Of a stretch of DNA of 64,000 bases, positions 1-64,000 are shown in pieces. The translations under genes were made by a program, and so were the position numbers. The notes beneath the pieces were generated by a model, which saw nothing but the letters and a program-made list of their open reading frames with translations, ran no database searches and was not told the DNA's origin. This DNA comes from Kiritimatiellia bacterium. GTDB taxonomy: Bacteria > Verrucomicrobiota > Kiritimatiellia > RFP12 > JBMNHG01. The stretch is from contig JBMNHG010000011.1 of assembly GCA_050950285.1 (NCBI GenBank), positions 124,001 through 188,000 of the forward strand, written 5' to 3'. How positions within the stretch are numbered: position 1 is the stretch's first letter; each line of letters starts with the position of its first letter.

Positions 1-11
1 GCGCGCCGCGC

Positions 12-2282
12 GTGATCCAGCCGATCGCCCACATCGGCTACTACAACCAATGGAACCTCGCCTGGTGCGGCTTCACCGGCGGCGAGGGGCCGGATGCGCC
101 CTTCGCGGGACTCTTCAGCGCCTTTGGCGGTTCGTGGCGGAAGCGCGGCTTCCAGCGCCCGCTTCTCCTGGAAGGCGCTCCGGACGGCGCCGACTGTTTC
201 CTGCGCTTCCCCATCCGCGCCGGACGCCGCCTTTACGGGCTCGTCTTCTCCACGCGCGCCGCGGCGGGCGTCGACGCCTCCGACCGCCGCTGCCTGCCCA
301 ACGCGCGCAAGGTCGAACTCTCCGACTTGCGCCTTGGCAAGACGAGCCGCTGGATTCTCGATCCGCCGCCCGAGCCGCGTTCGCTCCGCCTGCTCGATGC
401 CGCTTCGCTCGAGGCCCAGCGCGCCCGCCTGCTCGCCGATCCGGGGATCCGCACAGCCCTTGAAACCTATCTCGCGGATGCCGCCTCCAATCCGCGCCTG
501 CGGGATTCGCGCCTCACCGCCGCCGCCTGGGCCGCCGGGCGCGACGACCTCCTCCGGGAGCAGTGCGGACGGCTGGAAGAGCGGGCCGCGCGAATGTTCG
601 ATTCCGTCGCCGACGGCGGCTACGAGGCGCTGGTCATCTTCCACGGCCGCCAGTACAAGGCAGATGCCTACGACCTCGACCTGCTCTGGGCGCTCGGCCT
701 CCTCGACGAAGCCCGCTATCGCCGCGTCCGCGGAATCTTCCTCGCCACCGCCTCGATGTACGCCGACCCCGACTACTGCCGCTACGGCGACTTCTGGCCC
801 GGGCGCGAGCCGGAGGAGGGCATCGCCATGGCCCTCCGCGACGAGATGGGCGACACGCCCGTCCCGCCGAACTTCGCCTCCGAGTACTTCACCACCGTCG
901 GCATGATGGCGGAGCTTTTCCCCGGCCACCCCGCCGCCGCCGCGTGGCGCGCCTTTGCCGAGGAGCAGACGCTCGCCTTCCTCGAAACGCACTTCGAGCC
1001 GGACGGCACCTATCACGAGTCGATCAACTACCACTCGCACGCCCTCTCGGAGTTCGCCTGCTACTTCCAGGCGCTCCGCCACAAGGGGGGGCGCGACGGG
1101 TACCGCCATCCGGTGGTCGAAGGAAGCTACCGCCACTTCGCCCAACTGCTCACGCCTCCGCTGGAGAACGGCATCGCGGAGCTCGACGGCTGCCGCACCG
1201 CGAAGGGCGACTGGCCCCTCTACTACGGCGCCGCTTCGGACGCCGGGCGGCGCGCCGCCTGGCCGGCCGACGGCAACAGCGGCGGCCACGGCCTTGCCCA
1301 GGAAGTGCGCGACGACCTCCCCCTCGCGGCGACGGCCTATGCGGAATCCAACCCCGCCCTCGCCGCCGCCCTCGCCGCCGCGTGGAACGCCGCCGGGCGC
1401 CCCCTCTTCGGAAGCGAGCACCCGCTTGCCACGCTCGCCCTGCTCCAGCCCGACGCGCCCGCCGTCCCCCTCCCGTGGGAGAGCGCATGGCGCCGCGGCC
1501 TCGGCGTGCTGTCGAAGTCCGTCACGCGGGACGGCGACGCCCGCTTCGTCCTCTTCCGGGCGGGCCGCGCCACCCATCACATGGACTTCGACCAGGGCAA
1601 CCTCCAGATCTTCGCCTATGGCCGATCGATGCTCGGCGACCACGGATACCACACCTCCGACACCGATGGGAGGCCTCTTCCCGCCGCCGCCACCTGGCTG
1701 CACAACACCCTCACCTACGGGCCCCGGCCCGATCTTTCGTCCGGATACCTCGGCCTCGAACTCGCGCCGGAACCCGCATGCGTCGAACTCGGCGCGGAGA
1801 CCGACCGCGTGGTCCACCGCATCGTCAACACGAACTTCCGCGACCTCGCCCGCCTGCCCTACAACCAGCAGATCCACGCTCCCGCCACCATCCACGTGCG
1901 CCGCTACCTCTACGAGAAGCGGCTCGGCGTGGTGGCGCTGCGCGATACCCTCGAGGAAAGCCACGGCCCGGCGGTATCGTGGTTCCATCCACGCGAACGC
2001 CCGGTGGAACAGGCCCCCGGCGATTTCCGGTGCGGTCCCGCCGACGCCCCGCACCTGCGCATCCTCGTGCCCACGCCCGCGACACGCGAGGTGGTCGAGA
2101 ACCGGCGGCAAGGCCCGCTGTTCTCGCTCGGCTTCCGCGTGCCGCAAGGCGGGGAGATGGTGGCGCTCCTCGTCCCCTGCGCCCGCGACACCCCCGTCCG
2201 GGCGTCATGGGACCCCGCCACCGGCCGCCTCGACGTGTCGGTCGGAAGCGAGTCCGTCACGTGCGACTTGTCGGGCGGATGA
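12..2282 (+). CDS. Heparinase II/III-like (polysaccharide lyase-type) protein, probably 5'-truncated by the window edge
   Basis: Motifs DGTYHESINYH, HHMDFDQGN and WLHNTL resemble heparinase II/III-family proteins; frame is open to the window start. Confidence 0.55.
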   Translation: MIQPIAHIGYYNQWNLAWCGFTGGEGPDAPFAGLFSAFGGSWRKRGFQRPLLLEGAPDGADCFLRFPIRAGRRLYGLVFSTRAAAGVDASDRRCLPNARKVELSDLRLGKTSRWILDPPPEPRSLRLLDAASLEAQRARLLADPGIRTALETYLADAASNPRLRDSRLTAAAWAAGRDDLLREQCGRLEERAARMFDSVADGGYEALVIFHGRQYKADAYDLDLLWALGLLDEARYRRVRGIFLATASMYADPDYCRYGDFWPGREPEEGIAMALRDEMGDTPVPPNFASEYFTTVGMMAELFPGHPAAAAWRAFAEEQTLAFLETHFEPDGTYHESINYHSHALSEFACYFQALRHKGGRDGYRHPVVEGSYRHFAQLLTPPLENGIAELDGCRTAKGDWPLYYGAASDAGRRAAWPADGNSGGHGLAQEVRDDLPLAATAYAESNPALAAALAAAWNAAGRPLFGSEHPLATLALLQPDAPAVPLPWESAWRRGLGVLSKSVTRDGDARFVLFRAGRATHHMDFDQGNLQIFAYGRSMLGDHGYHTSDTDGRPLPAAATWLHNTLTYGPRPDLSSGYLGLELAPEPACVELGAETDRVVHRIVNTNFRDLARLPYNQQIHAPATIHVRRYLYEKRLGVVALRDTLEESHGPAVSWFHPRERPVEQAPGDFRCGPADAPHLRILVPTPATREVVENRRQGPLFSLGFRVPQGGEMVALLVPCARDTPVRASWDPATGRLDVSVGSESVTCDLSGG

Positions 2283-2345
2283 CCTCCCGGCACGCCCCCT
2301 TCCAACGTCTTCCCGCCCGTCCGCCCCGCCCACAGGAATCCAGCC

Positions 2346-4277
2346 ATGCCCATCTGCCGCCTCCGCTTTGGAACGCCCGAACCGTTCGTCCCCACTCGCT
2401 TCGCCCCCCCGCCGAAGATCGCGCTTTCGGAGGAGGCGCCCGATGTCGCGAAGACCATCCGCTTCTCCGTCTCGGAGCGCGGCACGCGGCTCACGATGCC
2501 CATCCGCGCCCAGGCCGGCGTCTATGGCTTCGGCCTCCAGTTGAAGGGCTTCCAGCACCGGGGCACGAAAAAACGGCTGTGCGTGAACGCGGATCCGCGG
2601 TCGAACAGCGGCGACTCCCATGCGCCGGCGCCCTTCTTCGCCACCACCGAAGGCTTCGGCCTCTACGTGGACACCGCGCGCACCGCCACGGTCTACTGCG
2701 GCCTGAAACGCCGCCCCCCCGCGGGCGGAGAGGCGGCGCAGGGCGGGCGCCATGGCTTCACGACGGACCTGGACGAACTGTACGCCGTGCGCGTGGACGA
2801 TGCGGAGCGCGACCTCGTCGTCGAAATCCCCGTGGCGAAGGGCGTCGACCTCTACGTCATCACCGGCGAATCCATCCTCGACATCGTCTCCCAGTACAAC
2901 CTCCTCTCCGGCGGCGGATGCCTGCCGCCGCTTTGGGGCCTCGGCAACTTCTACCGCTGCGGGCTCAAGTTCGACGCGCCCAAGGTGCTCGCCATGGCCC
3001 GGCGGTTCCGCGAACTCGACATCCCGTGCGACGTGATCGGGCTGGAGCCCGGCTGGCAGACCACCGCCTACTCCTCCTCGTACGTGTGGGATCCCGTGCG
3101 CTTCCCCGATCCCGCCGCCACCCTCGCGGAACTGAAGCGGCTCGGCTTCCACGTGAACCTCTGGCAGCACGCCTTCACGCATCCGAGTTCGCCCCTCTAC
3201 CCCGGCCTGCTCCCCTACAGCGGCGACACCCTCGTCTGGAACGGCCTCGTGCCGGACTTCGCCACCGAAGAGGCCAGGCGTCTCTTCGCGGACTACCAGA
3301 AACAGACCCTCGTGGACATCGGCGTGGACGGCGTGAAACTCGACGAATGCGACGGCAGCGACTTCACGGGGAGCTGGTCGTTCCCCGACTGCGCCTCCTT
3401 CCCCTCCGGACTCGATGGCGAGCAGTACCACGCCCTCTTCGGAACGCTCTACGCGCAGACCGCGCTCCGCGCCCTCGAAGGCCGCCCCACGCTCTCCGAA
3501 ATCCGCAACCTCGGCGCCCTGGCGGCGTCCTACCCCTTCGTCCTCTACTCCGACTTGTACGAACACAGGGACTTCGTCACGGGCGTGGTCAACGCCGGCT
3601 TCTCGGGTCTTCTCTGGACCCCCGAAGTGCGCGATGCCTCCAGCGCGCGCGACCTCGTCCGCAGGGTCCAGTGCGTGGTCTTCAGCGCCCATTCGCTGGT
3701 CAACGCCTGGTACCTCGAGGAGATGCCCTGGGTGGCGTTGCAGTGCACCGGCGAGATCCGGCGCCTGCTGCGCATCCGGATGCAGCTGATCCCCTACCTG
3801 TATGCGGCCTTCGCGGACTACCGGGACACGGGCAAGCCGCCCGTGCGCGCCCTCGTGTGCGACTACCAGGACCAGCCGGAAAGCTGGGACGTCGACGACG
3901 AATACCTGCTGGGCGACTCCCTTCTCGTGGCGCCCATCCTCGCGCCCGCGAAGCCGGACGACCCGTCGGAGGAGCGCGAGGTGTGGCTCCCCGAAGGCGA
4001 GTGGCACGACTTCTTCACGGGCGCGGGATACGCCGGCGGAAAACACCGCGTGAAGACCGGCGACATCCCCGTGTTCGTGAAGGGCGGAACGCTCCTGCCG
4101 CTGGCGAGGCCGGTGCCGTACGTGGGGCCGGACACCCGCCTCGAAATCGAACTCCGCGCCTACGGCGACTGCTCGAAGGCGGCATGCCGCCTCGTGGACG
4201 ACACCCCCGAAGGAACGGTCCACACGGTCACGGCCGCCACGCGCCACCTCGACAGCCCGCGCTACACGCTGGCCTGA
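2346..4277 (+). CDS. Glycoside hydrolase family 31 (alpha-glucosidase/xylosidase-like)
   Basis: DIPCDVIGLEPGWQ, WDPVRFPDP, GVDGVKLDECD (nucleophile region), EYLLGDSLLVAP, VWLPEGEWHDF. Confidence 0.85.
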   Translation: MPICRLRFGTPEPFVPTRFAPPPKIALSEEAPDVAKTIRFSVSERGTRLTMPIRAQAGVYGFGLQLKGFQHRGTKKRLCVNADPRSNSGDSHAPAPFFATTEGFGLYVDTARTATVYCGLKRRPPAGGEAAQGGRHGFTTDLDELYAVRVDDAERDLVVEIPVAKGVDLYVITGESILDIVSQYNLLSGGGCLPPLWGLGNFYRCGLKFDAPKVLAMARRFRELDIPCDVIGLEPGWQTTAYSSSYVWDPVRFPDPAATLAELKRLGFHVNLWQHAFTHPSSPLYPGLLPYSGDTLVWNGLVPDFATEEARRLFADYQKQTLVDIGVDGVKLDECDGSDFTGSWSFPDCASFPSGLDGEQYHALFGTLYAQTALRALEGRPTLSEIRNLGALAASYPFVLYSDLYEHRDFVTGVVNAGFSGLLWTPEVRDASSARDLVRRVQCVVFSAHSLVNAWYLEEMPWVALQCTGEIRRLLRIRMQLIPYLYAAFADYRDTGKPPVRALVCDYQDQPESWDVDDEYLLGDSLLVAPILAPAKPDDPSEEREVWLPEGEWHDFFTGAGYAGGKHRVKTGDIPVFVKGGTLLPLARPVPYVGPDTRLEIELRAYGDCSKAACRLVDDTPEGTVHTVTAATRHLDSPRYTLA

Positions 4278-4291
4278 CGGCCCGCCGCAGG

Positions 4292-4320
4292 AAAAACGGC
4301 GCGCCGTTTTTTTCGCGGCA
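4292..4320. repeat. Palindromic element AAAAACGGCGCGCCGTTTTT, copy 1; may act as terminator of the GH31 gene
   Basis: Perfect 20-bp palindrome at 4292-4311 with a T-tract; same core at 18231 and 44302. Confidence 0.75.
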
Positions 4321-4369
4321 TGATTTCTGCTCGACTTCATCCTTCACGCAGGAACCCCATGGAGACCTT

Positions 4370-6094
4370 ATGGCAGTGGACATGAAATCCTTTCCGGTAC
4401 GGGCGATCGTGCTGGCGCTCGTCGCGGGCGCGGCGATGGCCCAGAACCTTCCCGAAGTGACGATCGACGGCAACGACTTCAAGCGCCTGGACGCCTTCGA
4501 GGCGCAGCGGATGCAGGAGGCGGACAAGTGCTTCGCCGCCCGCAACTACCGCCAGGCCGTCGCCGCGTACGAGTCCTTCATCCAGGAGTTCGACCGGTCG
4601 GAGGCGCTTCCCTATGCGATGCTCAAAAAGGGTCGCAGCCTGCAGCTGGACGGCAAGCGCTTCGAGGCGATCCGCGTGTACGAGGGGGAGGTGCTCGACT
4701 ACTTCCCCGACACGGTCCAATATGCGGCGCCGGCCCTCTACTACATCGGGGAATGCCACTGGCAGAACGGCGACGTGAAAGAGGCCATGAAGGCCTGGGC
4801 CGAGATGGCGGACGATGTGGACTACTCGCGGCACTACCTCGCCGCGCCCGCGCTGAACGCGCTGGCCCGGAACTTGAGCGAGCAGGGCAAGCCCGGCGAG
4901 GCGGTGAAGTATTGGTGGAAGGTGGCGGAGAACTTCCGCTATTCCTCCCGCGACCCCGCGCGCGAGGCCATGAACCAGGTGATCGCCCATTACATCCGCA
5001 CCGAGCCGAACGAGGCGAAACTCGCCGAATTCTACAAAGTCGCCGGGACCTTCGAATGGGACCCGCGCGACGCCGAGTCGGCCGATCCCTCCCTCTACTG
5101 GACGCGCGTGATGGAGAACATCGCCAAGTACGGCGAGTTCAACGAGGCCCAGCGCGAGCTCAAAGAGCGCTTCTACGCCTATTGGGCGCGGGTCTTCACC
5201 GGCAAGAACCCCGAGTGGGACGACTTCCAGTACTCCCGCATCTGCTACCAGCGGCAGGCGGACGGCGACAACGCGAAGTGGGAGAAGGCGCTCGACGACC
5301 AGTTCGCGAAGTACCAGAAAGAGGACTCCTACGATCGCATCGTGAGTTTCCTCGGCTATTTCGCCCGCGACCGGAAACGCGCGAAATTCGACGAGTACTA
5401 CAAGAAGCTCAACTTCGAAAAGATGTCGCCCGCCGCCATCGAGCGGCTCGTGCGCGTGATCTACGACAACGGCCTGGGCGAGGACCTGGGCCGCAACACC
5501 TTCGCCCATCTCCCCCTCGAGAAGATGGACGACAACGCGAAGTACCATTTCGGCCGCTGGATGTGGCACAAGGACGAGCCGCCGCTGGTCGATCTCTACA
5601 ACTCCTTCGAAAACCGCTCGTGGGGACAGTTGGAACTCCTGCGCTACTACGACTGGCGCAAGAACCTCGAAAAGGGTCCCAAGCTGGCCGAAGAGGTCGC
5701 CGCCGCCTACCCGGATGCCGCGAAAGAGGCGCTGTACATGAAGGGGTCGATCCAGCAGCACCACGGACAGCGCGAGGAGGCCATCCAGACCTACCGCCGC
5801 AGCGAACACGTGCCGCACAGCATCTATCGCATGGCGGAGTGCTACCAGGGGATCGGCAAGCCCGATTCCGCGATCGCCCAGTACCGCGAGCTCGAGAACT
5901 TCTTCCCGGACCAGGCGCCCGAAGCGGCGTTGCGCATTGCCTGGGTGCACCGCGACGTCGGCGACCAGAAGCAATTCATCGCGGCCCTTCGCGCGGTGAT
6001 GAAGAAGTATCCCGCCTCCGGGCAGTCCTCCACCGCCCACCAGGAACTCGAAAAACTCGGCGTCGCCATCGGCGGCGGCATCGGCGCGGAGTAA
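4370..6094 (+). CDS. Secreted tetratricopeptide-repeat (TPR) protein
   Basis: ATG at 4370 after GGAG; signal peptide (RAIVLALVAGAAMA); TPR-like helices (APALYYIGECHW, SIYRMAECY). The 563 start in the ORF track is a spurious extension. Confidence 0.8.
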   Translation: MAVDMKSFPVRAIVLALVAGAAMAQNLPEVTIDGNDFKRLDAFEAQRMQEADKCFAARNYRQAVAAYESFIQEFDRSEALPYAMLKKGRSLQLDGKRFEAIRVYEGEVLDYFPDTVQYAAPALYYIGECHWQNGDVKEAMKAWAEMADDVDYSRHYLAAPALNALARNLSEQGKPGEAVKYWWKVAENFRYSSRDPAREAMNQVIAHYIRTEPNEAKLAEFYKVAGTFEWDPRDAESADPSLYWTRVMENIAKYGEFNEAQRELKERFYAYWARVFTGKNPEWDDFQYSRICYQRQADGDNAKWEKALDDQFAKYQKEDSYDRIVSFLGYFARDRKRAKFDEYYKKLNFEKMSPAAIERLVRVIYDNGLGEDLGRNTFAHLPLEKMDDNAKYHFGRWMWHKDEPPLVDLYNSFENRSWGQLELLRYYDWRKNLEKGPKLAEEVAAAYPDAAKEALYMKGSIQQHHGQREEAIQTYRRSEHVPHSIYRMAECYQGIGKPDSAIAQYRELENFFPDQAPEAALRIAWVHRDVGDQKQFIAALRAVMKKYPASGQSSTAHQELEKLGVAIGGGIGAE

Positions 6095-6107
6095 GGACCA
6101 TGCAATC

Positions 6108-6136
6108 TTGACGCCGGGCGGGGCAAGTTGTATTGT
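6108..6136 (+). promoter_or_regulatory. Putative sigma70 promoter for the gltA-fmt operon
   Basis: TTGACG-17 bp-TATTGT upstream of gltA. Confidence 0.45.
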
Positions 6137-6246
6137 CATGGCTTCCGCTCGTACTCTACTCATTATACACTTCCCAACTTGCCAACGGCCCGGACCCCCA
6201 ACCCTGGCGCGGACGTTGCGAAACCCGGGGGACTTGCGTCATCGTC

Positions 6247-7656
6247 ATGGACAACAAGAATCCACAGCCACAGATGGACATGGCCCGTTTGCATGCCTAT
6301 GCCGACCGGATCCGCGAGGGCGGGCTCATCGACCCCGCCCTCTACGTGAAATACAACGTCAAGCGCGGTCTCCGAAATGCGGACGGCACCGGTGTCCTGG
6401 TCGGTCTCACGCGCATCGGAAGCGTCCACGGCTACATGATCTCCGAAAGCGAGCGCATTTCCGTTCCCGGGCGTCTCTTCTATCGCGGCGTGGACGTGAA
6501 GGATCTGGTCGCCGGCTGCGAGTCGGATGGCCGCTTCGGGTACGAGGAATGCGCCTACCTGCTGATCTTTGGCGAACTGCCCGACCGCGGGGAGCTGGCG
6601 GAGTGGGAGCATACGCTCGACGCCTTCCGCAGCCTGCCGGAGGCCTTCACGCAGAATGCGATCCTGCGCGTCCCTGGCGCGGACATCATGAACAGCCTCG
6701 CCCGTGCGGTGCTCGCGGCATTCCTCTACGATCCCGATCCGGACGACACCTCGCTCCCCAACGTCGCGCGCCAGTGCATCGAGCTGGTCGCGCGCTTCCC
6801 CGTGATCGCCGCCTACGCCTACCAGGCCATGGTCCACAGCCACCGCGGCAAGCCGCTCCTGCTGCGCGAGCCCATGCCCGGCAGGAGTACGGCGGAGAAC
6901 CTCCTGTACCTGGCGAAGGAGAGCGGCGAGTTCACCCGCCTCGACGCGGAACTGCTCGACCTCTGCCTGATCCTCCACGCCGAGCATGGCGGCGGAAACA
7001 ACTCCGCCTTCGCGACCCATGTGATGACCTCGGCGTTCACCGACACCTATTCCACCATCGCCGCCGCGACGCTGTCGTTGCGCGGCCCGCGCCATGGCGG
7101 GGCCAACCTCCGCGCCCTTGACCAGATGAACGCGCTCAAGACGGCCGTCGCGGACTGGACCGACGAGGCGGCGATCACGGAGTACCTCGGCGACATCCTC
7201 GCGCAGAGGGTCGGTGAGAGCCGCCACGGATTGATCTACGGCTTCGGCCACGCCGTCTATACGCTCTCCGACCCGCGCGCGGAAATCCTCCGCGAGAAGG
7301 CCCGCGACCTTGCGAAGGCGAAGGGCCGCGAGGAGGAGTTCGCGCTCTACGAACGGGTCGAACGCATCGTCCCCGCGGTGATCAACAGCCGACGCGCCAC
7401 CCCGCGCCCGATCTGCGCGAACGTCGACTTCTATTCCGGCTTCGTCTACGACATGCTGGGGCTTCCTCGCGAACTTTTCACTCCGATTTTCGCCGTCGCC
7501 CGCGTGATCGGATGGTGTGCCCACCGTCTCGAGGAGCTGGTCAACGGAGGCCCCATCATCCGGCCCGCCTACAAGGCTGTCGGGCAGAATTTCCCCTATG
7601 TTTCCCTTGACGAGCGCCGCAGCGGGGTTTCTGCGGACGCGAAGAAGATCCCATGA
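6247..7656 (+). CDS. gltA: Citrate synthase
   Basis: LHAEHGGGNNSAF, GPRHGGAN, IYGFGHAVY..SDPRA, ANVDFYSG motifs. Confidence 0.93.
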   Translation: MDNKNPQPQMDMARLHAYADRIREGGLIDPALYVKYNVKRGLRNADGTGVLVGLTRIGSVHGYMISESERISVPGRLFYRGVDVKDLVAGCESDGRFGYEECAYLLIFGELPDRGELAEWEHTLDAFRSLPEAFTQNAILRVPGADIMNSLARAVLAAFLYDPDPDDTSLPNVARQCIELVARFPVIAAYAYQAMVHSHRGKPLLLREPMPGRSTAENLLYLAKESGEFTRLDAELLDLCLILHAEHGGGNNSAFATHVMTSAFTDTYSTIAAATLSLRGPRHGGANLRALDQMNALKTAVADWTDEAAITEYLGDILAQRVGESRHGLIYGFGHAVYTLSDPRAEILREKARDLAKAKGREEEFALYERVERIVPAVINSRRATPRPICANVDFYSGFVYDMLGLPRELFTPIFAVARVIGWCAHRLEELVNGGPIIRPAYKAVGQNFPYVSLDERRSGVSADAKKIP

Positions 7657-8705
7657 AAGAGAAAACACGCGTCGTCTTCATGGGCTCCGCCCGGATCTCC
7701 TGCGTCGCGCTCGAGGCTCTGCTCAAAGCGCCCTGGCTCGAAGTGGCGGGCGCCGTGGCCCAGCCGGACAGGCCGGTCGGCCGCAACCGCGGCAACACCC
7801 CCCCCATGCCCTGTCCCGGGAAGGCATGCGCCGTGGAGCACGGCATTCCGGTGATCACCCCCGCCCGGGTGAACAAGCCCGAGGTGCTTTCCCAGATTTG
7901 GGCCTGGGCGCCCGACGTGATCGTCGTGGTGTCCTACGGGCAGATCCTCAAGGCTCCCCTTCTCAATCTTCCGCCCCTCGGGTGCGTGAACCTCCACCTT
8001 TCCCTTCTTCCAAAGCATCGCGGCGCCGCCCCCGTGAAGTGGGCCATCGCCGATGGCGACACCCGGACAGGCGTGACCGTGATGCAGATGGACGAGGGCA
8101 TGGACACCGGCTGCATCCTCGCCCAGTCGATGGAGGACATCCTCCCCGGCGACACGTCGGAAACGCTTACCGAACGCCTTTCGAAACGGGGCGCGATCTT
8201 GCTCGTGGACACCCTTCGCCAGCTGGTCAAGGGTACCGCCGAGCCCGTCGCGCAGAACTCCAACGAGGCCACCTACGCGCCGAAGCTTTCAAAGGACGAC
8301 GGATGGATCGCGTGGGATTCCAAAGCCAAGGAGATCGTCCAGCGCATCCGTGCCTTCCAGCCTTGGCCGGGATCGTGCACCTTCTTGCCCGTGAAGTCCG
8401 GCGACACCGTGCGTCCCACCCGCGTGCGCATCTTCCGCGCCGAGGCCGTTGCCCGTCCACGCGGCACGGGGGGGGCCTGCGCCGGAACCGTACTCGCAGC
8501 CTCCGATGCGGACGGGCTCCTGATCGCCGCCGAATCGGGTGCCGTCCGCATCCTCGAAGTGCAGGCGGAAGGCGGAAGACGCATGTCGATCGGCTGCTTC
8601 CTCCGCGGCCGCTCCGTGCCCGTCGGCGGAATCCTCCCCCCCCCTCCGCCTCCCGCCGCCCTTTCCTCCTCCTCCTCCGCCCCCCTCGAGCTCGACGCGC
8701 TCTGA
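7653..8705 (+). CDS. fmt: Methionyl-tRNA formyltransferase
   Basis: VVFMG, QPDRPVGR, YGQIL, NLHLSLLPKHRGAAP, MDEGMDTG; ATGA overlap with gltA. Confidence 0.92.
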   Translation: MKEKTRVVFMGSARISCVALEALLKAPWLEVAGAVAQPDRPVGRNRGNTPPMPCPGKACAVEHGIPVITPARVNKPEVLSQIWAWAPDVIVVVSYGQILKAPLLNLPPLGCVNLHLSLLPKHRGAAPVKWAIADGDTRTGVTVMQMDEGMDTGCILAQSMEDILPGDTSETLTERLSKRGAILLVDTLRQLVKGTAEPVAQNSNEATYAPKLSKDDGWIAWDSKAKEIVQRIRAFQPWPGSCTFLPVKSGDTVRPTRVRIFRAEAVARPRGTGGACAGTVLAASDADGLLIAAESGAVRILEVQAEGGRRMSIGCFLRGRSVPVGGILPPPPPPAALSSSSSAPLELDAL

Positions 8706-8802
8706 GGGCCCCGGCGCACGCCCGGGGACAGGGGCCGCCGCAGTCGGGACGGACGTGCCGACCCCGCCCGGAGGGTCGAACAATGCCATTCCGAGCCTTC
8801 CC

Positions 8803-9612
8803 ATGATCACCCGCGAAACCCCCATCCTGCCGCCGCCCGCGACTCGGCTCCAGGCGCTCGGGCGAGACGTGCTCCATCTCCTGGAGGAGGTGGGGCATGC
8901 CACGGTCATCGCCGCCGGCTCGTTCGCGGCGATGCGTCACGCCTTCACGCGCCGCAGCCGGAGGGAGATCGTCGCCCAGATGTACGTCGCCGGCATCAAG
9001 AGCCTGCCGGTGGTGACCGTGGTGGCCTTTTTCATCGGCATGATCCTCGCGCTGCAGATCGGGATCGAACTGCGGAAGTTCAGCCAGGAGGCGTATGTGG
9101 GGCCCGCCGTCATGGCCACGATGCTGCGCGAGATGGGGCCCTTCATGAGCGGGCTCGTGCTTGCCGCCTGCGTCGGCTCCGCCATGGCCGCGCAATTGGG
9201 CACGATGACCATCAACGAGGAGATCGCCGCCCTCGAAATCATGTCGATCGACCCGATCCGCTTCCTCGTGATGCCGCGCATGGTGGCCATGGTGGTCATG
9301 GTGCCCGTGCTGTCCTTCTACACCTGCATGATGGGGCTCCTCGGCGGCGCCGTGGTGTGCCGCACGCAACTGCTCGTCCCCTGGGCGTCGTACTTCCAGA
9401 ACGCGATGGACTTCGCCGACACCCGCGCCCTCTACGTGGGCCTCCTGAAAGCCCTCGTCTTCGGCGTGCTCATCACCACCGTCGCCTGCTACGAAGGCTT
9501 CTCCACGAAGCACGGCGCCGTCGGCGTGGGCCTCGCCACGCGGCGCTGCGTGGTGACCAGCTTCCTCCTCATCCTGGTGGTCGGGTACTTCGTGACCCGC
9601 CTCTTCTACTAG
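8803..9612 (+). CDS. mlaE: MlaE-family ABC transporter permease
   Basis: LREMGP, GSAMAAQLGTM..NEEIAALE.M.IDP..FLVMPR, GAVGVG.AT. Confidence 0.9.
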   Translation: MITRETPILPPPATRLQALGRDVLHLLEEVGHATVIAAGSFAAMRHAFTRRSRREIVAQMYVAGIKSLPVVTVVAFFIGMILALQIGIELRKFSQEAYVGPAVMATMLREMGPFMSGLVLAACVGSAMAAQLGTMTINEEIAALEIMSIDPIRFLVMPRMVAMVVMVPVLSFYTCMMGLLGGAVVCRTQLLVPWASYFQNAMDFADTRALYVGLLKALVFGVLITTVACYEGFSTKHGAVGVGLATRRCVVTSFLLILVVGYFVTRLFY

Positions 9613-9624
9613 GTCCCGCGCGCC

Positions 9625-10383
9625 ATGATCCGCTTCGAAAACGTGACCAAGCGCTTCGGGAGCCAGACCGTCCTGGACGGGGTCTCCTTCGAAATCCGCA
9701 AGGGCGAGATCTTCTCGATCGTGGGGCCGTCCGGTACCGGGAAGAGCGTTTCCCTCAAACACATGGTGCGCCTGCTCACGCCCAACTCCGGCTCCGTGTG
9801 GGTGGACGGCGACTGCATCAGCGCCGCCACCGCCAAAGAACTCCCGCGCATCCGGTCCCGGTTCGGCTACCTCTTCCAAAGCGCCGCGCTGCTTGCCTGG
9901 ATGACCGTCTACGAAAACGTGGCCCTCCCCTTGCGCGAGACACGCCGCATGGCCGAATCCGAGATCCACGACCGTGTCATGGACGCCCTCGAAAAGGTGG
10001 CGCTTGCCGACCACGGCGCCAAGTATCCCGCCGATATCTCCGGCGGCATGCGGAAGCGCGCCGGACTCGCGCGCGCCATCGTCAACGAGCCCGAAATCGT
10101 CCTCTACGACGAGCCCACCTCCGGACTCGACCCCGTGACTTCGCGCCGCATCGACGAGCTCATCGCCGGCCTGCGCGACCGGCTCGGCATCACCAGCGTG
10201 GTCGTCACCCACGACATGCACAGCGCCCTCGCGGTCTCGGACCGCATCCTTATGCTCGGTGGCGGCCACGTGGTCGAGCTGGCCCCACCCGCCGAATTCG
10301 TCCGATCCTCGCTTCCCGAGGTGAAGGCGTTCCTCGACGCGCAGTTCATCACCCGCAAAGGTTCCTGGGAGCCATCGACATGA
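9625..10383 (+). CDS. mlaF: MlaF-family ABC transporter ATPase
   Basis: Walker A GPSGTGKS, ISGGMRKRAGLARA, LYDEPTSGLDP. Confidence 0.9.
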   Translation: MIRFENVTKRFGSQTVLDGVSFEIRKGEIFSIVGPSGTGKSVSLKHMVRLLTPNSGSVWVDGDCISAATAKELPRIRSRFGYLFQSAALLAWMTVYENVALPLRETRRMAESEIHDRVMDALEKVALADHGAKYPADISGGMRKRAGLARAIVNEPEIVLYDEPTSGLDPVTSRRIDELIAGLRDRLGITSVVVTHDMHSALAVSDRILMLGGGHVVELAPPAEFVRSSLPEVKAFLDAQFITRKGSWEPST

Positions 10384-11453
10384 GCACTTCCGCATCCCCC
10401 TCTTCCAGCCGCCAGCTGGTGACCATGGAGGCCATGGTCGGCCTCTTCGTGGCCATCGTCTTCATCGGACTCGCCGTCTTCACCATCGTGGTCTCCGGCG
10501 CCACGCTCTTCGGGAAGAAACCCATGCGCATCGGCGTGGATCTGCCCGACGGCATGGGCATTCGCGACCACGACCCCGTGATCGTCCGCGGCGTCTCCGT
10601 GGGCACGGTCGACACCGTGTACTACCACCACGGCATGGTCCACGTCGAAGCCCAGCTCGTCGCCGAGGTCCAGATCCACGAGGGCTACCACGTGACCGTC
10701 GTCTCCACCTCCATCCTCGGCGGGCGCCAGCTCGTGCTCAAGGAAGGCGACCCTTCGCGCCCGCTCGTGAAGGACGTGATGTCGCTCCAGGGCTCCCCGC
10801 CCGCCGACCTCATGGCCGACGCCACGAAAATCGTGAACCACGTCTCCTCCGGGGAAGGCCCTCTCGGCAAGATCGTCTACGACGAATCGGTCGCCTCGAA
10901 CCTCGTCGGCCTCATCTCCAATTTCCGCATCGCCTCGGCGGATCTCTCGAACTTCACCGCGCAGGTCACCTCCGGGGAAGGCCTCCTCAGCCGCATCGCC
11001 TACGACACTGCCTTCGCCTCGGACATCGAGGAGGCCGTCGCGAACCTGCGCATCATCGCGGCGGACCTCACGAACGCCACCGCAAGACTCCAGGCCGGCG
11101 AAGGCGCCCTCGGACGCCTCCTCTACGACGACAAGCTCGGCGACGACCTCGCCGGCGCCGTGGCGGACATCCGGGAAATCTCCGGCCGCCTGGAGCGTGG
11201 CGAAGGATCCCTCGGCAAGCTGCTTTCCAGCGACGACGCCGTCTACACGAACCTCAGCGCCGCCGTGGCCTCCCTCAAGGAGGCCGCCGACCGCCTGGAG
11301 CGCGGCGAAGGGTCGCTCGGCAAGCTCATGAACGAGGACGACCTCTACAACGACATCGGCGGACTCGTCCGCGACGCGCGCGTCACCCTTGACGACATGC
11401 GCGAGTCCTCTCCCATCAGCACCTTCGCCACCATCTTCTTCGGCGCCTTCTAG
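10380..11453 (+). CDS. mlaD: MlaD/MCE-domain protein with long helical repeat tail
   Basis: N-terminal TM helix, MCE motif (V.VRGVSVGTV, SILGGRQL), repeated GEGxLG(K/R)L..D units; ATGA overlap with mlaF. Confidence 0.85.
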   Translation: MSTSASPSSSRQLVTMEAMVGLFVAIVFIGLAVFTIVVSGATLFGKKPMRIGVDLPDGMGIRDHDPVIVRGVSVGTVDTVYYHHGMVHVEAQLVAEVQIHEGYHVTVVSTSILGGRQLVLKEGDPSRPLVKDVMSLQGSPPADLMADATKIVNHVSSGEGPLGKIVYDESVASNLVGLISNFRIASADLSNFTAQVTSGEGLLSRIAYDTAFASDIEEAVANLRIIAADLTNATARLQAGEGALGRLLYDDKLGDDLAGAVADIREISGRLERGEGSLGKLLSSDDAVYTNLSAAVASLKEAADRLERGEGSLGKLMNEDDLYNDIGGLVRDARVTLDDMRESSPISTFATIFFGAF

Positions 11454-11473
11454 AGCGCCGGCGAATCCGCCCC

Positions 11474-12466
11474 TCAATAGTCCAGGGAGCTTCCGCCGAT
11501 GTATTCCCGGAGGATCGAATTTCCGGGAATGGCGTCGATCGGTGGAAGGGTGCGGAAATCCTCCAGGAAGTCCAGCAGCCGGGCGGCGGTCTTCCCTTCG
11601 GGCGTGGCGGGGTCGATTTCGCGCAGAAGCGGATCGGCCAGCGGCTTCAGCACGGCGAACTCGTAGCCGAGCGCGGAGTTGAAGGCCGTGTCCGCATGAT
11701 CCTCGAAGGGGAAGATCCAACGCTCCTCGCCACGCCGCACGGAAGGCCAGAGGCGCAGGGTGTCCAACGCCCGGAGATTCCGGAACTGGTTGTCGCGCAC
11801 GATGCGGCGGAGCAGGCGGTTGTCGGTGGTGGAGATGCGCCCGCCGTCGGTGGCATCGAGCTGGGTGACCGCGTTGATGTAGATGCGGAAGAGCGTTTCG
11901 GCGGGGAGATGCTCGGAAAGGCGGGGATTCAGGCAGTGGAGGCCTTCCATCACGACGATGCCGCCAGGCGGGAGGCGCGTCGGGACATCGCTGTCGTAGC
12001 CCTGCTTCCGGGTGAAGTCGAAGTGGCGCAGGAAGACGTCCCGCCCGGCAAGCAAATCCAACAGGTCGCCGTCGAGCCGGGGAATGTCCATCGCGTCGAC
12101 ATGCTCGTAGTCGAGCCGGCCCTCTTCGTCGCGCGGATTCCGCGCGTCTCCCACGAAGTAGTTGTCGGTGGAGAGGACGAGCGGCTCCGCGCCCCTCGAT
12201 CGAAGATGGCCCGCGAGGCGCTTCGCAAAGGTGGTCTTCCCCGCCGAGGAGGGTCCGGCCACGAACACGATGCGGACGGCAGGCCGGGCATTGACGGTGT
12301 CGGCAAGCTGGACGAGCTTCTGGTCGTGGATGGCTTCGACCGCCCGGATGTGGTCGTCGATGCCGCCCTTTTCGATGAGACGGTTCAAGTCCTCCACGCC
12401 GGTCACGCCCAGCAGGCGCCCCCATTTCTCGTTTTCCAGGAAGATGTCGCGGAGAGATGGTTTCAT
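11474..12466 (-). CDS. Uridine/nucleoside kinase family protein
   Basis: P-loop AGPSSAGKTT, STDNYF, MEGLHCLN, RLLRRIVRD, VRRGEERWIFPF. Confidence 0.8.
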   Translation of the reverse strand: MKPSLRDIFLENEKWGRLLGVTGVEDLNRLIEKGGIDDHIRAVEAIHDQKLVQLADTVNARPAVRIVFVAGPSSAGKTTFAKRLAGHLRSRGAEPLVLSTDNYFVGDARNPRDEEGRLDYEHVDAMDIPRLDGDLLDLLAGRDVFLRHFDFTRKQGYDSDVPTRLPPGGIVVMEGLHCLNPRLSEHLPAETLFRIYINAVTQLDATDGGRISTTDNRLLRRIVRDNQFRNLRALDTLRLWPSVRRGEERWIFPFEDHADTAFNSALGYEFAVLKPLADPLLREIDPATPEGKTAARLLDFLEDFRTLPPIDAIPGNSILREYIGGSSLDY

Positions 12467-12675
12467 GTGCGGAAGAATATCCCAGAATCCCTTCGACCGC
12501 AATCCATGCGAAATAGTTTCCCCGCCATCGGGCGAACCTGCTACTGTGGATTCTCCCGGAAGTATCCTCCCATGCCATTCCTTCGGTCGACATTTTCCGT
12601 GCGTCGGCGGGAAGCCCTCCTCCCGCGGGACATCCCCGCCCGCACCGTCCCCCTTCGGAAGGGGAGGGGACGCCC

Positions 12676-13779
12676 ATGACGCCTTCCGCCAGCGTGATCG
12701 TGCCCTGCTGGAACAGTAGCGCCTGCCTCGGCGCCTGTCTGGACAGCCTCCGCGACGGTACCTGCGCGGACTTCGAAATCATCGCCGTGGACGACGGTTC
12801 CGACGACGACACCTTCGAGGTGCTCTCCCGTGCCGCGGCCTCCGATCCGCGCATCCGCCCCTTCCGCCGCCCCCACGGCGGCGTCTCCGCCGCCCGCAAC
12901 TTCGGCTTGGGGCAGGCCGTCGGGCGCGTCGTGTTCTTCGTCGATCCGGACGACACCGTCGCGCCGGATTTCCTTGCGAAGCCGCTCGCCCGTCTCGACG
13001 CTACGGGAGCCGATTTCGTGATCTTCGCCTATGCGGCCCGCCGCGACGGCGAGCGCGACTTCACGCCCCGTCCCCTCCGCGCCGCATACGACTTCGCCTC
13101 CAACGCCGAAATCCGCGCGCACTTCCTTCCCCGCGTCTTCGGCTATTCCCTCGACCGCGTCCGCGAGTGGAATCGCGGCGCGCCGCTTTTCGGCCGCCGT
13201 GAACTGGGGAGCGTCTGCCGATGCGCCTTCCGCCGCGACTTCCTCCGGCGGGCGGACATCCGCTTCGACGAGACGCTCGTGCTGAACGAGGACGCCATGT
13301 TCCTCAGCGAGGCCGCCCTCGCGGCGGCGTCCATGGCGTCGCTCGACGAGCCGCTCTACTTCTACGCCATCCACGCGACGGGCGCGATGATCTCCGTGGA
13401 CCGCGATCGCCGGATGTTCGGGAACAAGCTCCGCCTCCTGCGCAAACGCCGGGAACTCGACCGAAGGGAAGGCGGCGCCCTCGAGGCCGCCTACGCCGGT
13501 TCGTGCGTCTTCTCCCTGATGGAACTCCTGCACCTGACGCGCGTCATCGACATCCCCTTCGCCGAATCGCATCGCGTGGTTGCGGACTATGCGTCCGATC
13601 CCGTCGTCCGCCGCGCCCTTTCCCGCTTTCCCCTTTCGGTACGGCACCCCGTCGCCGCCCTCCTCGTGATCCTCCTCCGGTTGCGCCTGGCGCGTCCGCT
13701 CCACGCCTTCCTGCACGTCGTCTTCCTTCCCGCCCGGCGAAGCGGCCGCCGCGCACGCCGGTACGCGGGGATCCGCTAG
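12676..13779 (+). CDS. Glycosyltransferase family 2
   Basis: SVIVPCWN, VDDGSDD, GVSAARN.GL, FVDPDD. Confidence 0.88.
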   Translation: MTPSASVIVPCWNSSACLGACLDSLRDGTCADFEIIAVDDGSDDDTFEVLSRAAASDPRIRPFRRPHGGVSAARNFGLGQAVGRVVFFVDPDDTVAPDFLAKPLARLDATGADFVIFAYAARRDGERDFTPRPLRAAYDFASNAEIRAHFLPRVFGYSLDRVREWNRGAPLFGRRELGSVCRCAFRRDFLRRADIRFDETLVLNEDAMFLSEAALAAASMASLDEPLYFYAIHATGAMISVDRDRRMFGNKLRLLRKRRELDRREGGALEAAYAGSCVFSLMELLHLTRVIDIPFAESHRVVADYASDPVVRRALSRFPLSVRHPVAALLVILLRLRLARPLHAFLHVVFLPARRSGRRARRYAGIR

Positions 13780-13827
13780 GCCGGGCGCCCCGCCGGTGTT
13801 GTGCCCGGCCCGCTTGGCCGGAGCGCG

Positions 13828-14517
13828 TCAGGAGGCCTCGTGGCGGGACAGCACGCCGTCGCGGAGTTCCAGGGTGCGCCCGCAGCGGGCGGCGACCTGG
13901 GGGGCGTGGGTGACCACCACCAGGGCGCGGTTGGGCGAGCCGACGAGGGAGAAGAGCAGGTCGAGCACCTGTGTGCCGGTGTCGCCGTCGAGGTTGCCGG
14001 TGGGTTCGTCCGCGAGGATGATGCGGGGCTGGTTGATCAATGCGCGGGCGATGGCCACGCGCTGCTGCTCGCCCCCGGAAAGTTCGAGGGGGGTGTGGGC
14101 GGCGCGATCGGCGAGGCCGACGGCGTCGAGCAGCTCGAGGGCGCGTTTCCGGGCGATGCGGCGCGGCTCGCCGACGGCCATCGAGGGGAGCAGCACGTTC
14201 TCCGCCACATCCATCTCGGGGAGGAGGTGGAAGGATTGGAAGACGAAGCCGATGGCCAGGGCGCGGAGGCGCGTCCGCGCGCCGGCGGACATCGCGAAGA
14301 AGTCGCGTCCGTCCACGAACAGCGTGCCGGCTTCGGGGCGGTCGAGCCCGCCCAGCACGTGAAGCAGCGTGCTCTTGCCGGATCCGCTTTGGCCCATGAT
14401 GGCGACGCTTTCGCCGCCCGACACGGAAAGGTCGGCGCCGCGCAGCACGTGGACCACCCCATGCGGGAGGCGGTAGTCTTTGACAAGGCCCTGGGCCTGG
14501 AGAAGCAGACGGTTCAT
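13828..14517 (-). CDS. lolD: Lipoprotein-releasing ABC transporter ATPase LolD-like
   Basis: GQSGSGKS, LSGGEQQRVAIARA, ADEPTGNLD; follows lolC/E-like gene. Confidence 0.82.
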   Translation of the reverse strand: MNRLLLQAQGLVKDYRLPHGVVHVLRGADLSVSGGESVAIMGQSGSGKSTLLHVLGGLDRPEAGTLFVDGRDFFAMSAGARTRLRALAIGFVFQSFHLLPEMDVAENVLLPSMAVGEPRRIARKRALELLDAVGLADRAAHTPLELSGGEQQRVAIARALINQPRIILADEPTGNLDGDTGTQVLDLLFSLVGSPNRALVVVTHAPQVAARCGRTLELRDGVLSRHEAS

Positions 14518-14526
14518 GGCGTAAAC

Positions 14527-15771
14527 CTATTCGCGCCGGAGCGCCTTCACGGGGTCCATCGACGCGGCGCGCCAGGCGGGCACGATGCTCGCCAGCGTAC
14601 AGAAGAAAATCACCATCGCCGCCACTTGCGCGACTTCGCCGGGGACGATGCGCCAGGGGATTTCGGCCAGGCCGTAGATGTTCTTGGGGAAGACGTCCAG
14701 GCCCATCGTGGCGAGGAAGGCGACGATGTTGTGCAGGTTCCGCAGCACGAGGACGGCGAGCCCGATGCCCAGGCCCGTCCCCACGATGCACTGGATCCAG
14801 CCGTGCAGCACGAAGGTGCAGAGAATTTGCCAGCTCGAGAAGCCGAGGGCCTTCAGGAGGCCGATTTCGTCGGTCTTCTGCACGGTGACGACGATGAGGG
14901 TGTTCATCACGCAGAAGATGGCGACAATGGTGATGAACATGAGAAGGATCACCATCATGTTCTTCTCCACGGCCAGGACGCTGAAGAGCTGGCTGTCGAT
15001 CTCCTGCCAGGAACGGACTTGGAGGTGCGGGGCGAAGTCCCCGAGGCACGCTTCCACGGCTTCGCGCGTGGCGGCGAAGGCGGCAGGGTCGTCGGGGGAG
15101 GCCACCTTGATTTGGACGGAGTAGGCGGTGTCGCCCTCCATGGCCAGCAGGTCGCGCACGACGCCGAGGGAGGTCACCACAAAGCCGCTGTCGAATTCGT
15201 TGTGCCCCATCTCGTAGATCCCGGAAACGACGAGTTCCTCGGGGAGGTATATCTCGTCCTTGCCGATCAGGGTGAGGGGGGAATAGACGAGAATCGTGTC
15301 GCCTACCGAGGCGTCGAGGTTGCGGGCGAGGTCGATGCCGATGGCCGCCTGGTCGCCGGAGAGGTCGAAGCATCCGTCGACGATGGAATGGGTCATCTGC
15401 GGAAGCAGGCGGGTGGTCCGCTCCGGATCGACGCCCATGACGATCGGGGCGGTGATGCGGCGGTCGTGTTCGGCGAGCACGCGCATCTCGGCGGAGGGCG
15501 ACGTCGCAAGCACGCCGGGGATGACCTCGATGCGGTCGCAGAGGTCCGAGGCGTCGTCAATCACGCTGTCGGGGGAGAAGACGGCCAGGTGCGGCTTGAA
15601 CTCGAGGATCTTCTCGCGCCATGTGTCGCCGAATCCCGTCATCACGGCGCGCACGATGATCACGATGGCCACGCCGAGCACCACGCCAAGAACGGAAACG
15701 ACGATGACGACCGACGTGAACGAGCGTTTCGGCTTGAGGTATTTCAGCGCGAGGAAGAGGGGGAAGGCCAT
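14527..15771 (-). CDS. lolC: Lipoprotein-releasing ABC transporter permease LolC/E-like
   Basis: ALKYL..KR, VMTGF, EKNMM..LLMFI, EIGLLKALG, PAWRAASMDPVKALR. Confidence 0.82.
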   Translation of the reverse strand: MAFPLFLALKYLKPKRSFTSVVIVVSVLGVVLGVAIVIIVRAVMTGFGDTWREKILEFKPHLAVFSPDSVIDDASDLCDRIEVIPGVLATSPSAEMRVLAEHDRRITAPIVMGVDPERTTRLLPQMTHSIVDGCFDLSGDQAAIGIDLARNLDASVGDTILVYSPLTLIGKDEIYLPEELVVSGIYEMGHNEFDSGFVVTSLGVVRDLLAMEGDTAYSVQIKVASPDDPAAFAATREAVEACLGDFAPHLQVRSWQEIDSQLFSVLAVEKNMMVILLMFITIVAIFCVMNTLIVVTVQKTDEIGLLKALGFSSWQILCTFVLHGWIQCIVGTGLGIGLAVLVLRNLHNIVAFLATMGLDVFPKNIYGLAEIPWRIVPGEVAQVAAMVIFFCTLASIVPAWRAASMDPVKALRRE

Positions 15772-15827
15772 GGCGTGTCGGGAGCGGATGGGGGTCGGAA
15801 GGAAGATAGGGGGCGGCCGGGATTCCG

Positions 15828-18800
15828 TCAATCCGTCTTGTCGTCTCCGGTTTCGAGGACGACCTTGTAGGAGCGGGTCCAGTCGGCCTTCGCCTTGGCT
15901 TCGGGGATCATGCGGATGACCTTGAGGGGGGATCGTCCGTCCTGCCAGGCGAGTTCCAGGCCGTGTTTGCGCAGGACGGAGCCGGCATAGAGGCCGATGC
16001 GCTCGCCGCAGACGGCGTCATCGAGGAAGAAGTCGCCATCGGGGACGTTTGGCACGGGCACGGCGAAGGTGCCGGGTTCGGGGTGGTAGAGCACGAGGTA
16101 GTGGCGGCCGAGGCGCCTGTTGCGGCCTTCGAGGTAGCGGCGCACGGGATTGCCGGCGAGCGGATTCCCGATGCCGGCCCACGTTGCGGCGCGGGCCATC
16201 ATGCCCCGGAGGTTGCGTCCGCCCATGCCCATGTCGGGGATGCCCCAGAAGACGAGCGCTTCGCCTTTGCCGACGGGGTGGGAGGTGAGCGCCGCGCCGC
16301 CGTCGGCGAAACGCGCGAGCACCTTCGCGCCGCCGTCTTCCGCGACCTGCACGCCGGGATAGCGTCCGAAGTAGTCGGTCTCGGGGATCCAGCGGTAGGG
16401 ATATTCCCAGAAGCGGGCGCGCACTTCGGCGCTTTCGAGTTGCTCATGGAAGTCGTCGCCGGTGAGGAACGGGATGGCCGCGCCTTCGTCGAAGAGCGGG
16501 TTGCCCGGCAGGGCGGTGGCGAAGAGGCCCGTCCCTTTGCGGTCGAAGGGCCGCACGGGCGGATCGATGCCGAGGGCGCGCAGCAAGGCGAAGGGCTCGC
16601 GGCCGCGTTCGGGGACGAATTTGCCGGTGTTCGCGGAGAGGACGACCTTCGCGCCGGCGTTCGCCGCCGCGACGATGCGATCGAGCGTTTCGCCTTCGAT
16701 GACCTCGTCCAGCGGGTTCGGAAGCACGAGGCGGTAGCCCGGGGCATGTCCGGGGACGTAGTCCTCGTAGGGCACGGAGTCGTTCTCGAGGAGTTCGCGC
16801 CAGCGCCGGAGGTCGTCCAGCCGCGCGTTGAAGGTGGTGCGGTGCTTGGCGTAGAGGGTGGTGGGGTCGGCCACGAAGGCCGCCTGCGCAGGGGGTGCGA
16901 GCAGTTCGATGTCGTGCAGTTCGGCGAGGAGCGGCTTGAAGCGTTCGAAGGAATCGTAGGCCTGGATGCCGCCATAGGTGCCGACGCGCGCCAGATCCTC
17001 CGTGCGCGGTCCGCTGGGGAAGTAGTAGACGTGGAGGTTCGCGCCGCCGCCGCCGGCCTGGGCGGTCATCACCCAGATGGACCAGTCGAGCACCCAGCCG
17101 CGGTTCGGCACTTCGCCATAGGCGGCCCAGAAGTAGGGGTGGTGCGGCTCGGTGATCCATCCCACGCGGTGGTGGTTCCAGGCGTCGAGGTAGGCGCCGA
17201 GGTCGTGGCCGTAGTGGTTGCCGCCGTTGTGGCCGTAGTCGATCTGGTCGCCGAGGACGCCCGCCAGGAGGTTCGGGGCGCCGTAGCTGAGGATGACGCG
17301 GTCGTCGTCGAAGGTGCGGATGGAGCGGACGGCGCGCCGCATCCATTCGGCGTTCAGGTCGTCCTTGAAGCGGCAGAAGTCGATCCATTCCATCCGCAGG
17401 TCGGGCTCGGCGCCGCCCCGGAAATCGGGCATGGGCGGCCGGATTTCGCCGAAGTCCGCGAGCGAGGTCCCCCAGCGGCGATTCAGTTCGCCGAGGGAGT
17501 GGCGTTCGCGCAGCCAGTCGCGGAAGCCCTGCGCGGTGGCGGGATCGTAGCCGGTGACGGTGCCGTTCCACGGCTGGTCCACCACGGTCCATTCGCCGCC
17601 GGGCTGCATGATGTAGTAGCCTTCGAAGGCGGTGTGGGCGTGGTAGCGGTTGAAGAGCGCGCGGTAGGCGTCGAGCCAGAGCTTTCCGGTGTTGGGGTCG
17701 AGCACGGAGTAGGCGCCGTAGTAGGGGTGGCCCTCGGCGATGGTGCCGTCGTAGGCGTACTGCCGTGAATAGGTCGGCCAGCGGTAGAGGTTGCGCCCGT
17801 TGTTGTCGCAGTGGGCGAGGCGGACGGTCACCTTGCATCCGGCGTCTGCGGCGGCGTCGAGGAGGCGGTCGAGCATGGAGAAATCGAAGACGCCCGGCAG
17901 CACCTCGAAGTCGCGCAGGTCGATCATGTGGGTCAGGCTCGACGCGATGGCGCGCGATTCGGCGAGGTAGGCGCGGAAATGCGCGACCGCCTCGTCCTCG
18001 GTCCATGGGGTGCGGACGTCGCCGCGGCCTACGTAGGTGGTCCGGTGGTAGGGGTGCTTCTTCACCTCGCGGCGATTCACGAGCTCCCCGGCGCGGTCGT
18101 GGCTCGCGGCGGGATCGGTACGGAAGCCGAAGAAGTACGCTTTCGAGTCGACAAGCGTCTCGCCGTCGAAGACGCGGACGTCCAGGCGGTAGGCGTCGCG
18201 GTCCGCCGTGGTCGCCGGATGGAGGACCGTCGCAAAAAACGGCGCGCCGTTTTTTGCGGCAGGGTCCGCCGGGAGCGTGATGGCGCCGGAATCGAGCACG
18301 TCCGAAAGCAGCTCGCCGCAGGGATGCACGCTCCAGTCGATTCGAAGCGCCTGGCCGTCTTCCGGGAAGACGCGCAGTTCGATTTCCGCGGGTTCGTCGC
18401 GGGCATAGACGCCACGTCCGGCGTGGTCGGGGTTCACGCGCAGCACGCCGATGGCGGGAGGCGTGCGGGTGTCGACCGCCCGCAGGGGCGCGGCATCCGC
18501 GTTGCCGAGAACCTGCCGGCGCATGGTGCCGGCGGCGGCGACGGCACCGTCGGGGGCCGTCACGTGGTAGTCGATCCAGTAGTTTCCGTCCGGGCCGAGT
18601 TCGAAGACGAGCCGATGTTTGCGGCTCGCCAGATTGGCGGGATTGTACGCGAAGGTTTCCGTGCGCTCCGCCACGGGCACACCCTGGAATGCGTCGAGGA
18701 TCTGCGAGGCGATTCGGTACTCGCCCGCCGTCCTGTCGCCGAGCAATGCGTCGGCGTAGGTGTACGGATGGAAGTAGCCGATGACCGCGCCGCAGGTGGA

Positions 18801-19421
18801 GACCTCGCCGAGCGCAAGCATCCCCTGGCGCCGGCGGTCCATCTCCGGCCGGAGATCCGTCTGGCGGAGGAGAAGGCGGAAGCCGAGCAGCTCGAGGGCG
18901 CCGGTGGGCGCGTAGTCGATGGGATCGTCGAGGATTTCGAAGACATCCTGCGTGGGAGCGCCCGCCTCGCCGGCGTAGAAGCAGGGGGTCATGTTGCCGT
19001 GCCAAGCCTCTTCGGGGCCCTTCAAATGCGGGAATGGCAGCGCGCCAAAGAGGAAGCGCTCGCCCTGTTCGTCGCGCAGGATGGGCAGAAGCAGCACGCG
19101 CGTATCGTGCATCGGCGCGGCGAGTTTCGTCTCGAACAGGATGCGCTCCGTGTCGACCGGAAGCACGACCGGCTCCTTCCACAGGAGATCGGCATGCCCT
19201 TGGAAGAAGACCTCGTGCCCGCTGCGCGCCTGGGTGTCCGGCGTGATGTCGAAGTCCATGCGCAAGACGCCCTCCGCATCGGCCAGCGACACCCGGGCGT
19301 TTTCGCCCTGGGGCCGGACAATCCATTCCGCGGCGGGCATGAACGGAAGCGGCGCGGCAGCGAGAAGAAGCGGGGTGGACATGGCGAAGAAGAGGATGGT
19401 TCGAGCAAGACGAATGGACAT
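15828..19421 (-). CDS. Large secreted glycoside hydrolase, GH42/beta-galactosidase-like catalytic region
   Basis: Signal peptide; EVLPGVFDFSMLDRLLDAA and FRDWLRERHSLGELNRRWGT are GH42-type segments. Confidence 0.6.
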   Translation of the reverse strand: MSIRLARTILFFAMSTPLLLAAAPLPFMPAAEWIVRPQGENARVSLADAEGVLRMDFDITPDTQARSGHEVFFQGHADLLWKEPVVLPVDTERILFETKLAAPMHDTRVLLLPILRDEQGERFLFGALPFPHLKGPEEAWHGNMTPCFYAGEAGAPTQDVFEILDDPIDYAPTGALELLGFRLLLRQTDLRPEMDRRRQGMLALGEVSTCGAVIGYFHPYTYADALLGDRTAGEYRIASQILDAFQGVPVAERTETFAYNPANLASRKHRLVFELGPDGNYWIDYHVTAPDGAVAAAGTMRRQVLGNADAAPLRAVDTRTPPAIGVLRVNPDHAGRGVYARDEPAEIELRVFPEDGQALRIDWSVHPCGELLSDVLDSGAITLPADPAAKNGAPFFATVLHPATTADRDAYRLDVRVFDGETLVDSKAYFFGFRTDPAASHDRAGELVNRREVKKHPYHRTTYVGRGDVRTPWTEDEAVAHFRAYLAESRAIASSLTHMIDLRDFEVLPGVFDFSMLDRLLDAAADAGCKVTVRLAHCDNNGRNLYRWPTYSRQYAYDGTIAEGHPYYGAYSVLDPNTGKLWLDAYRALFNRYHAHTAFEGYYIMQPGGEWTVVDQPWNGTVTGYDPATAQGFRDWLRERHSLGELNRRWGTSLADFGEIRPPMPDFRGGAEPDLRMEWIDFCRFKDDLNAEWMRRAVRSIRTFDDDRVILSYGAPNLLAGVLGDQIDYGHNGGNHYGHDLGAYLDAWNHHRVGWITEPHHPYFWAAYGEVPNRGWVLDWSIWVMTAQAGGGGANLHVYYFPSGPRTEDLARVGTYGGIQAYDSFERFKPLLAELHDIELLAPPAQAAFVADPTTLYAKHRTTFNARLDDLRRWRELLENDSVPYEDYVPGHAPGYRLVLPNPLDEVIEGETLDRIVAAANAGAKVVLSANTGKFVPERGREPFALLRALGIDPPVRPFDRKGTGLFATALPGNPLFDEGAAIPFLTGDDFHEQLESAEVRARFWEYPYRWIPETDYFGRYPGVQVAEDGGAKVLARFADGGAALTSHPVGKGEALVFWGIPDMGMGGRNLRGMMARAATWAGIGNPLAGNPVRRYLEGRNRRLGRHYLVLYHPEPGTFAVPVPNVPDGDFFLDDAVCGERIGLYAGSVLRKHGLELAWQDGRSPLKVIRMIPEAKAKADWTRSYKVVLETGDDKTD
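18231..18258. repeat. Palindromic element copy 2, perfect 28-bp palindrome inside the CDS
   Basis: CGCAAAAAACGGCGCGCCGTTTTTTGCG, read in-frame as AKNGAPFFA. Confidence 0.8.
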
Positions 19422-19482
19422 GCCCGCACTATACCTCATGAAACGATACCGACGCAATCCCCCCGAAGCCGGCGTCCGCCCT

Positions 19483-20379
19483 CTACACCTTCATGCCGTA
19501 CTTGCCGCGCAACAGCGCCAGCATCTTCTGCGGATCCCCGCCGCTTTCGCGCTTGATCTCCCAGACCTTGGCATCCACCAGCGTGCGGTACCACCAGCCT
19601 TGCAGGAAGTGCCACAGAAAGCCCTCCCTGCCTTCCAGAAACCCACCCCGTAAAAAATAGCGATAGCAGAAATACACAAACGAACGCCAGAACAGCGGCA
19701 GGCGCACGTACTTCATCTTCTTCCGCCTCTTCTCCGCCGCCTGACCTTCCAGTCGCGGCGCCCGTTCCCCGTCCCCCTCCAGCAACCCGAACTCCAGATC
19801 CAGCAGATCCACCGCTTCCCGCAACGCATACCCGTTATGCTTCGCCGTCCACCAGCCGATGTCATTCAGGTTATCGTCCGCGAAATCCCCGTCGAACGTC
19901 ACCGACCGCCCTTCCCGAAGCTCGATGTGCTCGTCCATCAGCCGCTGCTCGCTACGTGCCTTGCCGTAGCGGAACAGGCGGACCATCTTGATACGCGGCA
20001 TGCCGCGCCGAATCACACGGCCCATGAAGACCCGCCGCAGGTAAAACGCCACGCCGGTCACCTCCTCCGGCAGCGTCTCAAGCTTGCTCTTGATCTCCTC
20101 GATCAGTTCTGGCGACAGATACTCGTCCGCATCCAGCCGCAACACCCACTTGGTTCGGATCGGCAGGTGATCCAAAGCCCAGTTGAATTGCAAAGATTGT
20201 GCCCCTGGCCACGGGTTTTGGACAACCGACGCCCCGCATTCCTTCGCAATCGCAACCGTCTCGTCCGTTGAAAAACAATCCACCACAAACACATCACGCG
20301 CCAACGGTGCGACGTTCTCCACGCAACGGCGGATGTGAAGCTCCTCGTTAAAAGTCAAGATGATGGCCGAAACATCCAT
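19483..20379 (-). CDS. Glycosyltransferase family 2
   Basis: SAIILTFNEE.HI.RC, VVDCFSTD.T, WVLRLDADE, GGFLEGREGF. Confidence 0.9.
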   Translation of the reverse strand: MDVSAIILTFNEELHIRRCVENVAPLARDVFVVDCFSTDETVAIAKECGASVVQNPWPGAQSLQFNWALDHLPIRTKWVLRLDADEYLSPELIEEIKSKLETLPEEVTGVAFYLRRVFMGRVIRRGMPRIKMVRLFRYGKARSEQRLMDEHIELREGRSVTFDGDFADDNLNDIGWWTAKHNGYALREAVDLLDLEFGLLEGDGERAPRLEGQAAEKRRKKMKYVRLPLFWRSFVYFCYRYFLRGGFLEGREGFLWHFLQGWWYRTLVDAKVWEIKRESGGDPQKMLALLRGKYGMKV

Positions 20380-20430
20380 AATCTACACCGAGACACACCG
20401 TTACAGCACTTCAGGTCGTTCACGAATAAT

Positions 20431-21543
20431 TCACGACAATCCGTTGTCGCCTTCAATCGGGCGCAACCTCCAATTGGCTTGCTGATCCCAGCCCGCATGC
20501 CTCCTCAACGGGCTGTTCTCGGACGCACGGATGACAAAGCTCAACTCTCCAACTCTTTGGAACAATGCTCTTTTCAGGGAGCGGCCCATCTCTTCATCAT
20601 CCGTACAAACCTCCACGACATCCACTCCGTCACGTTTCATTTGCATGACAGCCATCAGAGCCAATGTTGACGGAGTGATTTGATTCGGTTCGGCAGACTG
20701 CCATTCCATCAGCGAGCCTAACGTCAGATTTTTATAGCCATGATGCGACGCTGTTTCATGGAATCGGACTTTATACATGAAAAACCCGACAACATCCTGT
20801 TGCCCGTCCTTGACGACAAAAAGTTTCTGTCGGCCACTCGGGTCTCCCGAAAATCCGCCTTTCAACTGCCAGTTTAACCACTCGACAGTGCGAACACAGG
20901 AAAAAGAATGCACGTCACGCTGAATCAGTGAGACAACTTCTTCTGTCGTGCATTCCAACTCATGAAGGGACAAGCCACGCGTTCGAAATGCCATTATTGA
21001 TTTCAACACCCACGTCCACGCCCACAAGCCACCATCAATCAACCAGGACAAACACTTGCTCGCGAATGACGCACCGAGGCGTTGTTCAACCACTGAGCGA
21101 CTTTTGAAAAGCCACACGAAACGCGGCATCGGGAAACAGACATATTCCAGCATACGATGCAACGGTAATGCCATCTGTGAAAGACCGCACCCCAATGCGA
21201 CACCGTTCTCTGATAACGTCTCGCGCACCTCGACAAGATCAATGCCCAACATCGTTTTCCGGTGTTCTTCATGCACAAAAAGACCGGAACCGGCAAAAGC
21301 CAAATATACGGCACCATGCGCCTGAACTCGAAGGGGGAAAACGATCTCCTGTCCGACCACCTTTTTATCAACGAGACCCAGCACTTGAACAGGGACATCC
21401 GATGACATTTTTTCGGGATTAGACTCAAGTGCGCGAGTCCTCGATGCCGTAAACTCGCACAGGCCATACCGGTCAATCAGCCCGAGCTGAGCAACAGAAC
21501 GGCTGAGCGTAGACAAAGGACGAACAAACAACCGCTCACTCAT
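20431..21543 (-). CDS. Hypothetical protein, possibly GNAT-like acyltransferase
   Basis: ATGA overlap with the SDR gene; C-terminal [10 protein letters not shown]...VVGFFMY pattern is reminiscent of GNAT-fold proteins; no firm motif. Confidence 0.5.
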
Positions 21544-22292
21544 TGGGCTAGATATCCGCCGTCCACCACTAGGTGCGTACCCGTGATGAACCGTGAAGCA
21601 TCACTTAGAAGAAAAGCCACGGCGTTAGCAACATCCAAAGGCTCTCCAATCCCCAATGGCTGCTTCGCAAGAATCGCGGCTTTCGCCGCTTCTCCCCCGA
21701 CCGAAAGCATCTCCTCCAGCATAGGAGTCATTATGTTAGAGGGGAGCACACTGTTCACACGGATCTTTTTAGATACCAACTCCACTGCCAATGAACGCAC
21801 CGTTGCATCCAGAGCCCCCTTGGTGCCGCAATAGAGGCTTCCGCCGGCCCAGCCCGACAGCGACGCAACCGAGGAAACAGCGACCAAACTTCCACCCTCC
21901 GAGTATTTTCTCTTGGAGAACTGTTTGGCCAGTTCAATAAATGCAAAAACGTTAATCTCAAAGGCCTGTCTCACGATATCATGTGAAAGAGCCTGCAAGG
22001 GGAAAGCGGGACATAACCCCGCCGCATGAACCAAACCATGTAGTTTCGATCCTTCCGTGCCCTGCTTAAAAAGGGCGTCGTAGTGATCTGTGTCGGAGAG
22101 ATCAAACGGCAGGACAACATGTCCCGAACCGCATAACATTTGCTGAGTCTCTTGAAGTCTTGTCGTATCACGGGCAACAAGCACAACCGACGCACCCAAC
22201 TGGCTGATCAAGACGGCACATGCCCGCCCGATCCCTGAAGAGGCTCCCGTCACCAGAATTCGTCTTCCGGTTAAGTCCAATGGGTTCACCAT
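21540..22292 (-). CDS. Short-chain dehydrogenase/reductase, FabG-like 3-oxoacyl-ACP reductase
   Basis: [31 protein letters not shown]. Confidence 0.88.
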
Positions 22293-22296
22293 CGCT

Positions 22297-22512
22297 TCAC
22301 TCCATTGCGGCCACGATGTCTGCAACCGTCTTCATGCTTCTGAGCTGAGCTCCGGCCAGTTTCTTGCCAAACCGTTCGTTGACGAGTGCGATCAAAGACA
22401 GCATCGCCATGGAGTCCCAAGGCAATGAGTCCAAAGCCATATCAAGTTGGATGGTTCCCTCATCCACATCGAACATCTCTTCCAGCAAACTGATTTTCTC
22501 TTCGTTTGTCAT
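22297..22512 (-). CDS. Acyl carrier protein
   Basis: 71 aa, acidic, WDSM phosphopantetheine site, TVADI tail; RBS GAGGAG. Confidence 0.85.
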
Positions 22513-22587
22513 AATAGGTGACTCCTCATTGTTGTGTACTCCCTAATCCCCCAAAGACATTTGGGAGATTTTTGAGTGTTGAAACTT

Positions 22588-23598
22588 CTACACGTTTACG
22601 ATAACCGCGCCCCACGAGAGGCCAACACCAAAGCCCACCAGCATCACCTTCATCCCAGGGCGAAGCACTCTGTCCGCTCGGGCATGTGCCAAAGCGATTG
22701 GTATGGATGCGCAAACCGTGTTACCGCAATCCTCAAAGTTCATGTAGAACTTTTCTTCTGGGATTTTGCACTTTTTCCGCAGGAAATCGAGCATATACTT
22801 GTTGGCCTGATGGAAAACAAAGAGGTCGACCTCTTCCAGCGTTACCCCGTTCTTCGCCAACGTCTCCTTTACGGTCTGCGGTACCGTAGAGATCGTGAAA
22901 CTGAAAATCTCCGCGCCGTCCATAAACACGTTGTCTTGCGACCGCGTGTTTCCAGACTCATCAGTGTACTCCAACGCCGTTGTTTCAGACGGTTTAAGGC
23001 GCATTCCGCCGGCTGGAACGATCAGTTTGTCATAGCCACTCCCGTCGGTGCCTAGCACGAAATTACCGATCCCTTCAGTCGCAGCCGCTGAAACCAGCGT
23101 TGCAGCCGCGCCGTCACCGAAAATAGTCCTGACGCTTTTATCCATCGGATGAATATGCTTGGTGTACGTTTCAGCCGTTACAAGAAGCACGTTCCGAGCG
23201 ATTTCAGCCGCGATCAAGCCCTTGCACAGCGACAGCCCATAAATAAACCCCGAGCAGCCCAAGTTGACATCCAGCGCGCCAGCATGCGTCGGAAGTCCCA
23301 AACGGTGTTGTAGCATACATGCGGTTGTCGGCAAAAAATAATCGGGCGACTGCGTGACTAAGATAATGAAATCAACGGTTGTCGGATCAACGCCATGTCC
23401 AGCCAATAGTTTTTTGGCTGCCAGCTCCGCCAGATCACCTGCCGTTTCACTTTCGGCGCAGACTCTACGTTCTCGGATGCCGGTTTTTTCAAAGATTTTT
23501 TCTGCGGTCCAGCCTGGATAGATTTCAGCCAACGTCGAGTTCGGCAACCGAATTTCCGGCAGATAGACGGCAATGTTAACAATTCGACTGTTCGTCAT
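22588..23598 (-). CDS. 3-oxoacyl-ACP synthase III (FabH-like)
   Basis: Catalytic triad in NLGCSGF, FHQAN, GNTV; GFGVGLSWG. Confidence 0.9.
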   Translation of the reverse strand: MTNSRIVNIAVYLPEIRLPNSTLAEIYPGWTAEKIFEKTGIRERRVCAESETAGDLAELAAKKLLAGHGVDPTTVDFIILVTQSPDYFLPTTACMLQHRLGLPTHAGALDVNLGCSGFIYGLSLCKGLIAAEIARNVLLVTAETYTKHIHPMDKSVRTIFGDGAAATLVSAAATEGIGNFVLGTDGSGYDKLIVPAGGMRLKPSETTALEYTDESGNTRSQDNVFMDGAEIFSFTISTVPQTVKETLAKNGVTLEEVDLFVFHQANKYMLDFLRKKCKIPEEKFYMNFEDCGNTVCASIPIALAHARADRVLRPGMKVMLVGFGVGLSWGAVIVNV

Positions 23599-23624
23599 CT
23601 TTTTTCCCGAGTTGTCATTCTGCG

Positions 23625-24407
23625 TTAATTAACATCGTGATAGGACACCAGTCGAACCTGCGCCTGCTCCAACACGCTCCTCCCGTGTTCTAGAACAAAG
23701 GAAGTGTCCAGCTCTCGCCACGGCTCATCAACACCGGGATGAATACCGATCTCAGTGATGCCATCCGGCAGATTCTGGGTAGCGTCGCGGAACCACTCCG
23801 ACTGGTTCGGACCGACTTTCCCGCTCGTCATCAAAAAATGATCCGGCGTTTTAAAGTGTTGCTTGAGCGTGCGGTTGGCAAATCGATTGAGCCATTGTCC
23901 GACAGGCACACGCGGAGTGGAGAAGTACACGTCTTGCGCGGGACGCAGCCGATGGATCTTCAATTCTTCCGACAGGCGGATAAGGGATTTCAGGACAAAC
24001 GGCATACGGTGCATGTGGCCGTGCCCATCAAGGTGCGACATGTCCAATCCATATTCACGAAAACGCTGAACTTGAACACGGATTTCCTTTTCCAAGTCTG
24101 CCCTCTTGATCAAGCCAAGTGCTGATCGAAGCATAAACATCCGTGTCGGCCAAAGCAAACCATGGGGCGTCACCATGGTAGGAATGGTTTCAGGCGCACT
24201 GATCGGCCGTTCATCCGACAAAACCAGATGAAGTCCGTAGCTCCATTGGTTGTTTGCTTTCGCAAAAGACACCGCTTTTTCGACGGCATCAGCACCCACC
24301 ATGATCGTGGCACTTGACAAAACTCCGGCCTCAAAGCATTGAACCGTCCAATGGACAGTATGTTCTGAGTAGCCAAAGTCATCGGCATTGATAATAACTG
24401 CCCTCAC
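23625..24407 (-). CDS. YdjC/ChbG-family carbohydrate deacetylase
   Basis: IINADDFG, GLHLVL, HLDGHGHMH, EIGIHPG. Confidence 0.85.
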   Translation of the reverse strand: MRAVIINADDFGYSEHTVHWTVQCFEAGVLSSATIMVGADAVEKAVSFAKANNQWSYGLHLVLSDERPISAPETIPTMVTPHGLLWPTRMFMLRSALGLIKRADLEKEIRVQVQRFREYGLDMSHLDGHGHMHRMPFVLKSLIRLSEELKIHRLRPAQDVYFSTPRVPVGQWLNRFANRTLKQHFKTPDHFLMTSGKVGPNQSEWFRDATQNLPDGITEIGIHPGVDEPWRELDTSFVLEHGRSVLEQAQVRLVSYHDVN

Positions 24408-24961
24408 GGCTGTTGTTCCTTCAACTCACGTCTTTTGATAACCCCAGCAGGATTACCGGCAACGACTGTCCACGGCTCAACATTTTTGGTGACCACCGCG
24501 CAGGCTCCAACCACTGCTCCTTCGCCGATTGTCACTCCGGGACCGACAAACGCTTGCGCGGCTATCCAAGAAAAATCCTGGATAACAATCGGTGCAAAGG
24601 TTAACGGACGATTGACATCCGAGATGTCGTGCGAGGCCGTACACAAAAAGGAACGTTGGCTCACAGAAACTTTGTTCCCTAATTTTATAGGGGCTACCGT
24701 GTAACAGTCCACATTGGATGCCAGACAGACATAATCACCCATCTCCAGATTCCAAGGTGCCCAAATCTTGCAACTGGGATATATCGAGCATCCCCGCCCA
24801 GCCTTGGCACCAAAACATTTCAACAAGAACAGCCGCCAACGACGAAAGCCCCAACTTGGAGTTGGCCTAAAAAAGGAAATCCAAACGACATTCCATAAAA
24901 GCCTGAGCAGCCGCTCTCTGACAGGCAGTCGATTCGTATAAGGCTGTATTTGCTCGCGCAT
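24404..24961 (-). CDS. WcaF-like hexapeptide-repeat O-acetyltransferase
   Basis: KIWAPWNLEMG, LCTASHD, VGPGVTIGEGAVVGA, GNPA. Confidence 0.88.
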   Translation of the reverse strand: MREQIQPYTNRLPVRERLLRLLWNVVWISFFRPTPSWGFRRWRLFLLKCFGAKAGRGCSIYPSCKIWAPWNLEMGDYVCLASNVDCYTVAPIKLGNKVSVSQRSFLCTASHDISDVNRPLTFAPIVIQDFSWIAAQAFVGPGVTIGEGAVVGACAVVTKNVEPWTVVAGNPAGVIKRRELKEQQP

Positions 24962-24971
24962 GGGAAAACCA

Positions 24972-26141
24972 TCATTGAAAACGCCGCAGTAACGGCCATA
25001 GAAGTCTTTTCAGTATCCATTCTGCTTTTTTCCGCATGATGGACAATGGCTTATAATATTCACTGGAGGCAAGTTCGAAGTTTTTATGTTGCTTGTAGTT
25101 TGAAAAGAAGGCCTCTCGTCGACCCGATTCAATCGATGGCGCGTGCAATGTGTGATTCCGCTTCCGTGCCAATTCAAAATCATAGTCATGACAAACCAAT
25201 CGGTCGGCAGCCTGAGCCATCATCTTGTGGCCTTTTTCCGTATTCACCAGCAAAAGCGACGTGCCTTGATTGTCGTCATACTGCGGGTGGCTTGCCGCAA
25301 CCCGCCAACAATCGCCCAACGTGATATCGCTTGCACGCTCTCCGATGGCAAAAGGACAGCGGTAGCAACTCGGCCTTAAAAACACATTCAACGAGAATCC
25401 ACAAAAGAAAGAATCCGCCCATGGGATAAAACGCCGAACAACGCCATTTTCAAAAGAGAGGACGACTTGGGGGAAATTCCAGCCGTGACGTTTCTCCCTA
25501 AATCCGTACGACACCACCTTGCAGTTGTTTTTTTGCTCGGCTTCTTCCAAATACGACCGAAACACCTCCGGAGACGGTACGCCATGGCACACGATGTCGC
25601 ATGTCTTCAAATGATCCGGATCCCCCGTCAGGAGGCGCAGGGATGCCACTTGACACGGCGTTCCCGAGAACAAGACCGTTTGGCCTTGACCCAGCAATTT
25701 CACGATCTCTGCGAAGCAAGTCTGCGTTTGGCTTTGCACGTATTTCGAGCCGCGAAAGGCTTCGGCTTCCTGCCAGGAACCGGCAATCCGGTGCTCGACA
25801 TGTTTGAAGTCATCGGTAAAGGCAGCCCCGGCCACCAGCCCTTTTCCCGCAAACGCGACATCCGCCAATGCGCTGAACACCCCCCCCGACGTACTCGCGG
25901 CACGGATGCCGGAATCGGTGTGCCATGCCGCATGCGTTTGCTGTACTTCGTGCAGACAGGGCTCATTCTGCATTCCGCAGACTTGCAGACAACGCCCGCA
26001 ATCCGTGCAGCTCGCCTCGTCGATAACGGGATAATCGAATCCCTCCTCGTCCGGAACCAGGCGGATGCAGGACTGCGGACAGGCCACGGCACAAGCCCCG
26101 CAGCCGCAACACCTGTATTTGTCTGTTGCATCAATTCTCAT
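24972..26141 (-). CDS. FrhB/coenzyme F420 hydrogenase beta-subunit-like Fe-S oxidoreductase
   Basis: Two CxxCxxCxxxC ferredoxin motifs, STSGG, GSKYVQS, GTPCQ, DIVCHGVPS, LRPSCYRC, SDITLGD. Confidence 0.88.
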   Translation of the reverse strand: MRIDATDKYRCCGCGACAVACPQSCIRLVPDEEGFDYPVIDEASCTDCGRCLQVCGMQNEPCLHEVQQTHAAWHTDSGIRAASTSGGVFSALADVAFAGKGLVAGAAFTDDFKHVEHRIAGSWQEAEAFRGSKYVQSQTQTCFAEIVKLLGQGQTVLFSGTPCQVASLRLLTGDPDHLKTCDIVCHGVPSPEVFRSYLEEAEQKNNCKVVSYGFREKRHGWNFPQVVLSFENGVVRRFIPWADSFFCGFSLNVFLRPSCYRCPFAIGERASDITLGDCWRVAASHPQYDDNQGTSLLLVNTEKGHKMMAQAADRLVCHDYDFELARKRNHTLHAPSIESGRREAFFSNYKQHKNFELASSEYYKPLSIMRKKAEWILKRLLWPLLRRFQ

Positions 26142-27286
26142 TGGCTGCAGACCTGCTCAAGATAGTTGACCGACTTGTCGCGTTCCCGCTCAAGCCGTCC
26201 CAGGACGGTGTCATAATCAATCTCTGCCAGCCGCGTCATATCCACATTCAAATTTTCGTAGATAATGCGCTCAGATAATCCGACGGTCTCCAGTAGGCTT
26301 TCATTTCGTCCTGCATTGCGCATGCGGGGCGAGATCACCGGGTAAAACGGTTTTCTGAAATTGATTGAAAAGGCTGTGCCATGCAAAGAATTCGTGACGA
26401 CGGCCGATGCCCCTTGAAACAACCCGAGAAATTCAGAAGGCCCGGCATCATCAACATCGAGAATGTCAGGCTGCGATCTGAACCCAACCCCTCGCTGGTT
26501 CCGGATGCGAACTATGTGCGCACCCCTGATCTGAGATGCCACGTATCGCGCGACAACAGCGAGTTTGCTATGGGGAACCAAATCATAGATCAACACATAG
26601 GGTGTCGGCAGATCAACGGCCACCGCCACGTCCGACCATTCGACGTCGGTCAAGAGCAGCGTGGGATCCAAAACGTGCTCCGGGGAGCACCCGAGTAAAT
26701 CATGAACAATTTTCACGCCCTGCGCTTCTCGTACCGACAACCTTTCAAAAGCAGACAAACGTTCTTTGTAAACGCGTTTCGTATGATCCGGCAACGTGGG
26801 AACCCCGAAGCTCGACGCATAGGATACACGCGGTTTGCCAGAGGGAGCAAACGTCAGAAAGTAGGGATCAAGCGAACTGTTCATCCGCGGGTTCCAGACC
26901 TGGTCGCTGCCCGTAATAAACAGATCGTATGGCCAATCGGCAGCGTACAAGGCTTCCATGCTGTTGTAGCAGACCTCGGACAAGCGGGAGTGCGTTCGAT
27001 GGAAAGCATCCATTCTTTCTTGTTTGCGCTTTATGTCCTCGCCGATCGAGATGCTTTGGAGTGCGGTCCAAAACGGATAAACCCGTTCTTTCACCCTGTT
27101 TTTAAACCCCATATCGAATATCGGCCTGGATTGCCGGCTTGCGACATGGCTCGGGTGCTTGTAAAACGGGTAGTCGATCAGCTCGCTGTCGTGCCCCATC
27201 AACGACAACTTCTTCTGAAGGGCGAAAGCCTGCAGCTCAGCGCCATAACTGTTGGCCTTGAAAATTGTGATGATGCCTATTTTCAA
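26138..27286 (-). CDS. Polysaccharide pyruvyltransferase family protein
   Basis: TTG start; YGAELQAFAL, GSDQVWN, SYASSFG, SVRE, DPTLLL, TNSLHGTAFS. Confidence 0.9.
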   Translation of the reverse strand: MKIGIITIFKANSYGAELQAFALQKKLSLMGHDSELIDYPFYKHPSHVASRQSRPIFDMGFKNRVKERVYPFWTALQSISIGEDIKRKQERMDAFHRTHSRLSEVCYNSMEALYAADWPYDLFITGSDQVWNPRMNSSLDPYFLTFAPSGKPRVSYASSFGVPTLPDHTKRVYKERLSAFERLSVREAQGVKIVHDLLGCSPEHVLDPTLLLTDVEWSDVAVAVDLPTPYVLIYDLVPHSKLAVVARYVASQIRGAHIVRIRNQRGVGFRSQPDILDVDDAGPSEFLGLFQGASAVVTNSLHGTAFSINFRKPFYPVISPRMRNAGRNESLLETVGLSERIIYENLNVDMTRLAEIDYDTVLGRLERERDKSVNYLEQVCSQ

Positions 27287-27392
27287 GTTATGACTCCGAG
27301 AAACAACTGCCTGGGGATGAGCGATGCCTGTTCGTTGAAGTTGATGGTCGGCCAGGATACCATGCCTTCCGAGGTTCTTGCAAAACAAAGCC

Positions 27393-27484
27393 GGACGACA
27401 CGGAGGTCGTCCCTCCCTCCAGCCCGCCGGGGACGGCGGTCCCCAGCCAGGGGCGGATCTGGAGGGTCGGGCTCTGTCCCGACC
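27393..27484. repeat. Inverted pair of REP-like hairpins with a central hairpin
   Basis: GGACGAC-ACGGAG-GTCGTCC-CTCC (27393-27416) and inverted GGAG-GGTCGGG-CTCTGT-CCCGACC (27461-27484); GGGGAC-GGCG-GTCCCC between them. Confidence 0.6.
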
Positions 27485-27702
27485 GGTTTACGCAAGGGAT
27501 TTTGCAAGCGCCTCTTCCGTCATGGTTGCCAACGCTTCCGCCACTGCCACGCCGCGATGGCGGAAATACGCAGGCAGTATAAAGAAAATCGTTTCATTGT
27601 AAAGACGATCTTTTGTTTCGCGAAGCCTCCAGCTCCAGGCCCATCGTCTTTCGGGATCCGTCTTGCCAGCGGCGTCCCTTGTGGGATATCCTTGGTTCCA
27701 CC

Positions 27703-28740
27703 ATGTCCCAGCCGCAGACTTCCTTTACCTACAAGCTCACGCCGGACCAGCGGAAGAAGCTCTTCGACCTTCTTTCGACGGGGAATTTCCGTCCGGTTTC
27801 CGTGCCGTATACCGATATCGCCGTGGAGGCGGAAGACTGCCGCGTGAACCTCTACACGAGCGGGAAGTGCCTCGTGCAGGGGAAGGGTGCCGAGGAGTTC
27901 GTGCTTTTCTACCTCGAGCCGAATGTGCTCCAGTCCGCCCGGCGCGGGTACGAGACCGTGCTGAACCCCGAGGGCGTCGCCGCGCACATGGGCATAGACG
28001 AGAGCGGCAAGGGCGATTTCTTCGGGCCGCTCGTGGTCGCTGCCGCCTACACCGACCCTGAGCTTTCGGAGAAGATGAAGGAATTGGGCACGAGGGATTG
28101 CAAGCAGATGGGCGATGCGCAGGTGCTCGCCGTGGGGGCGCGTCTCCGTGCGCTCCTCGGGCCTCGGCGCCATGCGCTCGTCGTGATCGGCCCCCAGGCC
28201 TACAACCGCCTTTACGCGAAGATCCGGAATGTGAACCGCCTGCTTGCCTGGGGCCATGCCCGGTGCATCGAGAACCTTCTTGCCGGCGTTCCGGACTGTC
28301 CCCGCGCCGTGGCCGACCAGTTTGCGGCGGAGCACCTCATCCGGCGTTCGCTCATGGAGAAGGGGCGTACCATCAAGCTGGAACAGCACCACAAGGCCGA
28401 ATCGGACATCGCGGTGGCTGCGGCGTCGATCCTTGCCCGCGAGAGCTTCCTTCGGGCGCTCGACCGCATGAGGGCCGAATTCGGCGTGCCGATTCCGAAG
28501 GGCTCCTCCGCGCCTTCCGTGCGGGAGACCGCCATTGAAATCGCCCGTCGGCACGGTCCGGAAATCCTTCTGAAATGCGTGAAGTGCCACTTCCGCACCA
28601 CCGATGCCGTGCTTGCCGCCCTTGGCCACGATCGTTCCATTCTCGGTCCCGAGGGTGCGCCCGGCATTTCTGCCAATGCTTCGCGCGATTCCTTCCGCAA
28701 GCCCACCCGTCGTCCGGACGATTCCGCGCCCCAGGCCTAG
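27703..28740 (+). CDS. rnhC: Ribonuclease HIII
   Basis: N-terminal YTSGKCLVQGK domain, GIDESGKGDFFGPLVV, DQF, KAE..IAVAAASILAR. Confidence 0.9.
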   Translation: MSQPQTSFTYKLTPDQRKKLFDLLSTGNFRPVSVPYTDIAVEAEDCRVNLYTSGKCLVQGKGAEEFVLFYLEPNVLQSARRGYETVLNPEGVAAHMGIDESGKGDFFGPLVVAAAYTDPELSEKMKELGTRDCKQMGDAQVLAVGARLRALLGPRRHALVVIGPQAYNRLYAKIRNVNRLLAWGHARCIENLLAGVPDCPRAVADQFAAEHLIRRSLMEKGRTIKLEQHHKAESDIAVAAASILARESFLRALDRMRAEFGVPIPKGSSAPSVRETAIEIARRHGPEILLKCVKCHFRTTDAVLAALGHDRSILGPEGAPGISANASRDSFRKPTRRPDDSAPQA

Positions 28741-28752
28741 TCCCTCCCGCCC

Positions 28753-30249
28753 ATGTCCGTCTCTCCCGTCATCCACACCGTCACGCAGGTCACCGCCCTC
28801 GTCAAGGGCGCGATCGAGGATGCCTGCGGGTCGCTCTGGGTGGAAGGCGAGGTCTCCGGCGTGAAGACCTATGCCTCGGGGCATACCTACTTCTCCCTCA
28901 AGGACGAGGGCGCCCAGCTGAAGGCGGTGCTCTTCGCCCATGCCGCGAAAGCGGGAGGGAACGTCGTTCCGCGGGACGGCGAGAAGGTCCATGCGTTCGG
29001 CCGCATGACGGTGTACGAGCAGCGGGGCGACTACCAGATGATCGTCCAGCGGATCCAGCTCGCCGGGGTGGGCGATCTCATGCGGCGCTACGAGGAACTC
29101 AAGCGGCGCCTCGCCGCGGAAGGCCTCTTCGATGCCGGCCGCAAGCGTCCTCTTCCCTTCCTGCCGCAGCGCATCGGCGTGGTGACCTCTCCGGACGGCG
29201 CCGCGATCCGCGACGTGCTGTCGGTGATCGGCCGCCGCTTTCCGAATCTCCACATCGTGATCGCCCCGTCGCGCGTGCAGGGTGACGGGGCCGCGCAGGA
29301 GATTGCCGCGGCGATCGGCCTTCTCAACGAAGTCGGCGGCCCCGGCCGCCCCGCCGATTCGCCGTGTCCGCCGCTCGATGTGATCCTGGTGACCCGCGGG
29401 GGCGGAAGCCTCGAGGATCTCTGGTGCTTCAACGAGGAGGTCGTCGCGCATGCCATCGCGAACTCGGGGCTTCCCGTGATTTCGGCGGTGGGACACGAGA
29501 TCGACACGACGCTCGCCGATTTCGCCGCCGACCTGCGCGCCGCCACGCCCTCTGCCGCCGCCGAGATCCTGGTGGGGCGCAAGGAGGATTTCGAGAGCGG
29601 CCTGGCCGAAGCGTCCGACCGCATCCGCCGTGCCGTCACGCAGCGCATCGCCCTCCTCCGGGGGCGCGTGGACGCCGCGCGCGTCAACCGTGTTTTCAGC
29701 GAACCCCGCCACGCGGTCGAGCGCGAGGCCCAGCGGGTCGACCTGCTCTCCTCCCGCATGGAAGGCGCCTTGACCGCCCGCCTTGCGGCGTTGCACCGCC
29801 GGTTCGATGCCGCGGCTGCGGCCTTGACATCGCAGCGCGGCGCGCAGCTCCCCGCCATCCGTGCCCGCGTCGCGGAACTGGAATCGCGTTTGCGGCAGGC
29901 CGTTTTGCTCGCCAAAGAGCGGACGGCGCGCCGTGTCGCGACCGAGGCGGCGCGCCTTCAGGCGTTGAACCCTCTCGCCGTGCTCGACCGTGGCTACAGC
30001 CTGACCCGCCTCGGGGACGGCACGCTGCTGACCTCCCCGGCGCAAGCCACTCCCGGCCTGCGCCTGGTGACCCGCCTTGCAAAGGGGGAGGTCGCTTCCG
30101 TCGTGGAGGGCGCCGCCGCATCCGTCCCGCCTCCCGCCGTGTCCGGAGCGGTTCCGGCGAAGCCTCCCGCCCGGCGCCGTGCGCCTCGTGCTTCGGAAGC
30201 GGATCTCTTCCTTCCAGGGTTCGACGGCGACGCGCGAGGCACGCCGTGA
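28753..30249 (+). CDS. xseA: Exodeoxyribonuclease VII large subunit
   Basis: WVEGEVS, SGHTYFSLKD, RGGGSLEDLW.FN, SAVGHEID, ATPSAAAE, LDRGYS. Confidence 0.93.
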   Translation: MSVSPVIHTVTQVTALVKGAIEDACGSLWVEGEVSGVKTYASGHTYFSLKDEGAQLKAVLFAHAAKAGGNVVPRDGEKVHAFGRMTVYEQRGDYQMIVQRIQLAGVGDLMRRYEELKRRLAAEGLFDAGRKRPLPFLPQRIGVVTSPDGAAIRDVLSVIGRRFPNLHIVIAPSRVQGDGAAQEIAAAIGLLNEVGGPGRPADSPCPPLDVILVTRGGGSLEDLWCFNEEVVAHAIANSGLPVISAVGHEIDTTLADFAADLRAATPSAAAEILVGRKEDFESGLAEASDRIRRAVTQRIALLRGRVDAARVNRVFSEPRHAVEREAQRVDLLSSRMEGALTARLAALHRRFDAAAAALTSQRGAQLPAIRARVAELESRLRQAVLLAKERTARRVATEAARLQALNPLAVLDRGYSLTRLGDGTLLTSPAQATPGLRLVTRLAKGEVASVVEGAAASVPPPAVSGAVPAKPPARRRAPRASEADLFLPGFDGDARGTP

Positions 30250-31364
30250 AGATTGCGGTGGGATTGAGCGGCGGCGTGGATTCGGCAATGGCCGCCTGGC
30301 TCCTCCTGCGGGAGGGACACGAGGTGGTCGGGGTGACCATGCGCACCTGGCCTGCCGCGGCGGATGCCCCCGTTCCATCCGCTTCTTCCCGGAGGGGGTG
30401 TTTTGGCCCTTGTGCCGAGGCCTCCCTTGTCCGGGCGCGCGATCTCGCCCGCCGGCTGGGAATCGGCCATCGTGAAATCGACCTTTCGGACGCCTTCGCC
30501 CGGTACGTCCTCGCCCCCGTCCGCGACACGTACCGCGCCGGACGAACGCCCAATCCCTGCGTGCTCTGCAATGCGGCGGTCAAATTCGGCCGCCTGCCCG
30601 CTTTGGCCCGCGAGCACGGCATCGCCTTCGACCGCTTCGCCACGGGCCACTACGCCCCGAATGGAGCGCGAGGAAGCCACGGGCCGGATGCGGCTCTTCC
30701 GCGGCCGCGACCGCGGGAAGGACCAGTCCTACTTCCTCGCCCGTCTTTCGCAGGCGCAACTCGCCGAGGCCCTCTTCCCGCTGGGCGAGCTCGCCAAGAC
30801 GGAGGTCCTCGCCCTTGCGCGAAGCAATGGGTTCGGCGATCTCGCCGGGCGCGAGGAGAGCCAGGATTTCATCGCCGGGACGAACAAGGACTTGCTTTTC
30901 GACCCTTCCGACGAACGCCCCGGCCCCGTAATGGATACCGCCGGGCGCGTGCTCGGCCGTCATCCCGGCATCGTCCACTGCACCGTGGGGCAGCGCCAGG
31001 GCATCGGAGTCGCCGCCGGAGAGCGGCGCTATGTGAAAGCCATCGACGCGGCGACCGACACGGTCGTCGTCGGCCGGCGCGAAGAACTCTTCCGTGCTTC
31101 GTGCGGCCTCGACGGCCTCTCCTGGATTGCGGGTGCGCCGCCAGGGGACGGAACCCGTGTGCGGGCGCTTCTTCGCTACCGCCACGCTGGAGCCGATGCC
31201 GCGTTCCGGATGGGTGCGGGCGGCGTCCGCCTCGACTTCGACGTGCCGCAGTTCGCCGTGGCACCCGGCCAGGCCGCCGTCCTCTATGCCGGCGACGAGG
31301 TCCTGGGGGCCGGATGGATCCTCCCGGAGGGCAACGGGGGGGGACGGAGGGGGGCCTGCCGTGA
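30246..31364 (+). CDS. mnmA: tRNA 2-thiouridylase MnmA, frameshifted in this sequence (near 30655-30658, probably again in the G runs at 31336-31354)
   Basis: SGGVDS, TPNPCVLCN, ATGHYA in one frame; KDQSYFL, TVGQRQGIG, VAPGQAAVLY in the next frame; end coordinate inferred. Confidence 0.8.
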   Translation: MKIAVGLSGGVDSAMAAWLLLREGHEVVGVTMRTWPAAADAPVPSASSRRGCFGPCAEASLVRARDLARRLGIGHREIDLSDAFARYVLAPVRDTYRAGRTPNPCVLCNAAVKFGRLPALAREHGIAFDRFATGHYAPNGARGSHGPDAALPRPRPREGPVLLPRPSFAGATRRGPLPAGRARQDGGPRPCAKQWVRRSRRARGEPGFHRRDEQGLAFRPFRRTPRPRNGYRRARARPSSRHRPLHRGAAPGHRSRRRRAALCESHRRGDRHGRRRPARRTLPCFVRPRRPLLDCGCAARGRNPCAGASSLPPRWSRCRVPDGCGRRPPRLRRAAVRRGTRPGRRPLCRRRGPGGRMDPPGGQRGGTEGGLP

Positions 31365-32384
31365 AATTCGCCATCGGATACCAGCGCTTGGAGGAAGAGG
31401 GCGGCTTCCTCCGGATCGTGGAGGATTACCGGGAGTCTCTCGCCGAAGTGTATTTCCCCTGGGTGGGGATGCCTTCGGGGCGTCCGGCATTGGGCGCCGG
31501 ATCCGAAGCCGAGGCGCAGGCGGAACTGGAGCGCGACGTGCGCGCCTGCCGTGCGTCGGGACTCCGCCTCGACCTGCTCCTCAACGCGAATTGCTACGGG
31601 CGGAGAGGCCGTTGGCAAGGCCCTGGGCGAGATGATTGCCGCACTGCTGGAGCATCTGGATTCGCGGGGACTGCTTCCAGACGTCGTGACCACCACGTCG
31701 CCCTATGTGGCCGATTGCGTCAAACGCCTTGCGCCCGCCATCGACCGCCGGGCTTCCGTGAACCTCCGCCTCGATTCGACGCTCGCCCTCGAAATGCTGG
31801 GAGACGCCTTCGATTCCTTCTACCTGCGGCGCGACCTGCAGCGCGACCTCTCCACCGTCGCCCGGTTCCATGCTTGGGCCGATGCCCACGGCAAGCGGCT
31901 GTGCCTGCTTGCGAACAGCGGCTGCCTCCGGAACTGCCCCTACCAGACCTTCCACGACAACCTGCTGGCACACGACGCGGAGATCGCCCGGACGCCGTCC
32001 GCCGGCGATTTCCTCCCGCATCTCTGCTGGAAAAACTACCTCGTCGCCAAACGCTACGAGGACTTCCTCCGCGGCTCGTGGATTCGCCCCGAAGACGTGT
32101 CGCGCTACGAGCCGTATGTGTCGGTGATGAAACTCGCCACCCGCGTCCATTCGCATCCGCGCATGATTGTCGCGGCCTACGCCGCGGGACGCTTCGACGG
32201 CAACCTCGCCGCGCTGACCGAACCCGACCTCTCCGCCGCCTTCGCGCCCCGGATCATCGACAACCGGCGCTTCCCATCGGACTGGCTGGACACCACGGCG
32301 GGAGCCTGCGCCACGAACTGCACCCATTGCGGGCGTTGCACGGAGCTTCTGGCAACGGTGCTGGTCGATCCTTCGGCCGTGTGA
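31361..32384 (+). CDS. U32 peptidase-like Cys-rich (Fe-S) protein, frameshifted near 31598-31600
   Basis: GTG start; DLLLNANCYG then (other frame) LLANSGCLRNCPY..FH, SWIRPED, KLATR, CATNCTHCGRC. Confidence 0.65.
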
Positions 32385-32395
32385 GCGGTGCCGCC

Positions 32396-32429
32396 AAAAA
32401 CAAAAACGCCGTCGTGAATGGACGGCGTT
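32396..32429 (-). terminator. Intrinsic terminator downstream of tRNA-Leu
   Basis: 9-bp stem AACGCCGTC/GACGGCGTT with 7-nt loop, followed by T-tract on the minus strand. Confidence 0.65.
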
Positions 32430-32453
32430 CCAGCCGCAAGCGACGGCGGAAAG

Positions 32454-32538
32454 TGGTGCTCGGGGGGGGACTCGAACCCCCAAGGATCTCTCCATATGCA
32501 CCTCAAGCATACGTGTCTGCCAATTTCACCACCCGAGC
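32454..32538 (-). tRNA. tRNA-Leu (anticodon GAG)
   Basis: Acceptor stem GCTCGGG/CCCGAGC plus ACCA; anticodon stem TATGC/GCATA, loop TTGAGGT; variable arm; GGGGG-TTCGAGT-CCCCC T arm. Confidence 0.95.
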
Positions 32539-32556
32539 AGGTGCGAAACGGGAGAC

Positions 32557-32585
32557 ACTGTACTCCTTCTTCCTGCGCATTGCAA
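32557..32585 (-). promoter_or_regulatory. Putative sigma70 promoter of tRNA-Leu
   Basis: TTGCAA-17 bp-TACAGT on the minus strand just upstream of the tRNA. Confidence 0.55.
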
Positions 32586-32704
32586 CTGGATTTTCCGATC
32601 GGGTCGAGGGCGCGGTGCCTCGCTTTGACAAGTGAGGCCCGGCTTCGGCGCTTGATTTTGGGGTTGCGGTGTTGTGTGTGCGGCGATACGCTAAGTACAT
32701 CTCG

Positions 32705-32822
32705 GACGCCTTCGGGGAGCAGATGGCCCGCCTGACCGCCGCCCTGCGCGAGCAGACTGAAGAGTCAGGGAAGCTCGACCAGATCATCTGGGCCAACCTG
32801 GAGGCATTGGGCTATGGCGAGC
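32705..32822 (+). pseudogene. hsdM: C-terminal remnant of type I R-M methylase subunit HsdM
   Basis: FGEQMARLTAALREQTEESGKLDQIIWANLEALGYGE resembles the coiled-coil tail of HsdM; the rest of the gene is absent. Confidence 0.6.
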
Positions 32823-32919
32823 AAGGAACAGCCAGATCGAAGCGACCCAAGGGACAACAACGACCAAAGGCTGATGTCCCTGAGGTCCCTTGCGTCTCTT
32901 TCCGGGAGGCCCCCGCCGC

Positions 32920-33489
32920 ATGAATAAGCAGTTCATCCCGCCTCATGGCGGCTACAAAGCCCTTTTGTCTTTCCAGAAGGCGGAAATCGTCTATGACGCC
33001 ACCGTCAAGTTTTGCGCCGATCTCCTCGATCGGCGCGACCGCACGGTTGACCAGATGGTGCAGGCGGCGCGTTCCGGCAAGCAGAATATCGTGGAAGCCA
33101 GCATGGCTTCCGGAACATCCAAAGAAACGGAAATCAAACTCACGAATGTGGCGCGGGCAAGTCTCGAAGAACTCTTGACGGACTACCGCGACTTTCTAAG
33201 GACGCGCGGGGCGATAGAATGGCCCAAGGACCACCCGTACGTAAAGCGCCTCCAGGAACTGAACCGAACGCCGGATGCCAATTACGACACCTTTCGCAAA
33301 GCCGTCGAACATGCCGACCCGGCCATTCGGGCGAATGCCATCATCGGCCTGATCAAGGTCGCCAACTACCTTCTGGACCAGCAACTGAAGCGCCTTGAGA
33401 AAGACTTTGTGGAACAAGGCGGATTGCGCGAACGAATGACCCGCGCACGATTGGCGGAACGGAATCGGCAGGGAGGATGGAAACCATGA
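32920..33489 (+). CDS. Four-helix-bundle protein (23S rRNA IVS-protein/Avd-like, with suffix region)
   Basis: GGY..LLSFQKAEIVYD.T, RTVDQMVQAARSGKQNI.E, LTNVARASLEELL.DY.DFL, F..QGGLRERM. Confidence 0.85.
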   Translation: MNKQFIPPHGGYKALLSFQKAEIVYDATVKFCADLLDRRDRTVDQMVQAARSGKQNIVEASMASGTSKETEIKLTNVARASLEELLTDYRDFLRTRGAIEWPKDHPYVKRLQELNRTPDANYDTFRKAVEHADPAIRANAIIGLIKVANYLLDQQLKRLEKDFVEQGGLRERMTRARLAERNRQGGWKP

Positions 33490-33520
33490 ACCTCACCCCG
33501 GTCCACCTTGTAGCCCTCAA

Positions 33521-34351
33521 ATCCGGCTCTACTGGGACATCGGACGCATGATTGACGCCCGCCAGAAACTCGAAGGCTGGGGCGCAGGCGTCATCCCCCG
33601 TCTCGCCGCCGAACTCAAGAACGAACTGGTACGGCAGTTGGAAAAGTTCCTGCTCGAACTCGGCCAGGGCTTCGCCTTTGTCGGGCGGCAGTACAAGGTC
33701 GAGGTGGGTGACGAGGATTTCTACATTGATCTGCTGTTCTATCACCTGCGCCTGCGGGCCTTCGTGGTGATCGAACTCAAGAAGGGCAAATTCAAGCCGG
33801 AATACGCCGGCAAGCTCAACTTCTACTGCAATGTGGTCAACGACCGGCTGAAACAGCCGTCCGACAACCCGACCATCGGGCTGATCCTCTGCCAGGAACG
33901 GAGCCGCCTGTTGGCCGAATACAGTTTCGCCGGCATAGACAAGCCCATTGGCATCTCCACCTACGAACTAACCCGCACCCTGCCCAAGAGCATGAAGTCC
34001 TCGCTCCCCACCGTCGAAGAAATCGAAGCCGAGTTGAGCGAGGTGGCAAAGCAGGCAAACGCTAAGCGCGCACACGGCAAACGAGATGGCACGGTACGTG
34101 AAAAATCCGTGCGCTATGGAACGGCCGATATCCACATCGTGGATCAACCCTATGACGCTACCGACGGCGCCGATACCCCGTTTGGCCACCGCTGGGGTGG
34201 CGATGTCGCCACCCTCACTCCCGCCCACCTTGTAGCCCTCGAGTCCGGCCAGACCCTCGCCCTCGACGTGCAGAACGAATACGTGCTGTTTCTCCGAAGC
34301 GACACCCCCGCGGCCAAGCGGCCCCGCCCGAAGGGAGGGGGTCGTGATTGA
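33521..34351 (+). pseudogene. YhcG/DUF1016 PD-(D/E)XK nuclease-like gene, 5'-truncated and internally deleted, with an unrelated C-terminal extension
   Basis: IRLYWDIGRMI..RQ..EGWGAGVI.RLA (N-domain fragment) joined directly to LEKFLLELGQGFAFVGRQ, DLLFYH, VVIELK, NPTIGLILC, LPTVEEIE. Confidence 0.7.
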
Positions 34352-34449
34352 GCGGAACACCATGTCCGTTGTTTTTGCGTGCGGATTGCGGTTGAGTTGC
34401 GGGGGCAGTTACGCTATCCTCGTGCCATTATCCTCCTGTCATCAAGGCC

Positions 34450-35214
34450 ATGGAAAAGACACTCATCATCATTCCGACCTACAACGAGAAGGAAAACGCG
34501 GAGCCGATCGCGGCCGCCGTGCTGGAAAACGTGCCCGAGGCGGACATCCTCTTCGTGGACGACAATTCGCCGGATGGAACCGGCGCGATCGTCGATGCGC
34601 TGGCCGCACGAAATCCGCAGGTGCACGTTCTGCACCGTCCCGGCAAGTCGGGTCTCGGCAAGGCCTACATCGCGGGTTTCAAGTGGGCTTTGGAGCGCGA
34701 CTACGAATTGATCCTGGAGATGGACGCGGACTTCTCGCACGACCCGAAGGCGCTTCCGTCGCTCATCGCGGCGGCGGACGAGGCCGATCTGGTGCTGGGC
34801 TCCCGCTACATCGGGGGGATTCGCGTGATGAACTGGCCGCTCTCGCGCCTGCTTCTCAGCACGGGCGCCGGCGTGTACGTGCGGGCGGTCACGGGCCTGC
34901 CCGTGTGCGATCCCACGGGCGGCTTCAAGTGCTTCCGCCGGTGCGTGCTTGAAGCCATCGAGCTCGACCGCGTGACCTCCAGCGGCTATTCCTTCCAGAT
35001 CGAGATGACCCACACCGCGTGGATGAAAGGCTTCCGGGTGAAAGAGGTGCCCATCACCTTCGAAGACCGCCGGGCCGGCCAGTCGAAGATGTCGCTCGAC
35101 ATCGCGCACGAGGCTCTCTACAAGGTGTGGGCGCTGTGGTTCCGGAACGGCCTGCGGCGGCGTCCGCGGAAGCGTGCGGCATGCCGCGCGGAAGGATCGA
35201 AGACGAAGGGATGA
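34450..35214 (+). CDS. Polyprenol monophosphomannose synthase (GT2, Dpm1-like)
   Basis: IIPTYNEKEN, VDDNSPDGTG, MDADFSHDP, GYSFQIEM, F.DRRAGQSKMS. Confidence 0.88.
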   Translation: MEKTLIIIPTYNEKENAEPIAAAVLENVPEADILFVDDNSPDGTGAIVDALAARNPQVHVLHRPGKSGLGKAYIAGFKWALERDYELILEMDADFSHDPKALPSLIAAADEADLVLGSRYIGGIRVMNWPLSRLLLSTGAGVYVRAVTGLPVCDPTGGFKCFRRCVLEAIELDRVTSSGYSFQIEMTHTAWMKGFRVKEVPITFEDRRAGQSKMSLDIAHEALYKVWALWFRNGLRRRPRKRAACRAEGSKTKG

Positions 35215-36116
35215 CGGCGGCACTGTTCCACGCGTTGCGGCCGAAGCAATGGACGAAGAACGCCGTGGTGCTCGCGGCGTTCCTCTTCGCCTGTGGCGAC
35301 CCTTCGCAGTCGGCGTACACTGCGGGCCTGGGTCCCGTGCTTCGCGTGGCGGCCGCCGCGCTGCTCTTCTGCGTGATTTCCAGCGGCATCTATCTGCTGA
35401 ACGATTTGCTCGACGTGAAGGCCGACCGCGCGCACCCCGTGAAGCGTCTTCGGCCCATTGCCAGCGGGGCTCTTCCGGTTTCCGTGGCGCGTGTCGCCAG
35501 CGGGGCGCTGCTTGTGGGGGGGCTTGCGGCGGCGGCGGCGCTGTCGCGCGAGTTCGCGCGCGTGGCCGCCGCCTACGTGGTGCTCCAGGTTGCCTACTCC
35601 ACGTTCCTCAAGCGGATCCCGCTTGTGGATTCGTTCGTGATCGCGATCGGGTTCGTGCTGCGCGCCGTCGCGGGCGCGGAGGTCGTGCAGGTGCGCATCT
35701 CCCCCTGGCTGCTTCTTTGCACCTTCCTGCTCGCGCTCTTCCTCGCGCTGTGCAAGCGCCGCCACGAGACGGGCGTGGAGTCGGTTGACCCCGAAGGCGT
35801 CTCGCACCGCGCGGCGTTGAAGGGGTATGACGCGCCGTTGCTCGACCGCCTCATCGGCATCACGGCCTCCGCCACGATCGTCTGCTATGCCATCTACACG
35901 CTGTCCGAGGAGACCGTCGAGCGCTTTGGCACGCATCGTCTTGGACTCACGATCCCCTTCGTGATCTTCGGCATTTTCCGCTATCTCGACCTGGTCTACC
36001 GCCACCGCGAAGGGGGGCGTCCCGAGCAGATCCTGCTGACGGACCGGGTGCTTCTCGTGGACATCGTGCTCTACGTGCTCGTGGTGGCGGCCGTTCTCGC
36101 CCCCTGGGCGCGATAG
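35211..36116 (+). CDS. UbiA-family decaprenyl-phosphate phosphoribosyltransferase-like protein
   Basis: LRPKQWTKN, YLLND..D..ADRAHPVKR.RPIASG, GFVLRAVAG, KRRHE. Confidence 0.85.
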   Translation: MTAALFHALRPKQWTKNAVVLAAFLFACGDPSQSAYTAGLGPVLRVAAAALLFCVISSGIYLLNDLLDVKADRAHPVKRLRPIASGALPVSVARVASGALLVGGLAAAAALSREFARVAAAYVVLQVAYSTFLKRIPLVDSFVIAIGFVLRAVAGAEVVQVRISPWLLLCTFLLALFLALCKRRHETGVESVDPEGVSHRAALKGYDAPLLDRLIGITASATIVCYAIYTLSEETVERFGTHRLGLTIPFVIFGIFRYLDLVYRHREGGRPEQILLTDRVLLVDIVLYVLVVAAVLAPWAR

Positions 36117-36141
36117 CGTGCGCGGGGGTGCCTCCGGCGGG

Positions 36142-37563
36142 CTACGCTTCGCGGACGCCGGGGATGCCGTATTCGTTGAGCTTGCGATGGAGGGTGCGCC
36201 GGCTGATGCCGAGTTCGACGGCGGCCCGTGTGCGGTTGCCGCGGTGCTTCGCGAGCACGTCGAGGATTTTCCGCTTTTCGGTCTCCGCGAGGGAGCCGGC
36301 GGCGGGTTGCGGCGTTGAGGGGGAAGAGGCGTTGTTTGCGGCCGTCCCGCCGCCTGCCGGGGCATTCCCCGCGGCGCGAATCTGCGGGGGGACGTCCCGT
36401 GCGGTGAGGCGTCCGCCGGAGGAGAGCACCACCATGCGTTCGATGGTGTTGCGGAGTTCGCGCACGTTGCCGGGCCAGGAGTAGGCGCAGAGGAGGTTCA
36501 CGGCGTCGGGGGTGATGCCGGTGATGGCGCGGCCGTTGCGTTCGGCGAAGTCGCGGATGAAGTGGTCGGCGAGCAAGGGGATGTCGCCCGCGCGTTCCGA
36601 GAGGGGGGGGAGGTTCACGGGTACCACGGAGAGGCGGTAGTAGAGGTCCTCGCGGAAGATCCCCTCTTCCACCAGCTTCTTCAGGTCGCGGTTGGTGGCG
36701 GTCAGGAGGCGGATGTCCACCTCGATGGTTTCGTCGCCTCCGACGCGCTCGAAGCGCCGTTCTTCGAGCACGCGAAGGAGCTTCACCTGTATGGCGGGTT
36801 CGATTTCCCCGATTTCGTCGAGGAAGAGCGTGCCGCCGTCGGCCTGTTCGAAACGGCCCTTGCGCCGGGAGACGGCTCCGGTGAAGGCTCCTTTCTCGTG
36901 GCCGAAGAGTTCGCTTTCGAGAAGGGTGGGGGACAGCGCGGCGCAGTGCACGGCCACGAACGGGCCCCGGGAGCGGGAGGAAAGGCGGTGGATGGCATTG
37001 GCCACGAGTTCCTTGCCGGTACCGGAGGGACCTTGGATGAGCACGGAGGCCTGGGTGGGGGCCACCTGGCGGATCACGTCGAAGAGCTCCTGCATGGCGG
37101 GGGAGGAGCCGATGATGGATTCGAGGCCGAACTTTTTGTCGAGCTGCGCCTCGAGGGCCTGGTTTTTCGCCTCGACGTCGCGGGTGTGGAGGGCGCGGTC
37201 GATGAGCAGTTCGAGACGGTCGAGGTTCACGGGCTTGGTGAGGAAGTCGAAGGCGCCTTGCTTCATGGCCTCGACGGCGGTCTCGACGCTGCCGTAGGCG
37301 GTGATGAGGATGCAGGAGACCGACGGGTGGCGCGACTGGACGCGCTTGAGCAGGGAGATGCCGTCCTCTCCGGGCATGCGCACGTCGGAGAGCATCACGT
37401 CCACGGCGCCGTCGGCGAGCGCGGCGAGGGCGGCGTCGGCGGATTCGGCGGTGCGCACGTCGAAGCGGTGGCGCAGGGCGCGCTGGAGGCCGTCGCGGGT
37501 GTTTTTGTCGTCGTCCACCACCAGCACGACGTGGCGGCGGGGCTTGGACGGGGTGTCAGCCAT
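36142..37563 (-). CDS. Sigma54-dependent response regulator (NtrC family)
   Basis: Receiver domain, GPSGTGKE, ESELFGHEKGAFTGA, WPGNVREL, Fis-type HTH. Confidence 0.92.
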   Translation of the reverse strand: MADTPSKPRRHVVLVVDDDKNTRDGLQRALRHRFDVRTAESADAALAALADGAVDVMLSDVRMPGEDGISLLKRVQSRHPSVSCILITAYGSVETAVEAMKQGAFDFLTKPVNLDRLELLIDRALHTRDVEAKNQALEAQLDKKFGLESIIGSSPAMQELFDVIRQVAPTQASVLIQGPSGTGKELVANAIHRLSSRSRGPFVAVHCAALSPTLLESELFGHEKGAFTGAVSRRKGRFEQADGGTLFLDEIGEIEPAIQVKLLRVLEERRFERVGGDETIEVDIRLLTATNRDLKKLVEEGIFREDLYYRLSVVPVNLPPLSERAGDIPLLADHFIRDFAERNGRAITGITPDAVNLLCAYSWPGNVRELRNTIERMVVLSSGGRLTARDVPPQIRAAGNAPAGGGTAANNASSPSTPQPAAGSLAETEKRKILDVLAKHRGNRTRAAVELGISRRTLHRKLNEYGIPGVREA

Positions 37564-38767
37564 GGCGGTTCCCCTTCGCGGATCGGGTGGCGTGGGGTTT
37601 CTCCCTCTTGTCGCTGATCAAGCGCATGCGGGGTTTGCCCACGGGGAGGCGGACGCGGAAGCAGGTCCCGGCGCCGGCCTTGGAGGAGACTTCGATTTCG
37701 CCGCCGTGCTCCTGCACGATGCGTTGGACGACGGCGAGGCCGAGGCCGTTGCCCTTGACCTTGGTGGTGTGGTAGGGCTCGAACATCCGGGCGAAGCCTT
37801 CGGGGGCGATGCCGGATCCGGAGTCGAGGAAGTCGATGGTGAACCAGACGTCGCCGCTGGCCATGGTGATGTCGAGGCGGCCGCCGTCCGGCATGGCTTC
37901 GACCGCGTTTTTGACGAGGTTGAAGAAGACCTGCTTGATTTGCGCGGGGTCGAGGAAGAGCTTGGGCATCTTGTCGGGGTAGCGCACGGTCACGTCGATG
38001 CGGCGGTTGGCGATGTCCACCTTCATGATGCGGAGCGACTGCTGGAGGATTTCGCCGATGTCGGCGGGGACGAGGTCCGGCTTTTGCGGGCGCAGGGCGT
38101 GGAGGAACTGGGTGATGATGGCGTCGAGGCGGCCGACCTCGTCGCGGGCCACTTTCACGAGTTCGCGGATGGGTTCGCGGGATTCCTCGGGCAGGGGGTC
38201 GAGTTCGCGCTCGAGGAGCTGGAGATGGATGTCGAGGGCGTTGAGGGGGTTCCCGATTTCGTGGGCGACGGACGCGGCGAGGAGCCTCACGGCGTTGAGG
38301 CGTTCGCTTTCGAGCGCGGAGGCCTCCTGCTCGCGGTCTCGGGTGATGTCGCGCAGGATGACGAGCAGGCCGCCGGGCATGTCGTTGCCTTCGGGCAGCG
38401 GCACGGCGTAGAAGTCGAGGATGCGGTGGTCCGGGCGTATCACTTCGATTTCGCGGCGCAGGAGGTGCGACCATTCGGCATCCGCCTTCATTTCGAGCAT
38501 CCGTTCCCAGTCGAAGTCCGGGAGGAGGATGTCGACCGGGCGGTCGATCGAGCGGTCGGGGTCGAAGCCGAGCAGGGCGGCGGCGGCGCGGTTGGCGTAG
38601 GCGAGGCGGGCGCCGGCGTCCACCACGAGCACGCCTTCCTGGATGGTCTGGAAGATGGTCTCGAGCAGGCCCCGTTCCCGTTCGAAGCGCATCAGGTGCG
38701 TCTGCAGGCGTTCGGGGTCGATCTTGTCGACCCGCGCGATGAAGCGGTCGAAGAATCCGGAGGCCAT
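37556..38767 (-). CDS. PAS-domain sensor histidine kinase
   Basis: AHEIGNPL H-box, NLVKNA, DSGSGI, GNGLGL. Confidence 0.9.
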   Translation of the reverse strand: MASGFFDRFIARVDKIDPERLQTHLMRFERERGLLETIFQTIQEGVLVVDAGARLAYANRAAAALLGFDPDRSIDRPVDILLPDFDWERMLEMKADAEWSHLLRREIEVIRPDHRILDFYAVPLPEGNDMPGGLLVILRDITRDREQEASALESERLNAVRLLAASVAHEIGNPLNALDIHLQLLERELDPLPEESREPIRELVKVARDEVGRLDAIITQFLHALRPQKPDLVPADIGEILQQSLRIMKVDIANRRIDVTVRYPDKMPKLFLDPAQIKQVFFNLVKNAVEAMPDGGRLDITMASGDVWFTIDFLDSGSGIAPEGFARMFEPYHTTKVKGNGLGLAVVQRIVQEHGGEIEVSSKAGAGTCFRVRLPVGKPRMRLISDKREKPHATRSAKGNRHG

Positions 38768-38800
38768 GGTTCGGGTGGTGGGCGGGGGAGGGGCGGCTGG

Positions 38801-39862
38801 TTACACGTTCGGGATCGCGGGGTCGTCGATGGAGACGCGGCGCCCTTCGGCGTTGGAGATGTAGCAGGCGAGGATCATTCGGAGCGAATCGCGGCCCTCG
38901 CGGGCGTCGCAGATGGCCGGGCGTCTGCCGTGGAAGAAGTCGGAGAGGGGTTCGGCGAGGCCCTTCAGCCGCTCGTAGTGGATGGCGGGGCTGGGGATGT
39001 CGGAGTAGTGCCACCGGTCGTCCGAGGCGTCATACCAGCGGAGGCCCTTGTTGTCGGCGGGGCGCGGGGCCTTGGTTCCGGGGACGTCGCCGAAGTCCTG
39101 GAGGATGGTGCCGTTTTCGCAGATGATTTCGGTGGTGCTCTGCGCGGCGGTGCAGGTGAAGGAGCAGGCGACCTCCACGAGCGGGCCTCCGTCCGGGTAG
39201 CGGAAGATCACGATGCCGTTGTCGTTCGGGATCTTCGGGTTCAAGATGGTGGTCATTTCGGCGGTGACCGTCTCCGGCATGCCGAGGAGCCAGAGGATGA
39301 AGTCGGCGGGGTGCGAGCAGTCGTCCGCGAAGATGTCGCGGTTGAGTTCGGGCTGCACGTGCCAGCTGTTCTCGAACCACTCGCCCCACTTGTGGGTGGG
39401 GAGGCCGTGGCGTCGGCGCACTTGGGCCACCCTGCCGAGGGTTCCGGCGCGGAGCATGTCGCGCATGGCGATGTTTTGCGGGTCGGTCCGCATCTGCCAG
39501 GCGATGGTGAAGGGGACGTTGTGCGCTTCGACGGCGGCGACGATGCGGTCGGCCTGTTCCATCGTCACGGCCATGGGCTTCTGCATGCCGATGGCCTTGC
39601 CGGCGGCGGCGGCCTTCTCGGCGAGCGGCGCATGCCACGAGGTTTCGGACGAGATGAAGACCACGTCGATGTCCGCGCGGGCGAGCAGGGCGTCGAGGTC
39701 GGAGACCGCCTCCAGCCCATGCTTCTCCGCCGATTCGGCGAGGCGGCCCGCATCGTGGTCCCAGCAGGCGACGGCCTGCATGTCGAGTTCGGGGCGGGCT
39801 TTCCAGACTTCCAGGTACGCGCCGATGTGCGCGTGGGCGAAACCGAGGATGGCGACGTTCAT
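38801..39862 (-). CDS. Gfo/Idh/MocA-family oxidoreductase
   Basis: N-terminal Rossmann fold, DIDVVFI, AGK.I.MQKPMA, DDCSHPAD. Confidence 0.85.
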   Translation of the reverse strand: MNVAILGFAHAHIGAYLEVWKARPELDMQAVACWDHDAGRLAESAEKHGLEAVSDLDALLARADIDVVFISSETSWHAPLAEKAAAAGKAIGMQKPMAVTMEQADRIVAAVEAHNVPFTIAWQMRTDPQNIAMRDMLRAGTLGRVAQVRRRHGLPTHKWGEWFENSWHVQPELNRDIFADDCSHPADFILWLLGMPETVTAEMTTILNPKIPNDNGIVIFRYPDGGPLVEVACSFTCTAAQSTTEIICENGTILQDFGDVPGTKAPRPADNKGLRWYDASDDRWHYSDIPSPAIHYERLKGLAEPLSDFFHGRRPAICDAREGRDSLRMILACYISNAEGRRVSIDDPAIPNV

Positions 39863-39903
39863 GGGTTCTCCTTGTGCAAAAAAGAGTGGCGTCCGGGATG
39901 CTT

Positions 39904-40764
39904 CTACCAGCCGTCCGCAGGGCGTTCCGTGCGGCGTGCGGCGGGGGAGGCCGGTCTGGCCGGCGGTTCGGGAGCGTCCGGCTCCGGGGGAAGAATGGCG
40001 TCCAGAAGGAGCGAGGATTTGCGGTTGACCTTCTGCTGCTCCTCCATCACGCGGAGACCGTCGGCGTCGGAGCGGATGCGCGTCTCCTGGAAGCGGTTGC
40101 GGGTGGCCTGATGCCGCACGGTGATGGTTCCGTCCGGCGACAAGGAGAGGGTGGGCTTCGTGATGCGCACGACGGGGCCGAGGCGCAGGGTGGGGCTGGT
40201 CTGCTCGCCGCCGTCGTCGAGGCAGCGGAGGAAGAGGAATTCGCGGCGCGCGCGGGCGAGGTACACGAGATGCAGTTCGCGCAGATGGCCGGGACGGTCG
40301 GGGATGGGCTGGACGGCGGTGGCGAGCGTGATGCCCGGGACCACGCTGAAGGTCTTGAGATTCGTCTCGTACAGGCGGTCGCCGAGGATGAGCTTCGCGC
40401 GGAGGTAGTAGGTGCCCTGGCGGAGGATCGGGAAGAGGTCGTCCACATAAAAGGTGTCGCGGAAGACCTCGCCGGGGGCGAGCATGAGAGAGTCGATCAG
40501 TTCCGGGGAACCGAGCGGATCCATCTTTTTCCCGCCCGGCGCGGAGATTTCAAGAAAAAGGCGGTTTTGGGCGTAGGGGCCTACGGTGTCCACCACGACG
40601 GGCGTCGAGCCGACATCGGCCAGATGGAGCGTGAAGTCGATGGGCTCGCCGACAACGTAGGTGGCGTGCGAAAGCTGCAGCTCGAACTCGACCGTCTGCG
40701 CGCGGACGACGCCTGCGCCGGCGACAGCCAGTACGCCCCATGCCAGGAGAAAACGTTTCATCAT
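39904..40764 (-). CDS. Hypothetical secreted protein
   Basis: Signal peptide MKRFLLAWGVLAVAGAGVVRA; beta-rich sequence; start uncertain. Confidence 0.65.
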   Translation of the reverse strand: MMKRFLLAWGVLAVAGAGVVRAQTVEFELQLSHATYVVGEPIDFTLHLADVGSTPVVVDTVGPYAQNRLFLEISAPGGKKMDPLGSPELIDSLMLAPGEVFRDTFYVDDLFPILRQGTYYLRAKLILGDRLYETNLKTFSVVPGITLATAVQPIPDRPGHLRELHLVYLARARREFLFLRCLDDGGEQTSPTLRLGPVVRITKPTLSLSPDGTITVRHQATRNRFQETRIRSDADGLRVMEEQQKVNRKSSLLLDAILPPEPDAPEPPARPASPAARRTERPADGW

Positions 40765-40864
40765 GGCTTCCATTGTACGACATCGTGCCGGTCGCCGTCC
40801 AGCAAACTTGCGACGTTCTGTCACACCGCGCTCCCGTGCCCCCGCCGGGACAGGCCGTTTCACG

Positions 40865-42091
40865 TCAGAAGCCCGTGTCCCGGACGGAGCCATCGGGCTG
40901 CCGGACGACGCCGGACAGGGCGGCGGAAAGTTTGTGGAGGGTTTCCCCGGGGGAAAATCGGGCGAGGAGGGTCTTCCGTGCGGCGGCGGCGAGAGAGGCC
41001 CGGAGATCGTCGTCATCCAGCAGTTGGCGGATGGCGGACGCAAGCGCGGGCGGATCGTCGGGCGGCACGAGCCAACCATTCCGCCCGTGCTCCAAAACCT
41101 CTCCGGCGCATCCGCCCGTGGTGGTGACCACGGGGACTCCGTTGGCCATGGCCTCCAAAAGCACGTTCGCCACCCCGTCGCAATCCCCCGACGGCAATCT
41201 GCGGCTCGGAAGCACCAGCAGGTCGGCCTTCCGCAATTCCTCCATCGCCCGCGAATGGGGGAGGGCCCCCGAAAACTCCACTTCCACGGACCGGGGACAC
41301 TCCCCGGGATTCCGGGTCTCCCCCTTTTTCCCGCGAAGCCCGACTTCTTCCGCGAGCCGTTCCAATCGGAGGCGTTGCCCGCCTTCTCCGATCAACCTCA
41401 ACGTCGTGCTCCGTCTCGGGGTTTCGGGGAGGAGGGCACAGGCGCGGAGGAGGGTGTCGAAGCCTTTTTTGGGAACCAGTCGCCCGATCGCGAGGATGGT
41501 CCGGGCGGGATGCTCCCCCGCTTCGCTTCTCCGTCTGGGAAGGGGGGCAGGTTCCGGCATGTCGACGCCGTGGCGAATCCGGCGAATCCGGGAGGGGGGC
41601 AGGCCCGCTTCCATCAAACGGCTTGCCGCGGCCTGTGTGCAGGGCAGCAGGAGGGAGGCGGAGGCAAGACGGTGGCGGAGGAGCGGGAGGGGTTGCGCGA
41701 AGACGTCCCAGGCATGGATACGGCAGGCCCAGGGGATCCCGGAGATCCGCGAGGCCAGCGCGCACGCGTCCGCCGTCGTCCAGGCGAATTGCGCCAGGAA
41801 AAGATCCGGACGGGGATTGCCGCCCGCAAGACGGAGGGCGTCCCGCGAATGGCGAACCAGGGCAACCTTCTGCCGGAGGGGGAGGTGGCGGATGGTCTGG
41901 AGCAATGCCGGGACGAAGACGGAACCCGAAATGCCGGGACGGGTCCCCGGCCTGCCCGTTCCGGTTTGGCGGAGGCCGATTTCAGCGACCTTCCAGCCCA
42001 GTTCCCGCAACCCTTCCGTCTCGCGCCGGACAAAGGTCTCGGACGTGGCGGCAAGATCGGCGCAGACGATGAAGAGGGATCCTGGGGACAT
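40865..42091 (-). CDS. Glycosyltransferase family 4
   Basis: SETFVRRE, IGRLVPKKG, DGVANVLLEAMANGVPVV, GWLVPPDD. Confidence 0.85.
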   Translation of the reverse strand: MSPGSLFIVCADLAATSETFVRRETEGLRELGWKVAEIGLRQTGTGRPGTRPGISGSVFVPALLQTIRHLPLRQKVALVRHSRDALRLAGGNPRPDLFLAQFAWTTADACALASRISGIPWACRIHAWDVFAQPLPLLRHRLASASLLLPCTQAAASRLMEAGLPPSRIRRIRHGVDMPEPAPLPRRRSEAGEHPARTILAIGRLVPKKGFDTLLRACALLPETPRRSTTLRLIGEGGQRLRLERLAEEVGLRGKKGETRNPGECPRSVEVEFSGALPHSRAMEELRKADLLVLPSRRLPSGDCDGVANVLLEAMANGVPVVTTTGGCAGEVLEHGRNGWLVPPDDPPALASAIRQLLDDDDLRASLAAAARKTLLARFSPGETLHKLSAALSGVVRQPDGSVRDTGF

Positions 42092-42224
42092 GGGGCGGCT
42101 TCGGCAGGGGGCTTCGACGGGAGACACAATACCCATCCGGCGTTCGGGGTGTCAAATCCCGACTTCGTCCGGGAAACACCACGGGGCGATTGCCGAATTT
42201 GGAAGTTCGCGATATGCTTCCAGC

Positions 42225-43079
42225 ATGAACGACGAATTCCGCCTGGAATCCTATCTGGCCGAACGCCGCGCCTTCGTGGAAGGGGCGCTGCGGCGGATCC
42301 TCCCCTCCGGGACCGAGCGGCCCGCCTCCCTCTCCGCGGCGATGCGGCATGCCGTGCTGCTGGGCGGGAAACGCGTGCGCCCCATCCTGTGCCTCGCCGC
42401 CGCGGAGGCGGTGGGCGGTACGAAGGAAGACGCCCTCCCCGCCGCCCTCGCCATCGAGCTTCTCCACTCCTACACGCTCGTGCATGACGACCTCCCGTGC
42501 ATGGACAACGACCTGGTCCGCCGCGGCCAGCCCACCGTCCACGCCAAGTTCGGGGAGACCGTCGCCCTGCTTGCCGGCGATGCCCTGCAAGGGTTCGCCT
42601 TCCAGATGCTCGCCGCCACGGATGCGCCTCGCGCGGACGTCCGCGCCATGGCCGCCGAACTCGGTGCGGCCGCCGTGGGCGTGGTGCGGGGCCAGGTCGA
42701 GGATCTCGCCTTCGCCGGATGCGCCGATCCCGACACCGTGGCCTACGTGCACCTCCACAAGACCGCCGCTCTTTTCCGCGCGGCCGTCCGCATGGGCGCC
42801 CTCGCCGCAGGCGCGGCGCCGGAGACGCTCGCGAAACTGGCCGTCTACGCCGAGAACCTCGGCCTCGCCTTCCAGATCATCGACGACCTGCTCGATGCCG
42901 GCGAACCGCGCGAAGGGGAGGATGCCGAACTGACCTGCCTCTCCATCTGGTCGCCGGACGACGCCCGCGCCCGGGCCGCGCGCCGCACCTCCGCCGCCGT
43001 AGAGGCGCTGGAAGGCCTTCCCGGACCGACCGCCCCGCTGCGCGCCCTCGCCGGGCACATGCTGGAACGCGCCTGCTGA
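42225..43079 (+). CDS. ispA: Polyprenyl (farnesyl/geranylgeranyl) diphosphate synthase
   Basis: GGKRVRP, HDDLPCMDND.VRRGQPT, KTAALF, GLAFQIIDDLLD. Confidence 0.9.
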   Translation: MNDEFRLESYLAERRAFVEGALRRILPSGTERPASLSAAMRHAVLLGGKRVRPILCLAAAEAVGGTKEDALPAALAIELLHSYTLVHDDLPCMDNDLVRRGQPTVHAKFGETVALLAGDALQGFAFQMLAATDAPRADVRAMAAELGAAAVGVVRGQVEDLAFAGCADPDTVAYVHLHKTAALFRAAVRMGALAAGAAPETLAKLAVYAENLGLAFQIIDDLLDAGEPREGEDAELTCLSIWSPDDARARAARRTSAAVEALEGLPGPTAPLRALAGHMLERAC

Positions 43080-43110
43080 GCACACCCCCCCCCCATAGGA
43101 AACCCTCCCC

Positions 43111-44253
43111 ATGGACACGCGAACACACTCCCTGCCTCCCTTCGTTTCGGACGTTCCGCCCGATCTTTTCCGCATGCAGGACGGCACGCCCGTCCGGACC
43201 ATCGAAGAATGGGAATCCCTCCGTCGCCCCGAACTGCTTCGCCTTTTCGCGGAGAACGTCTTCGGCGTGCGGCCCGTGGAACGCCCCGCCTCGCTGGCCT
43301 TCGCGCCGGTTCTGCCCGACCGCGTGATGATGGAGGGCGCGGCGATCCGGAAATCCGTTCGCGCAAGCTATGCGGGCCCCGGCGGGGCGGGCCACTTCGA
43401 CCTTGTCGCCTTCCTCCCCATCCGCGAGTCCGCCGTGCCCGCCATCGTCTTCCTCTGCAACCGTCCCAAGGAGGAGCACATCGAGCCGGACCGGACCGTG
43501 AAAAGCGAGTTCTGGCCCGCCGAGGAGATCGTCGCCCGGGGGTTCGCCGCGATCGCCTTCCACCTGGGTTCCGTGGTGCCCGACGAGGCGGACGGGTTCG
43601 ACGGACATCTCCAGTCGCTCTTCGCGAAGGATCCCGCCGACCGCACGGACGCCTCCTGGGGAACGCTTTCCGCCTGGGCGTGGTGCGCGAGCCGGGTGAT
43701 GGACTGGCTGGAGACGCAGCCCGGAATCGACGCCCGGCGCGTGGGCGTCGCGGGCCATTCCCGGGGCGGCAAGACGGCGCTTTGGTGCGCGGCCACCGAT
43801 GAACGGTTCGCCATGGCGGTCTCGAGCTGCTCCGGATGCGGCGGCGCGAAGTTGAACCGCGCCAACCTCCCGGAATCCGAGCACATCGCGCAGATTACCC
43901 GGACGTTCCCCCACTGGTTCTGCAGGAACTACCGCGCCTTCGCGGGGCGCGACGCCGAGACGCCCTTCGACCATCATGCATTGCTGGCGCTGGTCGCACC
44001 GCGCCCGCTGTACGTCTTTTCGGCTTCGGAAGACCCTTGGGCGGGACCGCCCGGCGAATTCGCCTCCGCGTTCCTGGCCTCCCCGGCCTGGGAACGGTAT
44101 GGGAAGCGGGGGCTGGTCTCCGGGGGGACGCTTCCGCCGGACGACACGCCCTTGCACGAAGGTTCCATCGGCTACCACATCCACGCGGGCCCGCACGACT
44201 TCACCGGCGCCGACTGGAGGCACGTCCTCGACTTCGCCCAGGCCAAGCTCTGA
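43111..44253 (+). CDS. CE15-like (glucuronoyl/acetylxylan) esterase
   Basis: WGTLSAWAW..SRVMD, GHSRGGK nucleophile motif, PFDHHALLALVAPRP. Confidence 0.8.
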   Translation: MDTRTHSLPPFVSDVPPDLFRMQDGTPVRTIEEWESLRRPELLRLFAENVFGVRPVERPASLAFAPVLPDRVMMEGAAIRKSVRASYAGPGGAGHFDLVAFLPIRESAVPAIVFLCNRPKEEHIEPDRTVKSEFWPAEEIVARGFAAIAFHLGSVVPDEADGFDGHLQSLFAKDPADRTDASWGTLSAWAWCASRVMDWLETQPGIDARRVGVAGHSRGGKTALWCAATDERFAMAVSSCSGCGGAKLNRANLPESEHIAQITRTFPHWFCRNYRAFAGRDAETPFDHHALLALVAPRPLYVFSASEDPWAGPPGEFASAFLASPAWERYGKRGLVSGGTLPPDDTPLHEGSIGYHIHAGPHDFTGADWRHVLDFAQAKL

Positions 44254-44301
44254 CGCCCTCCCCGGCCCCCGCGACGCGCACGCGAAGCGGGACGCAAGTC
44301 C

Positions 44302-44345
44302 AAAAAAAAACGGCGCGCCGCTTTTTTCGCGGCACGCCGTTTTCC
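44302..44345. repeat. Palindromic element copy 3 between convergent genes (possible bidirectional terminator)
   Basis: A9-CGGCGCGCCG-C-T6-CGCGGCA; shares the downstream TTTCGCGGCA with copy 1. Confidence 0.7.
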
Positions 44346-44362
44346 GAAGAGGCCGGGCGGAA

Positions 44363-44884
44363 TCAGGTCTCGGGTTCAGGGGTCTTTTCCTTGAGGATGC
44401 AGCACTTCTTGTACTTGAGGCCGCTTCCGCAGGGACACGGGTCGTTTCGGCCGATGCGCGGTTCTTCGCGGCGGATGGGGTCGGATCCGATGATCTTGCC
44501 GTCGATGAAACGCCATTCGCCTTTGATTTTCGCGAACTGCGCGCGTTCGTGATGGTCGAAGACCTTGTCCTTCATGTTGTAGTGGGCGATGAACTCCACC
44601 ATGCCGGTCTCGTCGTCCTCGCCGCCGGCCTCGGTGGAGAGGATTTCGATGCCCGTCCACTCGGCGGACTCCGCCCACTTCTTGTTGCCGGCGGCGTCGA
44701 ATTCGCGCCGCACCCGCGGGCCGGCGCTCTTGAAGAGGAAGTCGATGTCCGCCATCGCGAAAGCCGAATAGCGGGCGCGCATCAGCGCCGCGGCGGTGGG
44801 GGCCTGGGTCTGGCCGATCAGGATGGACTCGCAGCACTCTTCGAAAGGGAGGCCGCTTCCGCAGGGGCAGGTATCGTTCGCCAT
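44363..44884 (-). CDS. ychJ: YchJ-family protein with SEC-C motifs
   Basis: CPCGSG...[40 protein letters not shown]. Confidence 0.9.
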
Positions 44885-45037
44885 GTCGGGATGTCTCCGA
44901 AAAACACAGAAAACCCCAGTTTATCGCAGATCCCTCCCCGCAGGGAAGCCGATTTTCCCGCCGCCGTTTCTTTTGGGCGCATCTCCGTTTTGCTCCCCAC
45001 CTCGTCCATCGGGAAGACTGGGGCAGGTTTTGAGGGG

Positions 45038-45334
45038 CTAGCGTTGTCGCGACTTTGCCAGTGCCAGCGAGGCCAGAACCAGTTCTTCGCAAAGGCGCTT
45101 GAACGTCTGGTAGTTTTCGAGTTCTGCCTTCACACGTTCCAGATCGGCTTCGCGTACATAGTCCGAGCGGCTTCGCTTCTGGATCGTGTAGCTGATCTGG
45201 TAGAACGGCCCGGCCTTCTCCTTGGGCTTTTGGTATTGCACGCTGAGCCGTCCGGGGCGCATGGGCCCGAGAGCCACGATCTGCTCTTTGATGGCACGAA
45301 TCTTCTCTTCATCGCCTGAGGTGTCTTTTTCCAT
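45038..45334 (-). CDS. Small IS accessory protein, DUF6788-like
   Basis: 98 aa with RBS AAAGGAG; MRPGRLSVQY...GPFYQISYT..KRSRSDYVR...NYQTFKRL pattern as recalled for DUF6788. Confidence 0.7.
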   Translation of the reverse strand: MEKDTSGDEEKIRAIKEQIVALGPMRPGRLSVQYQKPKEKAGPFYQISYTIQKRSRSDYVREADLERVKAELENYQTFKRLCEELVLASLALAKSRQR

Positions 45335-45342
45335 CTGGTTTC

Positions 45343-45398
45343 TCCTTTCGCGCTTGATACTATAGCATTCGAATGCTATAGTATCAAGCGCGAAAGGA
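45343..45398. promoter_or_regulatory. Perfect 56-bp palindrome forming a symmetric bidirectional sigma70-type promoter plus SD-like sequence
   Basis: TCCTTTCGCGCTTGATACTATAGCATTC|GAATGCTATAGTATCAAGCGCGAAAGGA; TTGATA-17 bp-TATAGT and AAAGGA occur on both strands. Confidence 0.8.
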
Positions 45399-45408
45399 AG
45401 GAAAGACA

Positions 45409-46665
45409 ATGGAAACCTGCAAAAACCTGATCGAAGCCGAAAAGGCAATCCAGCGCAAACACATGGAACTGGCCCGCAGGGAGTACGAAGACTACCTGCA
45501 GAGGCTCGCGGAGAGCACCCCCTCCGAGGGAAGCGACGGGAAGCCGCTCGTCAAGACCAGGACGATCGGCATGAGGGTCGCGACCGGGTTCGGGCCGGTT
45601 GAACTGAAAGTGAAGAACGGGCTCTGCCGGTCGTCCGGTCGGTACGAGACGCCGATGCGCCTGCGCTTTTTCGGCGGCAGGCGCGGCTGCGTCTCCCCCG
45701 CGTTCGAGATGAGGATCGCGGCGACGGCCATGGAGACGGGATCGTTCGAGAAAGCCTCGAAGCTCTGCAGGGAATGGGGGTGCCCCGTCAGCGACGACAA
45801 GGTCATGGACGTCGTCAGGGACATCGCCGGGCGCTGCGAGGAAGGGAAGCTTCCCCGGCTCTGCGAGGAGGCGGCGGGGAGCGAGGACACGCTGGTGATC
45901 ATGATGGACGGCTGGTTCGCCCGGCACCGCGGGGCGGGATGGGGGAAGCGCAACCCAAGAGCCGCCGAGCGCGTGGAATGGCGCGAGATGAAGTCGGCGA
46001 CAATCTTCAAGCTCGCCCACGCCGCGGAGACAAGCGGGGGAAGGCGCGTGCTTGTCACCAAGCACGCAGTCTGCATGCCGGCCGGCACGGATCCGGTCGA
46101 CTTCGGCCGGAAGGTCGAATTCGAGGCGCGGCGGATGGGGATGATGCAGGCGAAGTTCGTCTACATCGTCATGGACGGCGGCACCTACCTCTGGAACATC
46201 TTCGAGGACAGGTTCGCCACCATCGCCGAAGGGACGCTGGACTACTACCACGCCACCGAGCATCTCGGCGCGCTCGCCGCGGCGCTCTTCCCGGACGACG
46301 AGCCCGCGCGAAAGGCATGGCTTTCGGAGCGTTGCAGGAAGCTCAAGCGGTACGGGGGGAAGACGCTACTCGATATCCTCAAGGCGCACGAAGGCGATGG
46401 ATGCTGGGACGCGAAGGCCGTGCAACGCGAGACGGAATATTTCATGAAGCACAAGGACCACATGGACTACCTCAGGCAGCGCAGGCTGGGGCGCCCCATC
46501 GGAAGCGGCGCGGTCGAATCGCTTTGTTCGCAGTTGCAGAACCGCTTCAAGCGGTGCGGCCAGTTCTGGTCCGCAGTCGGGCTCGAGTCATTCCTGAAGG
46601 CGTACATATGGTACGTCAACGGGGAGCTCCACCACTGCTGCGCCCAGGCAGCAGTCCCAGCGTAG
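45409..46665 (+). CDS. DDE transposase, Mutator-like/IS256 superfamily (ISLre2/ISKra4-type)
   Basis: IMMDG, VMDGGTYLW, LDYYHATEHL (D-x-x-H), IGSGAVES. Confidence 0.9.
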   Translation: METCKNLIEAEKAIQRKHMELARREYEDYLQRLAESTPSEGSDGKPLVKTRTIGMRVATGFGPVELKVKNGLCRSSGRYETPMRLRFFGGRRGCVSPAFEMRIAATAMETGSFEKASKLCREWGCPVSDDKVMDVVRDIAGRCEEGKLPRLCEEAAGSEDTLVIMMDGWFARHRGAGWGKRNPRAAERVEWREMKSATIFKLAHAAETSGGRRVLVTKHAVCMPAGTDPVDFGRKVEFEARRMGMMQAKFVYIVMDGGTYLWNIFEDRFATIAEGTLDYYHATEHLGALAAALFPDDEPARKAWLSERCRKLKRYGGKTLLDILKAHEGDGCWDAKAVQRETEYFMKHKDHMDYLRQRRLGRPIGSGAVESLCSQLQNRFKRCGQFWSAVGLESFLKAYIWYVNGELHHCCAQAAVPA

Positions 46666-46833
46666 CCGGTAGCAAAACGGAGATGCGCCCGTTTCTTTTT
46701 CTTTTTCTACGACTTTCTGCTGTATGCCAAAATTAAAACACGCCACAATGCATAGCATTGTTTACGAACCCGGCCACAAATAGCGCTGCGCACGGAGATT
46801 CAGGCATGGGGAGCTGGAATTTGGAGCTGGGGA

Positions 46834-46884
46834 AGGGGCACGGACATTCCTGTCCGTGTCACGGGTTGGAAAACCCGTGCCCCT
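46834..46884. repeat. REP-like doublet (two hairpins in inverted orientation)
   Basis: AGGGG-CACGGACA-TTCC-TGTCCGTG-T-CACGGGTT-GGAA-AACCCGTG-CCCCT. Confidence 0.6.
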
Positions 46885-46959
46885 GTTTTGCGGTATGAAT
46901 TGCGGCCGAGTTAGTAACGCACTTTCCTTTTTTGATATCGGCCCGCCGTGGCTCGGGGG

Positions 46960-47934
46960 TCAGTCGCCGTAGCGTTCGTGGCTGATTGCGCGGAATTCCT
47001 CGCACATGGCCTGGATGGCTTCCCGGGTGTGGCCGGCGCCCTTGGGGTCGGTGTACCAGCGCGGGAGGAAGCCGCCCTTGGGCGTGGCGAAAGCGTCGGC
47101 CATCCTGCGGCAGTAGGCGCGGATTTCGCCGGGGTTTCCGCGCGCCATCGTGTGCTGGATGTCCACCGGGCTGTAGAAGGCGAGGCGTCCGCGGAAGCGT
47201 TCCCCGAGGGTTTCGAGGCCCATGTTCTCCTGCTGGTCCATGTGGATGACGTCCAGGCCGATCTCGATGAGGTCGTCGAGGATGTCCACGATGTAGCCGC
47301 ACGAATGGAGGAAGGTCCGCAGGCCGAGTTCGCGGCAGCGCCCGAAGACGCGGGCGTAGCGGGGCTTCCACAAGGTGCGCCAGGTTTCGGGAGCGATCAT
47401 GAGGCGGTCCTGCAGGCCCCAGTCGTCGCAGAAGATGAACCCGTCCACGCCGGCGGAGGCGTACTGCTCCATCGCGTGGAGGTTCATGTCCGCCAGGAGG
47501 TCGATGAGCCGGCAGAGTTTTTCGGGCTCCTCGTAGATGTCGCACCAGGTGTTCTCGAGACCGCGGATGAAGTGGATCCGCTCGTACATGGAGACGCCGT
47601 AGCCCAGCAGGAAGCGGTCTCCCGCGTTCTTCCGCGCCTCCTTCAGTCCGGCGTAGCGCGCGGGGTCGCGGAAGTCCGGGATGCGGAGCTTCGGGAGATC
47701 GTCCCACGTGGGCAGGGCGTATCGCTTCACTTCGCCGAGCTGGCAGACGCCGATGTTGTCCCATACGGAGCCCCACTCGTCCACGCCAATGCCGCCGGGC
47801 GGCCGGTCGTCGGGCGAAGGCCGCATCCCGCATCCGGCGAAGTCGCATCCATAGGGGTCGGGGAAGTCCCGGGCGAAGCGGTCGGGACCGGTGAAGGCGA
47901 TTGTGTTCTGCACGACCTCGCGGGGTGTCTGCAT
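46960..47934 (-). CDS. Uroporphyrinogen decarboxylase (URO-D)/MtaA-like family protein
   Basis: VDEWGSVW, RGLEN, DDWGLQ, FLHSCG, DLIEIGLDVI, VDIQHTM. Confidence 0.82.
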   Translation of the reverse strand: MQTPREVVQNTIAFTGPDRFARDFPDPYGCDFAGCGMRPSPDDRPPGGIGVDEWGSVWDNIGVCQLGEVKRYALPTWDDLPKLRIPDFRDPARYAGLKEARKNAGDRFLLGYGVSMYERIHFIRGLENTWCDIYEEPEKLCRLIDLLADMNLHAMEQYASAGVDGFIFCDDWGLQDRLMIAPETWRTLWKPRYARVFGRCRELGLRTFLHSCGYIVDILDDLIEIGLDVIHMDQQENMGLETLGERFRGRLAFYSPVDIQHTMARGNPGEIRAYCRRMADAFATPKGGFLPRWYTDPKGAGHTREAIQAMCEEFRAISHERYGD

Positions 47935-48093
47935 GGGGAGTCTCCTTTTTCGCGGCGTGCCGCTTTTTGGAGGGTTCGTGGACGGCGCGCCCCCGCCGCA
48001 GCAGGAGGAGGAGGACGGTGCCCAGGGTGGCGTCGGCGCCCATCGCCATGATCGGGTTGAGGAGGAAGTGGGTGGGCCACCGCCATTTCCGCG

Positions 48094-48122
48094 ATTGTAG
48101 AGGGAATCCCGGAGGCTGTAAA
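48094..48122 (-). promoter_or_regulatory. Putative sigma70 promoter upstream of the URO-D-like gene
   Basis: TTTACA-17 bp-TACAAT on the minus strand. Confidence 0.5.
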
Positions 48123-48135
48123 GCCTCGTCGTTCC

Positions 48136-48213
48136 AGCCGATTTTCCCGCTGCCGCAGCCGTGGCTCGGGGGTCAGTCGCCGTAGCGTTCGTGGCTCATG
48201 TTCTCCTGCTGGT
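48136..48213. repeat. Mosaic direct repeat of 44947-44966, 46945-46983 and 47221-47237
   Basis: Collinear matches of 19/20, 39/39 and 17/17 bp read directly from the sequence. Confidence 0.8.
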
Positions 48214-48216
48214 TTT

Positions 48217-50129
48217 TCATGTTTCCTTCTCTCTTGAGTGTAAGTTGGCGGCGTTCCGAATTCGATGCAAGTCGAGCGCAGTCTTTTGAATCTGGTCTTT
48301 CCAGGCATTCAATCCAAACGCTTCGAGAACGGTTGTTTCAAATGTCTGGCGATCCGTGCGCATGACTTCGTCTTCGAAATCCATGACATCTCGGTTTTTC
48401 AGTGTTGAAAACGCGGTTAAAATTCGTGTGCGGTCTGATGGGGCGATACGGGCGGGGTCAAGCATCCAGAGGTTGTTGCGAAGCCGGGATGCGCTTAGAT
48501 CCAGTGCGCCAAGTCCTCTTCCAAAACCAATGGCCTCCAAATAAAGGCATCCGGTCAGGGAGCAAAGCAGGGCATGGCACAAATCAACGTCCGTTGTTGC
48601 GTTTGCAACAAGCCGCGTGAGCCGTTGGTTGGTGAAAGCGCGGGGGGTCAAGCGAATGAAGAACAACCGATTGCCTGGATTGATGGAGATGGCGAGATCG
48701 GCGACGGCATCAGGACGCATTTCATACCAGAGTTTGCCGGGTTGTTTCAGGACGGTGGAAAGGGGGCGTCCTTTTTCATTTACCGCTTGTTCGAATCTCT
48801 TTATCCAAGCCATTGCTCCGTGGTGGCCGAGATTCTGCAATTCGTCAATTGTGGCGGAACAACAGAACGCATGGGCGTCTGGCTTTGCATCGAGCCGCTT
48901 GACGGAGGCGGATGTCTTTAGCACGGGCTGGAGGTACTCGGGTTCTATCCCGCTTCCTTCGGGAGGGTAGAAAAGTGCATCCCAGCCTCTGCGCTCCCCG
49001 CGTGCGATGGTGAAATGGTCTTTTACGGGAACAAGTGCTTTTTCAAGGTCGTCAACGGCAAGTGAAACCAGCAGGCGAGCCAATGGGATCGGTGTGCAAA
49101 ATTGGCCGGCCAATTTGCGCTGGCTTGCTCTCGTGACGCTTTGCAAGGACTCTTGAAGCAAATCCTGGTCAATCGTCGGCAGATGAATCGTATTCAAAAA
49201 CCCGTTGAACGTTGTCAGCGTTTGCCAAGCCGCCTTTGGAATGATTTCCGCCCCTGGGCGCGTGCGGAAAACCTGGGCGTAGTCCCGCTTGCTTGAAAGG
49301 GTCGCGAAGAACTGTTCGGCATCCTGCAAGGAGCTCGTCCCCGTCAGTCTCTCGACGCCGATGGCTTCCTGGGCAAACCGCTTGAGGTAGTGGGCAAATA
49401 AAAATCGGTGGATCCAGTGCAACAACAGCTCGGATGCAAGCATCTGGAATCGCTCGGACGGCTTCAAGTCCACCTTGTCTCCGCAATGGGCGGCACGTGT
49501 TTCCATCCACCAGGAATCGACGCGTGCCCTCCACTGTCGGGACTGCTTGTATTTTGCGGCTGCGGCATCTGCAACCATTCCGACGGTTTGCGTGAGAACA
49601 GCGGAAACGACCTCGGCCAACTTTTCCGGCAAAGGCTTTTGCCTGGTGGAATCGACGCCGTTCAAATAAGCGCAAACTCCTTCGAGGATTTCGTGCAACA
49701 TCGAGCGCCATTCGCCTGCGCGCTCCCTGACATCCTCCCTTGACCTCAAGCTGTCGCAATGCCATGTCTTGACGATGTGGCAATGTGTTTCATCGCAATC
49801 GTAGAGTGCGGCTTCCGTGGCGTTCCAGAGCAAAAACGATTCAACCCAAGACGCAATGCCTTTTTCCTTGCGTTGTCAGTGAACGCTTCGTCCGTAATGG
49901 GCGTGTCTGGCATCTTGAGTTCCCAGCCTTGTAGGACGGCGGCGCGCTTCATGTCGCCAAAGAGCAAGACGTCGGGGAACAGCGTGTTCGCTTCGTCCTG
50001 GGCTGCAACGCCCCACTCTCCGCCTGCGGAACGGACGACGAGGGAACGAGTCGAAAGCCATTGGTTGATTTCACCGATGACATCGGTTGCCCATGCACGC
50101 TCATTGTAGGAGACCGAAGCTGGAGTCAT
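48217..50129 (-). pseudogene. Disrupted restriction-modification (type IIG-like nuclease-N6-methylase) gene: frameshift near 49835 and missing catalytic MTase core
   Basis: N-terminal FPDVLLF..GWELK (PD-(D/E)XK-like); GQFCTP followed almost at once by the TRD-like region; no SAM-binding GxG or NPPY motif seen. Confidence 0.6.
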
Positions 50130-51265
50130 GCCTCTTTCTCCTTGCTTGCCATTGGCTGCGAAGCTTTTTCCAGCCGTTCGCGGGCAACGCCCACGTAGTC
50201 TATTTGAATGCGTTTGAACAGATGGACGTCCTGGTTGCGTTCAATGCCCACATAGCGGCGTCCCTCCATTGCCGCCGCAACGAGAAAGCTGCCGCTTCCG
50301 AAGGCGTTGTCCAAAACAAGCGCACCGGGATCGGTGAAGGTTCGGACTAGATAACGTCCGAGTTCGACGGGTTTCTGTGTGGGGTGCCAGACTTCCCCTT
50401 CGCTTTCGGCGGTCTTGAAATAGACGACGTCGGTGGGGTACCGTTCGCCCGAACTGCGGACGCGCGCAGGCAGAAAGTCCCCGTAGCTGCCGGACAACTG
50501 GTTCTTCCTGATTCCCTTGTCGTAGGGTGCGCCCTGGGTCATTTGAGGGTTGTAGACAGGTTGCTTTGCGTAGAACACGCAGATGTCTTCGTGTTTCCGC
50601 AAGGGCTGTTTTTTTGCGTTGAGGAAATTCGTCGGCTTTGATTTTTCCCAAACGATTTTGTATTTGAACCAGGACTCGTTGCTCAGGATGAGCTTTGCCG
50701 TGAAAATGCCCTGGGAGGTCAAAACCACGACCCCTGCAGGCTTTAGAATGCGGCGGTACTGCTCCCAAAGCGGTTCCAGTGGAATGAGGCTGTCCCATTT
50801 GTTTTGCGTTGTCCCATAGGGAAGATCGCAAAGGATCATGTCAATGCTCTGGGCTGGAAAATAAGGGAGTATGGACAGGCAGTCTCCCTCGAAGAGCGTG
50901 TTTGTCAACTCCGATGCCGACAAGTTTTTTTTTGGCGTGTAACGCCGACCGTCGGTCGGATTGTAAACAGGGGCCTGAGGCGCAGTTTTCTTTGCATCTG
51001 GCGGCAGCGCGGCGTCCTGGGGCCAAAAAAGCATCTGCTCGGCGTGAAGGAGCCCGGGGCATTCCCGATGGGTCAGCAGTTTCATGCCGTTTTGCCGAAA
51101 CAGGTCGTGTGTTTGGGGCGACCCGACATCGGCCATTTCGCGCACGAGGCTGGCGGGCAGGATTTTTCCGGCATGGGCGGAGGCAAACGCCAGCAGCGAC
51201 TCCGCGCTGGGATAGGGCGGAGAGGAGATTGAAAGTTGTTTTTTGCTTTTTCCCTGGCTTGCCAT
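50126..51265 (-). CDS. Site-specific DNA methyltransferase (beta class, N4/N6) with N-terminal extension
   Basis: GDCL, ILCDLPYGTT (motif IV), HEDICVF, HPTQKP, VLDNAFGSGS (motif I); start uncertain. Confidence 0.85.
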   Translation of the reverse strand: MASQGKSKKQLSISSPPYPSAESLLAFASAHAGKILPASLVREMADVGSPQTHDLFRQNGMKLLTHRECPGLLHAEQMLFWPQDAALPPDAKKTAPQAPVYNPTDGRRYTPKKNLSASELTNTLFEGDCLSILPYFPAQSIDMILCDLPYGTTQNKWDSLIPLEPLWEQYRRILKPAGVVVLTSQGIFTAKLILSNESWFKYKIVWEKSKPTNFLNAKKQPLRKHEDICVFYAKQPVYNPQMTQGAPYDKGIRKNQLSGSYGDFLPARVRSSGERYPTDVVYFKTAESEGEVWHPTQKPVELGRYLVRTFTDPGALVLDNAFGSGSFLVAAAMEGRRYVGIERNQDVHLFKRIQIDYVGVARERLEKASQPMASKEKEA

Positions 51266-51508
51266 GTTGATCGCCAACTTAATCCTGCTCATAATCGAGA
51301 CTTCGATAAGGGCAATCATCATATTGGAATTTCTGCCGGGTGTCGAGCCTGTCGTGGCTGTCTGTCGTGGCACGTCGTTGCCTCACCGTTCCGGCGCCAT
51401 GAATTGTGAGGCAATGGTTCCGGTCGTCCGTGCGGAATTCGTTTGCTTCCCGCGTTTTCTTTGCGGACAATCGTTTTTTCCCATACGTCCGCTTTTCCGC
51501 CACGTCCT

Positions 51509-53770
<2,262 letters not shown>

Positions 53771-53778
53771 CCCGGCGC

Positions 53779-54654
53779 ATGACGACATCCCGCCCCAACG
53801 AATACGAACTGCTGGACAGCGGCGACGGCCGCAAGCTCGAGCGCTTTGGCGCCGTGACGCTCGCGCGCCCCTGCGCCCAGGCGGTGTGGGCGCCGCGCCG
53901 CCCCGGCCTTTGGCAGCGGGCCACGGCGTCTTTCGATCGCGAGAACGGCCTGAACTGGAGGGGGCGTCCGGCCCTCCCCGATCCCTGGATCGTGCCGATC
54001 AACGGCATCCGGATGAAACTCGCGGCCACCGACTTCGGCCACATCGGGGTCTTCCCCGAAACCCGCGCCCTGTGGGATCGCATCACCGCTTCGCTCTCCG
54101 CGGCCCGTGCCGCAGCAGGCGGCGGCCGCGCCCCCTCCCTGCTCAACCTCTTCGCCTACTCCGGCGGCGCCACGCTCGCGGCAGCCCGCGCCGGATGCGA
54201 GGCCTGCCACCTCGACGCCGCCCGCGGCATGGTGGATTGGGCCCGTGAAAACGCCGCCCTCAATGGACTCGGGAACGCGCCGATCCGATGGATCGTGGAC
54301 GACGTGCGGAAGTTCCTCGGCCGCGAAATCCGCCGCGGCCGCACCTACGACGCCGTCATCCTCGACCCGCCCTCCTTCGGCCGCGGCAAGCGCGGCGAAC
54401 TCTACAAGATCGAGCGCGACCTGCTCGACACCCTCCGCGAAGTGTCCGCAGTGCTTTCCGTCCGCCCTGTCTTCGTGCTTCTCACCTCCCACACGCCCGG
54501 CTTCTCCCCCGGCGTGCTCCAGAACCTCCTGCGGGAGACCCTCGGCCCCGGCACCCTCGAAGGCGGGGAGATGTTCCTCACAGGCGGCCCGGACGTCCTT
54601 CCCCTCCCCAACGGGAACTGGGCCGAATGGCGCCCGCGCCGAACCGCCCCATGA
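53779..54654 (+). CDS. Class I SAM-dependent methyltransferase (RlmI-related)
   Basis: [45 protein letters not shown]. Confidence 0.82.
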
Positions 54655-55538
54655 GCCCCCCATCGCCCATCACACGGCATCCCGCGCCGCGCGGCACCCT
54701 CTGGACGAACGACTCCTCGTCCACCGCCGAGGCCGTCCGTCGCTATGTCCGATCGGAGGCCTGGCGCTCGCCGCCCGACGAAACCGCGATTCCCGCGCTG
54801 AACCGGAAATCGCGCCTCTGGCGCATCGATGTGCCCGGAGCCGGACGGTGCGTGCTGAAGGAATCCTTCGTGTCGCCCCGATACGGAGTCCTCCGCCGCC
54901 TGGAACTCGCCTTCAAACTGCGCTTCCTCCGGCGCGGCTTGCGCGCGATGCGCCTGGCCCTCGCCGCAACCGAAGCGGGCGTGCCCACCGTGACCCCCCT
55001 GGCCTTCTGGACGGACGTCCGGCAAGGCCCCCGAAACTGCTTCCTCTACTCCTATCTGGAAGGGGTGCCCCTGGCCTCCCTTTGGGAAAATGGCGAAGAA
55101 GGGGCGCCCATCCCCGAAACGCGCCCCGCCTACCTCGCGTACATGCGGAAGCTCGGCGGGCTCGTGGGACGGCTCCATGCGGCAGGCCTCACGCATATCG
55201 ACCTCGACCCCACCAACGTGCTCCTCCTCCCCGGCCCGTCCGCCGGAAGCTTCATTCCCGACGGCACCGGCGGCATCGCGCTGCTCGACGCGGACGCCTT
55301 CCGCCGCATCGCCGCACCCACGGCCCCCATGCGCTTCACCCTCGCCATGCGCTCCCTCTGCCGGATGCGCATCCGGACGAAAACACGCTACCCCGTCGAC
55401 GAACAGGTCTTCCGCGCCTTCGTGGACGGCCTCGCCAACGGCGACACCGCAACCGCCACCCGATACCAACGCGCCATCGACGGCTGGGCGCGCCACGGCC
55501 GCCACCCCTTCCTCCACTTCCTGGCGACCTGCCGGTAG
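54651..55538 (+). CDS. Lipopolysaccharide kinase-like (Kdo/WaaP/InaA family) protein
   Basis: [43 protein letters not shown] overlap with the upstream gene. Confidence 0.7.
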
Positions 55539-55718
55539 GCACGCGATGGAACGCCATGGCTCCGGGTCGCGCCATCCCCTTCGCCGGAAACGAACGATCT
55601 CCCCGCACCCCGGCCCTGGCCTGGCACGAATCCGCGCTTGCGGAGGACGCGGATCTTGCGCTACAATACGCACCAAATCGCGCCCTTCGCGGCGCGCGTT
55701 CAGTAAGGATGATCCAAC

Positions 55719-55916
55719 ATGGCCGACGAAGACACCACCCAGGGAGAAAGCGTCCCCTTCATCGCGGACCGCCACCGCAACCCTGCCGAACTTGCGGTCC
55801 GCAAAGGCAACACCGGCGACATCTGGGCGGGCATCGTAGCGATTCTCGCCTTTGTGGTCGGCGTGGCCACCGTTCTCTGCCTGTACCTCGACTTCTCCGG
55901 ATTGACGGGCGTCTGA
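55719..55916 (+). CDS. Small single-pass membrane protein
   Basis: 65 aa, RBS TAAGGA, C-terminal hydrophobic helix. Confidence 0.6.
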   Translation: MADEDTTQGESVPFIADRHRNPAELAVRKGNTGDIWAGIVAILAFVVGVATVLCLYLDFSGLTGV

Positions 55917-55999
55917 TTCCCGGAAGATCCGTTCCGACAGGGCCGGCGCGCCGGGCACACAGTGCCGCCGGCGCTCCGGCCTTCCATGCTTCCCCTTTC

Positions 56000-56899
56000 A
56001 TGGACACCTCCCCGCCATCGGTGAACTACGCGGTTCGAGACCGCGATTTCAAATACTACATCTTCGACTGGGACGACAACATCCTCCACATGCCCACGCG
56101 CATCCACCTGGAGGCCCTCCAGCCGGACGGGACGTGGGCGCCCCACCAGGTCTCCACCTCGCTCTTCAGCGTGATCCGCACGGACACCGAGCACTACCGC
56201 CCCCCTGGCGGGGACTGGAAAGAGGCCTTCATCGAGTTCCGCACCGCGGGCGACCCCATCTTCCTGGAGGACACCCGCCGCGCGCTGCTGGAGGCGAAGC
56301 AGGACCCCGCCTCCGTCGGCCCCAGTTTCAAGACCTTCCGCCAGACCCTCGTGGAGGGGCGCATCTTCGCGATCGTCACCGCACGGGGCCATGCGCCGGA
56401 GACGATCCGCCAGGCCGTGATCGAGTTCATCGACATCGTCCTCACTCCCGAAGAACGCGCCGAGATGATGGCCAACCTGCGCGGCTATCGCGCCTGTTTC
56501 GACCATGTGTCGAAATTCGGCACCGACGAGCAGGAGCTCGACTACTACCTGGGCCTCAACCGGTACCATCCCGTGACCTCCCCGGACTTCGCCGAGAAGC
56601 TCAACAGCGGGCGCCCGCTCTACGGCAACGCCGAAGAGGGCAAGCGCGTGGCCATCCGCGACTTCGTGGAGCATGTGGTGCGCGTGGTCGGCCGCACCGC
56701 GCCCGGCGAACGCCGCCCCTTTTCGATCGGCTTCTCCGACGACGACCCCCGGAACGTCGCGGCCGTGCAGGCCTACATCGAGCGCGAGCTTTCCATCCAC
56801 TTCCCATCCATCAAATTCTGCGTGTACGACACCTCCGACGCGAGCCTTCCCAATGGGCGGAAGGTCGTGGTCTCCGGCCAGCTGGACTTCGGCTTCTAG
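56000..56899 (+). CDS. Uncharacterised HAD-superfamily protein
   Basis: Motif I FDWDDNI, motif II IVTARGH, Lys in EEGKR, motif IV GFSDDD..N. Confidence 0.7.
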   Translation: MDTSPPSVNYAVRDRDFKYYIFDWDDNILHMPTRIHLEALQPDGTWAPHQVSTSLFSVIRTDTEHYRPPGGDWKEAFIEFRTAGDPIFLEDTRRALLEAKQDPASVGPSFKTFRQTLVEGRIFAIVTARGHAPETIRQAVIEFIDIVLTPEERAEMMANLRGYRACFDHVSKFGTDEQELDYYLGLNRYHPVTSPDFAEKLNSGRPLYGNAEEGKRVAIRDFVEHVVRVVGRTAPGERRPFSIGFSDDDPRNVAAVQAYIERELSIHFPSIKFCVYDTSDASLPNGRKVVVSGQLDFGF

Positions 56900-56949
56900 C
56901 GCCTGCGGCGGCTCGTCTCTGTCGCGTCGTATCGCACCTTCTCCCGACC

Positions 56950-58179
56950 ATGCCCGCCATCTTCCCCTTTGAATCGTCCGCCCGCGAGGGCTCCCTCCTG
57001 CTCGTCGGCCTGGGCGGCTACGGCCGCACCTATGCGCGTGCGGCGCTTCCCTTCCTGGACTCCGGGGCGATGCGCGTCGCGGCGGTGGTCGATCCCTTCG
57101 CCGAGCGCGCGGAGGATTGGCCCGCCCTCGCGGAACGCGGCGTGCCGCGTTTCGACACGGTGGAAGAGGCGGTTGCCGCCGGAGCCAGGGCGGACCTCGC
57201 CACCGTCGCCACGCCCATCGCCCTCCATGCCGGTCCGGTGTGCGCCGCCCTCGAGGCGGGCATGCCGACGCTCTGCGAGAAGCCGATCGCCGGATCGGCC
57301 GACGACATCCGCCGCATGACGGAGGCCCGCGACCGCGCGAAGCGTTTCGTGGCCATCGGCTACCAGTGGTCGTTCACCCCCGCCGTGCAGGCCCTCAAGG
57401 CCGCGGTGTCCGCAGGCCGCCTCGGCGCGCCGCGCCGGCTCCGCGCCTGCGTGGTGTGGCCGCGGGACGCCGCCTACTACGCCCGCAACCGCTGGGCCGG
57501 CCGCATACGGGACGACGCCGGGCGCCTCGTCCTCGACAGCCCCGTGAACAACGCCGCCGCCCACTATCTCCACAACATGCTCTTCGTGATCGGCGGCGAG
57601 GCCGATCGCTCCGCAAAGCCGCTTTCCGTCGAAGCCGAACTCTACCGGGCGAACCCGATCGAGAACTTCGACGCCGCCTGCATGCGCATCGCCACCGACA
57701 TCGGGGCGGAGGTGGATTTCGTCGCCGTGCACTGCGCGGATGTCTCCTTCGGCCCCGCATCCGTGTTCGAGTTCGAGGAGGCGACGGTGACCTTCGAAGG
57801 CGCCGGATCGACCTTCCACGCCGTCTTCCGCGACGGTCGCGAAGAGGACTTCGGTTCCCCCGACGCGGGCGGCCACACGGGCAAATTGTGGAGCTGCCTC
57901 GCCGCCGCGCGTGCCGGCCGCTTCGAGGATCGCCCCCCTTGCGGGATCGAGACCGCCACCCCGCACGCGACCGTCGTCTCCGGCCTCGCGGAGATCCCCG
58001 TCGCCGACCTCCCGCGCCCCCTTCTCCGCAGCGCGCCCCTCGCGCCGGGCGCCGCCCCCACGACGTGGTGCGAGGGCATGGCCGACGCCGCCCGCGAAGC
58101 CTACCGCCACGGCGCGCTCTTCTCCGAACGCGGGACGCCCTGGGCGGCCACCCCCCGCGTCGTCCGCTTCGCCGGATAG
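56950..58179 (+). CDS. Gfo/Idh/MocA-family oxidoreductase
   Basis: [33 protein letters not shown]. Confidence 0.85.
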
Positions 58180-58217
58180 GTCCGTTTCCGCGCCACCGCG
58201 CTTCCGAGGTTCCGTCC

Positions 58218-58247
58218 TTGTCCAGGATGGACGTCGTATGGTATACT
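58218..58247 (+). promoter_or_regulatory. Putative promoter of the vor operon
   Basis: TTGTCC-18 bp-TATACT with extended -10 TGn. Confidence 0.45.
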
Positions 58248-58304
58248 CCCGCATTTGTCATTTTCATGGCGCCTTTCGCCTCTCTACGCCAAGGACACGA
58301 TCCC

Positions 58305-58550
58305 ATGTCTGAAGAAACCAAAACCGAACCGGGATGCGCCGCCCCGCATCCCATCATCGACACCGACGAGTGCAAGGGCTGTGGACGCTGCATAGCCGCC
58401 TGTCCCCGGCATGTGCTGGAGTTCACCGACACGCTGAACCGCCGCGGCGTCCGCGCCGCCTCCTACACCGGATCGGGATGCATCGGCTGCGCCATCTGCT
58501 TCTACAACTGCCCGGAACCGTACGCCATCCGCGTGCGACAGGCCAACTAG
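58305..58550 (+). CDS. 2[4Fe-4S] ferredoxin (delta subunit of 2-oxoacid:ferredoxin oxidoreductase)
   Basis: [12 protein letters not shown] and [13 protein letters not shown]. Confidence 0.88.
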
Positions 58551-58563
58551 ACAAGGAGTCGCC

Positions 58564-59622
58564 ATGATCCAGTTCATCAAGGGCAACGAGGCCGTCGTCG
58601 TGGGCGCCGCCTACGCCGGCTGCAAGGCCTTCTTCGGCTATCCCATCACCCCCGCCAGCGAAATCGCCCATTTTGCCGCGAAATCCTTCCCTCCTCTGGG
58701 CCGCACCTTCCTCCAGGCCGAGTGCGAAACCGCCTCCATCAACATGCTCTACGGCGCGGGGGCCGCCGGCATCGCCGCGATGACCGCCACCTCCGGCCCC
58801 GGCTTCAGCCTGATGCAGGAGGGTCTCTCCTACATGGCCGGCGCGGAGCTCCCCGGCGTGGTGTGCGACGTCATGCGCGCCGGCCCCGGCCTCGGCAACA
58901 TCTTCCCCGAGCAGGGCGACTACAACCAGGTCGTCAAGGGCGGCGGCCACGGCAACTACAAGATGATCGTCCTCGCTCCCGGCAACGTGCAGGAGATGTG
59001 CGACATCACCATGCTCGCCTTCCGGCTCGCCTTCCAATGGCGCACGCCCGTGACCGTCATGGCCGACGCCATGCTCGGCCAGATGATGGAGCCGCTGCGC
59101 TATCCCTCCGAAGCCCCCGCGCTCCCCGACGTGACGTCCTGGGCGGTCCAAGGCGATGCCGCGACGCGCCAGAACCTCGTCACGTCGATCTTCCTCGACG
59201 CCGCGGCCCTCGGCCGGCACAACGTGCGCCTCCAGGAGAAGTACGCGCGGTGGCAGGGCGAGGCCCGCTCCGAGACCTATCTCCTCGACGATGCCGACAC
59301 GGTGCTCTGCGCCTACGGCGTCAGCGCCCGCATCGCCCGCACGGCGGTGGACGAGCTCCGCGCGCAGGGCCGCAAAGCCGGCCTCTTCCGCCCGATCACC
59401 CTCGAGCCCTTCCCCGTCCAGGCCGCGTGCCGGGCGGTCGCCGGACGCCGCGTGATTTCCGTCGAACTGAGCAACGGCCAGTTCCGCGACGACCTCTGCC
59501 TCCAGGTCGGCAAGGCCACCGGAACCGTTCCTCCGGTCGAGCTCGTCAACCGCATGGGCGGCGAGCTGATTGCCGTCCAGGACATCGTCGACGCCGTTGC
59601 CGCGGGTCCGGCCAAGGCCTGA
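58564..59622 (+). CDS. vorB: 2-oxoacid (ketoisovalerate):ferredoxin oxidoreductase alpha-type subunit
   Basis: [42 protein letters not shown]. Confidence 0.85.
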
Positions 59623-59660
59623 TCCTCCCCCTTTCACCCCCACGTTCGAGGCATTCTTCC

Positions 59661-61067
59661 ATGAGCATCAAGGAAGCAAAAGGTTTCTACCCCGTCTTCA
59701 CGCGCGGCGGCACCGAGACGCGCGCCACCCACTATTGCGCCGGATGCGGCCACGGCATCCTCCACAAGCTCGTCGCCGAGGCCCTCTCGGAGCTGGGCAT
59801 GCAGGACACCGCGGTGATCGTCAACCCGATCGGCTGCGCGGTCTTCGGCTACTACTACTGGGATGTCGGCAACGTCGGCGCAGCCCACGGCCGCGCGCCC
59901 GCCGTCGCCACCGCCCTCAACCGGCTGCTCCCCCGGTCGCAGGTGATCTCCTACCAGGGCGACGGCGACCTCTCCGCCATCGGCATGAACCATACGCTCC
60001 AGGCCGCCATCCGCGGCGAGCACATCGCCACCTTCTTCGTGAACAACTCGGTCTACGGCATGACGGGCGGCCAGATGGCCCCCACCACCCTCGTGGGCCA
60101 GAAGACCACCACCAGCCCGTACGGGCGCGATCCGGAGTCGACCGGCTACCCCATCCCCGTCTGCGAGCTCCTCGACCAGCTCCAGGCGCCCGTCTACATC
60201 GAGCGCGTCTCGCTGGCCGACACCAAGCGCATCATGGCCGCCAAGAAGGCCGTGCGCCACGCCCTCGAAATGCAGCGGGACGGCAAAGGCTACGCCTTCG
60301 TCGAATTTCTCTCCCCGTGCCCGACGAACCTCGGGCTCAACTCCATCGACGCCGCGAAGTTCTGCATCGAGCAGATGGAATCGGTCTTCCCCCTCGGCTG
60401 CCTGCGCGACCGTTCCGCGGAGGTCCAGCCCCGCGAACCCAAGCCCGCTCCCCCGTCGCTCGACGAGTACTTCGGCGTCATCCGGGAGGCCGAAGACCCG
60501 CTTCCCGCCGCCGACTTCCCGAAGCGGCAGATGAAATTCGCCGGCTTCGGCGGCCAGGGCATCCTCACGATGGGCATCAACATCGCCGAGGCCGCCCACA
60601 CCTGCGGCGCCCATTCCTCGTGGCTTCCCAGCTACGGCCCCGAACAGCGCGGCGGCACCGCCTCCTGCTCCGTGATCGTTTCGGACGAGCTGATCGGCTC
60701 CCCCACGGTCGAGAAGCCGGACGTGCTCGTTTGCCTGAACCAGCCCTCGTACGAGCGTTTCGCGAAGGACGTCCGCCCCGGCGGCGTGATCCTCGTGGAC
60801 CTCGAGAATCCCGACCCCGGCCTCGTCCCCGAAGGCGTGAGGCTCATCGCCTTCCCCGCCGCCCGGTTCGCCGGGGAGATGGGTGCGCCGAAGGCCGCCA
60901 ACACCGCCATGCTCGCCATCCTCGCCGCCACCGGCGCCTCCGGCGTTCCCGAGGACGCAATCCAGAAGGCGATCGAGTCCGCCCTCCGCAAGAAGCCGAA
61001 GCTGATCGACATCAACCGCAAGATCTACGCCGCCGCCCGCGCGTGGTACGACTCCCGCTGCCGATAA
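59661..61067 (+). CDS. vorA: 2-oxoacid:ferredoxin oxidoreductase fused beta-gamma subunit
   Basis: YCAGCGHG, YQGDGD..AIG, NNSVYGMTGGQ (TPP binding), then AGFGGQG and SYGPEQRGG (gamma domain). Confidence 0.85.
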   Translation: MSIKEAKGFYPVFTRGGTETRATHYCAGCGHGILHKLVAEALSELGMQDTAVIVNPIGCAVFGYYYWDVGNVGAAHGRAPAVATALNRLLPRSQVISYQGDGDLSAIGMNHTLQAAIRGEHIATFFVNNSVYGMTGGQMAPTTLVGQKTTTSPYGRDPESTGYPIPVCELLDQLQAPVYIERVSLADTKRIMAAKKAVRHALEMQRDGKGYAFVEFLSPCPTNLGLNSIDAAKFCIEQMESVFPLGCLRDRSAEVQPREPKPAPPSLDEYFGVIREAEDPLPAADFPKRQMKFAGFGGQGILTMGINIAEAAHTCGAHSSWLPSYGPEQRGGTASCSVIVSDELIGSPTVEKPDVLVCLNQPSYERFAKDVRPGGVILVDLENPDPGLVPEGVRLIAFPAARFAGEMGAPKAANTAMLAILAATGASGVPEDAIQKAIESALRKKPKLIDINRKIYAAARAWYDSRCR

Positions 61068-61147
61068 GGCCGACCGTTCCCCGCAATCGCCCCATGCGGC
61101 ATGGAATCGGCTTTCCCCGGAGCGTTTTCGAGGCTACAGTGGATGGC

Positions 61148-62125
61148 ATGAACGATCTGCTCCAGTCCATCGCCCGCCTGCATGTCCTGGTGGTGGGCGA
61201 CGTGTTGCTCGACCAGTACCTGTGGGGAGACGCCACCCGCATCTCGCCCGAGGCGCCGGTTCCCGTGGTGCGCGTGGAGCGCGATACCTTCACCGTTGGC
61301 GGCGCCGGAAACGTGGCGCTCAATCTTCGCGCCCTGGGTGCCTCCGTGGAACTCGCCGGCGTCGCGGGAGACGACGCGGACGGGCGGCGTCTTCGGGCCA
61401 TCCTTGCCGATTCGGGAGTGGAGTTCGACCCGCGCCTCCTGCTGGACGGCATCCACACCATCGTGAAGACCCGCGTGATGTGCCGGAACCAGCAGCTCTG
61501 CCGTCTCGACCGCGAACCCCCGCCCTCCCGGTGCGGCCTTCCGGGCGAATGGATCGCCCATGACCTTGCCGGCGCCATTGCGCGCGCCGACGCCGTGATC
61601 CTTTCCGACTATGCGAAGGGAGTGGTGGACAACGCGATGATCGCGCGCGTCCGCGATCTCGCCGGCCCCGGCAAGCTGGTGGCGCTCGACCCCAAGCCCC
61701 GCGCCGGGCTCGCCTTCGACGGTCTCGGGCTCGTCACGCCCAACCGCGCCGAGGCCCTGCAGCTCGCGAACTACCTTCCCGGCCCGCCGGACGAAGGCTT
61801 CCCCGCGGCCGAAATCTGCCGCCGGCTCCACGAGACCTACCGCTCGAAACTTCTGGCGGTGACCCTGGGTGCGGACGGCATGCTGCTGTCCGTCGGCGGG
61901 GAGGTGTCGTGCACGATGCCCACCGCGGCCCGTGCGGTGTTCGACGTCTCCGGCGCGGGCGACACCGTGATCTCCGTGCTCGCCGCCGCCCTCGCCGCCG
62001 GCGCCACGCCCGAGGTCGCGGCGCGCCTTGCGAACCTCGCCGCAGGCGTGGTGGTGGGGAAGGTCGGCACCGCAACCGCCACGCCGGAGGAGATCCTGGC
62101 CTACGCGGCGGAGGTGGGGGCGTGA
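61148..62125 (+). CDS. rfaE1: D-glycero-beta-D-manno-heptose-7-phosphate kinase (stand-alone HldE kinase domain)
   Basis: GDVLLDQYLWG...RISPEAPVPV, SDYAKGV, TPNRAEA, DVSGAGDTV. Confidence 0.88.
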   Translation: MNDLLQSIARLHVLVVGDVLLDQYLWGDATRISPEAPVPVVRVERDTFTVGGAGNVALNLRALGASVELAGVAGDDADGRRLRAILADSGVEFDPRLLLDGIHTIVKTRVMCRNQQLCRLDREPPPSRCGLPGEWIAHDLAGAIARADAVILSDYAKGVVDNAMIARVRDLAGPGKLVALDPKPRAGLAFDGLGLVTPNRAEALQLANYLPGPPDEGFPAAEICRRLHETYRSKLLAVTLGADGMLLSVGGEVSCTMPTAARAVFDVSGAGDTVISVLAAALAAGATPEVAARLANLAAGVVVGKVGTATATPEEILAYAAEVGA

Positions 62126-62700
62126 GCGCGGGAGGGAAGTCGACGCCGCGCGCCGGCTTGTTCCTGGATCGCGACGGAACGCTCATCTACGACCTGGTCT
62201 TCGTGAAGGATCCAAAGCGCGTGCGCCTGCTGCCCGGCACACGCGAGGGGTTGCGGCTCTTGCGCGACCGCTTCCTGTTTTTCCTGTTCACGAACCAAAG
62301 CGGCGTGCCGCGCGGATACTTCGGCTGGGACGACGTGGAGAAGGTGATCGCCCGCATGACGCGCCTGATCGGCATGGGGCCGGATCTCTTCGCGGCCTCG
62401 TGCATCGCCGCCGAGATGCCCGGCGGCGTTGCGACCTACCGCAAGCCGTCGCCGCGCTTCATCCTGGAGTGCATCGACCAGTTCGGGCTCGACCCGGAGC
62501 AGTGCTGGATGCTGGGGGACCGTGCCAGCGACGCGCTCGCGGGCCTCCGAGCGGGCATCCGCGCCGCCTTCATCCGCCCCGAAAAGGGACTGGACGACGA
62601 AATGAAGGCGCTTTCCGCCGGGCGCGGCGTGCCGGCCTACGACTCGGTCTTGCAGTTCGCGGAGGCTTTGCCGGAACCCGTCCGCCCGCAGGGCCATTGA
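62122..62700 (+). CDS. gmhB: Heptose-1,7-bisphosphate phosphatase GmhB-like (HAD IIIA)
   Basis: FLDRDGTL, TNQSGV.RG, RKPSP, MLGDRASD; GTGA overlap with the kinase gene. Confidence 0.8.
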   Translation: MSAGGKSTPRAGLFLDRDGTLIYDLVFVKDPKRVRLLPGTREGLRLLRDRFLFFLFTNQSGVPRGYFGWDDVEKVIARMTRLIGMGPDLFAASCIAAEMPGGVATYRKPSPRFILECIDQFGLDPEQCWMLGDRASDALAGLRAGIRAAFIRPEKGLDDEMKALSAGRGVPAYDSVLQFAEALPEPVRPQGH

Positions 62701-62764
62701 CGCCGCAAGCCGCCGCCCGGGCGCGGCGTGCCGCGGAATGGACGTCCGCCGGACGGCCGGTTCC

Positions 62765-63679
62765 CTAGGAAAACCGGCGCCGGTAGAGGAGGTAGTCGCG
62801 CAGGACGGTCTCGATGGGCGCGGCGGTGGAGAGCGGCTGGTAGTCGGCGCCGGCGGAGAGGCAGGCGGAGCGGATGGCGGAGCGGAAGGCCGACACGCGC
62901 CGACGGTAGGCGCGAGCCTGGCGGAGGGGATCGCACATCACTTCGCGGCCGGTTTCGAGATCCCGGAAGCGGGCGAGCGCCTGGAAGGGGAACGACTCTT
63001 CGTCTTCGTCGAGCAGGTGGAAGACGATGACGTCGTGGCCGCGGGCGGAGAGTCGGCGGATGCCGTCGGCCACGCGTTCCTCGGGGCCGTGGAGGTCGCT
63101 CACGAGCACGACCATCCCGCGCGATCCGAGGCGCAGCGCGAGTTTGTGGAGGACGGCGGGGAGGTCGGTTTTCCCGGATGGGACGACGTCGGCCATGCGC
63201 GAGAGGAGGGCGTAGAGGTGGCGCTGGCCCTGGCGCGGGGGGACGAAGACGCGGAAGTCCTCGTCGAAGGTCACGAGCCCGGCAGCGTCCTGCTGGCGCG
63301 AGGCCAAGTAGGCGAGCGCGGCGGAGAGGGTGCAGCCGAACTCGAACTTCGTGAGACGGCCCGGGGCGTCGGCCGGCCGGTAGCCCATGGAGGCGCTGGT
63401 GTCCAGCGCCACGACCACCTTCATGTCCGATTCCATCTCGAAGCGCCGCACGAAGGTGCGTTCGGTCCGGGCGAGCAGCTTCCAGTCGATGATGCGCGGT
63501 TCGTCGCCCGGCGTGTACTCGCGGTAGTCCTTGAACTCCACGCTGAAGCCGTAGGAGGGGCAGCGGTGGCGCGAGGCGTACATCCCTTCCACGAGCAGGC
63601 GGGAGCGCAGTTCCAGCGACTGGATCGCCCGCAGCGTGTCGGCGTCGAGGAAGCGCAGGGGCCTGGAGGGGGCGGGCAT
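62765..63679 (-). CDS. DUF58 (VWA-like) protein of a MoxR operon
   Basis: GFSVEFKDYREYTPGD, IDWK, LDTSASM, VSDL. Confidence 0.88.
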   Translation of the reverse strand: MPAPSRPLRFLDADTLRAIQSLELRSRLLVEGMYASRHRCPSYGFSVEFKDYREYTPGDEPRIIDWKLLARTERTFVRRFEMESDMKVVVALDTSASMGYRPADAPGRLTKFEFGCTLSAALAYLASRQQDAAGLVTFDEDFRVFVPPRQGQRHLYALLSRMADVVPSGKTDLPAVLHKLALRLGSRGMVVLVSDLHGPEERVADGIRRLSARGHDVIVFHLLDEDEESFPFQALARFRDLETGREVMCDPLRQARAYRRRVSAFRSAIRSACLSAGADYQPLSTAAPIETVLRDYLLYRRRFS

Positions 63680-63703
63680 GGGCGGCGGGCCGGGGAAGGG
63701 AGG

Positions 63704-64000
63704 CTAGGCGTTTTCGGGGACGATGCGCAGGAGCTCGTCCACGATCTTGTCGGTGGTGACGCCGTCGGCGACGGCGGTGAAGTTGGTGACGATGCGGTGG
63801 CGGAGCACGGCGTTGGCCACGAAGCGCACGTCCTCCACGGTGGCTTGCAGGCCGCCCCGCAGGAGGGCGCGGCTCTTGGCGCCGAGGCTCAGGTATTGGC
63901 CGGCGCGGGGGCCGGCGCCCCAGTCGAGGTACTTCTTCACGTAGTCCGGGGCGGTGGAGTCGTCGACGTGCGTGGCGGTCACGAGGCGCACGATGTAGTC
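63704..64000 (-). CDS. MoxR-family AAA+ ATPase, C-terminal part (truncated by the window edge)
   Basis: WGAGPRAGQYL, EDV..VA..VLRHRI; lies upstream of DUF58. Confidence 0.85.
   Translation of the reverse strand, partial: DYIVRLVTATHVDDSTAPDYVKKYLDWGAGPRAGQYLSLGAKSRALLRGGLQATVEDVRFVANAVLRHRIVTNFTAVADGVTTDKIVDELLRIVPENA

Follow-up and report, generated by a model that had tools for sequence, protein, structure and literature searches.

A conserved symmetric core inside a perfect 56-bp palindrome is a candidate operator for the DUF6788 protein of an ISKra4-like insertion sequence

Between the two divergent genes of the insertion sequence described here lies a perfect 56-bp palindrome, and the question that it raises is whether such symmetry serves the control of the element and, if so, which part of it does. 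The usual restraints on insertion sequences are thought to be weak promoters, frameshifts, antisense RNA or truncated transposases. In the 64,000-nucleotide stretch of DNA analyzed (the window), the host element occupies 1,716 bp (44975-46690) and carries a gene for a 98-aa DUF6788 protein (45038-45334, minus strand) and, divergent from it, a gene for a 418-aa ISKra4-like (p-MULT) DDE transposase (45409-46665, plus strand). A sequence-only reading of the locus had suggested that the palindrome between them (45343-45398) might be a selected switch that lets polymerase fire in one direction at a time, a symmetric operator for the small accessory protein, or a supercoiling-sensitive cruciform.

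An inverted-repeat search of the window confirmed the structure itself: the two 28-nt arms (45343-45370 and 45371-45398) are 100% complementary with zero spacer. No perfect inverted repeat (loop 0-5 nt) elsewhere in the 4.05-Mb genome is as long, the runner-up having arms of 22 bp. Folded as single-stranded DNA, 45330-45412 gives z = -13.5 against 200 shuffles. That the palindrome was made by assembly or fold-back, the outcome that the sequence-only reading had named as its refutation, is extremely unlikely and has itself been largely refuted: unique sequence flanks the palindrome on either side, the perfect form stands in two genome copies with different flanks (the present one on contig C11 and another on C8), the closest relative, L062, has the same layout, with the site present in imperfect form in relatives, and the contigs of short-read run X1, possibly a source of the genome, tile the palindrome with zero differing letters. 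A central 43-bp piece in X1 has twice the depth of the neighboring pieces, as expected of a perfect palindrome. An artefact would draw what plausibility it has from the mis-polishing of repeated elements, which could shuffle A and G alleles among the four copies, and from evidence that consists of contigs rather than raw reads, in DNA runs that may be the genome's own sources. In contigs of RNA run X20, coverage is confined to parts of 46168-46690, the 3' part of the transposase.

The element has well-defined ends. Its left terminal inverted repeat (44975-44997, plus strand, 23 bp) is 96% complementary to the right one (46668-46690, minus strand); all four genome copies, on C11, C8, C2 and C6, begin at the same base, and the end of the L062 element is nearly identical to this terminal repeat. 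Identical 9-mers at 44966-44974 and 46691-46699 form the target-site duplication, and each of the four copies has its own distinct 9-bp duplication. The transposase matches family NF033572 best of the three families that it matched (155 bits, E 2.8e-45, residues 9-405, below the cut-off of 205) and PF06782 above its cut-off. By motif, D167, D256 and E370 are candidates for the DDE triad and D278-x-x-H281 for the C/D-x-x-H motif. Both the repeats and the duplications fall within the ranges given for the ISKra4 (p-MULT 4) group, 18-39 bp and 8-9 bp respectively (Guerillot et al., 2014; PMC3942029). Some members of that group insert 13-17 bp upstream of a -35 box (PMC3942029), and the left flank of the C2 copy has, by eye, a TTGACG 17 nt from the element end, the spacing of such promoter-targeting members, in this one copy of four. 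The contigs of four runs list no junction of the sort that a circular transposition intermediate would leave.

Several other features of the genome came to light beside the element. A second multi-copy element (C1:42736, C2:369600, C2:373560, C3:790736 and C4:86449) contains a 636-aa frame weakly similar to the transposase, and its two C2 copies are inverted relative to each other about 3.5 kb apart. A distant DUF6788-like open reading frame on C8 (about 73600-73900, E 5e-5) lies outside the element and has no core upstream of the kind described below. Within the window, a 42-bp direct repeat (98%; 46945-46986 and 48158-48199) flanks a URO-D-like gene (46960-47934), suggesting a tandem duplication; GC-rich REP-like hairpins occur at 44304-44343, 46834-46884 and many genome sites, some of them perfect with 18-22 bp per arm; and just beyond the right end of the element lies an AT-rich 17-bp inverted repeat (46745-46761), one half of which resembles a half-site of the core.

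The palindrome carries two predicted promoters. A consensus scan found TTGATA-17-TATAGT, with TG ahead of the -10, on both strands, two sites against 0.4 expected in shuffles, and each predicted promoter matches 10 of 12 consensus positions in addition to its extended -10. For the transposase, the predicted -35 lies at 45354-45359, with the same hexamer in L062, and the extended -10 (TG-n-TATAGT) at 45377-45382, both on the plus strand; for the DUF6788 gene, the -35 lies at 45382-45387, where the closest relatives have TTGACA, and the extended -10 at 45359-45364, both on the minus strand. The two -10 boxes are 12 bp apart and each promoter has its own -35. The mutual overlap described by the sequence-only reading stands, with base 45359 common to the plus-strand -35 (45354-45359) and the minus-strand -10 (45364-45359). 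Transcription would be predicted to start at about 45352 on the minus strand and about 45389 on the plus strand, some 37 bp apart; an RNA-hairpin role for the palindrome was set aside because starts at these places would leave the core untranscribed.

The claim that each arm ends in a ribosome-binding AAAGGA shortly before an ATG was borne out for one gene and only partly for the other. Before the DUF6788 gene, a Shine-Dalgarno-like AAAGGA (45343-45348, minus strand) stands 8 nt from the ATG, a position where relatives also have a purine run, and may well serve as its ribosome-binding site. On the transposase side the AAAGGA is 10 nt from the ATG and belongs to a doubled purine run (45393-45402, plus strand) whose second member, an AGGA outside the palindrome, is closer. 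Comparison with L062 suggests that the AAAGGA of this run is probably the copied end of an arm and the AGGA the older ribosome-binding site.

If the symmetry matters, its essential part should recur at related loci, and we gathered 170 of these, 159 of which had a DUF6788-like gene. Fourteen were dropped (10 without an N-terminus, two with a short upstream region and two without a start), leaving 145 usable and 98 after retaining those at <85% identity; the metagenome loci among them are the best 80 of 566, selected for their similarity to the query, and one partner family (IS701-like) accounts for 53 of the 98. A later set comprised 68 loci, of which four were dropped and 47 were distinct from the earlier ones, L189 being the same place as the earlier-dropped L037. 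The 13 further divergent DUF6788-transposase pairs that were viewed first, all from the same taxonomic order, mostly have a symmetric center of 16-24 bp that differs in sequence from pair to pair, and TTGACA is mostly present for the small gene only.

What recurs is a 16-bp core, TAGCA-N6-TGCTA (45363-45378), the predicted operator, which here overlaps both predicted -10 boxes and spacers. At a criterion of at least 8 of 10 matches it is found upstream of 71 of the 98 DUF6788 genes: with 47 of 53 IS701-like partners, 12 of 21 divergent ISKra4-like partners, all four ISNCY-like partners, 8 of 15 others and none of the five ISKra4-like elements with a co-oriented transposase. It is also kept at loci at which no transposase partner or divergent gene was identified. 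This spread over partner families implies that the core tracks the small gene rather than the transposase. The remaining 27 lack a TAGCA-type core, and some of these have other palindromes; other DUF6788 subfamilies, represented in the 47 later loci, carry different palindromes in the equivalent position, in many cases immediately ahead of the ATG. In this genome the exact core occurs four times, all within the copies of this element, once in each and never in the terminal repeats. An unbiased test for arms symmetric at 7 of 8 positions around a 6-nt gap found 64 of the 98 upstream regions, against 4.7 in shuffled sequence and 9 of 94 in control DNA taken from farther upstream, and the enrichment is strong for even gaps and hardly present or absent for odd gaps. 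The distance of the core to the start ranges from 11 to about 100 nt, and its distance to TTGACA is 2-5 nt; the core therefore follows no fixed promoter geometry.

A few further observations concern these loci. At L198, L205-L210, L223, L226 and L235, and at the ISNCY-like L099, L108, L131 and L139, the ATG follows the palindrome by a few bases, apparently leaving the gene leaderless. In L013 (G045:C29, about 1916-1938) and L011 (G101:C266, about 1507-1535), the intergenic region and the 5' ends of both genes are deleted and the remnants abut, the deletions being centered on the palindrome region. No relatives were found in viral contigs, one was found in plasmids, and a scan of a genome collection gave one locus.

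We next consider how far the symmetry extends. Among the 71 core-bearing elements, pairs 9-11 counted from the center are paired at frequencies of 0.87, 0.77 and 0.58, against 0.46, 0.36 and 0.31 expected from arm permutation, and center pairs 1-2 at 0.65 and 0.77 against 0.45 and 0.48, in both cases with kinship uncontrolled; beyond about 14 bp from the center, pairing is near background except at the mirrored ribosome-binding sites. In 35 disjoint nearest pairs of elements, two-sided changes at pairs 9-11 retained pairing in 10 of 16 cases, against 2/13, 3/17, 4/18 and 0/6 (9/54 in total) in slid controls, 4/15 at the center and 17/100 at pairs 15-28. At all positions, changes on one side are more frequent than those on both. 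The prediction that homologs would keep the palindrome by compensatory change thus held for the flanking pairs 9-11 and failed for the 56-bp perfection and the outer arms. Among the 98 elements this one pairs at 28 of 28 positions, the runner-up reaches 22 of 28, and the second longest perfect run has a length of 14; perfect runs of at least 40 bp occur in 2 of the 145 distinct elements viewed (98 + 47). The symmetry that matters for function would span about 22-28 bp, and the rarity of the perfect forms suggests that long perfect palindromes arise occasionally atop a conserved symmetric site of that length.

The protein that would read this site belongs to a family of unknown function. DUF6788 (PF20586, 47.8 bits, cut-off 27.2) is its sole Pfam match, with no recombinase domain, and its Atlas neighbors are DUF6788 clusters. 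No known DNA-binding family matched it by sequence in the Pfam, PDB-sequence profile or PHROGs searches: among PDB sequences the profile search had a single match, at E 0.024, to a protein that is unrelated, and PHROGs gave three single-member matches near E 0.005. The AlphaFold2 model (pLDDT 87, pTM 0.71) has a helix at residues 5-21, strands at 29-33, 44-51 and 54-60, and a long helix at 62-97; the strand region modeled alone reaches a pTM of 0.17. Foldseek found no match at E 0.001 among PDB and viral models, and the best VIA-align result (Z 8.0, rmsd 1.5-2.5, 57-66 residues aligned) is tied with many helical hairpins (Z 7-8). Predicted as a homodimer, the protein scores 0.77, the best control scoring 0.00, with antiparallel contact through the long helices; 20 of 30 solved pairs reach the dimer mark, as does 1 of 23 single chains, and runs share at least 95% of contacts at pLDDT of at least 86. 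Two-fold symmetry, together with basic three-stranded heads at the two ends, would suit such a dimer to half-sites one helical turn apart.

Variation among the proteins offers a lead as to how the site might be recognized. Residue 34, just after strand 1, is aromatic in every one of the 71 proteins whose half-sites read TGC, and 7 of the 8 proteins whose half-sites read TGA have a non-aromatic residue there; loop residues 40, 43 and 24 likewise track the half-site. In 15 later short-loop proteins, picked by eye after the link had been predicted for new loci, both non-aromatic proteins had TGA half-sites and none of the 13 aromatic proteins did; 11 of these 13 had GC in both arms and two had one damaged arm. 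The link corresponds to only two changes on a tree of 48, which is not significant (sign test p 0.5) and compatible with a single origin (p-AU 0.125), with L162 and the zinc-knuckle protein L221 as exceptions. Residue 34 is accordingly offered as a candidate recognition residue, at the level of a lead.

We consider it probable that the core is the operator of a dimeric DUF6788 autorepressor that acts over two back-to-back promoters, and that the palindrome around it became perfect when one of its arms was written over the other. Behind this proposal stand four observations, namely the sequence, the polymorphism in it, the way core and gene go together, and the two-sided flank changes; the fold and the dimer are predictions, and binding and repression are what these together suggest. 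A DUF6788 homodimer would contact two TAGCA half-sites 11 bp apart through its two three-stranded heads, spaced by the antiparallel pair of long helices; the half-sites overlie the spacers and extended -10 boxes of the two sigma70-type promoters, and the bound dimer would silence both its own gene and the transposase gene, providing negative feedback on both. The position of the site suggests repression rather than activation. In a cell without DUF6788 protein, both promoters would fire, giving a burst of transposase followed by repression, as with TnpR at the res site of Tn3. The operator is the one of the three earlier suggestions that has gained support, since the core goes with the DUF6788 gene in no fewer than three transposase families, and also at loci with no identified transposase partner.

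Two other accounts retain the promoters while assigning the protein a different role or none. DUF6788 might bind without repressing, by bending or twisting the spacer to favor one direction in the manner of MerR or by recruiting the transposase or a host factor; the site lies within the -35/-10 spacer, as MerR sites do (PMC12825309), and many IS701-like partners have, 17-18 nt away from TTGACA, a poor -10 that might need an activator. We regard this as unlikely: on either strand of this element the spacer has the optimal length of 17 nt instead of being of the overlong MerR type, and the site is about 77 nt upstream in one subgroup and directly before the ATG in others, so that a single activation geometry is hard to envisage. 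Improbable, too, is the account in which promoter symmetry alone explains the locus, with mirrored sigma70 promoters competing for polymerase in one direction at a time and DUF6788 not bound. The strength of both promoters as matches to consensus speaks for it, as do the TG and TA of the core, which double as extended -10 bases, the presence of both -10 boxes in 9 of the 12 divergent ISKra4-like elements having the core (the minus-strand, small-gene TAnnnT alone is in 10 of the 12), and the competition that appears at strong bidirectional promoters (PMC12825309). Yet a -10 (TAnnnT) on both strands is found in only 26 of the 71 core-bearing elements, whereas core pair 6, a C/G that would be unconstrained in a promoter, is kept in 70 of the 71; the core shifts relative to the -35 and the start and persists without an identified divergent gene; the element of genome G479 described below has a -10-like hexamer at the center instead; and basal activity was too low for competition at five of five promoters tested (PMC12825309). 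The selected one-direction switch of the sequence-only reading fares no better, the perfect symmetry being broken in two of the four genome copies and mismatched in L062. Polymerases would presumably still exclude each other sterically at this locus, for which perfect symmetry would be unnecessary.

The DNA structure itself could alternatively be the working unit, as a supercoiling-sensitive cruciform or a single-strand hairpin controlling transcription or transposition. The predicted hairpin is very stable by its folding z, center pairs 1-2 are symmetric above arm permutation, and in an unrelated IS4-like element with a DUF6788 gene, six of six copies have a perfect palindrome of 48 bp. Against this, long perfect runs are confined to the two elements already counted, the innermost pair is broken in 25 of the 71, two-sided changes at the center keep pairing at a rate near background while one-sided changes dominate, and the sequence of the core is itself fixed, beyond what mere pairing would need. 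We therefore hold a working cruciform to be very improbable, weak support being left to that part of the earlier reading.

Returning to the proposed autorepressor, the perfection of its palindrome appears to be a recent, lineage-specific by-product and a mutational end state. L062 (its small protein 81% identical) has both promoters in the same 34-bp geometry, three mismatches in 19-bp arms, and outer arms different from those of this element; its -35 boxes are TTGATA on the small-gene (left) side and TTGACA on the transposase (right) side, where this element has TTGATA twice. The outer arm here matches the small-gene side of L062 and L008-L010, and between the end of the arm and the transposase ATG stands the second AGGA. 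With the operator, the two -35 boxes and the two ribosome-binding sites at mirrored distances, the arms would already have been alike, and on the simplest account a replication template switch then copied the small-gene-side arm over the transposase-side arm, a direction suggested mostly by the one relative L062. Template switching, in which the nascent strand templates itself, perfects quasi-palindromes and is described as a mutational hotspot (PMC7202029), and it would fit both the 56-bp and the 48-bp case; the portions of that source drawn on here claim no regulatory use.

The 48-bp palindrome (24+24) belongs to loci L239-L244 of genome G479, where an IS4-like transposase gene is divergent from a zinc-knuckle DUF6788 gene. 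Loss of SbcCD as a requirement for the survival of such palindromes was considered, SbcD giving no match in the present genome (rated 99.35% complete) or in G001 and G022, and SbcC giving N-terminal-like matches, none full-length, in this genome; the in-vitro size limit for SbcCD cleavage is put at 20-36 bp (PMC4245961). Such loss is not required, because G479, with SbcD above cut-off, retains its perfect palindrome in all six copies.

The perfection is also polymorphic. Base 45359, which closes the transposase -35 and on the other strand provides the final T of the DUF6788 -10, is A on C11 and C8 and G on C2 and C6, so that A45359G breaks the palindrome in two of the four genome copies; run X1 has A, and runs X13 and X19 have G at full depth, placing the mismatch in two of three DNA runs, as judged from contigs of runs that are possibly the genome's sources. 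A is probably the ancestral state, because L062 has it. The four copies differ at nine sites: 45359, one other single change, and seven changes within the 101 bp of 46317-46417 that split C11 and C2 from C6 and C8, six of them silent and one Ala337Pro, in copies otherwise nearly identical. This block, from its clustered differences, is a patch acquired from a diverged relative, and both of its states occur in runs X13 and X20. All four combinations of the base and the seven-SNP block are found among the four copies, and since each allele occurs with both block states, recombination, recurrent change or mis-polishing must have intervened.

A bolder extension would make DUF6788 the founder of a new class of dimeric DNA-binding repressors that insertion-sequence families exchange, and 45359 a built-in reversible switch, a pairing of claims that we think unlikely. 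A nested 12-bp quasi-palindrome (45357-45368) is symmetric at 10 of 12 positions with A and at 12 of 12 with G, and the two nested inverted repeats would vie for the base, G perfecting the 12-bp one and A the 56-bp one. With G, the -10 of the repressor gene loses its final T, so a template switch one way or the other would turn an individual copy from repressed to derepressed or back, amounting to phase variation of transposition. The four combinations of base and block fit recurrent flipping, and recombination or mis-polishing would give them too; each allele is also present at full depth, in separate runs.

Should the autorepressor model hold, a stand-alone repressor with its operator would constitute a portable, general control unit on ISKra4-, IS701-, ISNCY-, IS66- and IS4-like elements, and DUF6788, a family of unknown function and no clear solved fold, would gain a function and a target sequence, as well as a recognition residue open to testing. 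The 56-bp perfection by itself matters less, as it looks like a mutational end state, and the element offers a natural experiment in the form of two alleles, one base apart, in the -10 of the regulator. This locus contributes a measure of how far the symmetry is conserved, an account of how the long perfect form arose, a candidate residue for recognition, a model of the dimer and a natural allele that differs by one base. Our literature search found nothing on DUF6788, PF20586 or a module of small ORF, divergent arrangement, palindrome and IS701, with subscription journals, ISfinder and TnCentral outside its scope.

Control by a small protein encoded in the element is familiar from other mobile DNA. 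OrfA of the IS3 family restrains its transposase, and InsA of IS1 binds the terminal repeat, whereas the predicted site of DUF6788 is internal and absent from the terminal repeats. InsA, too, is small, is encoded by its element and keeps the transposase in check (PMC8944449), but it is the N-terminal part of a frameshift-fused transposase, while DUF6788 is encoded by a separate gene on the opposite strand. Four elements of the ISKra4 group are said to bear additional genes of unknown function (PMC3942029); the transposase here scores below the family cut-off, the main text of that study does not contain the string "palindrom", and the portions drawn on here describe no divergent regulator. Bacterial bidirectional promoters share with this locus a pseudo-symmetric DNA that two polymerases cannot occupy together (Warman et al., 2026; PMC12825309); they differ in having one shared -10 and starts 10-23 bp apart, in place of the two -10 boxes and more widely spaced predicted starts seen here.

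A close parallel is Tn3, in which binding of the resolvase autoregulates tnpR and tnpA and permits a burst on entering a new host (PMC7157771). The tnpA-res-tnpR region, like the present locus, has divergent mobile-element genes with promoters inside one protein-binding site, here a predicted one. TnpR, however, is a recombinase acting at three res subsites, whereas the 98-aa DUF6788 protein lacks a recombinase domain and would use one 16-bp site; and unlike in Tn3, no recombination role is seen for DUF6788, and the module has been swapped between unrelated transposase families. In its proposed working, the DUF6788 system resembles the control exerted by TnpR of Tn3 and InsA of IS1 yet belongs to neither, having no recombinase and no fusion frame.
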